From Yuukianura sp. NJ FZ-2021 (Eukaryota), in the NCBI GenBank assembly GCA_046563655.1, contig CM102284.1, positions 5,580,001 to 5,644,000 of the forward strand: DNA of 64,000 bases. Direction: 5' to 3'. The translations under genes were made by a program, and so were the position numbers. Shown piece after piece: positions 1-64,000 of the stretch; positions within the stretch are counted from its first letter, which is position 1; every line of letters starts with the position of its first letter. The notes below the pieces were generated by a model, which was given only the letters and a program-made list of their open reading frames with translations, made no database searches and had not been told where the DNA came from.

Positions 1-93
1 TTTTGTATTTTGCCCATTTCATAAGTGGGAAACTCCTGTATGCGACGTTTGAAAACCTATGCATCTATGCATGTTTTATTTTGAAATTGTGTT

Positions 94-1173
94 CTACAAA
101 AATTTACTCAGCCAAATTAGTAGTAGAGTGACGATTCCTCCTATTCGAAGTTTAGTAGCTCCGGAAATAACGGGGTGAGAGGTTTCAGATTCGGATGTCG
201 ATGGGGTTGTGGTCGAAGCTAAATTAAAATTGATATAAAGTCTTGCGTCTTTTGTAGAGTACAAAGCTGGATCTAAAATAGCATTTAAAAACAACGTCTT
301 TTCAATTTCTTTTGAAAATGACATCCTTGGCCAACCTTTAAACGAATTACCTTTGAAATCCTCCAGAGTTGCAACTGAAATGCGTATAGGATCATAAGTT
401 GTTTGCAAATGTTGTGCGAGTAAATCAAAGTAAAATTTGTTTTGAAAGACAATGTAGCGTGCATCCAAAGTGTTGATTTTACTGTTGTATTCTTTGACAA
501 TCACCTCCTGACACAATTGAGTCCAGTGACTCTTCGGTATCGAAACATAACCGCCTTCTCTGGACACACTTTCTCCCGGATAATCCTAAAAACATTTCAA
601 AAAGTCAAATTCGTACGAGTTTTACTCTTGCAACACCTTGAAGGAAAAACTTACGGAAATGACGGACTGACTTTCGTTGGAATTTTTGAAACGAAAAATC
701 CGGACGATGAAGTCCTGCGCAGTAACTTTTTCTTTACAAATGGGTTTTGGGGTACCCATTCCATTGTTTATAAATGGGTCAACACTAATTCCTATTATGT
801 AGTTGTAGGGTTCAGCGGACGTTGAACTCAGGTCAAACCCAGTTCTGATGATAACTTCAGTATCATTGTCACTCAACATGACACCTAGTGAACAAGTCTT
901 CTTTGTCCAACACTGTGAATCTGGAAGTCCGAAACAAATATTTCCAGGAGCAGAGGTTTCTGGAATGCAGTCGGCATAGACTTTGTCCAAAGCCTTGAAA
1001 AAAACCAAATTTCAAAACAAATTGAAATTTTCAAATCGTTTTTTCTAAAAAATTTGAAAACTTACGGTAGTAGTCAGGTCCTTCTTGGTTGTTCCTCCTT
1101 GGACAATTATAGGAACCAGCAGAGCTAAAACTCCAAAGTATTTTAGAATTAGTTCAAATACAGATTCCACCAT
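94..1173 (-). CDS. Secreted, probably GPI-anchored protein of unrecognised family (~312 aa, 3 exons)
   Basis: Exons 1173-1066, 993-655 and 585-94 join in phase 0 across GT..AG introns. N-terminal signal peptide MVESVFELILKYFGVLALLVPIIVQG; Cys-containing middle (ADCIPE..NICFG..QCWTKKTCS); S/T-rich stalk STTTPSTSESETS; C-terminal SGATKLRIGGIVTLLLIWLSKFL* resembles a GPI signal. AATAAA on the minus strand at 75-80. Confidence 0.75.
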
Positions 1174-3775
1174 TTCTTGAAGTTAGAAAATAGATAAAAA
1201 GTTAAGGTGAAAAAAATTGGAAAAGTTTTAACTGTGAACTTTCACTTTATCCAAAATTGGAAGCCTAAGATTTTGGAAACCTAGGAATTTGGGAATTCAA
1301 AATGAAAAATAGTTTAAGTTTTGATTTTCGGGTTTGAATTTATCAAGAAACTGCAGCTTTTTAATATTCCGTTGGATTGGTTTTAGCTTAAATTTCAGTT
1401 TTCCTTAAATACAGGTTAAAATTCTTTCATTGAATAGAGTACGATGATTAGTCATTTCCTGGACAGTCACTGTTGCATGCCTGGTCTACTTTTTCGGTAT
1501 GACGCTTTCAACTCTAAGTTTGGCACAAATTAGTCACCGCATGCAGGCGGGGCTGTGGTGAGTAAGAAGGTTGATTTAATTTTTAGCGCAGAAGCAACAC
1601 TTCTAAAGCGTCAGCGGAATATTTTGACGCTTGGGTTGGTTTAACCAACGACTTGACGCACGAGCATGTCAAAATTTTGGTCCCAAGGCATCAGCTTCAA
1701 AAAAAAATTCCAGTACCATGTTCGTTCCAAATTTTGAGGCAAATTAGGCTTAAAAACCTAAATTAGGGGGTTAGAGGGGTTAAATGGCTGAGTCATTCAC
1801 CCCGGAGGTTAGGTTAGTTAGGCTAAGTTAGACTTAGCCTAATCTTTGAGTTGTACACAGCCTTACCTAACCGGGTATGTAATTAATTTAAACCTAAAGG
1901 CTTAAACTTCTGCAGCTCCTGTGTGTCTTCGTCGTCCCCCTTCACTCACTTGACTTTTCCAATTTATTTTCTTGTTAGTTTTGGAAAGTGAAAGTGAAAA
2001 TCAGAGAAAGTTCGAAAGTCCCTACTGCTATTCCTACGTTTAACATAGTCTAAGTTACTCAGATTTAAATTCTGTGCATAACAAACCTTGATCCAATTAC
2101 AACTGAATCCGTTGATGAGCTCAATTTGAAACCTCTCGACTAAGGCAAACACAAATTCAAAGAATTTAGGAGAATCCAAGAAAAGAATTTGGAAAATGTA
2201 GAAAAGGAGAAAGCAAAAGTTAATAAATTGGGAACATTCTTCTGTATCTGTTTCATTGATTGGATTGTGACAGAAAGAGAAAGTTCAAAAGTTTTTCTCC
2301 TTTCCAATTCCAGACAAAGTTTTAATCGTAGTAATACGATAGTCTTCAGAAACTTCGAAATAGGGGAGAGCAAACAGGTAAAACTTTTCATTTCTTCCTT
2401 ATGTTCCTATAAATGTCTTCTCGAAAACTAAAAATGGAAAACTTTAATTCAATTTCTTTTTCAGGTTCACATGAATTTTTGAAAAGGAACAAGGAGTAGA
2501 AGGAGTAAGCAGTAAAAGTTGGTGAAATCAATATGGAAATGGAGAGAATATTAACTTTTGAACTTTTCCTCCAAAACTTTTTTTCTTCGTTCAATCATTT
2601 TCCTCGTTTTCTCAAAAAGTGAAAGCCTTCCTGGATCAGTTTCTTCAATTTATTTTGAAATAAAGGGCGCAGAAATTATATTTCCAAAAAATACGTATGC
2701 CAAAATTTTCAATTTTTGACAAATTTAAATTTCGCCAGAACTTTCGATACTCCACAATAACAACTTCTTTACATTGTTAACTAGGTTAACGGTCGGAATC
2801 GTTTTACTTTTAACTTTCGCTGAACTTTTTTTTTCAATTGTTGTGAATTTAAAATTCTTTAAAAACACGACGTCTGAACTATTTAGTTGTGACGAAAGTG
2901 GAATTTTTGCTTTTCCTTTTCCTCCTTTTCTTGTTCTCTTTAGCATTTGACACAAAGAAGTGGAACTTTTCATTATTTGAATTTTGAAATTGTGCTGCCT
3001 GTCAACTGAATTCTATGCAGATCCTGAAATTGAAAAAAATACACGCAGTATATGACTCTCTGACTTTATTTTTGGAAAATCCGTAATCTTGAACCTGTCT
3101 CTCTGTCACGACCATACGGGAACTATTTCTTCTTCAACAAAATAAATAATATCCGAAGAAAAGCGAAGCGGCAATACAACAAAATTCTACAAATATTGAC
3201 TCATTTTTGCTCGAGTTTTTGAAAACACTATTACTCGCACTTGTATTGAATTATTCGTAACCTTGAAACGCTTTTGAACTTTTCAAGCTGTAACTTTTGA
3301 CCTTAATTCTTTAATGGCGTCACATTCTGATATTTTTTCTCCCAATAGATCGTTGCTATTTTTGAAATTCGCTTTAACCATGTCCCACATCCCTTTGTCG
3401 GCAAAGAGTTGAGTGCTCCGAGTTCCTGTGTGACTGAATGGAATTGCCGTTGCACATTTACCTTATCATGTCTGCATTTCCAGAAACAATCAAACCAATT
3501 TACACCTTCTAATTGCCACTTAAGTTTTGAACATTTGGGGAATTTGGGGCAGCAAGTTTCGTTTTTGCCGACTTTCATCACGTAAATTATTGTTTGGTTT
3601 CCGGAATTTCCAAATTCTCCATAACATTCGTCACATGCCAATGGTCAACGTTTCATGTTTGGAAATTGGCCATAAATAGGCAGAAACTCGTGTCAAACGG
3701 TCTCTTATTTTCGGAGTTGGCACGTCATAAGCCCGCACTTCACAAGCAGTTTCGTAAAAATTCGCACTGGTCAAA

Positions 3776-5047
3776 ATGCCCGGAAAAATTTTGACTGAAG
3801 CTGATAAGGAAAACGCAGAGAATTTCGCTCCGAATGCTGAGTTATTTCAAGATTCGGTGAAAGGAAACATTTGTTTTCTGCCGAGACACTACAATGACTA
3901 CTCCAAAATTATCGAAAATTTTGAAGTGCGTGATACTGACGTTTGGGTGGTTTCGTATATTAAAGCGGGTAAGAAATTTCAAAAACTTTCAAAATTTTGA
4001 CGGAAATTTCAGAACTTAAGTTTTTGTGCTTCACACGTTAGGCACAACCTGGACGCAGGAAATGGCTTGGTTGATTGGGAATGACCTGGACTATGAAGGA
4101 GCTCAGGAGATTCTGCCTCTGAGATTCCCATATTTTGAATTCGACACGACTTGGAGTAACAAACTAGGAGGAGGTCAAAGGTCAAACAGAGCTACAACTT
4201 CTATGGACGTCGTTCATCGTATGAGTCACGACAGGCCAAGATACATTAAAACCCATCTTCCATTTCATCTTCTGCCGAAACAGATTAGGTCAGGGGTCAA
4301 GTCACCTAAGATCATTTACTGTGCTCGAAACCCCAAAGACGTCTGCGTGTCATTCTACCATCACCGTGTTCTTACTGAAGACTACGCAGGGTCACTGGAT
4401 GACTTTGTAGATGAATTCATCGGCACAGTCGCAAATTGTAAGAAATTTCAATCACTCTGTTTTAAAAAAAGCTTCCTCTCTACAAAATTTTGACGTTTTT
4501 GAAAACATTTTCAAATTTCCTAGCCAAGTATGCCCCCTACTGGAGTCACGTTGGTGAGTTTTGGAAACGTCAGAATCAGTCCAACATTCTGTTCATAACG
4601 TATGAGGAAATGAAAGAGGTAAGCTGCTAATTCAGAAACAATACGATTTCAAATTTGTGAAATTAGACAAAAAGTGGAAAAAAAAATACAAACATCGACA
4701 TACGAAACTGAGAATTTCAAAAGTATCTTCTGGTGCTTCTTTAGAATCTGAAATCAGTTGTTGGGAAATGTGCCAAATTCCTGGACAAGACAATCAGCCC
4801 AGAAGCTCTGCCTAGTCTTCTGAATCACCTCAGTTTTGAATCTATGCGAGTCAATCCCTTTGTGAATTACGATGAAATTACAGAGACGTTGGTCAGAGCC
4901 AGAGGGAAGGAAAGGAAAAGTCATTTCATGAGGAAAGGAAAAGTTGGCTCTTGGAAAGAAGAACTTTCACCACAATCCATTTCAAAATTTAACACATGGA
5001 TCAACCACAATCAAATTCAAGGAATTTGGAACAAAACTTTTTTCTAA
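3776..5047 (+). CDS. Cytosolic PAPS-dependent sulfotransferase (SULT1-like, ~328 aa, 4 exons)
   Basis: Exons 3776-3968, 4042-4437, 4524-4618, 4745-5047 (987 nt, in frame). 5'-PSB loop SYIKAGTTW, catalytic KTHLP, 3'-PB motif YCARNPKDVCVSFYHH, YEEMK and C-terminal RKGKVGSWK. Confidence 0.93.
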
Positions 5048-6550
5048 AACACAACAATCCAATTTTTACCTTTTCAAAACTGAACTAAAAGCTGAACACT
5101 TTCGATTTCGAAAATTCTTCAGATTTACACTTGGATTTGTCTGTGTTGTCAGAATTTTACTGAGGCTTGATTTGATTTTGTTAAAACTTGAAAAAAATGT
5201 TGTTACAAAATTATTACTGTTGAAAGAAAGACAAATATAGTGAAGCGTAGGTGTGCCTGCTCACGCTCATGCAACTTTCCCATTTACTTTCCCTTGTCCA
5301 ATTTTCTCTTGGTAGACAAAGTTCGTTTGACACGGAAGGTGGATTAAGTATTTTATTTTCGATTACTTTCACTTTCTGTACCATAGTACACCTTCTGCCT
5401 ACCTTCAAAAGCTCCCAATAGTTAATTATAAGGAGCTTAACTTTCTCCATTTCAGGGAAATATGGAAGATCCATCAAGGGCCTTTTAGCTTAACCTAACA
5501 TAAACTCAAAGCTAGATTGATTGCGAACCACTTAGGCTGACTAATATGGCTGCCAAAACTTAACTTTTATTTTTGAACGAACAAAAAACCAAAGGTCTCA
5601 TTATTTTCATTGGTTCAGTCATAGTTACTTCCGCCAAACAAAACGCTTTTGCTATCAAAACTTTTCTCCTGAAAACGCATTGTGAAACGAAAACAAAATT
5701 CTCCTTCTATCCAGAGAAAGCGGCAGCGAAAGTTCACAGCGAAGTAACGAGGAATTTTGATTTCAAAACCTACATTTAGTTTAAATTCATCTGAAAAGCA
5801 TTAGCTTTTTGAATTGTTTTGGACAACTAAAAAAGAAAAACACCAGTCTACAGTGATGCAAACTTTCTTTTAAGAAAAGTTAGTTTTGTTAGGTTAGTTG
5901 AATTATTGACTTGCTTTGGGTTAAGTTACTTTGGATGTCGTTGAAAAGCAATAAGAGGTAGAATTTGGGCGTTGTGCCCTTGGGAGTTGAGGTTTCTTTT
6001 CTTATGATTATCGACCGAGACTGGCAGCATCTGGATCCTACATTTTCCCTGGCCCGTTTCCATAATAAAGTAAAAACGGGAAAGTCGGGGGAGACGCACT
6101 TGAGCAAGGAAACAATGAAGAGGCGTAGAAACGACATTGTTAAGGAAATCTGTAAGGAAGGAGCTCATAAATTACCTTGGGCTCAAACATATTTTAGCAC
6201 CACCACCAAAGGCTTAGCAACTAAAATGGCTACAGGAATTCCTCAACGCTTCCAGGATTTCCTACTCCTCCAGCAATGTAAAACGAAAATTTGAAAATGC
6301 AACCTCTGAGACATTTGAGTAAAAGTAAATGTAGTTACTCTTGCATTTTTGAGGTAAATAAATGACCTGAAATGAAACATTGCCAAAATTTCTCTCACTG
6401 AAACGAAGCAACAATTTTTTTGTGAAAGGTTATTGCTAAAAACAGGCATTTTTCAATATCTTTTCTGTCCAACCGAGTTAAAATACAAAGTTTTTAAAAG
6501 TGAAAGTTTGAAATTATTATAAATTGTTATAAAATAAGTTGCAAGTTGCA

Positions 6551-6563
6551 AGGTCATTGACTA
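6551..6563. promoter_or_regulatory. Candidate IR1 nuclear-receptor (EcR/USP-like) element upstream of the Na,K-ATPase
   Basis: AGGTCA-T-TGACTA, overlapping an FTZ-F1-like CAAGGTCA, about 270 bp upstream of ATG 6821. Confidence 0.35.
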
Positions 6564-6820
6564 AATGAGAAAAAATGAGGAATGTAATGCATCATGGTTG
6601 CCTTGGAGATTTCTTGCAGTCGGGAAGCGAAAAATTCAAACAAATAAAAAAAAAACTTAGCACTGGCTTTCGTTGACCTTTCGAGTTTCACTTTTCTCCA
6701 GCCATCATCGTAATCAGCGTTCCGCCGTTTCGCGCTGCTACTGGAATCTGGAGTTGGATGTCACGAATTTAACAATTATCTCCGAAATCTGTTGTGGTTG
6801 TTTCAATTGAAACAGCAAAA

Positions 6821-10965
<4,145 letters not shown>

Positions 10966-13900
10966 AGTCATCTTATCCTCAAATTCCACATCTAAAGTTT
11001 CAAAAACGAAAGACGAATAATCAACCACTCCAAAATTCCTAGTCAAGTTAACCAAAAAGCAATACCAAATATTCAACATTTTCACTTCTCCTACTGTAAT
11101 AAATCATGAACGCATTTGAACACAAATGACAACCAAAGTTATGTTCGCAACGAAACGGACAGAATACTAAAACCAGCTTTCTTCTCAACTTTATACTAAA
11201 TCAGCTAAACTTTCACCAGTTTCTCAACTTCTTAATCCTAATGCAATTTTTACCCAAGATTCCGTGAATGTTGAAAGATTTGAGTTTTTAACACGAAAAT
11301 TTCGGTTTATGAAAGCAAGTTCCCGTTCTTTTTTTACTTCTGCTTCCCTCGGCCAAACTTTTACAACAGTTCAATAAAAATTCTATTCTGGTACTTTTAC
11401 ATTTTTACAATCCTAACTGTAAATAATTGGAGGAAGTCTTAACATTTGTCTTCTTATCGTGTGGAGCTTTTAGAGTTACAACGTCATTAGCTCCCCTTAT
11501 TTCCAACTACAACTTGGTCTCATTTGTCCTTTCCAAATGTTACCAATGCCCAAATGTCACGCTAGTGTGCTCCGGAAGTCACTTCCAAGCAACACCAACA
11601 GCCCGCTTTCGTTCCCCGTTTTCCCGTATTAAAGAAAAAAGTAAAAGGAAACTTGTTACAACTCTCATAAAGTTGTCTAAAAAGTTCAGTTAATCATTTT
11701 GTCCTAAAAACTTGCAAAAAGTTTCGCACAAAAACTTTTTAGACCATTTTGATAAGGATCCCCTTGCTTTTTGGATTTCGGGTGAAAGCAGGTGAAAGTC
11801 CTTGCTTCCACTTTTCAAAAAGAAGGAAAACACCGATTTTTTTTTCATTTTTGAACTTTTTTTTTGAATATTTATGAAAGCCTAATGTAGAATTAAGGTT
11901 GAGCCTCGAGGAAACGTATAATTTTGAGATCATTCTGTGTGTCTCTGGACCTTTCTCTGGACAAGCAAGATCTGACGGAGATTACATTATTTACATTTCG
12001 GAATTATTTATGAACTAAAGTCCCACTTTCTCCTTAGACTTAACCTAAAGGGGATGATGGAGGCTTTAAGAAAAAAGTAGTACGAGAGGCACTGTTTTAG
12101 AAAACAGACACTTTGTCTCTTACCTTTCCCGTTTTTTTAGAACAAAATTTAAAATTCTCTCCTTTTTCATAACTTTTGTGCTGCTCAGTTTGAACTTTTT
12201 CAGGACTGACTGAAAGTCTCCTTTAACTTCGCTCCAGTGAAGAGGATGAAGGTTGTTCTACCCGCCGCCTCTCTAGAGGATTGCGTCTTCCTGCTCCAGC
12301 TCTTAATTCATCTCGACTTCAAACTTAAGGATCCAGCTAGCACGAACTACTTTTTTTTTACTTTTCTAAAAAAGCGTCAAAAATTCGTAATTTTTCGTCT
12401 TTTTAAAACTAGGAGCAGAGGTCTCTTGGGACTTCATGAGGAAAGCTGACGCCGCCGTTTCTCCAAGTGTACTCTGGGTACTTAACACGGTTCCTAGTTT
12501 TTCATTTTCTCAAAAACCTAGGCGAGTGCGCGTGATTGTATCAATTTAACACAACATTTTTTTAGAAACCTGAAAAAACTAGAGACTGAATCTGGAATCT
12601 CAAAATTATGAAGTACACAAAATCAAATCTTTGGAGGACTGAAAGAGTTCTTCTGCTCTGATTCCCGCGGAGTACTCTAAAGAAGACGGAGTCAGTCGCT
12701 GGATCGCTTGGTTGAACGCTGTTTCCAGATCGCTGGAAACATAACTCCATAACTCTCCAAGCCGAGGTTGACCACAAGGGAATATTGAATTGAAGGAGGC
12801 TGAAGACAGGTTAGGTTAAGCCAACATTAACTGAGAGGCAACTCAAGAGTAACCAATTGGAGCCAAAAACTGTCCACTGGGAGAATTTTGAAAAAAAAAT
12901 GGAGAAAACGAGAAAAAAGGAAAAGGAGTAAACGAGGAAGAAGGAAGAGCTGAGGAGACTGTTAGCACATACTAATGCTATTTCTCTGGATTGGTTAGTA
13001 GTTTCTTGGAAGAGTGTCAGCAACATTTGGGTTTAGAAAGTCAGCGAAGCATACTTGATTCAATTTACTTTGGTTCACAGGATTTTCATTGATACACAGG
13101 AGGAGGAAAAGCAGAGGCAGAGAACCAAGGGGATCCTGAACGAAGTCTTTAGCAACAACATGACTTTCTCTTGCGAGGATGTTTACAGTCATAAGTGGTT
13201 CTTCCGTTCAAGTCCTTCCAGTCCTTAACCAACCTCCAAGCTTTCCTCTTGGGGAAACAAGGAAAAGAAGAAATCCTGAATAGAATCTCAATCAACTCCA
13301 CCAACGTCATTCCAGTCCAAAACTTTCTCTTTTTAAACCAAACGAATACAACAAACTACGCTTTTTGAAGACAAAACAACGGTTTTTTGGAGACATTGTT
13401 CCAGACTTAACGAATCGGAGAAACTGATTCCTCCGATAGAAAAACGGAGGTTCACTTTACGAAAAGGACAATTTACCTCTTCACTTTATGAAAAAAGAAT
13501 TTAGAGGCTAAGCCCTCTGTTGTAACCAAATTTTGAACATTTAGAGATGTCATTTAACAGTAAAATTGCTGGGTAGAATTTTCTGAATTTGAAATTTTTC
13601 ACGTTTTTTAAAGTCTCTAACCAGTAATTAATGAAGAAATTTTTACCACTCTTGTAAGACCTCCAAAAACTTAGCTGATTAGTACTTTGATTGCTAAAAG
13701 CCTACTTAATTAACATTAATTTTTGTCATAATCTGCTTGGGGTTTTAGGAAGTTGACTAAAACTGGGAAAAGAGAGAATCAGGATTGTGAGTAGACACGA
13801 ATATCCGATTGTTCCGAGGATTTGTCAATCGCGTCCGCTCTCGGATCTTGAGGCTATCCGTGTTTCTTCCTACAAAAGGAAGTGAAAGTGTGGAACTACA

Positions 13901-15143
13901 GTTGGCCATTAGTGTAATGACTTTCTCTCCATTATGATGAGGAAAGGGAATCGTAATGGAGAAAGTCTCTTTTAGGAAATGATGATGATAACCCTCATCA
14001 GCTTTATGAGTTAGAAGGTGGTTGGTTAGGTTAGGAAACCTTTAGAACAGATTCTACATTCTAAGGCTGGATTTCAAATTCAAACGGTTCAAAAAACACC
14101 AGGCAGTGGCACTCACTATAAGCTGCCCTTATGGTGAAAGTTAAGGTGATGCTGATGTCGTTCCAGCAGGTTTTAAGAAAGAGATGCTGGTGGATGAACG
14201 GAAACAGAAAGTGAAAGTTGATGTTTTCTGGTCTAAAAGTAAAAGTCTTGAATGAAAAGCGGCTTTCAGTTGGCGGGAAAGTTCAAATGATAAATACAAC
14301 TTTCACTGCCGTTGAAGAGAACAACACCATCTGCCCGCAACAGTCATTTGCAGTGACCTCATCAACAGAATTGACCTGCTGGAAAACTTTCTAGTCTTAA
14401 ACTAAAAAAAAACTCACTTTTTTCAACTTGCTTGGGCTTTTAGGTTGAAAGTTTAACACCAAAGGTTAAGTTCCGGATTGCACTACAGCTTTCAAAACAA
14501 ACTCAAAAGTGGAACGCATGCTCCTAGTAATCCAGTGTAACTTAACTGACATGAAATATTGGTTTTTTGGAAACTTCTTTTGAAAAAGAAAAATCATTGG
14601 AAAAACGGAAGCTTCGAAACGTTAAGAAAAAGATAAATCGCTCCTTCTGCACTTTTTTCTGCGAATCTTTCTGCCTCAACGCATCTTCGCTCCTACTTTC
14701 ATTTCAAGTCAGTTTAAAAAACTACGACTGTGAAGTTGCAGGTTTAATTTGAAAAGACAACTTTTGGAAATTTTGTTTTAAACTTAAATTTTAAAATGGT
14801 TTTTAAAAATTTTAACAATGTCAGTGTTTTCCAATTCCATAAGTGTTGCACGAAACCACTAAAGTACTTGCCACGTGCCAAGGCGGAAACAAATGTCTCC
14901 AGATTGTTCATCTCCTGCTGTTACAAATTTTCGGTCCGTTGAATCCTCTGTGGTGAAAGTCGTAAATCTAAATTCGACAGAACACGATTCCTGTTTTTTC
15001 AAAATTCGAAGTAAAGGAGAGAAAAAAAAGTTTTTAGAAATAGAAGCTTTTTTGGATTTTGAAAATTAGACAATTTGTAAACGAATTTTGAACATTACAA
15101 AGCTTTTCGTGTTTACAACTATTTTGATTTTCCAAATTCACTC

Positions 15144-15397
15144 GCGGCTTGGATGCATTAGTAAATTGAGACAGCGCCATTTTGAATTCGCTTTTACCCT
15201 AACGATTCACATTTTTTCTCCAATTTTGGTTGTGTTTCGGGTAGTAAAAATTGACATGCCTTAGCTTTAGTGTTTAGGGGAAGGGGTAGGTTAGGACGGT
15301 GGGCACTTGGGAAATGTAGCTGATGGGTTTGGATGGACCCGGGGAGTGAATTATGGGACACGCTTTTCAAAAACCGATTTATTGTCTCCATGAGTCC
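15144..15397. mobile_element. Putative non-autonomous DNA element (~254 bp) with 8-bp TSD
   Basis: Flanked by direct repeat ATTCACTC (15136-15143 and 15398-15405). Ends are only weakly inverted; G-rich interior includes GGGTAGGTTAGG. Confidence 0.4.
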
Positions 15398-18300
15398 ATT
15401 CACTCAGAACAACAGATAGGCTGCTCAGCAATTGAATAAGCACAACAATGGAAAAACCATATTCCTATCAACAAAATTGCTTAACCTAATGTAATAGACT
15501 CAGTTAGTCTATTACGTAACATTACATAAACTGAACAGCGGTGGATCGGGTGTAAATTATTCCAGAAATCCAGAATCAGAGCTCAAGTTTTTGGAGAAAG
15601 CATTTGTTTCGGATTTCGATTTTCCCAATGTTTCTAGAAAGATCTAGAAATTGTTTCACATTGTTCTATTTCAATTGTCTAGTTCAGAGTAGATTCCATT
15701 TGAGCTGGAGTCAATCGTTACCAAACCTCACAATAGACTTACCCAAAAATAATCTCCTTGTTGCTCCCTTCCAGAACTTTTCCGTTTTTTCTTGGATTTT
15801 GAATTAGCAAACTGAATCTCACTGCAGACGAGAGTTTGGAGTCAGTGAAGCGAAAACAGTTTCTTTCAGTTCCCTTCAATCCAACTACTTTCTCCAGTTC
15901 AATCAGTCAGATCCAGCGCTGCAGTTTCAGTTCCAGGAAAAGTTTCTCAAGGCAAAACTCCAGTCGGTTAGGTTAAAGCACGAATTTTTGGTGTAACAGC
16001 GTCCCACGGTTGAGGGCGTAAGTGAAGGAATGAAGGCGGGAGAAAGCCATCAGGAAAATTGGTCTCATGGGCGATCCCCGTCTTCCCATGTCCGCCTCCC
16101 ATAAGTAGTTACTTCCCGCACTTTCTTTTTCATTCCACTAAGCCACTACTTTCACTCACTCCGAATGCGGATATGACCCTAATCCTGCTTTTGAACTTCC
16201 AACTTCAACCACTACTATGGTCCACCATTGAACACAAATTTCCCATTGATGTTTCTCCCCTGCCAAGACATGCCAAACCAAACCGAAGGAATTGTTTTGA
16301 CATAAATGACTTTTTTCCTTTTATGAAAATTTGAAAATCTAACTTTCTCCCTTCAGCCTAGGGAATGTTAAGGTTCTACAGCTTACCAAAGGGGTTTGGC
16401 GGGAGTGAAAGTTGGATTCAAACGCAGGTTGAATTTACATGAACTTTCATTCGTGTGCCTCTGGAATGCGCAATTTGAAATGCATGTTTGGTTTGCACTT
16501 TTAGATGTAGACAGAATTCCGACGATTCTGTGTATTAGGCAGGAACCGCTGGAATTCGGGTAGAATTTGACATGCGGATGCCATAAATAGGATAAGTGAG
16601 ACTACGATAGGAAGAAATAAGAGCCAGAACAACCTACCCAAAACCTTTTGCGCATAAACTACAAATGTCCTGGTTATTTTGGAACGTTGTTTGAACTGAG
16701 GTTGTTGGGTTAGTGTGAACTCAAAAGCAGCGACAGTGCGTGCAGAAAAACTTCCCCACAACCAGCGGTTTCATCCAAAAGAAACGACAGGGAATCATGA
16801 CATTCATTACATGACAGATACGACCATTTTTAGTACTTGGAGGGAAAAAGGTGGACTCTCAGACCCATCATCATCACTTTTCTAAACGGGAGTTTTCAAC
16901 CTCCCTGCCCCACCTTAAAATCCAATAGCCACCGCCACTCCACCTAAAAAGCCCCACCAACCACCCAGAGAGTGAAATATTACTTTCCATTTTAACCACA
17001 TTTTCATTTTGGAACAGAATTTTCTAATTTACTTTCCTCTTCTTCCGTCTCCCTCTCCATGGACCAACTCAATAAATCAAAAAACTCGAAATAAGAAATG
17101 AATCAATATATTTCTTTGAAAACACGTACCATAAAAAACGAAGAAAAAAAATAGAACATGACCAAGAATTTTTTTTTTCAAAAAAGTGAAAGTGAAAGTA
17201 CTTAGCAAAGGCAGATTCTTATCAACCAAGGACAAACACAAAAAGATTCCCACGATTTCTATAAATTTTTTAGCTTTTCTAATAAAAGTACCTCCGTTAT
17301 TATTGTTTTGTTTGTCTGCAAATTTTTATTGACTTTTTTTATTAGCTTTATTTGATCGATGAGTGCAGGTCGAGAGGAGAAAGTTTGACATTTGTTAATA
17401 TTTGACCATTTGATTCCCTGGATTTTCTGGAAATGTCTTCTTTGGACCATTTATCCCCATTTATGAGAAATGGGAGAAGGAAGAGGATTTGAGTAAAAAA
17501 TTGACAGAGGGAATGGACCATACTAGGACCAGGTAGATTCCTTTCCAATTCAACTTTTGGCAACCAGCCGGAAGTTATGAGGCTACTGCCAAAGCTACAA
17601 TGTTAGGTTATGCCAGGCACAGCAAGCGGTTTAGTTTCACTTTCTTCAGATTAGTGGTTTCTAAGAAATAATGGATGAAGCCGAGGTTGATCGATTTCTG
17701 GTTCTTAGCCACTAATACCACGGAGGCAGGACTCAGTCACGGCTTTCTCTTCCTGCTTTCCACCAAAACGAGGAGCCTTAAGCCTTAGGTCGTCGGTTAA
17801 CACCTAACCGCATCTTCGTCTTGTAAGCAGTTATATAGCCCCTATCCATCGTCGTCGGAAGGTTACGTTAGTTTGACCACGAACGAGACCCTTATTCAGG
17901 TTAGGTTCTCAGTGGTGAACTGAATTCGGAAGACACGACTTGACCGAGGAAGAGGCTTAGACAATAAGTTAGACCGCGAAAGCTCTTCTCGACAGTCATT
18001 CATTTGCTGTTAACGATATCTTCCTGACTCGACTCGTAAGTCGCCAAAACACAAAGTCAGCTTCAGCAGTTCAGCCGACCTTAAGCGCTGACGCTGGATC
18101 TGGAACTGGCGCTGAAGTGCTCACCCAGTGACAGTTGTGGTTGCAATGTTAATCCATCAGCTCACTCCGACTCCCGCAGCCTAACTTTCACTTTTACTGA
18201 ACATGGTGCAAAAAATTATTCTACTGATTTTTTTTTGAAAAATTTATACTTCTCAAAGAAAAGTTTTCAAAACAACTAGCCCAGAGCAACAATTTGGGAT

Positions 18301-21194
18301 TCAGCTAACCCTGACGGATTTGTTGTATTTAGGAAATTCTATGTTTGCTAACATTCACTTCAATTAATTTGGCGCATTGCGTTTTAAAATTTTGGGATTT
18401 CGAGCTTCAGCAGAGAGTGAGGAGTTCCGGAAGTGATAAATATTGTGACAGAGAGGCAGTTTTCGGTTTCCTGTTACTGCATATGCAGAGAAGAGACTAA
18501 CGAATAACATTTGAAGTTGGCAGCGATGTATCAAGCGATAGAAGGATCGCTCCTACTTTTGAATCTACCACCAAAGATAAAGTAACGTTCCATTGCAGAA
18601 GTAGGGAGCTTAGCTTATCCTCTCTGCATCTCTCCATGTCTTTCTGATCGGGTAATTTGAGTCAGTGGTTCTCACCGAATTCATGAGACTCCATAACTCT
18701 CGGGTTACTTTAATAGGACCGTAAATGCCCGGGAGTTAGCCTCCAGTTTCCAGCAGCAGCATAAAATGTGAGACGTCAATTGGAAAGTGCTTCTTTTAGC
18801 AGAAACTAAATATGGCTCTACCGTCAGATAAGCATCCACGGGCCTAACGTTAGTGTTTGATAGTGGAGACATGAAGGGGATCACCATTCGGAGTGGAGGG
18901 CTATTGGAGAAGCCACAACCTAACTTAACATTCTGCTTAAGTTAAGGTTAGGCTATGCTTTCAGCTTCAAGGTAGATGGAAAGTGAAACTAAAAAAGATA
19001 CATGGGCACCCTGAGATTTACAAATGGAAAGCCTATGTCAATTTAATTTATGGTAACAACCCTGCTGCTGTGCCACACAATTGCTGTTTCTCCAAAAATA
19101 AAAAAAAATGAAGACAAACATGTGCCAGCTTTCAAAAAAATAACTTTCTACTTCTTCTTTTCTTTTTTAAATTTTTGATTTTTTGTTTAAATTTTGAGCA
19201 AGAAAGCTCAGAAGGAGAAAGCTTTCATTATAAAATTCTTTCTAGGAAAAAGTAAGGCTTGTGTTCTAAAATTATTTTTTAGCGAAAGAGAAAGTTTAGG
19301 CTATTTTTTTGAAAAAGGAGAAAGCAAGGAAGCATGGGAAATTGTAATTGGAAGGAATTAGAGAAATAAAAGGAAACTTTTTGGGGAGTTCAAGAGTTCA
19401 AAAGGAGAAAAGCATAAGCTTCTCAAGGCGACGCTGTTTCAGTAATAAGGACCACATCAAAGTGGTGTGACAAAGAAGAAAGGAAATGAACGTTACCAAT
19501 GCTGCTGCTAAATTCGATGCTTCTTTTTTCAACTTAGGAGAGAAAGCAGCTAGCACTAGCTAGAAACAGAGCAAGTCTCGTAGAAGATTTCATTCAAAGA
19601 CAACGAAACGGAACTTGCTCAGCCTCAACAACTCGTCCGCTCTCCTCTTAGAGCATTTGGAGCTTTTCTCGGAAGAATGAAATGCCTGACTTAGTTTTTC
19701 ATTTCATTAGCCGAGATTGCATTAGCCACCCTCTTCAAGGAACTTCCTGCTCCACCTCCTTCCACACTAGAGTCGTTTTCGCGTTTACTTTCACTTGGAA
19801 TTCCAACTTTAACAAAAGTGAGAACAGACAGCGAGCGGAAATCAAGAACCGACTTTCACTTTTGGTCCAGAAGACGCTTTCACTAGCACCTTTGTGTTCT
19901 CTGGAGTCATGGAAGTGTAAGATTCCAATTAGAAGGAAAATGTAGCAAGAATTTCTATTAAGAAAATACAGAATTTGGAGATTCTTACCTGTTCGACCTT
20001 TGACCTGCGCCGAGGAGGGGAGATTCACTTTCTCTGATTGGTTCAAATCTCCTTCAATGGCATCATTTTACTTTTAGAAATTATGCAGAGGGATTAAGAT
20101 TCTGTTTGTAGAAGAGTGAAAGTGTTCTTCTTGTCTAACAAAGTCTAAGTCGCTAATACGATTATGCGATCTCTGGAGAAAGCACAAACTTAGAAACTGA
20201 GAAAGAGAGTTTTAGAGTTTGTGAGTTTAGTGTGTCTAATGAGATCAAACACGCCGAGAGACTCTTTATGATGACTCCAAAAATTAAATGGGCCAAACAA
20301 ATTCAAAAACTTCAAAGGTTTTGAAAACGTGTTTTTATCTGAAATTTTCCTTGTTTTGAAATTGCAGTTTTATTCTAAAGCAAGTTATTTTTTTAAAGTT
20401 ACGTTTCAAGAGTACATAGTTTGAACACCGAAAATAATAATTTTGCAAAAAGGACTCGTGTTTGGATTCGGAAGAGAAAGTTTAGGAGTAGCTTTCGCTA
20501 GAAATCAAAAATAAAGTAAAATTTGAGCTGTTCTATTTTGAAATTACATTTAAAATAATTTTTATTGAGCTACAATTTGGATTTATAAAGTTGAGGTGCT
20601 TAATTACTAATTAATTCTGCTAAGGTTAATTATTGATGACATTTTTTCTTGTTAATCGAAAGCCTGATATGTCTCTACTCAAAAATTGTGAGTTTTAGTA
20701 TACTTTTGTTTCTGGTTGTTGCAGGGTTATCACTAAAATTTCTACTTTTTCAGTTTTTCAAAAAACTTCAAAATTTTGGGAAATTTGGCTCCTCCTAACT
20801 CTTCCTGCTGTCTGGTATCACAGATGATGTTAAGGGTCAAGGGTCAACTTCTGTACAAAAGAAAAGGGAGTTAAATTGTGGTTCTTTTTGGAAAACAAAG
20901 AGGTCAAGGGACCCTTATTAACAATTTTTCCTAGTTTAGGTTATGTACCCTTAACGAAACTTCAAAACATTCCGATTTTTAGTAAAGTATCATCGACTTA
21001 GAGTGTAAAGTAAAGTACCCTGTGGTCATAAATGTCAGTCACACAGTGCTGTTGATATAAATCCTGGTAAATAACAATTCTAAAATGATTATGTGTTGGG
21101 GTCACGCCAGTGCACAACCAATCCCTTCGTCTTCGATGAACTTCTGGCCTCCTCCAGATCGGAGGGGACTTCAAATAGTAAGGTTAGGGAGTAC

Positions 21195-24100
21195 TTAAGT
21201 CCCCCAGGGACAAAATAGCCTTCCAAACAGCACCAAGATGACAAGTTGATATGAGGTGGATGATAAGTTCTGGAACTGGGCAGAACTGCCACTCAGATCA
21301 TTGCATCGACCTGTTGGAACAAACGCCCAAAACTGTCAAGATTTCGCCCAAACTGAAACTTCTTGAACTTTTGGGAAACTACTGGTTAGGTTTTCCTTGT
21401 TTTGCCTAACTTTAAGCTTTATAAAGGCCCACTTACCGTGTTCAGTGACATTGAAGGCTATGGAGCCCTCAATCCCTGGAGCAATGTTGCGACGACAGGA
21501 GTCAGCGACTGTGGAAAAGAGGAGGAGCCTTCCAGATCCTTGTGGCAGTGTATCACTGGAGTCCAGTCCAGTACTGCTGCTGGACTCGGAGAATCGGTAC
21601 ATTGTGGAAGTGGATTTGAGACGCTGCTGAAATCTGGCGTCAGTACTTTCACGGAAAATGAAACAGTAGCGTCTTGCGGCAGTTGAAGCTCGAGACAACG
21701 GTGTGGCTATCAAGTAACTCACACCCATTTCTTCCCATGTTCCATGACATGCATAATCTGAAATTTTGAAAAACCAAAAACGAAATTTAAAAAAAATCAA
21801 AAAAAAAATCTCAGGAAACTCTGGATTTCGAACACACGGAGAGCGTGATGGACTTAACCAGTGCAACTGTAGATTTAGACTGCTTTTTTAAACAATTGTT
21901 TTGGAAATTCATACCATGACTATGAAAGTGTTCTAAAATCGTGTAAACTTGAAAAAAAAAATTAATTTAAAAATTTTTAACGCTCACCCGAAGATAGGTC
22001 GGTGCTGTGGCACTCTGATCGGATTTGGAGCGTATCGAGTGAACTGCATCCAACGTTAAGCGAGTCGTATCCAGGCAGGGAGCACTTCGTTTGCAGTTGT
22101 CTCCCTTCCCTAATGAATCCCGTTACTTGAAACCTTCCTACGTTTGGACACTGCCTTGTTTCTGGAGTTGAAGCTTTAAAAAAAAGTAAAGGTCAAAGGT
22201 CGCAACTCACTTGAACTAATACTAATTGTTTCTAAAAATGCCACTTACAGACTAGGGTAATGTAGGGAAGCTCTGTTTGATTAAAGTAGTGGTGGTGACA
22301 GGCATCATCTGCCTTCCGGGCCGTATTTCCTGATTAATGTGTTTCCAAAACCCACAAATTTTAAATCCTGGACTGAAAATTTTACTGTTGACCCCGGTGG
22401 TCAAACTTACCTAATTGAATTTCCACTATGTGGCCTTCTCTTCTGTAAATGGCTGAGCATATGTAGCCACTATTGCTAAAAATTGGAAGAAAAAAAACTT
22501 TGAGGTCAATAGCTACGAAGAGGTCAACCAAAGTAAGAAGTCATTGACCTTTGACCTTACCAGTCTGCCGTGGAGTGCAGAATTAACATGACCTTTGACA
22601 GCGTAGGATTCTCTAAAATTTGTGAGCAGGTTGCTGTCATTGTCAATGAATTGGGTCCAACACCACTCAGATCGCTGGCATTGAAAACCCGAAGACCCGA
22701 AGCGCTGTCAAAAACAAAAGTGGATCTTTGGTCCAGTGTGTGCCACTCTGTGTGATGCTGCAACCACGACGGGAACTGACATGGTTTCGGACTGGGGTCT
22801 GAAAGTAGAAATTTTGAAAAAGAGAGTAAATTTTTGGAAAAAGTCTTGTTTTTAGAAAGAACTTACTTTTACGGAGTGTCATCATGCGTGAAAATTCCGT
22901 GAGACTTAGCCCATTGCAGGTTGCATCACCAGACTGAGCGAGTCGAAATATTGCATTCTCCGTTCCATTTGCACTCAAAATTGGAACGTACTTTTTATTT
23001 GTCTTTTCGTAAACGAAGCAACGAAATCTTTCCTCAAAAGACGCTGGATGATTGTATTTGATCAGTCCCAGCAAGTATTTGGAAGAACCTTCTCGCCAAG
23101 TGGCAAGACATTGAAGTTCTTCAGCTAAACAAAAGGTCACAAGAGGTCAAATTACAACTTTTGTAAAAGCAAATTGTCAAATACTTCGAAATTTCAAAAA
23201 TTAGCAATGGGTTGTACATTTGCTTTCACTTCCAGGTAAGTCTGGGCATGCTTGGAAGTTGAGTTGGACGCGGGAGGACTGGATGCATGGCTCAACAGTG
23301 GATGCTGGATATCGACAATCTTTGTGCCCTCGGTTGTATGTGAAGGTGTACGGGCCCTTGAAGGGACATTCGATAGGCACTGCATCGAGTCTGAATTTAA
23401 AAATGAAAAAAACTACAAAATTTCCTGACAAAAAGTGAAATTTTTGTGGCAATTTAGCGTTACCTGAACATGGCATGAAGATTTGCATCGCCGCTGATTG
23501 TTGAGCAAAAGTCCTTTATAGAGCGTCGCTCAGAAACACAGAAAGCTACAAAAGAAAATTATTTTGGAATTTCTGTGTTTTAAGTTTTAGAATTTCAATT
23601 TTTGTAAATTTTCAACACGAATCTGAACTTTGTACAAAATAGTTTCAGTTTCTTACTTTCTTTGTACTGAAGAACATTGAAATGCTTCTCATGAAAAACA
23701 AGGCATCTGTAGCAATACTCTCTCCTGAAATTTAGAAAGTGATTTTCAACTTTTTTTTGTTCCAAAAGCATTTTCAATATGTTAAACAGACGATTTGGAA
23801 AGGTTAAACACTCAAATTCGATGAAAAGGAGAAATTAGACTTCATTGGTATTCACGCAACGTCTTTCTCTGCTTTCTTTTTACTCAACTGCTTGTTTCAA
23901 ATTTAAAATCAAAGTCAAACACTCCACTTTCTCCCGCTTTCTACCTTTTAGTCCTAAAACAAGAAAAACCAATATGTGCTTTAGTTAATGATGATGGTTT
24001 AGGGAAATTCAGGGAACAGGAAGAGAGACAATGGAAGTGAAAACAAAAGACTTGACAGACAATAGACCTCGTCCCAAATGAACTCCCTTCCATCACTCTC

Positions 24101-27100
24101 TACTTCAAAATTGAAAAACTAAAGGAAAAAAGTTGTGCTAAGGGCTCCCCCTTCCCCTCTCCTGATTTCCATAACTAACTACTTATTAAGGCTCCTCTCA
24201 CCGGAACACATTACGAATTTCAATTAGTTTGGAGCTGTAGACAAGGAAGAAAGTCGTTGGCAGAGAAAGTTCTAGTTCTGCTGGATCTCATTTTTCATAC
24301 AGGATGGGCCTTTAATCTCCTTACCCTCTTTCTTTTCCTCTCACTATTGTCATAAGAAACTCATGTGAGAGTTTCTCTTTCTTTCACTTGGGTAAGGAGA
24401 TTAAAGGCCCATCCTGTACTTTCTTGCGCCTAGACAGTGTAGTCTTATCGCCCTTTTCCATTTCCACTACTTCAAAGTCAAAATTTTCAAAACTTGGAGA
24501 AGTGAAAGATGTTTCAATTCGTTTTTGGAGGAAGTGAAGCTGAAGAGACTGATAAATAATTTTAATGGAGGGGAGTAACTATTGTATACTATAGAAATCA
24601 CTCTGTTTTAAAATTTTGAGTTCAGGATCAGTCTGTTGTGATGTGTTTTTCGTTCCAATATCATTCTGTTACGAAGTAATTTTGTTCGAATCTCCTTCTC
24701 TTCCGAAATAGTTTGACTCAAAATGGCACTTGTTGTAAAAATGAGAAAGTGAAATTTCTTGGATTTATAAACTTTCTATTTTTTGGTGTGTTGAGAAATT
24801 GAGTTAAGGGAACAAAGGTAGTGCAAGAGGTACTTGAGGAACAGAATTAAATTGAACTTACTCGTTGAAAATGAGATACTTTTCTCCATCTGCTTCCAGA
24901 CAGCGGCCTTTCGTATTGATCGTAGACCGAGTGATGGAAATTGCTGTATCCGAACCACCTCCAGACTGAAACCAGTTCCCCTCCCACTTCCCTGGAAATT
25001 TGCAACCTTCAGCTCCTGAAACAGAAAATATAAAACGTTAACTTTTTAAAGCTCATATTCTTGCACAGTTCGATTCTGAGCTTGTTTAAAGTGAGAACCA
25101 GTAACGTGGGAATTCGCGCTCAAAACTCAATACTAATTAAACGTAACAAAAAACCGAAACTTTTTGAGAAAAAAAATTCAAAGAAAAAGAGAAAGTTACG
25201 TTTTCTATGTTATTTATGTTTTAGGCTAAAGGTAACATTAGGAATCCTAAAAAATTCATTAAAAATTTAAAATTCCGTTTTTTCAAGAACAAAATTTGAA
25301 GAAAGACGTTTGCCTTTGACAATTTATGATACAGAGATTTCCGAGTGCGTAACGAGATGGAAAAAAGGAGTCAATTCCTATTCAGCCCACAGTGCATCTC
25401 TCCCCTTTTTTGAAAAAAATGGCACTTTCGGTTCCTTAATCCCCGAGATTCAAAAAAGTGCAATAATATTACCCATTCCTCACACCCACCACCACCTTTC
25501 CAACACTACTTTTACGCTTACCAAATCGCTGCTTTACGCTTACGCTAAACCTGAAAAGCTTAAGAAGCCAACCCACCCCTTCCCTCCCCCAACGCTGCAA
25601 GGGTTCTGCATTTCGAGGTTTATGTCTTTTCTTCTCCAGCTCTTCCTGCTCATATCCGTTTTTATTAGAATTATTTCTTTCTTTTTTAAATTCTCTTCCA
25701 GTTGAAGCGTTTTCATTTTTTCTCCAGCCAACAAACGCTCTCCAGCACTTGTCTTCTGTAAAGTCCTGGAGACTTGGAGTTTTGTCATAAGCGGAGGAGG
25801 GGGAATCTAGTCTACATTTTCTCCAGCAATCCAGAAGCCAGCATAACCTTCATGTGTCTCCATCCTGCTTCTGCTGGCTGCTGCGGTTAAGTTATTACTT
25901 TCTAGAAAAGATTTACACGTTTTCTCCCCCTTCCTCTTCTGCAGCTCCCCAACTGTCAAAACTTTCACGGGAACTTGGAGGGGAGGAACATAAGCGCCAG
26001 AAAATTTCAAAAAATGTCTCAATTTCAAAAATTTCAGCAAGTAAACCACAAATTTCGAAATTTCAAATTCTTAACGATTTTTGAATACAAACTCTCATGT
26101 TTCATACTAAAACCGACCAAATCATGAATCCGATTATTTGCATGATCTGAACTATCCTACACACACGTAATTTATATTGAGGATTAGGAGAAAATATGAC
26201 TGCGTTTCTTCGTTAGCCAATGCTACTCGGTTGAACTTAAGTTAGACAATTTAGGGTAGGTTGGTTAGACTACACTACAATGTTGAAATTGTATTATTTG
26301 GTTTATTATTTTTATTATATTTTTAATTTAATTTATTTTTTTCAAAACCGGATCACGGTGTAGAGTCAATGTTGGATCGGAAGAGAAAAGAACTTTCCCC
26401 CTTTGCGTCCCTACCCACCTCTTCATGTCAAATGAAATGACTTAGAAAATTGGTCTGTAGAAAAAGAAAATAGGAAAACGTGCGTTTTCGGATGAGGCTC
26501 AACGCTCAATTCCCACTTCGATCCATTCAGTTACTATCCACACACACAACGCACACGCTTTCTACCAAAACCTTCCCGTAGTCCACAAATTATTTTTTGA
26601 AAGGAAAAGAAAAACAGTGAAACTCGGAAAATGCTTTTGCCGCACTGGAACTTTCCCTTGGTATCAAAAAACCTAACCTAACAATTGGCCTGTCGCTTTT
26701 CCTCTGCACGCTTCTCCCCAAAACTAATGAAAATACCCACACTTTCACTCTTTCTGTCCAAACCCGAACAGGCAGGAAAAGAAAAAAAGGAAGCCAATTT
26801 TTTAACAGAAAAATTTCCGTTCCTTACTATTATCAAACTAGTGAGTCTTGTACCATGAAAATTTCCGGTTATTTCAAAATTTCAGTGCAAGTAGAGGTTA
26901 TTTTTGGCAGGGAACGGATAGAACTGGGCGGGTGTTTCCAAATAATCATGAATTATTTACAATTCATGGCTCATTTTTTGGCCACAAGCCCAAAAAATAA
27001 TTTCCAGTTTACAGAAAATGAATGAGCATGGAGAGAGGGAGACTCTGGAGATAATGAAGGAAGAAAAAGTGAAAGTGCGGGAAGGAAAACTCCAATTTTA

Positions 27101-30100
27101 TGAACTGGAAGCACGGGAGTCACATGCGGCACGAAACAATTTCACCGTCCGCTGGAGAAAGTCCACTTTCACCAATATTTGAGCAATACAAAACCTACAA
27201 AAAATATAAGCAGAAGGAAGGAGAGTTAAAGGCAAAGGAAATGAATTATGAGGCGCATCTTCTTTTTTTCTAAGAAAAGAACATGGAAGTTAGTGGTAAG
27301 CGGAAGTGGGAAATAAATAGAAAGAGAAGATAGTAAAAATCTCAGAAAGGACCGTTACAGCTGAGGAGCTCAGCAGGACGTTCAATGTGGGCCATTGAAT
27401 TTTTTTTCTACAAGAGAAAGTACTATAGAAAAGAGATTTTCCATGTAACTAGCGGTTTTTTGGAGAAAAAAATTAGGAGAAAGCAGTGCACCAAGCCTTT
27501 TCCCAAGTTGTTCCAAATAAGTTACGACTGACGCTACAAGATTTATTAGTGACTTGTAACAACCAATATCAAATCCAATCCGAAACATAGCATTACCAAA
27601 ATCTGCTCAAACCAGTTTCTTTTGCTTTGTTAGGTTAGGTTAAACTTAACCTAATCATAAAAATAGCTGGGAAATATCTAATTTCACAGCTCACGCAAAC
27701 CGTAGTGCTTTGGAATAATTTTTTGGGGGTTTACGGTAGACCAGACGGATATTCTAGCGAAAAGTTTTGCGCGTTTCTTTAATATAAGAAGCGCAAGATG
27801 AAGGCAGCGTGTGCGTGAAAATGGAAGAAAGACGTTATTAAAAAATAAAGGAGGAGAAAGCGTGTTGGAATTTTGGTTCATTTTTTTCCGTCGTAAGAAG
27901 AAAACGGCGAGGCTTAGTGACAGTGGAGTGACACTTTGAGGCTCTCATTAAACCAGGGGCGGAAAACTGGCCAACCTCCTTCGTGTCACCGCCAACAAAA
28001 AAGAAAGGAGCCTCTGCTTTCTTCTGACATCTCAATCCACTTTTTCAAAAAAAAATCTACTTTGCTAAAAAACTACTTTCTCTTTTCTCCTTTCACTGAA
28101 TTTTCTTTAGTCAAAGGGAAGCCAGCAGTAGCCACTTCTTGAACTCTGGGAATATGTTGACAGTGCAGAAAAATGGCAATTCATCCTCTGTCTCTGAAGA
28201 ACATGAATATTCATTCTTCACTTTCTTGTCTTCACTTGGAACATCCAAATTTTCTTAGGCTTTTTCGTCCCTGGTCCGCCCAAGATAAAATTTTGAAACT
28301 GGGGCACTTTCAGTGAAGCTGAATTAAGAGAGAAAGCTGCTGCTACGAGAACTTTGTTGGTCCTAGAATTATGTTTGGCTGTAGAATTTTGGTTTTGCAT
28401 TCAGGAAAAAAAGATGATGATGCTTGTGGTTTTTTGGTTAAGGTGAGTGAAAGTATAAGGAACAAGGAAGAAGGGAAAAGTTAACTTCAAAAAAGCTAGG
28501 GAGGGAATGAATTATGCGTACGTACAAGACTAGTTGTTCAAAATTATTTATGAAATTTTTTCTCCCAACTTTCTCTAGACTACTACTTTCAATTTTTCAA
28601 ATTTGCGTTTCCCTCCTCTACCTTTTCCTTTGAAAATTTAACTTCTAATTCAAGAATCGATTGATTCATAATTGCATAAAATCGTATTTGGCAGATACAG
28701 TGTGGGTACGGTCCTTAACCTCTTTCTTTTCCTCTTCTCATTTAAAACTAATGTGAGAGTTTTCTTTCACTTGGGCAAGGACTTTGCATGCCCAATCTGT
28801 ACCATGATCTCCTTTTTCAAAATTAAATTTAGCACTGCGAATTCTTTAACTATAAGAAGCATACTTTTGAAGTTTTTTTTTTTTTGAAATGTTGAATTCT
28901 GTTCCAATTGTCATTTTGGAGGTCACTATAACTTTGTCCTTGAAGAAATATAGATTGTGGCTTTTCGTTTTTTATAGACTTGAAATCATCTTTTCCAAAG
29001 TCACGGAACCCTCATCTTTTCCTCTGTCCAGTCTTGATTTACTCTTCAGTTTTTGTCTGATGGAGCTGGAAGTAGCGCTGGACCTGGAAAAGGACTGGAG
29101 CGGCTGGAGCTACCACTGGAACTGATAGGATAAAGGTTCTGGAAGGCTTGTAATAAAATAAACTGAGACACAGAGGTAGTTCACTAGTAGCCATGGTCCA
29201 GTGTAGAAAAGCAGCCTAACCTTACCTAACTTTCCAAAAAGCTGAAAAGCCTCCAGCTCCTTTCTCCTGGGAATAATCGCTCAAGTGAAGAAAAATCGAC
29301 TTATCCAAACCCACTCTCCCTCGTAGCTCCTGTTTGAACACGAGCCAGAAAAAAGCAAAACCAAAAAGAAGACACACACACATACGCACACTAAAACATT
29401 GACTTTTTTTCAGAAAAGGAAACGTATATACCCTATGACCTCCGAATGTGACCTCTACTAAAAGAAATCCATGCGCTTTCACTTTTCGAAAACTCATTTT
29501 ACGAAGTTAGGAAAAGGAAACTGAACCGAGAATTTGGCAGAAAAACAAACGCCAAACTTTTTGTACAAGATCAGCCACAATTCTTGATTTGGGTGAAAGT
29601 TAACTTCTACTTTTGAAAAGAAAAATGTTTTTCAAAAAAATTGAAACCTAAGTTTTGGAAAACTTATTCCGCAGTGAGTCTGTAGAAGTTAGTAAAAAGG
29701 GGATTGTTTTAAGCCCATTAGTCTTGTTTCGTTGTTTTCTTGTTTCGGCTGTCTAACTTTAGTATTTATGAGTCAAAACAAGTTAGAACAAAATTAGAAG
29801 AAGTTGGAGCTTCAGTTGTTGTTTGACTCTTTGCAATAATAGGTTTTGTTAGGCTGGTTAGCTTCTGATCTTGGCTAGGTTTACCACATGGAGAGAAATA
29901 AAGGAAGATTATAAGTTTTTGGAAGCTAGAGTACGAGGCTTGCAAAACCGCAGAAGCATAATAACAATTTCATATGGACCGGTTTCAAAGCTTAAAGCTT
30001 ACAATTTTACTAGATTTCAAGTAGTTTGTAGTTACCGTTCTAAATTGGATTCTTAACCACATAGACATGAAAGTGAGAACATACGAGAGAAAGTTTTAGT

Positions 30101-31639
30101 GTTTTAAACTAACAAAACCTAGTAGATGTAGCATCTAAAACCTTGTGAGAGGAGCCTCAAACCCTAACTCTAATTTGAATTCAGTTTACGAGGTGCCAGA
30201 AAGCGTAACTTTCTGTTAGAGCAAGAGAAAGTGGAATAATTGAGGCGGGAAAGTTTGGAATTGAAATTCCCTGGGAAATATACCTGGGACTGGTCAAGGA
30301 ATGCTTGAGTGGCTCCTCGGACCAAAGAAAGCCCGCCAAAACTTTTCTATTTGAAAATGGTGAAAGTTCTTTTGCCGTAGTTTCCTTTAGCTAAAAACTT
30401 TGGAATAAAAACTAGGCTCAGGAAGTCCCTTCCTGAGTTCGAGTTGTGACTCACTGATGACCGCCGCGGTATTCCGAGGATCGCGGAGACCCCACTTTTG
30501 GATCATGTTGTAAAAGTTCAAAATCCCTTGTGTCACATGACCTCAACTCTGGAACCCAGAATCACCATCCCATCCATACTAAGGAGCTAAGGTCACAAAG
30601 GTTGGGTAAGGCTACTCTCTGCGGAGTTCCAGAAAACGAGGTCATAAAATTCTGTCCACAACAAGCCCCGGTTCTGTCAAGATACGCGGCAAATTTCAAA
30701 ATGTCATCTACCTTCACCGGACAACTTTAATCCAACTTTCACCACCGGAATTTCAAAAAGAAACTAATGTAATGCAACTATAAAACCAAACTTATTTTTT
30801 CTATTGCTAGAAATTTTGATTTTCTAGGATTCTGTAAGCTTTAAGTGAATGTTGAATTTTGAAATCAAAAATGAAAAAAAAAACACCATTTTCTACTCCT
30901 TTTCTGTGATTTCCACGATGGTTATGACTCATGTGCTTTGTGTTTTTCTTCATTACTCGGAGAGCATTTGGACTTTCTCTGCTTTCAAAGTTCAAAAAAA
31001 GAGAAAAATATGCAATTCCTTTGTGTGCCAGAAATTTTGTCTTGGTTTGTCATTTTACACATGTCGAGCGTGACACACTCTGCATAACCTTATATGACTT
31101 TCTCCCAACCATTTTCATTTCCCCCGAATTACACTCGGGACACAAAGATTTTCGGTTGAATTCCGTGAGTGAGGTTCTGCATTCTAAAAAAAAACTTTTT
31201 TTTTGCAACATTTATTTTTCTCCAGCAAAAACCATTTTTCCTTTCCCCACTTTCTCTTATGATTTTTTTTGGACCGCCTGGGACGACACTACTTTCTCTT
31301 TTGCTTTTTTACATTTTTCAAAAAGCTTTTCTGCTTTTTGTTTTTTGTCTTTTCATGCCTTATTTCTCACACTTTGCAGTTGTCTACTCATACTCGAGAA
31401 GCCCGAAATTGGATGACTCCTGTGTGTTAGTTTACGTTGATCTTACCACGAGCCTCGGCGACAGCAGAGTTGTCGGGATGTGCTAGAGAGTGATGTGGGT
31501 CGCTGTACTGGTAGTGGAGCTCTGCGGGCGACGACGATTCGAAAGATGGTGGGAACTCTCTGTCATCCGTTGACACACACGAGATGAGCGTCAGGAACAG
31601 AGACAGTTGATGGATCCAAAAAATCCGAATCCCGGGCAT
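21195..31639 (-). CDS. Conserved Cys-rich secreted/GPI-anchored protein, DUF7042/7043/7044/7045-like (~644 aa, 12 coding exons)
   Basis: Exons 31639-31447, 25015-24862, 23724-23657, 23545-23464, 23390-23218, 23124-22867, 22798-22561, 22475-22411, 22329-22249, 22173-21988, 21757-21437, 21310-21195 (1935 nt, all phases consistent). Signal peptide MPGIRIFWIHQLSLFLTLISCVST; motifs CKFPGKWEGNWFQSG, NVLQYKET, CPFKGPYTFTYNRG, CLATWREGSSKYLLG, FRCFVYE, LAQSGDATCNGL, CHGTWEE..RRYCFIF; hydrophobic C-terminal tail. Family assignment is from motif recognition, not a search. Confidence 0.85.
24300..24416. mobile_element. MITE, Tc1/mariner type (117 bp, perfect 27-bp TIR, TA TSD), intronic
   Basis: TA|CAGGATGGGCCTTTAATCTCCTTACCC (24300-24326) ... 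GGGTAAGGAGATTAAAGGCCCATCCTG|TA (24390-24416). Confidence 0.9.
28698..28799. mobile_element. Diverged second copy of the 24300 MITE family
   Basis: TA|CAG...CTG|TA ends. Shares interior CTCTTTCTTTTCCTCT and ATGTGAGAGTTT..CTTTCACTTGGG(T/C)AAGGA with 24300-24416; TIRs are degenerate. Confidence 0.75.
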
Positions 31640-31811
31640 TATTTACACGTTGGATTTCCCGAGAAGAAACAGTAGTAAAGCCAACACGTCCAAATAGACG
31701 AGGAGCAGGAGATGATGTGAGTCGTGGAAATCATTGGGGAGTCATCTGGAAAATGGGAAAAAGAGAGGCCGATTACTAATAGAAACATAGAAACATACAA
31801 CATAGTACTAA

Positions 31812-31863
31812 TAGATACAACTTCTATAACATTAGACACGACATCTATAGCATTAGATACAAC
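31812..31863 (+). repeat. Degenerate 21-bp tandem repeat (~2.5 copies)
   Basis: TAGATACAACTTCTATAACAT / TAGACACGACATCTATAGCAT / TAGATACAAC. Confidence 0.6.
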
Positions 31864-33315
31864 GTAGAAAACAGTAGAGAAAGGAGAAAGTAGGAAGAGC
31901 TCAAAGAAGTTATGAAATTCTGTATCTGTCCTTTCCCCCTTGGTGAAAATCAACAAAGAAGACAAGGAAAATATGAAGAATGGAAGACCGTGGCTGGGAT
32001 ACAAGTCCCTTAATTTAGCTTCATTTATTTTCCACGGTGCTTCTAACTACTGAACGCCGTGGATCCACGGTGCCCTTGCTCAAGTTCCAGCCTCATTTTC
32101 ATTATTGCTTTCTCCACTGCAGAGCTTAGGCGTAAGAAGACAAAGGAGGGGAAAGCCTTAGGTTAAATCAATACAGCATTTGTTCTTGTCATTTCTCCCA
32201 AAAACTATCTTCCAACAACTTTAGCTGCTCTCAAATTTCCAATTTTGGCCCGAAATCTACCAAATTCAGAAGTTTCAAGAACATGTAAAGGAACTTTCAA
32301 TTAACTTCGAATCGAAAACTGTTTAGATTTGACTTGGTGTTCAATTTACGTAACTCGGCATGGAACAATTCAAAACAGGAAATTAGGAACAAATCATGAC
32401 CGATTTGGAAAAGAAAATCGAAATTTCTTTGGCTTTTTTTTCTCTCGAAACTTTTGGTTTATAAGCTAACGAGCACTTGGAACTAAAACAATCCCGATTT
32501 CAGTGAAGGTCATGAATTGCAGTGAGGGAGAAAGTTGTGCAGGAAAAGAAGCTGGAAAAGTTTGCAAAGTAAGTTGTAATGAAGGGAAAGTTTGAAGGAT
32601 GAACCCAGCAGAAAGCCCGGGAGAGCTCAAAACTTTCCCTCCCTGCGGAGTGAGTGATGCTTCTGTGGAGGAGGGCCCTCTAGAGTCTAGACCCTATTAG
32701 CGTTTAGTTCCAACTTTTCTAGAAAAAATTGAATCTACTATTGTCTTGTGCCTAAGAAAACCTTAGAGTGAAAGTAGACGCAAGTTGGGATATTAGTTTA
32801 AGTGGAGAATCATGTTAAAACCAAATCCATCTTCTCAATAAAGTGTCAAAAGTGGAACTCCAGTGACAATGGAAAATTTGGAATGGAAATTTTGAGGTTC
32901 TGAATTTTGAACGAAGAGTTTTTATGCGTTGGAGCCTGCGGTAAGCGTTTTTTAAAGCTACATATGCATTTCTTTCTGAAATGGAAATGATGAGTCAGAG
33001 ATTTGTTATGTTAGCGGCGAGGTTAGGGTAACTGATAGGTTAGCCTAACTTAACCTAACATTGGACACTGGGAGAGATTGACAAATGGAGGAGAATGACC
33101 TTTGAAGCCTTTGGTTCAATTTGTTGCAGAGCGGGAACCGACGGGAGAAAATTTATGGACAGATTGTGCTTTCACAGGAGAAAAGAATTTAAGTAATAAT
33201 TTCAATTCCTAACATAACAGAACTGATTTGAAAATTTCTGTCTACAGAGGATTGGAGAAACTTCTAAAAATGTGGAGATTGCAAATCTGTTCAATACAAA
33301 TCTTTCAAAATAAAG

Positions 33316-35605
33316 TTGATGAGTAGTCGTCAAAATTGGTGCATGCGATTAACTCATCGAACCGGAATTTGTAAATTTCGGTACTGTTTTCGTACTATGC
33401 ACAGTTTTCAAGTTTACAACTGTGCATACTGCATCTTGCTAACACGTCCATGTTTCGCAATGTGCACAAAATTTAAGAGATTGATAACGGATTGTTGGAA
33501 GTATTGCACTAACAGTGTGGGTTTTGTTTTCTGTGTCTGTGACATGCTAAGAACTGTGCAAAGTGTTTGAAAACACACACCGGTAAAAGTAAATGCTCAT
33601 CGCACACCATCGCTCTACTGTTCCATAAATTTTAGCATGCACGGATCCACAGAATGGTTCGACAAGTATGCACAACTTTGTTGCACCAATTCTCGATAAA
33701 GTGGAACTTCGGTTTACAAAATGTAGTTCATGCATGATGCATGATGACGACCGACGTTCAAAAAATTAAAGGCGTTCGTTCACGGAAGAAGTTGCAAACT
33801 CAAAATTGTTGATTTGAAACCCTCATCAACCAGTTTTCAAGCAAACAAACTTTGGTGAAAAATCGGTTTTTCATCGGTTTTTTCATGCCCTTTTTCATCA
33901 ACAAAACCGATTTGGAAGATACGCATTGTTGTTGCCCTTGGAAACAAAATTCGAAACTTTGTAACTTCTTTCGCGAACGCCTTTTGAGAAAATTTTGAGA
34001 ATAAAAAAGTGCAACTACCAATGCAACTGTTATCCAGTTACCATCATTACCAAAATTTGGGTTATTAGACGAGTTATTAGACACTTAGGCGAGGTGTCGT
34101 TAGCGTTAGCTTTAGGGAATAGCTTTATAAATTTTAACTCGACTCCTCCCCTTTTCTTAACCTTTTGAGGCCTGAAAAAAAAAATCTGTATTTTGTTGCT
34201 GAGACGATATTAATTTGCCTAAAAAACCGGTGCAATGCATGGAATAATGCGTTGCTATGGAAAAAAACGGTTTTTTATTTGCTCCAGCGGTTTTAAAAAA
34301 CCGTTTGCAGACGACTATAGTCGTCAACCGGCTCCTGAGGTCGCAAAAAAAAACGACTTTAGTTGCATTTAGGTCTCAAAAGGTTAAATCTAAAGACAAA
34401 GCTAAATCTGTAGTTAAAATTTCAAAAATTAAAGACAGAGATAAGGCAGCTTTAGTTTTGAAGCCACTCCTACTTTTTGAAACATCCGATTGGCGCGCTC
34501 CCCCAGACTTTGAAATTCTTGTTGTGGACATAGGACCCGCTCTCTCACCACCCACTTTAACACGTGACCTCACTAAAACTTAATGCTATTGAAAATTAAA
34601 ACTTGATTAGCCTAACTATCGTCTAAATATAAGTTTATAACTTAGCGTTAATTTCTTAAATCATAAAGCTAAATCCTAAAGCTAACAACACCTCGCCTAA
34701 GTGTCTATTATTTTCAAAACTGGTTCTGGCAACCAGTAGTAGGAAGCAACCATAATTTTGCCGCCCGGCGTTCAACTTATGCAAATTCTGGTCTGGAAAA
34801 ACCGTTTTCCAGACCACTGTACAGCGAAAAGAAAAAAAAAACAAACTGAAACAAACTGAAAAACGGTTTTCGGGTGAAAACCGTTTGACTCTCAAGTCAT
34901 GGAAATTTTGGTTTTCAAAAACCGTAGTGCGTTCTGCAAAAACAAAAGTATTGCATTCCGGAGTATTCAACACATTCAATGCATTATATTTGTGTAAAAG
35001 TAAGAAGAATGGGAACCAAACGTTATCGAATAATTTTCATTTCGTTAAATGCAACTTGTTTTTTGAAGCCATGCAAAAAGCATCCAATAACTTCGCATAC
35101 AAAAACCGAAGGGAGTGGATAAAACCGCTAATGGTTGTTACATGGAAATTCTGGTTTAGAAAAACCGTTTTGCAAGAAACTGCACAACAAATTCAACATC
35201 CGTCTATCATTATCATTGTTGTGCATCGGAAAGAAAAATTCAAACGTTACCAAATTTCCGTTTCGTCAACATTTATCTGTTGCACAAAATGGCGAAGCGA
35301 CAATGCGTCTGAAACAGGCATTGAAAAATATTGTTGCCAACGTGCTGCACAATTGTGCACAAGCGAAAACAATTCTAATGTAACCAAAATTCGTACTCCG
35401 TCTGCTTCAAAATTGTGCATCTTAAATTTTCAAGTGGTGCATCACTGGGAAACACAACTTTTCAAAAAATGTCGTATTTACGTGTATTTTGAAACTTTGC
35501 ACATTTCCCAGGGAAGATATTTGGGAACATTTGCGGCTTTCAATGCAAATGGTTGTCCCAAAGATGAAAGTTGTACAATAAATCGGTTTGTGAATTTACT
35601 CGTCT
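33316..35605. repeat. Degenerate TE-like repetitive segment rich in TGCA(C) and AAAAACCG, interrupted by a 630-bp MITE
   Basis: Composition differs from the flanks. A ~30-nt unit ATG(G/C)AAATT(C/T)TGGT..AAAAACCGT recurs at 34779, 34899 and 35142 (roughly 120-bp periodicity). Boundaries are approximate and no TSD was found. Confidence 0.5.
34078..34707. mobile_element. Non-autonomous DNA transposon/MITE (630 bp) with long TIRs
   Basis: Left end TAGACACTTAGGCGAGGTGTCGTTAGC; right end GCTAACAACACCTCGCCTAAGTGTCTA (34681-34707), with inverted similarity extending to about 50 bp. Flanked by TTAT direct repeats (34074-34077, 34708-34711); a TA TSD with GACAC termini is an alternative reading. Confidence 0.88.
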
Positions 35606-38600
35606 TGAATTTCTGCACTTCCCAAACTGTTAGATTATGTTACGTAACCTAAAGGATAGGAAAGAGTAAGGTTCAAACATTAAAGCTAAAATACGGTAAT
35701 TTCTAGGAGGTTCCGTGGCAGAAATAAATCAAGAGGAAACATCCGTTGGTGATTTCCATTTCAGCCGTTCGTTCCACCACCCCCTAACTCCATCAGGAAT
35801 TTCTGGACTTTCTCTTAACAGCTTTCCTTCGTCCCAACTTTCTCCCTGGGCTAACCTAATCTAACAGTCATTCCACAGTTCAGGTTAGTTCCAAACCTGG
35901 AAGGTATGAGGTTTGAATTTCGGGTTATTCAAACTAGCCTTACGAATAGGATTAGGACTCCAGGAAGTCCAATTTATATGGAAATTGAAAGTTGGAAAGA
36001 GAAAGCTTGACCTGGCTTATTTCCACATCAGAGGGGAATCAACCGAGAGAAAAAAAATTGGAAGTTGAAGGACTTGAAACCACGGTTCAATCCATCCAGG
36101 CACAACCAAAGTTGTTCTTCACTGTCACCTTTCCTGCAGCAAACATAGTTACTCCCTCCACTCTCTCTGCTTCACTTCCCGCGCTTTTTACTTCAGATCA
36201 ATCATCCAGAGATGACTGCAGTGATAGAAGCGTTCCCAACCACACGCAATTCCGCAACTTTCAAAAATTTCAATTCTCAATTTACTTTCACCAAACAGTT
36301 CTATTTGGCTAACAGTGGTTAGATTATTCTAACTTTTATTATTTTCGACTTCATTTGATTGGCTCTTTTCGTTTTGGCTGGAATAAGCTACTTAGGATTT
36401 GCAGATCTGCGGAAATCCGAGTGGATAGAGACATCAAAAGATTAAACCTAAAATTTATGCTAATTCTTTACTGCGTCCCTCCCACACATGAAGACCAAAT
36501 TGGTAAATTACTCATAAATGGAAGTAAGTGACACTTTCACTTTAGAATCCAGGAAATTCGGAGTTCCTTTGATACGGTTTTGCATTACAACTTTTCCCTG
36601 AAGGCGGGAAGGAAAGGAGGCTAATGTGCCTATTTTGTTTCTCCCAAATTTCAGTTCGTTTTCCCCAGGCCAAATTTGGTGGTCTGTTCAGTTCAAATTG
36701 GATTTGGACTAGTTTTGCCAGGGAGTTCGAGCAGAAAGGGAATTGTAGTTAGACTCATTTGAGGATTTTAGAAATTTTAGAGAGAATCCTATTATTTGGA
36801 CAGGCAAAGAGCCAGAGCGTTGATGATAATAATGATAACTCTGTCGAGGTTTCACTAATTCTGAGACTACTGGGACTACTGGGTGAAAGCGAACTTTTCC
36901 CGGCAATCTCACATGGACAGAAGCAACTGGCTAAATTACCATAATGAATTTATGGCCCTTGAAGGCACTTCAACTGAACTCCCCAACGTTTGGCTGAAGA
37001 GGGCTGATCATAGTTACTCCCTCTGCAAACGCCAATCAAGTTCATCTTCAGAATCTGACCAGAATTAGCCAGAATTTTGCAAATTTGAAACCCCTCGACG
37101 CACTTCTACTCTTTCGCAAAATATTTCATACAAAAAAAACTTCTATATGTTAGGCTTTAGTCCGAAATTTTCGTAGAAATAGAGGACGCTACGCTGAAAT
37201 TGTGAAATGTTAAGTGTATATGCAAACAATGGAACCCTTTTCTGAAAAGTGGACGTGGGCAGCTTTCCCTTTTGAATTGAATTTTGAAACTTGCCGCTTT
37301 TCCAGGGAAAGTTGGACTTCTGGAGTGTATTTACATAAAAGTGAAAGCGTTTTCACCCAGAACGACTCTCCTAGTTTCCTTTCAGCGCCAAGAGAGAAAA
37401 GTGAGAAAGCATTCCTTCGTGCCCCAAAGCCGATTCTCAGTTGTCATAAACAGATTTGGGCATGAGCACTTCTCCAAGTGTCCTTCAACCTAACTATATG
37501 CTAAGGGATTGGAGCCTAGTCCAACCAGTTTCCAAAGTCCCCAGAGCTTCTTCCATTATTAGGAGACAAGTTTGGTTTGGTTCCAGGAAAGTTCTTATTT
37601 GAACAACAAAGGGAAGATTAGACTTTGTCTGGAGAAAGCACTTTCTCCTTTCCCTTCCAGCTCTACTTGGCCAATCATGCATTCCAGTGTTGCAGGACTC
37701 CAATCCTAGACTAGGTTAGCCTTTGGTAGTACTGGTGTGACACAGAGAGAGGCCAATTTGAAAGTCAAATGAAGACATGAGGACACGACGATGGTGAGGG
37801 AAGGAGACTTTTCGTTCAATATTTTTCCAGTGAAACCAAAAGTGAAAGTCTGCTCAGATTTCGGAATTCCAACATCCACAAAATTTCAAAATTCCAAAAT
37901 CTGATACTCAACTGTGTACTCTACTCGCGCAGCAGACTAAGCCTACATTAGGGGGATTAGAGCTGCTTTTGGAATCGACCATGACTAGTCATTTTTTGTC
38001 CTAGATTTTGCTAACTAATCATCGCATTAGAACCAATCTCTAAAATCTAGGGCATAAAACGTACATCCACTTAAAACGCAACATACTCCCCCAACATAAC
38101 CAATAGACTCATAGGACATACACTAACAACCAACATACTCTCAGCATAACATGTATTCTACAACACTGCTTATGCAAAAAACGCTGATTCGGGAGCTGAT
38201 TAGAAGGAAGTTGGCGAAAGTTGATAGATCAATTTTTAATTAACGCCTAAAAAGTTTCTCGTTTCCTTTGCAGAAAAGTTTTAGAAACTCGAAATTAAAA
38301 TTTTGCACGAAAAGCAGAACACTTTGCAAAAAAAAAATTGGAAACGGAGAAGCCTTAATAAGCAATTAGAATGGGGAGCTTTAGGAAGCCTATGTGCAGA
38401 AAAAAGAAGCTTCTTCCTTCATCCTTAATTTGACTTTCATGAGGAGTCCAATTACGCCTTTCTCCTTTCACTTTCTGCTTAAGAGTCGCTGAGTTTCACT
38501 TTTAGCGATAGTTTTTGAGTGTTAGGAGGATAGCAGGATAAGTTTTTCAGGATAACTTTTTATTAGAAGATAGAGGATATGAGGAGGTTAGAGTTTTGTG

Positions 38601-39728
38601 AGACTAGGGTAATGACTACTTTCCAAACATGTCTCCCTCCGCCCCCTTTTGAATTAGTTTTCTTCTTAAATGAAATTTCCCCTTTTTCCTTCCGTTATGA
38701 TCATAGTTATGACTCAAAGTGGCATAATTTTATGACTTGGAAACAGGTGGAGAAGCGATTTTAAGTTTCAAGAAAGCTCAAGCCAAAAATATAACAACTG
38801 AAACGACTTCTATAGGCTTTAAGTTGGCATCTCCACTAATAAAAATAACACAAGTCATTTTCAGACTCTCGAAGGTCCTCTCTCTTGATACTTTTTGTGA
38901 AAAAGTATCAAGAGAGGCACATTTGAAATGATCACGTAAATGTTTTGTTGCTTTTTCTTCCCTTTTCAAATGGACCAATTTTAGAATGGAATGAGGAAAA
39001 TTTTAAAACGAAAAAATTGGTTTGCTCGTTACAAACTTTCCAAATTGCTCCGTCTAAACTATTTGACATATTGCTTTTCTTTCTCTTCCAAGAACCACAT
39101 TTTCAAATTTCGAAATTTTTGAAAAACCCGATCCAATTTTCTCCTAAGCTCTCCTGTCTGACTAATCTCCTGTATCTATTTTTCTAAGATACTAATTTTT
39201 TTTCAATTCTAGTTTTGTATTTCTGAAACACTGTATTTGTACAACTTGATTTTTTGAAACATTAGTTTTTGAAGTTAGGTTAACCTAGAAAGAAAAATTT
39301 TGAAACGAAGAGGCTTTTGCTGATCAAAAACTTTGAAATCTTCCCTTTGCCTAACTTAACCTAAATCCTACAGGAGACCAAAAACCAAGAGTAGGAAGGA
39401 GCTTGTTCAGCAGGAGATTTCTAGCAAACACAAATTCACTAATCCCAGAAAATCCTGTTCTCACGCTTGAAGGCTCGTTTTTAAAAAGGAAAAAAAAACT
39501 AGAAAGCGCGCTTTTTAGAAAAGACCTCCAAGTTCCAGCACCGTTCCTAAACAGAAAGTGAAAGCGCTAATGCTAAATTGAGCCTTCCCGAAGACACGGT
39601 GTCTCGGATGTTTTCTTTTCCTTGGAAGGACACCGCTGCGCGGTCTGTCCAAAACACAAAAACGTTTTCTTCTCTCTTGTTTGTGTGTTTTCGAATTTTT
39701 AAGAAATTTTTGGAGGCTCTAAACATGG

Positions 39729-39903
39729 GTTCCATGTGATTTGGTCAGAAAGTGAAAAGATCAAAAGTGAAATGATCAGAAAAAAAAGGTCAGAAAAGGA
39801 AGGAACGTAACCAAACCTAACCTGAGATCTTTTGAATTCTGACCTTTTCACTTCTGATCATTTCACTTCTGACCAAATATTTCTGACCATTTCACCTGCT
39901 ACG
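39729..39903. mobile_element. Foldback-type MITE (~175 bp) with 8-10 bp TSD (MULE/hAT/Merlin-like)
   Basis: Direct repeat CTAAACATGG at 39719-39728 and 39904-39913. Arms are built of inverted ~14-bp subrepeats (GGTCAGAAAGTGAAA versus TTTCACTTCTGACC) around a central AACCAAACCTAACC. Confidence 0.75.
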
Positions 39904-40759
39904 CTAAACATGGCAGGTTGGATTGGAAAGAATGTGTAGCGGATTTTGTATTTCACGTTTGAAAAAATCCACTTTACTTTCTCTCTTTTTTACTTTCATC
40001 GTTGTCGGCGTTCCCAAAACGAACAAAAGCGTAACAAAACTGTCTCATATTTATTCATAACCCTCAGAGTTTTCTAAATTGATTTTCCCTGTTACCTTTT
40101 TCCCTTCATCTCTCTTTAGTTTGTTTTAGAACAGAAGAGCGTTCCGCTGTTTGTGTATTTTAGAACACATTTGAACAAGGGAGAAAGTTATGAAAAATGG
40201 GACTTTGGCTTTGGTCCCCTTCTGGTTTGAGTCCCTTTGAAGATTGAATCCATTACACAGACAAAAGCTTTTTTGCGGGGAGAAGAAGCAGCAACATTTC
40301 TTTCCATTGTTAACCTTCTCCTCCCTCCCATTAACATCCCATATCACACTCCTGGAGCAATATGTTAGGTTGAAGGAAATGTTAGGTTAACAGCTAAACC
40401 TAACGTGTTAGCCTAACACGTTAGGCTTACTTTTTTAAGTAGGAGCGGGGAAGAATAGAAATCCACTCTGTTTTTATTACTGCTTTCCCCTTGTTCCTTC
40501 CTGCCAAACGCCAATTGCTTCCTGAGCTTTGACATTTCCCTTTGAGGATTAAATATTTGAGTGCTCCTGCTTACTTAGTACTACAACAGTATCAAATTTC
40601 AGGAATTCTACTCATTTTCATTCTAGTTTTTTTTTTTTGAAAAAGTGTTTTTCCATTTTCCAAAATTCGAAAATCGGGAGGGTTAGACTAAACTTTTGGC
40701 CCCTAGAGACAAAAAAGAGAGAAAGAGAAAAAAGTGAGAAGGTGTCAAGTGTCACTTAC

Positions 40760-41130
40760 CGAAATAGATCGAAGTGTCTGTCGTTAAGGATGGTTCGGTT
40801 TTTTCTTGGTAAAAATGGATTTTTCTGGAAGGTTCGATTTTTTCAGGTTTTCGGTTAGTTCAAGATTCACTTTCTTTTGAACTAGTTCGAGGATGTAAAA
40901 TTCATTATCCAGTTTTTGTCGACACCTTCACATCGAAACTTGTCACTTTTTGACACGACACACTTGAGAGGAGAAATTGAAGTGAAGGCGAATACGTTCA
41001 GATACCGAAAAATTGAGTTCCGCTTTTCCCCTTGACAGAAACTTGAAATTTTTCGTCGAGGGTGGAAAAAGAGTCGTGTGATCGGTAAATAATGATGAGC
41101 GTGTGGTTTTTCGGGGGGAAACACACGCGT
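40760..41130 (-). other. Candidate non-coding first exon/promoter of the 21195-31639 gene
   Basis: Strong minus-strand donor GTAAGT at 40759-40754 next to a CpG-richer promoter-like stretch. The first coding exon has an acceptor (TTTTCCAG) at 31746-31748, upstream of ATG 31639, which implies an upstream UTR exon. Confidence 0.3.
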
Positions 41131-44100
41131 CAAATTTGATACAGTAGATCCATTACTTTTTGAAAAAAATAGTCAAGAGATTCAGGAACTCAAGAACTTA
41201 TGTTTAAAGCTTGTCCTTAACTCACCCTATGTTTACTGTCCAATATGAAAGTACATAACTTACGGTGTTTTCGAAAATTTGAGGTTTCAAATTTTGAAAA
41301 ACGACTAAATTTTTCAATGAGTACTCCGTGCCACAATTCAGCGGAGAAAATTTTGACAACGCACGAACGGTGAAAGTCTACAAAACTTTGTAAATTTCGC
41401 GTTTTCACTACAAACGTTTTACCAATAGCCAGTTTGCATATTATAACTTTCTTAGTCTTTTTATTTAACTTATTTGTTTGAAGAGTTTTTCGAATTAGAT
41501 TTTTTTCTTGGAATTGCTAGATGTGTTTTGAAGTTGTCGTTTGTGTTAACTTTATTGTTTTGAATATGTGAAGAACTCTGTTGCTGTTCGGATCAAGCTT
41601 GTTGTGCGTCTAGCCTCACCCACCGTCAGACACGAACTGTTTCTTTCACATCCAAAAATGAACCGAAAAACGCCCGGTCGGTGGAGCTTCTCTTGTTCAT
41701 GTAAGCTGAATAAACTTCCAGAGCCCATCCAGGCTCCAGCTCCAGGAAGTTCCAACTTCCTGGAGAAAGTCTAAGCGCAGGCGCAACGCTTTGTGTCCCA
41801 CACTCTAATAGAAGCAACCAACTCAGCCTGTACCTGGAAAACCTCGGCTGTTCGCCCACGCTTAGCCTAGGTTCATCTTTTGTAAACTTCCAGGAACGGA
41901 AACTTCACACCCATTTCCACAAGTTATACAAAAGAGGGAAAGTTTGACGAGGCAATTACAGCAACGTCAATTTCATAACTTTTTTTTGCCTAAAAGAAAA
42001 CATTTTTTAACTAAAATGTTTGTTTTTGTTTGCCTAATCCCAAGTTTCTCAAAGCTTTCATTCAGAAATCTGGTTCGCCGACTTTCACTTTTGATACAAT
42101 CGTAAAGCAAAGCCTATTTGAAAAAAATATGAGAGATGAAGTGAGATATAATTCTGGAAACTCCGAAATCACGGAAGAGTTTGATTAATTACTTTTGTGT
42201 TTTAAAGTGAAAGTCAAATTTGAACTTTTGAACTTGAAAAACCATGAGTTCTTTTTCTTGTTTGAAAAAAGGAAGCAAAAGAGGTTTTTTTGTGCTTGCC
42301 GAAGTGGAACTGGAGAAAGTGATTGATTATGCATTCATTTCACTTTCGTTTGATTTTTTTAAATTCAAATTCAATTTGGACTTGCTCCAATGGATTCCTT
42401 AATGAACTTTCTCTTTTCCCGCCTTCGAACCAAATTCAAATTCAAAATCAGTCAATTTCTGAACTCTTAATCTGATTTAGTCTTTAATTGAATTGATTGA
42501 ACAGTTTTTTCTTGTTCAGTACCGTTGGACTCGGAACCTTAAGTAAAAAAATCGAAAACTTTCACATTTTTTCTTCCCGCTTTTTCTATACGCTTTCCAT
42601 CAGTCATTGCCTCCGAGAGTTGTTAATCTTTTCTGCACGTTTTCTCAGGTTTAGCTCCTCTTCCAGAAGCTTTGGCTGCTTCTTCTAAAAGTCTTTTCTG
42701 TTTAGACAAGCCTTTTGTCTTGATTATTGATGTGGAGAAGACCATTATGGAGGAAGATGAGGAACCCAGGAGGCTTGGCATGACGAGCAAATGGTGTTCC
42801 ATTAACCCAATATCCCACCCTAAGAGCCACCAGCCCCACCGGATCCCACCGCGGAAACAAAAGAAAGTGAAAGTGTGCCTCCCGGGGTGGATGGGGAGGC
42901 GGAAAGGGGCGGAGGACTTTCTCCTTTCTTATCTTAATCGTAGCCTAATAAAGACCTAAGACTTCAGTTCTAACAGCTACCTCCTAGTAGACTTCTGGAA
43001 TCAAATGGGAAGGAAATGGAGGAAGCATTAGATGCCCTTTAGTGTTCAAAATCTGTACAATTCTAAAAAGGGCTCGTAGAATTCCTTCCTTTACTCTTGA
43101 AATAAAAGGAGACAAGACAGATATAATGTGGCACTTTCACTTTCGTATTTTCCCGCAAGCAAAAATTCATATTTTGAGTTTCTCTTATTCTTGCCTGTGA
43201 AATCCTGGAGCGGAACAAGAATTCCCAATTTCCTGCTCCAGGTGAAGAAGAAAGTGAAAGTGGTGGGAAAATCGGAAGTGAAAGTGAAGTGGAAGTGAAG
43301 TCGTGACAAAAAGAATTTTCTCGCTTCTTCTCTTTTGCTGCGTTTCTTAGCTGCAAGGGAAAGGTAGAATTTTTTAGTAAAAAAAAAGTTTCAGGAGCTA
43401 CGGGTATTTTTTTTCTGTTCAAATTTGTTCTATTTCTCTCTTCGAAAGAGAGAGCGACAGAACGAAAATTTCAGGGTCACTTTTCGCTCTAAAGTATTCA
43501 AAGTCAAAAACTTTCTCGTAAAACTTCAAAATTTTATACAACACTGATTATTCTTAACAATTTGCAAGAGTGTGATAGAAAATGAGCTAGAACTTTTTCA
43601 GTTTTTGAAATAAATAAAATTCTGCGACAAAAGAATCGAAAATTGGCAACACCGCTAGCGCGATTGCACCCATGCGAATAACTTGCCGCTCCAGAAATTT
43701 CTGCAAATCCAAGTCCCAAAGAGATACTGGCACTTCTGCGACATTTTTGTGGATTTTGGCACAAGATTTTTTGGCACTTTTCTTCGAAACTCGCAAAAAT
43801 ACGGAAAAAAGTTGATTCAGTGGGAGGAAGTGAAAGTGAAAGAAAGAATAATAAGCCATCTTTCACCAAAGTGCTCTGGCATGGACCATCCTTCTGCTGC
43901 TGGTCCACCGCTACCGTGGTTACACTAAGGGCAGCCAGTGGTGGTGGTTGGGAAGATTCATATCATCTACTGGATTCTCTGGAAGAGAAAAGAAAGATGG
44001 TCCTCGGTACTAAATTTAATCTTAGATGAACTTCAACATACTTTCTCCACTGAGGCACACGCGTACTTTCCATTTTTGGCAGTATTCTTCCCTGCTCCCT

Positions 44101-44995
44101 CGTTTCCTTTTCTGCGAGGCTAAGCTAAAGCCAAATGTTAATTTGACCATTTCTAACTGTCGCCTTCTCTCCCTAATATTTTATGTGCCTCCACTTATTA
44201 TGAGCCCAACCCCTTCAGCGCAATTCCCCAAAAACTAACTTCCGCCGAAATTACTTCCAAAGTACTCCCCAACCCGGCAAATACAACAGCTCAATTCACT
44301 CACCTTCCCTACGAAGTACAAAGCCTTTTCTGAAAAACTGGCCGACCAAAACTGAATTTTTTTGCAGTGGAAACGACTTCCCTAAACGGGGTATATTGTC
44401 GCTTACTCGCCCGTTACAATCACAAAATCATTAATCGAATTACTAACTAAATTTTATTTTATTGAATAATTTTTAAAACTAAATTTCAAAATTCCAACTA
44501 ACTAAAAACTACACTTAAGTAAATTCTAAACTTAAGACTTTATTTTAAATCTGAAATAGTAATCTAGAACTTTTACATTTCAGTATTCGAAAATTCCGAA
44601 ATACCTGAAGAACTAGTGCTTGTGAACAAAATTTGGCCAAAAGTTTAGTTGGAGGAACTCTTTAGGATTTACGGATTTCGAATTCTTGCAAAAATCGCTC
44701 TGTACTGTAGAACGAATTCCCTATAGGAGGCGTCTGACTAATGAGACACTTTCTCTTCTGCTCTCCAGGTCATACTGTGTGCTTAACTAATCAGGCGCGT
44801 AGTTTTATGACTGTAGAAGGTGCTACGTCTCCTCCAGGAAAACGTAACCTACTAAAGAAAGCAATAAAAATCCCTGCGAGTTTCTCTCTGCCTCCACCTG
44901 GAGAAAGTTGAAGGACCACTTTACGAATAGCCCAGAAGGAAACAGCCCAGGGAAGGGAAGTTTCGAGGCCATTGACATCGGAACATCCAGGGACC

Positions 44996-45010
44996 GAGGT
45001 CACTGACCTC
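44996..45010. promoter_or_regulatory. Perfect IR1 palindrome (ecdysone-response-element-like)
   Basis: GAGGTCA-C-TGACCTC. Confidence 0.45.
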
Positions 45011-47117
45011 CCAGTTTCATCAGTTTGTTCAAGTTGACTTGAATTAGACTTTGAAGAAGGAAAGTCCTGCGTGAAGAGTAATGATGGAGGACTGCTTGTG
45101 TTCTCTGAATAAATGGAATTCGTCTTAGGGGGGAAAAGCGGCGAGCGGAATCGTTTACTTCCGTTTTCCCCGGAAGTCTTTTCTACACTTTGCTTTTCCT
45201 TATAGGCTTTCCTCCCTCTTTGCCTTAATATTCCGCCCAGGTTTTCAAAATCCTTAAAGTTTTTTGCAACAAAAACTTTGGAAATGGGGTAGGAGAACTT
45301 TATTTTTGGTGCAAAAGTTCAAATTTGTGTTCACTATGTATCGTTCTTTACTGCGTGAAAAACAAAATCCAAAGAACTCCGGAGTTTGAACTCCTTCGAG
45401 CAGTACTTAATACTTTTACTTGGTAGACTTTCGATACATAAACAAATCCCAAGGTTCATTCGATAGGACGTGCAAATTTTTCACAAAATTTGCGCAACCC
45501 GCCCTCCATATTTTTTCTTGTGAAATTTACGCACTCCATTTTCGTATATTTGCCAAGTTTCCCACTTTCTCTCCTTATTTCACAAGAACTCTGGAGATTT
45601 CCATCACATTAAAAAAAATCGCATCCTTCAATCCATATTTTTTCATAACAACTTCATGTGTTTAATTTCGCAACAACGAAGCATTGTAATAGTTTAACTT
45701 TGAAAACAGAAGGGAAATGTGTCAGGATCGATTAGGTTATTAACCTAATCTTAATCTAAGCCAGGTTTAGGTGGTTCGCCTTCGCATTTTCTTTTTTGAG
45801 CTACTTTTCTCCCAAAGGTTACGGATTAATTTTGCTGAGGTTGCTAAAACCTAAACCAGGAAAATTTTGAAGTGGCTAAATTTAAAGAAAAGTGGGTTTG
45901 GCTTAAGTTTTGAGAAGCCGCTACTTTCTCCTTTGTATTTTGAAGTTCCTTTTGATAATCAAGTGAAAGTGGGTGATGAGGACTTGAGGAGCTGCCTGCT
46001 AGTGGGTTTGCTGAGAGTCTGACTTAACTTAAATAGATTAATTCCCCTTTGAGTAATTTGGTTTTGATGAAAATTAATTAAATCCCATCGGGTCAATTCA
46101 CCAGGAAAATCAAAAGGAGAAGTCGCTTTCTCTTTTGGTTTAAATTAGGAGTGGATCCTATTTGTTTGTTTCCTTCCAAGGCTCAGGCCTTGGCTTTCTG
46201 CTTTCACTTGCACAAAAGAGAAAGTTTGTTTGTCTAATGCTTGAGGCAGGAAATAACTTCAGTCGAATCAGGCACATCATTAGAACCTTCCATTGTCCGA
46301 TTCTTACAACAACCTTATCCCTTAGGACTCACGGCTTCAACTAAGGCTTGATTGAATTCTCCCTCTCTATTAAGTAAGTTAATTACTAAACTAGGGTTTG
46401 TTACAATAATTAATCTGCTTTCTTTATTCAAAATGTGTTTCAAATTGCTCAATTTTATACCTTTCGAAATGATTCACAAAGCTTTACAGAGCAGGAGCTA
46501 CTGTAGGTTTCCGATTGTTTCAAACATCGAAGGAATTTTTATAGTAGATTTTTTGCTGCTTCATTAAAATCAATAGATTTTTTTAATAAGAGAAAACGCC
46601 TTGGGAAAGCACAGAGAAAGTCGCGGATTTTACTAACTTTATTTGTCGAGACTGTACGAATGAAGTACCTCGCTTTGAGAGCCCTTGTTTTGAAAATTTG
46701 AAAAGCGTATTCAAAATGTGAAGAGCAAGTGCAGTGGAGTACTTGAACTTTTATGTTTTCTAGGGCCCTTGTCAATCTGTTGAAAATGTGGAACTCTTCA
46801 TTAGAGGAGCCCTTCTTCAAATTTAGTTGCAATTTTTTGGCTTCCCCAAGTTTCAGGAGGGTGAAAGTGAAAACCATTTTTTTTGGGCAAATTAGGTCAA
46901 TTTTTTTTGCTTCAATTTTTCAAATTAGCCGTATTAAACTGAAAACGGACTTTGCGGTTTTTCTGTTTTTTTTTCGCCTAATTCATGATTCATATAACTC
47001 TGGTTGAAGTTCATCAATCAGTATTGATCAGCGCTTTAAGTAAGCTTCAATTGAATTCTAATTGTTGATTTCCTTATTCCAAACTGCTAAAAACTCATAG
47101 AGCAAAAAATTGGTTCA

Positions 47118-47527
47118 ATGAAGAAATCTTTTTTCTGGTTTGTTGTTTTTATGTTTGGCCTGACTATGATTGGAGAAAGTACTGCAGGTATGCATTGTAA
47201 CTATTGTTATATTTTTAAATTTCAAATTTTACACATTCAAAACTGCTTTTGTTCAAATAAAGCAAAGGCAAAGAAGCTCAAATGCCCGCTGAACACTGGT
47301 TACTCAACCTGCACTGTAACGCATAACCGCTGTGGATTTCATGGACAGTGTGCTGGCGGTAAGACTTGAATTTTTAGAGTTTAATTTTAAATTTCGTTAA
47401 AATAAACTACAAAATTAACATTTTTAAATGTTGTTAATTAATTTGAAGGTTTTCATTACTTTCCTTTCCTGCAGGATTGAAATGTTGTAAGGTCAAATGC
47501 AACATGGAATGTGTCTATGGTGTCTAA
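47118..47527 (+). CDS. Secreted single-WAP-domain (waprin/crustin-like) cationic peptide (72 aa, 3 exons)
   Basis: Exons 47118-47187, 47263-47358, 47475-47527 give MKKSFFWFVVFMFGLTMIGESTAAKAKKLKCPLNTGYSTCTVTHNRCGFHGQCAGGLKCCKVKCNMECVYGV*. Signal peptide plus 8 Cys spaced C-x8-C-x6-C-x5-C-x5-CC-x3-C-x3-C, matching a four-disulfide core. Confidence 0.85.
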
Positions 47528-47664
47528 AAGTGTTAAAATAGTCAAATTTAGCACAGAAATTGTATTAACATGAAGGAGATTCAATTTTAAACAAATGAAT
47601 TAAAAGTTAAAATCATAAAAAAAACCTAGTTTATTTTAATTTAGACTAATTTTTAACGCTTGAT

Positions 47665-49640
47665 CTAAAACATGACTGGCACAAAGTCGTCTAGACTTCT
47701 TTTTCCACCGCTGTTTGAGACTGAGAAGAAAATAATGTTGCCCAAAATAAATGACGCCATTAGACCAGCTTTAACGAACCTAAAAAAGCAATAACGCACA
47801 GATTAATATTAAATTTAACTCAATTAAAGTTGGATCTTACAAATTAACTAGGTCAAATAGTTGACCAATTCGTTTCTTGAGGCTATGCTGTTCCGTGGCT
47901 GGATGATTGCGTGTATTGACCAATGTCTCCACGTCGTCTGTCCCTGTTGACTCTCTGCGCTGTTGAGGCGTCATTTCCAGTGCCTGATTCGTTCTGATTG
48001 GAGTACCAAAGTAGTTGGCAACCAGCGAATCTGTGTTTATAAATAGTGATAAATAGTTAATATAAATAATATTTCATAAAAGTTCTCGTATCAACTTCTG
48101 CTCACCAATTAAACAGAAGATGACATGGAAAACACAGAGGGTGAAATAGACGTCCAACCGAGTACTGTAAGAGATCCTTGGCAAGTCTGAACTTTCTGCA
48201 GCCATAATTATGTTGATAACACAAATCTGCAATAAAATAGATTTAAGTTTAAACTAACTTTAACAATGATATTTAAACAAAAGATTGAACAATCAACTTA
48301 CATTAATGAAATTGATCACTACTGCCACTTTGTCACTTGCAAGCCACAGAGAAAGTAAAGAAATGAAAACAAATAGACACAAGGGCATGAAAAATCTGGA
48401 CAAATAACTTCCATGTGATCGTTCGACCAAAATTTCAACTGCCAGTCTCGAATAGTTTCCTACACAAAATACGAAAACAAATATAAAACACGTGATATAT
48501 TTGGAAAGCTTAGGATTTATGACATGTTTGCTAACCAGTAGTCAGTGCTACTTCAAATTTTCTGGAGCGATGACCTATGACCTTGAATTCCGGAAGAGAG
48601 ACGTCTGACGCTATTCCTACTGAATCTCTTTCACTTCGCCCGAACCAAGTGTACCAAACGTCACTCATAGTGAATCCGTAACTTTCAAATTCCAAATTAC
48701 AAAGTTGCTGGTCAAACGGAAAGTAACTTAGATCCATTGGACACATTGCAGCGACAGTGTATCTGGAATACAAACCAAAGTGCTAAATTCTGTCTATGTA
48801 GATTAACCTTTGACCTCTTTTAAATTTCTGGCTTTTCTCACCTTTGTGATTTGAGAACCAGCCCATTTGAACTGATTCTGACAAACGAATTCGGAACAAA
48901 AGTTTGATGCTGGAAGGAATTGACTTCGTTCACAACAAATGTATCGGGCTCCCAAATTTTGTTAATGTCATCCCCTGAAAGCTATAAGTAGTATAAGTGT
49001 TATGTTGAAATGTTAGCAATTCAAGTTCGAAAATTTTCAAAATTTCATAACCTAGAGAACCAAAACATGCTAACCGTGAAAGAGTCAATCCCTGTGATGT
49101 TTAGATGATCAAATTTGAGGCGATTGTCGTTCCATTTTTGACGAAAATATAGATTTGTGGTGAAAGTCTGAAAAAATGTTTAAACTCGGTAACTAAAATA
49201 CAAAGCAAATAAAAATAAAATGAAAGCATAGTTGCGCGTCTTTACCATATCAAGTTGGTTTATCTCTGTTAACGCAAGTACATACATAGATACTTCCACT
49301 CTCACTGGCTCGGCTTATTGCAAATATAAAAAAAAGCATTAACTTTTAATCATTTTACATTGAAATTTTTTAATTGTAGCTTAATTGCAAACTAAACTTG
49401 CAATTACCTCCAACGTTTGGTCGAATTCCTTTTTCATAATTAGTAAACAACTTGGTCCGTAAGTCTTGGTGTAATTTGTCCATTCTATTTTTTAAAATGA
49501 GTGTTTTTGTGTGTGAAAAATCAAAAAAAAAAGTTGTGTTTTCATAATTTGAAAACTTACGCCGTGACGTGCGTGTTTGTGAAAAAGAGAAAGCAGGCAA
49601 GTGAAAGTAGATGCCCAAGATGTGCAAAATTTCCCTTCAT
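47665..49640 (-). CDS. Cys-loop ligand-gated ion channel subunit with RDL/GABA-receptor-like extracellular domain and divergent TM region (~422 aa, 10 exons)
   Basis: Exons 49640-49561, 49484-49408, 49313-49246, 49167-49075, 48981-48842, 48762-48536, 48459-48302, 48226-48106, 48030-47841, 47779-47665 (1269 nt). Signal peptide; YEKGIRP, YFRQKWNDNRL, IWEPDTF, Cys loop CPMDLSYFPFDQQLC, ESYGFT, LPEF, LTTGNYSRL, LPRISY, LDVY; four hydrophobic segments. Confidence 0.92.
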
Positions 49641-51067
49641 TTTCCTCGCGTCTTTTTCTGAACCGGTCCAACTAAAAACTGAAATTTTTTAAAGTGTTTC
49701 ATCAGCACTATAAGTTAAGTAGGGTTATCTAATTATTTCCCACTTTAATCTCCTTAACCCTCACGACCTATTTTTTCTATAAAAAAAAATCAAGCTCATC
49801 TCTACATGCCAATTGACGCATCTTTGACTCAAACTAGCCCATGAACTTAAGTAGTAGTTTGAGTTTTAGTGTTTTTAGTAGTTAGACAGCGGATGTCGTT
49901 GAGGGTAGTTTGAGTTGTGTAAGATGAAAAATAGAGTTTGCCAATTAAGATTTGATTGACGGAGAGCCTGACATTTCCTTCGTAATTTGAGTTCACTTGG
50001 AGTCGACTACAGATGAAGCTGATTTGAGTAGCTGAATTGCCTTAAGCTTTGGGATTCTAGATCTGAGATGTAGAAATCTAAAAATAGGAGATTTCAAACA
50101 TAAGTGGAGATGGAGATGAAGTGATAAAATGGAGTGGGACATATGGCGACAAAACGAATTCAATTTGAATGTTAAGCGACTGTTCATGCAGAATAACAAG
50201 GGACAAGATGTGGTTTCTTCAGCCATTTTGAAAGCTGCCGCTTAAAAACCGAAACGCTGATGTTGCTAAGGCTGTTTCCAGGCTCTCCAAGCATCACGAG
50301 ATTCAACTTTTCTCCATTTGATTCAATTGAGTCAATGATTTTCCCTTGTGACATCTACTACTGAAAGATGCGGTTTCATTATTCCGAGAAATTCTTGTTC
50401 AAAATCTTCTCTCTTTTGAAAAAAATGTGTTGTACAACTTTTCACACAGTTTGTTTACATTTCTCATGAATTGTGGTTTTGTCAATGTAATTTATAACGT
50501 GGGTGGTACCGTGGGCTGTGGAGTTTTGACATTCTCTGAGCTTTTGCGTGATAATTACAAGATTTTCTTTACATGTAAATTTTGAAGGTCTATGGCTTAT
50601 ATTTTCGATTGTTTTAGAACATGGGTAATGCCAATTATTTTGAGAATAGTTGACTTTTACTTTCCCCTGAGATGATAATGATGATCTATAGAAAATTGGC
50701 GTGTTCACACTTTTTCATCACTGTGGTTTTATCGCTCCTTGTGTTGGTCACCACTAAGCATATAAAATTAAAGTCACGCTAAAAACCACTTTGGAAACCT
50801 AAATTACTAAAACCGGAAGCAGGAAATGAGTTTTTAGAGCGCTAAGAACAACTTCCAAAACATGAGCTTCCATTGTTATTCACACACAAAAATTCCAGTT
50901 TTTTGTTCAAAAATTTAAAATAATTGCTTCCAGAGGTCCAAATGCTAAAAAATTGCGAACTTCCAGACAATTATGAATAATCGAGTTGGTCCAGTTGCTG
51001 TCGCTAGCGTTAGTTGCTTAGTGCGTTGCTAGTTGCGCAATTGCTCCTAAGTTCTTGTAGTTGCGTT

Positions 51068-52695
51068 ATGGCTATGCCCGAGTACTTGAAGTCTCTATCC
51101 CTTAAGATTCCAAGGGGAGCAAATATCGTTGAACCAGAAGAGGTTGGGCCCTTGGAAGAATTTCGGACGCGCGTAAGCAAAATCTACCCTCTTCCAGATG
51201 CAAAGCTCTTGGCATGGCTGAGAGCTCGGAATTTAAATGTCGACAAAGCAGAACAAATGCTTCGAAAACACTTGATTTGGCGTAAGAACAATGAAATCGG
51301 AAAACTCATGTTGTGGGAAAGTCCGAAGAGCTACTTCCCTTACCTTCACTCTGGTTTTGACAGAGAGGGAACTCCAATTTTCATTTTGGTAATTTACTTT
51401 TTAAAAATTTCAACCGAAAAAATTTCCAAACAAATCTGGATCTGTCAAAACGAAACAAATCTTGACAAGGAATCTAACAACAGCTGAAGAGAAAGTCACA
51501 GATTTTTTGAAGTTGACAAATGATCATGACTGGTCTAAGCGAAAGACGCTACATACCAAATGTTTCTAAAAACATTTTCAAAATTGTTGTTCTTTTTTAA
51601 AAACAGCCCATTGGACAGTGGGACTTGAAAGGATGTATTGAAACAGGAGAGATGGTTCCGGCTATGAAATTTACGTATCAGACGCTAGAAACTTTGGTTT
51701 CTGCTGGTGCGATTGTGGGCATTCACCAGGGAATTGTGATTTTGGATTTTGATGGATTCACTTATAGCCAAATTGCTCATCGGACTGTAATCCAAGGACT
51801 AATCGAAACAGTTCGAGTTTTTGAAGCAAATTATCCAGAGGTAATTTTGAACAAGAGTTTTTCGAAAATGAGAAAAAAGTGGCTGTACTTTGCCGTACAA
51901 CAATATTTTTTTTACGTTAAAAATTTTTCCACTGAAAAGTACAGGTGTGCCTTTCCATCTATGTGTTGAGTACGGGATGCTCGAAGTTTTGGAAACTTTT
52001 TTTTTTTAATTTTTTTTTCGTATTTTTGTTTTTTTTAATCAAAATTTCAGATTTTGAAAGCCGGTTACGTCATAAACGCTCCGATGGTGTTCAACATCGT
52101 GTACTCCATTGTCAAACCACTGCTACACTCTCGGACGCTTTCAAAAATTCAAATTTTCAAATCCGATCCAGTAAAATGGAAGCAAGCTCTGCTGCAAAAC
52201 ATAGACAAAAGTCAACTACCGCCGCATTGGGGTGGAACTCGACCAGGATCAGATCAATTTTGTTCCTCTGACTGGTTGACCTCTGACCTCCCGCCGTACT
52301 ACTTCCGCAAGTCCTCTGCCTACTTTGATGAGAGCGGTGAAGAGTGGACGTCCATAAAAATTTCGGCAGGAGAAGTTTTGAAGTTTCCTTATACAGTACC
52401 GGATGGAATTGGAAATAGTTTGGGGAAAGTGCTGTCTTGGGCTTTCTATACTGCTGGAAGTGCAGAGGACATGGACTTTACTATTATTCATGAAAAAACT
52501 AAAACTTATTTAATTGAGAAACGACGAGTCGTGAGTTCTGAAAATTCAAAGGAAACGGGAAGTGTCAATGTTAAGGAATCCGGAAAACATGTTTTGCAAT
52601 TTGATAACAGTTGGAGTAATCGGTCAAAAACGTTGCACTACTCACTTACTTTCACTTCATGTTCGGAAACAGAATTTCAGCATAACATAATGTAA
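51068..52695 (+). CDS. SEC14-like lipid-binding protein (CRAL-TRIO + GOLD; ~399 aa from ATG 51068, 3 exons)
   Basis: Exons 51068-51388, 51607-51840, 52051-52695. CRAL-TRIO_N LLAWLRARNLNVDKAEQMLRKHLIWRK; GFDREGTP, ILDFDG, FEANYPE, YVINAP, IDKSQLPPHWGGT; GOLD domain LSWAF..LQFDNSWS. The start codon is uncertain. Confidence 0.9.
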
Positions 52696-53590
52696 GTAAG
52701 CCTAACAAAACCTGAATAACGTAGTAACCTAGCTTGAACATACAAAGCTTCCAAGAAAATGACCTCGGTGGATGCATTGTCCGCGGGAAAAGTCAACAAC
52801 AGTTTCGTTTTTTCTTAGTTGCTTTGTGCCAAATCTAAATCTGTGAGGCAATGGAGTAGAACAAACAAATAGAAAGTGAAAGAAGTGTAATAAAACGTTA
52901 TGAGATTGGCCACCCGACGTTAACTTTTTTCTAACCGACTTTCACCGGACTTTCACTTTTTCTGAGACATTTTTCAGTAGGATTTCTGGATTCAAGAAAA
53001 GCCTGACCTGCACAGCGTGACACTGAAAATCTTTTTTCGATTTCCAGAAACAGCGCAGCGTAAAGGTGTAATGTTCAGGAAGCGTCGTCTTCCTCTTCTT
53101 TCTCTCCATTGTTACGACTTTGATTTTTTTAAGAATGAAATTGGTTGGTTTTTGTGATTTTTTTTGGATGTTGGAGAATGGACTTAGGTCTCTTGGTATA
53201 ATGGAGACTAATGGTCCGAGAATGACAAATTGTTCAAAATTTTCAGGTTGATGGGTTAGGAGGATTGAATTCGAATTCAATTGAATTTTCTTTTCGATTT
53301 TTCCATTTTCTTACTTCTGTTCAACTTCATTTCACTTTCTTGGCAAAGTGAAGTCCAACTTTTCCAAAGTCCGATTTCATTGGCTCATAAATATTGGTGG
53401 GAAGAATGCCAATGAAAATCCACTTTCTCCAGAAAATATTCTTGTATAAAAGGATCTGTCCATATGCTTTTTCTGGACCTTTCGTTATGCAATAACCAGT
53501 GATAAGAAATCGGCCTGCCGGGGCAGGTAGATAGGCCAAACCCATGTACCCCCGCGTAATGCGTTTTTATAGGTAGGTTTGGATATGGAA

Positions 53591-53650
53591 CCAATCAGGT
53601 TGTCAGACTCCGAGTCCAGCAGCCAATCAAAGCGTCAGACTCCGAGTCCA
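53591..53650 (+). repeat. Two-copy 28-bp direct repeat with CCAAT box (period 32)
   Basis: CCAATCAGGTTGTCAGACTCCGAGTCCA (53591-53618) and CCAATCAAAGCGTCAGACTCCGAGTCCA (53623-53650). Confidence 0.7.
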
Positions 53651-56600
53651 TATACCACCATATATCCGGTGATGGCGGGAAGAGAAATCACTCCACATTA
53701 CACCTAGGCTATATGAGTGATCACCCCATATTCCAAAATCCCACTCCACTCGGCGAAACTCGTGAGGCCGAGTAAACATCGGAGAAGGGGGGGAGATGAG
53801 GGGAAGAGAAAGTTTTCATTAACTCCTTTCTCCACCCTTTGGCGATTCAATGAGGATGCTTTTTTCAATGTGCAATAACGCTCATAACCTAAACATAGTC
53901 TAACATGGCCTATTCTCTTCAAATGGTTTATGGTTTTCAACTTCTTCTGAACCATGGCCTAACCTTGCCAAAAAATGACAACCAAAATATACGCTAAAAA
54001 CGAAAAATTTTCGAGAAAAAAAATGTAACCGTAGGATACTCGATGACTTAGCGAGCAAAGGTGAAAGCTTTATTTAACAATTCAACTTTGAAAACCTACT
54101 TTTTAATAGAAAGTTTTTACAAGAAGAATTCAGTCAGTGTTTGCACACATGCTTATGTATTTTGGAAAAGTATTTCAAAATTCCTTTCAGTTTATTTGCG
54201 AAACTAAACTTCCAAACTGAATTGAACAGAAAAACCAGAAAGTTTTTCTAATACTTTTTCAGTTCTAAGTTGCGTTCTTAGAAAACAGCTCCATGCTGTT
54301 AGTTTTCTAACTAAAAACCTACTTTCACTTCCCAAGTTCTACTTATTTCCAAAAAACGTAAACAATACGAAAAGAAAGTTTTCGGCTGTTTGACATTTTG
54401 CTTTCAGAGTCGACATTTTCCCTCTTCCTCTTGACTCTTCCTAATGAATCTTCGGCTTGGATTTCAACTTTTCCCAACAACTTTCTACAAAATAGAAAAA
54501 ACGAAACGAAATTCTTTGAAGATATATTTTAACTCTAAAAAATTCCTAAACAATTCTCAGATCCAACCAATGCCCGAGGCATTTTCCATGTTAATTTTAA
54601 AACTTTCACCCAAAAGTAATTCAAAAATTCATAGCTCCAATATTATTAGAGTGCGTAGCTAAAAAATAACTTTTGCCCAAATAAATGAATCACCAAAACA
54701 TCAACAGAATTTTGCATGTATGCGCTAATTTAAGACGAAAAGTTTCAAATTCAAAATGGTCTTTCTAAACATGTATTTTTCGAATCCAAATTTCGAATTT
54801 AAAAAAAAGCGGGGAATCCATCACTATTCTTGTTTATTTTCTTTTTTGAAAAAGGAGAAAGTTAAAAGTAGGTTTTCAAGTGGGAATAACTATTCCCATC
54901 ACCATTAGTCTCTCGTCCAACTTCAGTTTCAACTTTTCTTGAAGAAAGTAGTTGCATAGTCACTCAGATAAAAAACTATAGCACAACTAACCTACTCTTA
55001 AGTTAGTAGCGTAACCATCCAAACGTCTAGTAGAAGCCTAACCTTCCTAACCTAACTTAAGAAGAGAAAGTAGGAAGTAAGTTCTTAATGGAATGGAATG
55101 ACAAGCCTTTCTCTACTTAAACCCAAATCCAAAACAACCCAAACTGTCTCCTTTCCTCTTCTATTACTTCTTATTGCCTCTGGATTTCCTTCCGCCCAAC
55201 ACTAAACACTTTTGTTTCCTCCTTCTCACATTCTTCCTTCCTCCAGCCGATGCTGCATTGTACTTCTCCAGCATAGTGCCCGGATTTCGACAAAATTTGA
55301 AGCTTTCTGCGAGCTTTTCCTGTTGGAAACTCCGAGTTTCTGTTCTTTCCCAAAAGTTTGTGTTGTGAAGAAGGCAGTAGGAACTGGAGAAACATTTAGA
55401 CTGAAGGTAGGACTTGTGCTGCTATGCTGAAATGGTTCTCTTGGGACTTACTTTCTTCGTCTTCCAGGACTTTGTTCCTCCAGAAAGTAAACTGGAAAGA
55501 TAAAGGTGAAGAAACACGTTCCAAAAGGAAAAAAGAGGAATCGATTCCTATTTTTTTACTCTACGTTTCTTACGAAATGAACTTCACTCAAGCAAAAAAA
55601 TTCTAGTCTTAGGCATTTTTTTGAAAAGAAAAGCAGAAAAACGGAAATTTTCACGCTAATATTCAGTTCCACTTCCAATGGCCTCCACACGGCTTTTTGA
55701 ATTAGTATTTTTTTCAACTCTCAGTTTTTACAAATTTTGGAAATCCAAAGACGAAAAAAATTGAAATTCTATTGACTAGTTCCAAGTCCATTTCTATTGA
55801 TCCTCATCTCCCTTTCTAAAGTTCTGAGAAGGAGCTGGAGGAAAACTTAAAATTGAAATTCCTCTTTGGGCTGAAAGTTCTTTCTTTAGAACAAGTTTTC
55901 TTTTCATTGAGTTCCAGGAGTTCTCGGAATAAGGGCTCTTCTAAGGGCCCCTCCTCCTTAATGCACTTATGGATATTAAAAGACTTCTTCTTACTTCCTA
56001 TTCAAATTCTGGAAACCTCCCCAGCCCCCTTTCCCATTCACTAGTCAAAGGAATTGTGCTGCTCCAATTCCAATTTGGCCGAGTACTTTCTCTCAACCAA
56101 GGAGAAAGCAGCTAGGGGTGAATCTTGCCCAAATTCTGAATCTTCGATTTCGAAGTTTTAAAAAGTTCTGCCAAAGCTTGGAGGAAAAACTTCGGGCGTC
56201 TTTGTTGTTTGAAGAAAAGCAAATGGAAAAATGTTCATATGCAAAGGTAGTTGTAGGCAGCTGAGTTTCATTTCCTCATGTCGATTTGTGGAAGAAAGAG
56301 TAATCATAGGAAGAAAGCCTTTCTACTCCAGGGATTTCTATTTCCAATTCGAATTCTTTCATTTTTTTTTGTCTTTCTGTTGATATATTTTCTTCAATTC
56401 CAACTATACTGTTTCATTTCATCTTGGAACCAAAATCTTTTTTTGATTTGAGTGTATGTCTGTCTCTCAGGATTCTTCTGAGGAGACTGTCTTTGTGTCC
56501 TGATTGCTTTCTTTTATGTCTTCGTTTTTTCTGGGGTTTTCGTGTTTTTTCAAGAACGGTTTTCTCTGATCCGTTTTTAGTTTCTCTTTCTAAACTAAAC

Positions 56601-57156
56601 ATAAGACTATGATCCATATTTCTTTAAACTTTGTTTGGTTTTCTCTGATAAACTCAAATGCAATGCAACATAACTTGAAGAAGCAAAACGTAACCATAAC
56701 CTTTAACGAACCTCAAATCCTTCAACCTAACCTTAACAAAGCAAAGGCCTAATCAATAGAAGTTTTGGTCCAGAGAATTTGTAAGTTCCGTTTAATGTGT
56801 CCAATTTATGTTCTTCGACTTATGTAACTATGACTGTCATGTAAGCTGAAATTAAAAAAAATTGTCGACAAAATGTGTTTTTTTGGTAAAAAAAAGTTTG
56901 AAAATTCAAAATTGTCAATATAGTAATAATTTTGGAATTTGAAAAAGTTATCCAACTATAAGTGTAAGAGTTTCGAAAATAGTCGAAAAAATTGCGACAT
57001 TAATAAGCGGAAGTAAAGTTTTCGTTTTTCGTCTTCGATTTTGGAGAACAAGGGTGAGATAATATAGTGAAGAGGATTGGATTGAAGTACAGTGGATTCT
57101 CTAAATAAGGGAAAAAATCACGATTGGAGGATTGGTAGCAGGCGCCTCCCCCAGTA

Positions 57157-58058
57157 CCGTAAGATTTCTGGTAAACGGTCAGTTATATGGAATTTAAGGC
57201 TAGGAACACCATTCTAATGAAAATTTCATGTTTCGAAGTTTAGAGTATATAATTAATATTAATATACGTAATATTCATATATTAATGCTAATTATGGTTG
57301 TGCGCTGTTGCGCAGGTTGTGCGCTGTTGCGCAGGTTGTGCGCTGTTGCGCAGGTTGTGCGCTGTTGCGCAGGTTGTGCGCTGTTGCGCAGGTTGTGCGC
57401 TGTTGCGCAGGTTGTGCGCTGTTGCGCAGGTTGTGCGCTGTTGCGCAGGTTGTGCGCTGTTGCGCAGGTTGTGCGCTGTTGCGCAGGTTGTGCGCTGTTG
57501 CGCAGGTTGTGCGCTGTTGCGCAGGTTGTGCGCTGTTGCGCAGGTTGTGCGCTGTTGCGCAGGTTGTGCGCTGTTGCGCAGGTTGTGCGCTGTTGCGCAG
57601 GTTGTGCGCTGTTGCGCAGGTTGTGCGCTGTTGCGCAGGTTGTGCGCTGTTGCGCAGGTTGTGCGCTGTTGCGCAGGTTGTGCGCTGTTGCGCAGGTTGT
57701 GCGCTGTTGCGCAGGTTGTGCGCTGTTGCGCAGGTTGTGCGCTGTTGCGCAGGTTGTGCGCTGTTGCGCAGGTTGTGCGCTGTTGCGCAGGTTGTGCGCT
57801 GTTGCGCAGGTTGTGCGCTGTTGCGCAGGTTGTGCGCTGTTGCGCAGGTTGTGCGCTGTTGCGCAGGTTGTGCGCTGTTGCGCAGGTTGTGCGCTGTTGC
57901 GCAGTTTGTGCGCAGATATATTAATATTAGTTAATTTTATTTAATTATCTAATTACTTTTGTTTTGCACCAAAAAAAAATTAACCAAAAAAAAAACAATC
58001 GTAAAAAATAAGCCGATAAACTGAAACATACGTTTCCTCCAAAATTAAAACTTTACGG
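57157..58058. mobile_element. Probable nested element (CCGTAA termini, TA TSD) carrying the 19-bp array
   Basis: CAG-TA|CCGTAAGATTT ... AAACTTTACGG|TA-CTG. Removing it restores a palindromic target CAGTACTG. TIRs are short and imperfect. Confidence 0.55.
57296..57903 (+). repeat. Minisatellite: 32 identical copies of GGTTGTGCGCTGTTGCGCA (19 bp)
   Basis: 608 bp = 32 x 19 with no visible variant, followed by a partial degenerate unit GTTTGTGCGCAG. AT-rich flanks on both sides. Confidence 0.97.
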
Positions 58059-60893
58059 TACTGCGACTTTGAGTGAAAGTGAGAAAGAGGAGGAGCTCCT
58101 GTCCCTTATTTAGAGAATCCACTGTAACTGAAATGATTTCCAATTAGGATGAAGAGATTGACAAGATTAGTTTTTGAACTTAAATTTGAAATTGAAAATC
58201 GGATTTAGGGAAATTTGAAAATAGAAAAGTTGGATTTTATTTTTCTAGTTTGTGGAGGGTTGGTATAATGATATTCAAATGAATCTTGGTCTATTTTTGT
58301 TGTGATTCGCTTCTACATTCTTCAGAAATAAGTCAGTCATCGTCAGTTGACTTAATCCAGGGCGGGAGAAAGTAGCAAAAGAAAGTGAAGAAAGCCACTG
58401 GAACATTCATTTTCCAGAGGCTGATTTCTTTGTCTTAAAATTGAAGCTGACGTTGCAGTCATAACTCAACTTTCTTCTTCTTCGTTTTGTGTTTTTTTTT
58501 CATCCTGGAAGAACAATTCCTTCACTTTCACCCTCCATCTTCTCGCTTCCATTTTCCCAATTCGGGAATTCAAAATTTTTTGAACCATTTCATCAAACGT
58601 TCAAAAAACAATTTCATTTAAGGCCAAAAAATTCAATTAAAATTTTGACCCAGTTGGCTAAATCTTGCAAACTGAATGAGTTATGAATTTAATGGCTCGA
58701 AAATGAAAGTATCGATTAGCTATAAAATGGCAATAATTTTCTCTCAATTTTTTTTTCTCTCGTATAACCAATCGAAGGGAAAGCTAAGGTGATAGTTGAT
58801 GAGCAAAATGTTCTGAAGACGGAAAAGAAAAAGTAGAAATTGATTTGAACATTTATGCTTTTCCCGCCTTGCTACCCATTTTAAGGCCCCCCTCTTCACT
58901 AATAGCCCCCCATAAATCTTTAAGCCTCTTCTCAAGGGTCATTGACTCTTTGGCTCTTTTAAGTGACCCACTTAACCCAAACTTCCCAAAGGTTAGTAGT
59001 CTACTAGTAGTCTGTTAAGGCAAGAAAAGTTTTTGTAAAAAGAAGAAGAAGTTTTCCATTGTGAAGTGGGTGGGTCTAATGATTGCAACTTTTATGCTAA
59101 GGAAGTGGCTGTTCCGGAAGAGAAAGTAGAAGACATTAAAAGGGGTCCCTGAAGGGGACCCTTGAGAAGGGCTTAGGATTAAGGCCCTATTTCTCAATAA
59201 AGGCTTATTGCTCCTCCATAATGCATGCTAACTGTTCGGGAGCTCCATCCGATGGATTCTTCTGTGTTCTTGCCAAATGCTTTCCCTTTTTCCACTTTCT
59301 TTTTTTGAGTTTTCTTTGCGTTTAGGTTTTTAGGTTAGGCTAAGGTCCTTCTTTTTTTTGAAAATCCTCCTCTCAACACATTCACTTCCTCTCTCTGTTC
59401 CCGTCTTCATAAACATAAAAATTCATGATGACGGAGAAATGAGAGAAAGTAAATGCAAAAGCAATGCCTTTTATTGCCAAGGAAAAGAGCGCGTTTTTGG
59501 CAGTGGCTAAAGGGCAAGACGTGCCCAGGAACACATTAGCAAAATCCTTTAAAGGAAGCGAACAGAAAAATCCACATACCCAGCAGGGAAAGGGCTGAGA
59601 CGCTGAAACGCTTATCCGGAGAGATCCAGGAAATATCCACAGCTTTCACCAAATACACAAGAAAAATGTGCAAATTCACTTTCTCGCGGCAATTCTCATT
59701 GATTTTCAACAAATTGTGCTAGATGCTAGCACGAGTTTTCAAAAAGAAAAAAAAAGTGAGTTCTTTTTTCGAAAGTTTTTCATCCCGCCCATACTTTCTT
59801 TTCAGTTTCGAAGGTTAGGTTAGTTTCCAAATCTAGAGGAAGGGAGGAGTGACAAATTTCAAAATGTAGAGTTCTTTTTTTATACAACTGCTGTAAATAA
59901 TCACACTTCATGATCCTCCTGCTTACTTTTTTCAAAAAATGTGTCTTTTCAAATTTTCTTTGTTCATTTTCATCAAAATTGTGGTTGAAAGAGAAAATAT
60001 TGTCCAAGGGATCATGGAGAATGAAAAGCGAAAAGCGTGAAAGGTGTGGCGGTGACAGTAAAATGAAATGCACGCTTTCTCTCTCGGGACTCCCAAAAAG
60101 TTGACTCTTTCGGACTTGATGAATGGAAAAGTTAAAAAGTTAAAAGCTTCCTCGTCTTCCAGGAAGTTCCTGGAACTTTCCCTAAAGTAAAAGCAGTATG
60201 AAGTGATGAGAGTTAGGGTAAAGTAAGCTCCAAAGACGGATTATTAATGAGGGAAGAGGGATGATGTGACAGAAGAGAAAGTCCAAAACCTGAAATTCCC
60301 AACAGCTTCCTGCGCTTTCTCTACAGTCATCTCTCATCTAATAATTTTTTAGAAAATACTAAGCAAAAAACAAGAAGGCTCAGATGTATCCAGGAGGAAA
60401 AGGACTTTCATTATTCAGAAAACCGTAGAAGCTGAGGTGCTTAAGGGACTACTCACTTCCTGCTCCACCAAACTTCTTTATTGGAGTGTCACACTTTCTT
60501 TTTCGGGTGACATGAAAAATGACACTGCGGAGAAAGTAATCACGACGCGCCGTCCTTTGTTTCCCACGGCTTACACTTGTCATCTCTGACTCCAGCCACG
60601 AGCCATTTTGATTATTACAAAAAATGTTGTTGATTTTTTTGAATTCTTGTTTTTACTTTTTAGTTGTAAGAGAAAGTCCGACTTTCCCTTTCGTTTTGTT
60701 AGAAAACGCTTCAAAATGGGATTCACAGGGTCAATTCTTTAAAAAACTTTGTCAAATGAATTTGGTTTACGAAAAAATATGTTTACTGTCCCGAATTAGG
60801 AAATGAGTCAACAGGAATTAGTTCAATAGAATTTTCGTCAACTTAACGATTACTCAACAATTCAATACATAAAGGGTTTCCATGTTCCAGTTC

Positions 60894-63800
60894 CTACTTT
60901 TTCTCTGCTCCTGGAGCCAACTTGACTTTTCCTGGAAATTGCCTTGACAGATCTTGATCTTTGACTGACTTGAGCAAATCCTTTTCTCGTGGTCGAGCGT
61001 TCTTATCTCTGAGGAAACCCTCAAAAGCCGATCTAGCTGCCTTACCACGTTTCGTCGATCCCGGAATCATTTTAATACGAAACTTGTAGTTTTGGAGTGA
61101 TGCATAGGGAGCTATCACTGGAATTGCAAAAAGTAACTCATCTTCTTCTGTAGGAGCACCTGTTTCCAAAAAACGAAAAAAGTTACAACAAGAAGAAAAA
61201 GTTACAAAGGCTTTTGTTATATTTTCGTGTTTGCGAGATGACAAAGAGTAATTTCTTACCCGTCAAAGTATTGAGAACGTTCGTTTCCATTTCCGGAACT
61301 TCAACCTGCTCTTCATCTTCCGCTGCTACGCCGGCTACAGGTTGCTGCTTTTCAGCCGCCAACTTCGAAGCAGTAATCAATCTTTTCTTTCTGTCAGAAC
61401 TTTCGCCTCCTTCTGTGTTCGTGTCCTCGGTTTCTTCAATTTTATCTAAAGCTGGAGCAGTTGTGCTGGTGGTGGTGGTGGGAAGTTCCGCTCCTTTCGT
61501 TTTTGCCTGTTGAAAAACATATCACACCATTATAGAAACTTCCCTTGGAAAGTGGAGCGATAATTTACCATAATCATAAAATATGATCGAAGAAAGTAGA
61601 GGACAGACCTGGAGTAACTGCATTCGTAGTTCTCGTTCTTCATCATCCTGAAACCTATACTTTTCCTTAATCTTTTTCTGTCGTCCATGTTGTCCTCTCT
61701 TAGGCTTGTTTCCAGTTCCAGCAGATGAGGTGGAAGGTTGATTCTGATTGGTTTGTTCTACAACTGGAGCTGGAACGTCTTTGGGTTTTCCTTTGCCTTT
61801 CTTCTTTGCGTCTTTCTCTTTCTTCTTGGCCTTTTGCTTCAATTTCATAACGTCAGTGGCCGTAGTTTTACTGGGTTGTACGCCAGCACTAATCACTGTG
61901 CCTTCATCTTCTACTGTTCCGCCAACGTCACTCCCTCCGGCACTGGCAGCTGACATGTTAGATTCTGTTCTGGCTCGACTTGTACCAGGTTTCACTTGTA
62001 GAGCCACTTCCACTTTGGTATCTGGAAAGGCTTCATCTCCATCGGACTTTTCAGAGTCGGAGTCGCTGGAAGGATCATCAATCGGCTCTTGGTCTGGAAC
62101 ACTTTCAGCATCAGCTCCTCCTTCACTAACGCTGCTTCGAATACTACTTTCACCAATACTGGACGTTTGTACTCTCCTACTCCTTTCATTAGCATGACGT
62201 GGAATGGATTCATCAGTTAAGCGAAAAAGAAAGCCAAAACCAAGAACCAGTTGACTCGGTGGTAGAAAGTTTTTCTTTCCGCGGATCATAAAAGAACCTG
62301 TTGGCAAGTACTCTCCGGTGGGTGCAGATTTGGATACTTGATCACCCCAGACCCACCAAACGGCTGGAATGATTTTGTCTTCCCATGCGTGACTAAAGAT
62401 TATTAAGAAAATATCCAACATGAATTTGAGATTAACTGAAACTAAGACATCAAGATTCTTTAGCCGAAGTTACCTTGCACAGACAGCTAAAGTTGCAGCT
62501 TCGTTTAGCGTTTTGGGCAACACGGGACCAGGAGCAGAGTCATTTTTAATTATCACCGTTGGAGCACCGTGGGAATCGGCATGGAGGTAAACATCCTTTG
62601 GTTTCATGTAACGCTTTACTAAAAGTTCATTTTGTTGTGCATCTTGACCTCCCAGTACCAAGTAATTTTCGGAAGAAATGAACCAGCGAAACTTTTCAAA
62701 CCAAAAGACCTGTCAGAAAAAAATACAACAAAATTATACAAGGAATTTAGTTGATCTGTTAGGTCACAGATGAGTATTGGACTTTTACTTTTCTGACTTT
62801 CTTGATTTGCTGAATCGTTGCAACTTCCCGTAAAGATGACATAGTTTTCTTTTCAGTTGACTTGAATGCCTTTTCCTGTGATTCCAGCGTCCTTTCTTCC
62901 TTTTTGGCTGAAGCTTTTTTCAAATCGAAGTATTTACTTGCATTGGCATACGCTGATAAATCCAAGTCTATTTCAACAGTTAGTCCTTTCTCCGCTTCAG
63001 TTGATTCATAAGGATCGCTAAAAAAAATTCAAATGATCACATTTTCAATTTTAAGGTTTCAAATTTTGGAACTTACTTTAGCTTCATTGTAATTTGATTC
63101 TTGATTAAATTGAGAGCAGTGATTTGTTTAGCAAGTTCATCTCCAGCCTTCTTGGCTTCTTTGATTTGACCCCAAATGTCATCCCAAGCCAGTTGATTAG
63201 CAATCAGTTGTCGCATAATTGCAATTGCCTGTTCTACGGCTTCTTGATTGAACATGATCAGTTCTGCTTTTCGCTTATCAACTTCTTGCACTTTCTGGAG
63301 TTCATTTAATCGCTTCTGTTGGTCCAACTTCAAATATTCAAGACGACTTAAAGCATCTCGCTCTTGATTCTTCTGCTTCAATTCAATTTTTTGCGACTCA
63401 ATCTTGGAGAAAAATTCATCAAGAGCTTCATCCAATGTTGGATACGAAACGACTTCTGCTGGATCAAATGTTGGAGCTAACAGGGCTGGATGAAACTGAT
63501 CATAAACGACAAACGGTTGTGGAGTTTCAGTTGAAAATTCAGCATTTACAACTGGCTGCTGCGATGCCGCTTTTTTCATAGCTTTTGTATCAAGCGTAAT
63601 AAATCCTCCGCTTTGAATTTCACCTTCCAGAATCAGTCTTCCACGTTCCAGGCATTTGAATAACTTCTCACTGAAGGACCTTGTTTCAGAAAAATAGAAA
63701 TTTAGATCAAAGTATTGCTAAACAAATGGAGATTTCGATGCGATTGCGATAGCTTACTTGAAATCTTCTTTATCAGCTGCTGGAATCTTAGTACTTGGTG

Positions 63801-63979
63801 CAAAGCCTTCTTCCTTGAGCACAAACGAAAACAAGGATGGACCAAATTCGATTTTTGAGAGAAATGCGTCACGAAGCGATTTCGTTGGGTGCGCTGCCAA
63901 AAGGGCTTCCATTTCCTCCCGTGTCAAGGAAAATGACGTTTTGGCTTTGTCAACGGCATATGTCTGATGAGGAGCCACT
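60894..63979 (-). CDS. NEMF: Nuclear export mediator factor NEMF / Rqc2 / Caliban (ribosome quality control), 5' end lies beyond the window
   Basis: Exons 63979-63758, 63679-63077, 63017-62789, 62709-62474, 62392-61609, 61506-61260, 61159-60894. Motifs [96 protein letters not shown], and [28 protein letters not shown]. Confidence 0.95.
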
Positions 63980-64000
63980 CTGGAAAAGAAATTCAAAAAT

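Follow-up and report, generated by a model that had tools for sequence, protein, structure and literature searches.

Cyclodienes, fiproles, isoxazolines and meta-diamides all target RDL, which is the main inhibitory receptor of arthropods. In its pore helix M2, the PAR motif (-2' to 0') sets anion selectivity, 2'Ala and 6'Thr make up the site for picrotoxin, dieldrin and fipronil, and 9'Leu acts as the gate. Divergent, lineage-specific Cys-loop subunits are also common. In the 64-kb stretch of DNA analysed here (hereafter the window), the first-pass annotation had recognised an RDL-derived subunit that appeared to combine an intact GABA pocket with a rebuilt pore, which raises the question what kind of receptor subunit keeps the ligand site of RDL and not its channel.

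A complete Cys-loop receptor gene was found on the minus strand at 49640..47665 (Table 1), consisting of ten exons that encode 422 amino acids with no internal stop. The frame of 422 codons stays open across the ten exons in DNA of 38% G+C, and all nine introns have GT..AG ends. The earlier reading of the M1-M2 region at 48170..48350 was borne out, as the minus strand encodes the sequence that had been quoted, exons 7 and 8 are both open, and the predicted 48302/48226 junction places a phase-0 intron within M2, between 7' and 8'. For exon 5, the acceptor at 48981 was adopted, since no other acceptor fits the phase of the exon 4 donor. Homology extends over exons 2-8 and, weakly, over exon 10. 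By tblastn, the related proteins P0066 and P0008 match positions 49406-49468 (exon 2), and the C-terminus of another relative, P0087, gives a weak match to exon 10 (E 0.74). M4 is a hydrophobic stretch that aligns with the relatives, and the tail behind it carries an acidic DDF-V motif that recurs in the relatives and is similar to the DDLV tail found in insect RDL rows. No second Cys-loop gene was found within the 64-kb window, and an Rfam search of the window returned no family. The matches of a Na/K-ATPase exon point to an arthropod source, with 79-80% identity at best to proteins of a marine catalogue and 74-76% to those of an isopod, a mayfly, stick insects, a dragonfly and a scorpion.

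Table 1. Positions of the exons and main features of the receptor gene, numbered from the first base of the window and listed in the direction of transcription.
Feature	Position	Strand	Description
Exon 1	49561..49640	minus	ATG at 49640, open frame, GTAAGT donor; hydrophobic N-terminus read off the translation, signal-peptide-like (putative signal peptide)
Exon 2	49408..49484	minus	Extracellular domain, N-terminal helix; frame maintained between an AG acceptor and a GT donor
Exon 3	49246..49313	minus	beta1-beta2 region; RDL-like proteins align over this exon
Exon 4	49075..49167	minus	Loop D with YFRQ motif; 9she_A residues 89-112 align
Exon 5	48842..48981	minus	Loops A (PDTF) and E; aligns to 9she_A 120-161 with no gap
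Exon 6	48536..48762	minus	Cys-loop, loop B (ESYGF), loop F, start of loop C
Cys-loop	48743..48699	minus	In exon 6; C, 13 residues including YFPFD, C
Exon 7	48302..48459	minus	Loop C (GNYSRL), pre-M1 Arg, M1, M1-M2 loop and first half of M2 in one open frame
M1 with its Pro	about 48406..48341	minus	In exon 7
M2, -2' to 7'	48331..48302	minus	In exon 7, after the shortened M1-M2 loop
Intron 7	48227..48301	minus	75 nt, phase 0, GTAAGT donor, pyrimidine tract and CAG acceptor
Exon 8	48106..48226	minus	Second half of M2, linker, M3
M2, 8' to 20'	48226..48188	minus	In exon 8
LPRISY linker	48184..48167	minus	In exon 8, followed by M3
Exon 9	47841..48030	minus	End of M3 and short M3-M4 cytoplasmic loop; no family match
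Exon 10	47665..47779	minus	M4 (about 47778..47719), post-M4 tail, stop codon 47667..47665
ATTAAA and AATAAA hexamers	47630..47640	minus	About 30 nt past the stop codon; putative polyadenylation signals

The match of the predicted protein to Cys-loop receptors is far beyond chance. The Pfam ligand-binding domain Neur_chan_LBD (PF02931) was recognised in exon 6 (E 4.8e-13; 49.5 bits, cut-off 26) and in exon 5 (E 4.5e-6; 26.7 bits), and Neur_chan_memb gave a weak match under the cut-off in exon 8 (E 0.023). Moreover, the defining features of the superfamily are all present, namely the ligand-binding domain, a pair of Cys residues 13 apart with an FP-D core, the membrane segments M1-M4, the Pro in M1 and the Arg preceding M1. 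Among solved structures, exon 6 best matches a chain of honeybee RDL (9she_A; 86 bits, E 8.9e-24), with GABA-A beta-3 next at 48.5 bits, and exon 7, whose M1 aligns to RDL and to other chains, likewise matches RDL best (9she_A 238-279, E 2.5e-5). The best solved matches of exons 4, 5 and 8 are not RDL (they are alpha-2, pi and delta GABA-A subunits), and the linker and M3 in exon 8 align to GABA-A and glycine receptor chains. When profiles were compared over the binding domain only, canonical RDL scored 243.5 bits, lophotrochozoan RDL-like proteins 228.5 and the best non-RDL group 203.1. These scores and the structure match of exon 6 uphold the proposal that the binding domain is closest to RDL; overall identity to RDL is about 41-43%.

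To place the protein, three quick trees were built, with 26 rows, with 22 rows over the binding domain only, and with 29 rows. The nine canonical RDL rows form a clade in each of them (support 99, 95 and 99) and the protein falls outside that clade in all three, in agreement with the claim that it is not a canonical Rdl orthologue. Together with the nine canonical rows it makes up an RDL-like set with SH-aLRT values of 97 (26 rows), 90 (22 rows) and 85 (29 rows). Conversely, an AU test in which the protein alone was moved to the 22 non-RDL rows did not reject that arrangement (delta lnL 18, p 0.297), and because of this the RDL placement is statistically insecure. We regard derivation from the RDL branch of GABA receptors as moderately supported by these trees. 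LCCH3, GRD, 8916 and HoCas are, like the protein described here, Cys-loop subunits of the GABA-receptor group, and HoCas is reported as a recently named clade of Chelicerata, Crustacea, Collembola and hemimetabolous insects (PMC11275251). An identity with HoCas was set aside because that paper groups HoCas with GRD and 8916 (PMC11275251), a comparison made through the paper's placement, whereas the protein scores best against RDL (243.5 bits, versus 177.7 for the alpha-like profile).

The ligand site has been conserved. In honeybee RDL, an arthropod homomeric GABA-gated chloride channel with structures 9she, 9sho, 9sio and 9siq, the reported contacts of GABA are Y94, R96, R151, S161, E189, S190, F191 and Y239 (bioRxiv 10.1101/2025.03.24.644576). 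These sites map to Y, R, R, S, E, S, Y and Y in our protein, seven of them identical to the bee residues, and the Tyr that replaces F191 is also present in 4/9 canonical RDL rows; the pocket that had been called intact accordingly retains 8/8 contact residues. The Tyr and Arg of the YFRQ motif in exon 4 correspond to Y94 and R96, and the loop E Arg and Ser in exon 5 to R151 and S161. The ligand-loop motifs listed earlier (YFRQ, PDTF, ESYGF and LTTGNYSRL) all occur in the spliced translation. Likewise retained are the parts that couple the binding domain to the membrane domain, i.e. the FPFD of the Cys-loop, the pre-M1 Arg, the M1 Pro and the LPRISY linker, so that the features shared with RDL comprise the eight GABA contacts, GNYSRL, the Cys-loop, the pre-M1 Arg, the M1 Pro, the LP(K/R)ISY linker and the acidic post-M4 tail. 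The boundary of exons 6 and 7 falls between LTT and G, probably the place where the alternative exon 6 of an insect RDL row ends. The protein is short, with 422 residues versus 517-731 for full-length canonical RDL rows, and has a short cytoplasmic loop; the tail past LPRISY counts 127 residues, and the two canonical RDL stretches compared with it, both cut before M4, count 169 and 177.

M2 differs from that of RDL along its whole lumen stripe. When nine ungapped registers against the canonical RDL M2 were compared, the one anchored on LP(K/R)ISY scored +14 (BLOSUM62) and the others +3 or less, which supports the numbering used before. In this register the lumen stripe reads 2' V, 6' I, 9' C, 13' I, 16' A and 20' S, and the Pro at -2', Arg at 0', Thr at 6', Leu at 9' and Thr at 13' are all missing, as the description of a rebuilt pore had it. 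Both the Pro and the Arg of PAR are present in 9/9 canonical RDL rows and absent here. MAFFT placed a two-column gap at -1'/0', and the M1-M2 stretch is therefore two residues shorter than that of RDL, again as first read. Identity of M2 to canonical RDL is 0.08, its hydropathy is 1.85 (about 0.7 in canonical RDL) and it holds two Ser/Thr residues (9-10 in canonical RDL). The lumen face of the helix has thus changed from polar to greasy. The non-lumen positions 7' and 12' are still polar (Asn for Thr), while 6' and 13' in the lumen are aliphatic.

A point absent from the first-pass annotation is that the gene has company: divergent RDL-like proteins with a non-canonical M2 form a loose set, 17 in number, to which it belongs. 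Records of a springtail, a damselfly and a mayfly contain such proteins as well, as do many transcript-like contigs. The nearest kin are contigs of the latter kind, and relatives with similar features lie on contigs of 1.2-1.5 kb, which are probably transcripts because a single open frame fills nearly all of each. Within the divergent group, pairs of rows have a mean identity of 0.41 over the binding domain and of 0.13 over M2, against 0.56 and 0.93 in canonical RDL, so that the usual constraint appears inverted, with a conserved pocket and a variable pore helix. Among 11 rows of the divergent group, 6' Thr and 13' Thr are found in none and -2' Pro in one (canonical RDL: 8/9, 9/9 and 9/9, respectively), and all eight pocket sites are kept in 7/11 members and in 5/6 further divergent rows. 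The divergent group arises by one change in the 26-row tree, by six in the 22-row tree and by four in the 29-row tree; a single origin does not appear robust. In the protein libraries searched there was no close orthologue, the best match having 42.7% identity over 300 amino acids. A homologue search with exon 6 covered 16 candidates and gave no hits, the 17-row alignment of relatives together with exon pieces retrieved five proteins, none closer than the known relatives, and a search of the ESM Atlas with P0066 returned generic Cys-loop clusters only. RDL-derived subunits whose M2 has been rebuilt were not found described in the literature searched; RDL-like relatives of this type are a little-known group. 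The inverted constraint provides a clear and testable signature that can be searched for in any arthropod genome.

The gene is real and intact. Tentatively, and with somewhat less than even confidence, we favour the reading that it encodes an orphan Cys-loop subunit of the RDL branch, which may act as a GABA-binding accessory or weakly conducting subunit. Such a subunit would still bind GABA or a very close analogue, and binding would still move the membrane domain. It should be unable to build a classical chloride-selective pore or the site at 2' and 6' where picrotoxin, dieldrin and fipronil block; T6'M alone is reported to abolish picrotoxin block of Drosophila RDL (PMC4261083). A homomer would be a poorly conducting channel at most. 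Its most likely role would be accessory: by joining canonical RDL-type subunits in one receptor, it would alter conductance, gating and blocker sensitivity, although co-assembly with RDL is something we purely infer. The protein would then be one of a wider group of fast-evolving RDL-like subunits that conserve the binding site while their pore helix can vary freely, and, if it does co-assemble with RDL, it would offer a natural route to changed GABA signalling and to insensitivity to blockers.

Unlikely, though worth serious consideration, is a homomeric GABA-gated channel that does work, its pore having been redesigned with bulky aliphatic residues at 6' and 13', a small one at 9', Lys and Asp where the pore opens to the cytoplasm and Glu close to its outer mouth, and with a selectivity and pharmacology unlike those of RDL, maybe cation-permeable or non-selective. 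All GABA contacts and coupling elements are retained, as a gated channel would need, and 7' and 12' remain polar while 6' and 13' in the lumen are aliphatic. Moreover, our model, P0066 and P0083, which are mutually about 30-35% identical, have I, L and L at 6', C, A and G at 9', and I, V and I at 13', which looks like a design constraint and not like drift; this pattern of aliphatic, small and aliphatic residues among the three nearest relatives could belong to a pore that works by another design and is not dead. GABA-gated cation channels do exist (nematode EXP-1 and LGC-35, insect GRD/LCCH3 heteromers) and have in common with our protein a GABA-type site and an M2 without the PAR anion filter. 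They carry, however, an acidic residue at the cytoplasmic mouth of M2, whereas our protein has Val at -1' and no more than an Asp-Lys pair deeper inside. With no GEK-type acidic residue at -1' and no PAR, neither known selectivity filter is therefore present. The series Val, Ile, Cys, Ile, Ala over 2'-16' also leaves the lumen with no hydroxyl ring, which to our knowledge would be unusual for any conducting Cys-loop pore. Against this reading also stand the M2 identity of only 0.13 in the wider group and the uncertainty with which short hydrophobic stretches align. A hydrophobic 6' does not by itself stop conduction, as T6'M in Drosophila RDL is reported to leave the channel functional (PMC4261083).

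We give distinctly less credence to the view that M2 has become an ordinary greasy helix in this subunit and its nearest kin, which would make them pentameric receptors that still bind GABA and couple binding to a conformational change but act as non-conducting GABA sensors, sinks or dominant silencers of RDL, and part of an undescribed arthropod radiation of RDL-derived proteins in which selection may act on the ligand site and not on permeation. If non-conducting, the protein would be a rare pentameric receptor that has abandoned ion permeation.

A receptor for a ligand other than GABA, e.g. a chemosensory or metabolite receptor like the chemotactile receptors of cephalopods, seems improbable. 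This analogy, raised by the first-pass annotation, is disfavoured because it is the pore that varies here and the ligand site that is conserved, and cephalopod chemotactile receptors have the opposite pattern. The eight GABA contacts are moreover kept in the model as well as in most of the divergent rows mentioned above. What such a receptor would explain is the orphan, fast-evolving and lineage-restricted character of this paralogue with its short cytoplasmic loop, and expansions in other Cys-loop branches often have no known ligand, e.g. the 'divergent histamine' clades reported in ticks (PMC9219234).

Still less probable is a decaying duplicate, i.e. a young pseudogene of an RDL-type gene with a drifting pore helix. 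The M2 identity of 0.08 to canonical RDL would suit it, as would the fact that the gene stands alone and that the libraries searched hold none of its close orthologues, but 422 codons are open and 9/9 introns have canonical ends. The divergence is old (about 41-43% identity to RDL), yet the Cys-loop, pocket, pre-M1 Arg, M1 Pro, LPRISY and post-M4 tail are retained; such an identity together with intact functional sites argues against long neutral decay. Furthermore, the changes in M2 are patterned, with an aliphatic lumen and polar 7' and 12', and similar relatives are found on probable transcripts. An artefact of the gene model, in which the true transcript would gain a canonical M2 from another exon or splice, is hardly credible, since the first half of M2 shares an open exon with M1 and the second half one with the linker and M3, the intron between them measures merely 75 nt, none of the 15 in-frame, stop-free GT..AG pairs in the intron 7 stretch gives a canonical M2, PAR or 9' Leu, and tblastn with seven RDL and RDL-like proteins detected nothing below E 0.3 in the 64-kb window outside the exons of the gene, so that an exon or splice restoring a PAR/9'Leu M2, which had been named as the finding that would overturn the rebuilt pore, does not occur in the window.

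Departures from the canonical M2 are known on a smaller scale from mites, and the Rdl paralogues of spider mites may carry unusual 2' and 6' residues. Three Rdl genes are reported for the spider mite (PMC4652392). A natural non-Thr residue at 6', as seen here, is also reported for RDL of Varroa destructor (PMC4261083), and our predatory-mite RDL row (P0017) has Met at 6' and keeps PAR, 9' Leu and 13' Thr; these mite RDLs with an atypical 6' are otherwise canonical, whereas in our protein the entire lumen stripe is altered. The tick 'divergent histamine 1-3' subunits and a divergent GluCl are described as likewise long-branched, lineage-restricted, derived from a known anion-channel clade and of unknown function (PMC9219234). 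Those expansions have a HisCl or GluCl parent and lie in tandem arrays (PMC9219234), while the gene described here is RDL-like and a singleton in 64 kb. Most of the divergent Cys-loop subunits of ticks are reported to be expressed in the CNS (PMC9219234).

The first-pass annotation had described an RDL-like sequence with an altered M2, and this proved to be real and correctly read, as exons, junction and register agree. It belongs to an intact, compact gene whose product has an RDL-like binding domain, with the GABA pocket complete and the coupling elements present. All nine introns are GT..AG (48 to 93 nt), the spliced frame runs through 422 codons without interruption, and ATTAAA and AATAAA hexamers lie approximately 30 nt past the stop codon. 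Its product starts with a hydrophobic stretch and carries a Cys-loop (13 residues enclosed by the Cys pair), loops D, A, E, B and C, and four hydrophobic helices, M3 and M4 being joined by a short loop. Against Pfam, exon 8 matched Neur_chan_memb weakly (E 0.023, under cut-off) and exons 7, 9 and 10, searched singly, gave no match. A gene-model artefact is among the less likely explanations.

Features of the receptor gene and its surroundings
Feature	Position	Strand	Remarks
Receptor gene	47665..49640	minus	ten exons, joined open frame
Exon 1	49640-49561	minus	
Exon 2	49484-49408	minus	
Exon 3	49313-49246	minus	
Exon 4	49167-49075	minus	
Exon 5	48981-48842	minus	Neur_chan_LBD, E 4.5e-6
Exon 6	48762-48536	minus	Neur_chan_LBD, E 4.8e-13
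Exon 7	48459-48302	minus	loop C, M1, M2 to 7', single open frame
Exon 8	48226-48106	minus	M2 from 8', LPRISY linker, M3
Exon 9	48030-47841	minus	
Exon 10	47779-47665	minus	
SEC14-like gene	51014-52695	plus	CRAL_TRIO_N, CRAL_TRIO, weak GOLD
Small open frame	47091-47369	plus	hydrophobic N-terminus, several Cys, no Pfam match
Na+/K+-ATPase alpha exons	7401-9989	plus	
Sulfotransferase-domain exon	4020-4493	plus	E 5.2e-25
DUF7042-domain exon	22667-23146	minus	E 1.8e-14
Minisatellite	57296-57913		19-bp unit, 32.5 copies, 99% matches, near-perfect

According to a preprint (bioRxiv 10.1101/2025.03.24.644576), GABA is contacted in honeybee RDL by Y94, R96, R151, S161, E189, S190, F191 and Y239, and the response is lost in R96N, E189G and Y239A. 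The product carries Y, R, R, S, E, S, Y and Y at these sites, on which the numbering of the honeybee RDL chain 9she_A and the MAFFT alignment agree, and four of the nine canonical arthropod RDL rows likewise have Tyr in place of F191. All eight contact sites are retained, bearing out the intact GABA pocket claimed at first; a receptor for a ligand other than GABA is one of the less likely readings. Since the Cys-loop retains its FPFD core, and the LPRISY linker, pre-M1 Arg and M1 Pro are present too, the parts relaying binding to the membrane domain would, by established Cys-loop mechanics, be in place.

The pore is rebuilt. Translation of exons 7 and 8 confirmed the M1-M2 peptide and the 48302/48226 junction, where a 75-nt intron splits M2, and the M2 numbering was reproduced, as the LPRISY-anchored register scored best of nine ungapped registers against canonical RDL M2 (BLOSUM62 +14; all others at most +3). 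The lumen stripe reads 2' V, 6' I, 9' C, 13' I, 16' A and 20' S, with a two-column gap at -1'/0' in the MAFFT alignment, and so lacks hydroxyls at these lumen sites from 2' to 13', PAR and the 9' Leu. Ile occupies the lumenal 6' and 13', and the non-lumenal 7' and 12' are still polar (Asn vs Thr of RDL). M2 hydropathy is 1.85 vs approximately 0.7 in canonical RDL, and Ser/Thr number 2 vs 9-10. Another exon restoring a canonical M2, a possibility raised with the first reading, was looked for in the window and rejected: tblastn, queried with three canonical RDLs and with four of the divergent kind, gave nothing below E 0.3 outside the gene's own exons. Between 48459 and 48106, 15 GT..AG pairs keep the frame without a stop, and none of them yields PAR or 9' Leu; consensus signals are best in the chosen pair.

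Compared with all solved structures, exon 6 matched 9she_A best (E 8.9e-24, 86 bits), followed by GABA-A beta-3 (5.6e-12, 48.5 bits), and exon 7 also matched RDL best (2.5e-5); counting against RDL affinity, alpha-2, pi and delta GABA-A subunits were slightly ahead for exons 4, 5 and 8. Binding-domain-only profiles, built from groups whose unequal size influences the result, scored 243.5 bits for canonical RDL, 228.5 for lophotrochozoan RDL-like, 203.1 for beta-like (hemichordate, coral, mite), 190.8 for acoel beta-like, 177.7 for alpha-like, 177.0 for Gly/Glu-like and 138.6 for vertebrate beta subunits. Exon 6, run by phmmer against 1.84 billion representatives, gave 774 matches at E <= 0.001 and none at E <= 1e-30. 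Among the 150 matches listed, those most similar to the spliced product over full length were P0008 (unnamed; 42.7% identity over 300 aa) and P0017 (predatory-mite RDL; 40.7% over 312 aa), and no close orthologue was present in the protein libraries searched. The insect RDL prediction P0004 (434 aa) contains each of the two mutually exclusive exon 6 versions, which accounts for its two matched stretches in the phmmer search; its second copy ends at LTT|G, the point of our exon 6/7 boundary, which hints at a common intron position.

Trees were built from the product and 51 representatives whose alignment covered 250 residues or more; before this filter, seven long rows with several domains (P0035, P0042, P0045, P0075, P0081, P0114, P0123) had been dropped by name. 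In the PMSF quick tree the product grouped with P0066 and P0083 (SH-aLRT 83), then with P0087 and P0118 (93), inside an 11-row divergent group (80) within a starred 26-row set (97) that takes in every one of the nine canonical arthropod RDL rows plus six further divergent ones. Sister to this set were four RDL-like rows, either lophotrochozoan or unnamed, and beta-like, alpha-like and Gly-like rows lay on the opposite side. The LG+G4 tree joined the product with P0066, P0087 and P0083 (95) inside a 29-row RDL-like set (85). The binding-domain-only tree retained the product/P0066/P0083 trio (81) and an unstarred RDL-containing set of 22 rows (90), and broke up the 11-row group (6 changes needed). 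RDL ancestry is thus the best-supported reading, but it falls short of proof, as an AU test did not reject placement with 22 non-RDL rows (delta lnL 18, p 0.297); of the first interpretation, the RDL-like binding domain, complete pocket and rebuilt pore stood, and descent from RDL stood in part. The product would work like RDL and probably descends from it but differs in clade, PAR and lumen residues, so that it is, as first proposed, not canonical Rdl, and an Rdl orthologue was set aside.

The product is an extreme member of a wider divergent set, and the regional identities invert the usual ranking of constraint in the 11-row group.

Sites kept and mean pairwise identity by group
Property	Canonical RDL	11-row group	Six other divergent
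-2' Pro	9/9	1/11	0/6
0' Arg	9/9	8/11	6/6
6' Thr	8/9	0/11	2/6
9' Leu	9/9	6/11	6/6
13' Thr	9/9	0/11	1/6
All eight pocket sites	9/9	7/11	5/6
Identity, binding domain	0.56	0.41	
Identity, M1	0.90	0.27	
Identity, M2	0.93	0.13	
Identity, linker plus M3	0.70	0.28	

The named members come from damselfly (P0039), springtail (P0105) and mayfly (P0037, outside the tree), where the records are 'beta-like' or unnamed. As its nearest kin the product has unnamed 1.2-1.5 kb contigs; because one open frame fills nearly all of each, we take them as transcripts, and the group is probably expressed. A decaying duplicate is likewise one of the less likely explanations. An acidic post-M4 tail motif recurs in the product, in its relatives and, among the nine canonical rows, in P0126 and P0007. 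The sole canonical row without 6' Thr, P0017, has Met there in an otherwise canonical M2, the substitution that abolishes picrotoxin block in the Varroa paper (PMC4261083).

By its pocket, the product would bind GABA and undergo the usual conformational change, yet could supply neither the chloride filter nor a blocker site at 2'/6'. In Drosophila RDL, T6'M by itself removes picrotoxin block and leaves a working channel (PMC4261083); the fully aliphatic 2'-13' stripe goes much further. We tentatively prefer an accessory role, in which the product would co-assemble with canonical subunits of RDL type and change conductance and pharmacology. Its main rival, distinctly less probable, is a homomer whose pore has been redesigned; in favour of the homomer, an aliphatic 6', small 9' and aliphatic 13' are common to the three nearest relatives. 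Lineage-specific, long-branch Cys-loop expansions are already known, such as the 'divergent histamine' and divergent GluCl clades of ticks (PMC9219234), and HoCas, a fifth arthropod GABA-receptor clade grouping with GRD and 8916, was named in 2024 (PMC11275251). The literature searched gave no account of RDL-derived subunits that pair a conserved pocket with a rebuilt M2.

Tblastn of the spliced product found only its own exons, that is, no tandem paralogue within the 64-kb window, and Rfam gave no family at gathering score across positions 1-64000. The flanking genes (CRAL-TRIO/GOLD, sulfotransferase, Na/K-ATPase, DUF7042) are unrelated to the receptor. The SEC14-like gene lies upstream, head-to-head, approximately 1.4 kb from the receptor start codon, and the small open frame, convergent with its 3' end, may encode a secreted peptide that is small and Cys-rich, or no product at all. 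The minisatellite produces artefactual long open frames in all six frames. Protein databases cover the source, an arthropod, poorly: for a 123-aa Na+/K+-ATPase exon, identity peaks at 79-80% with unnamed marine-catalogue proteins and is 74-76% with isopod, mayfly, stick insect, dragonfly and scorpion proteins.
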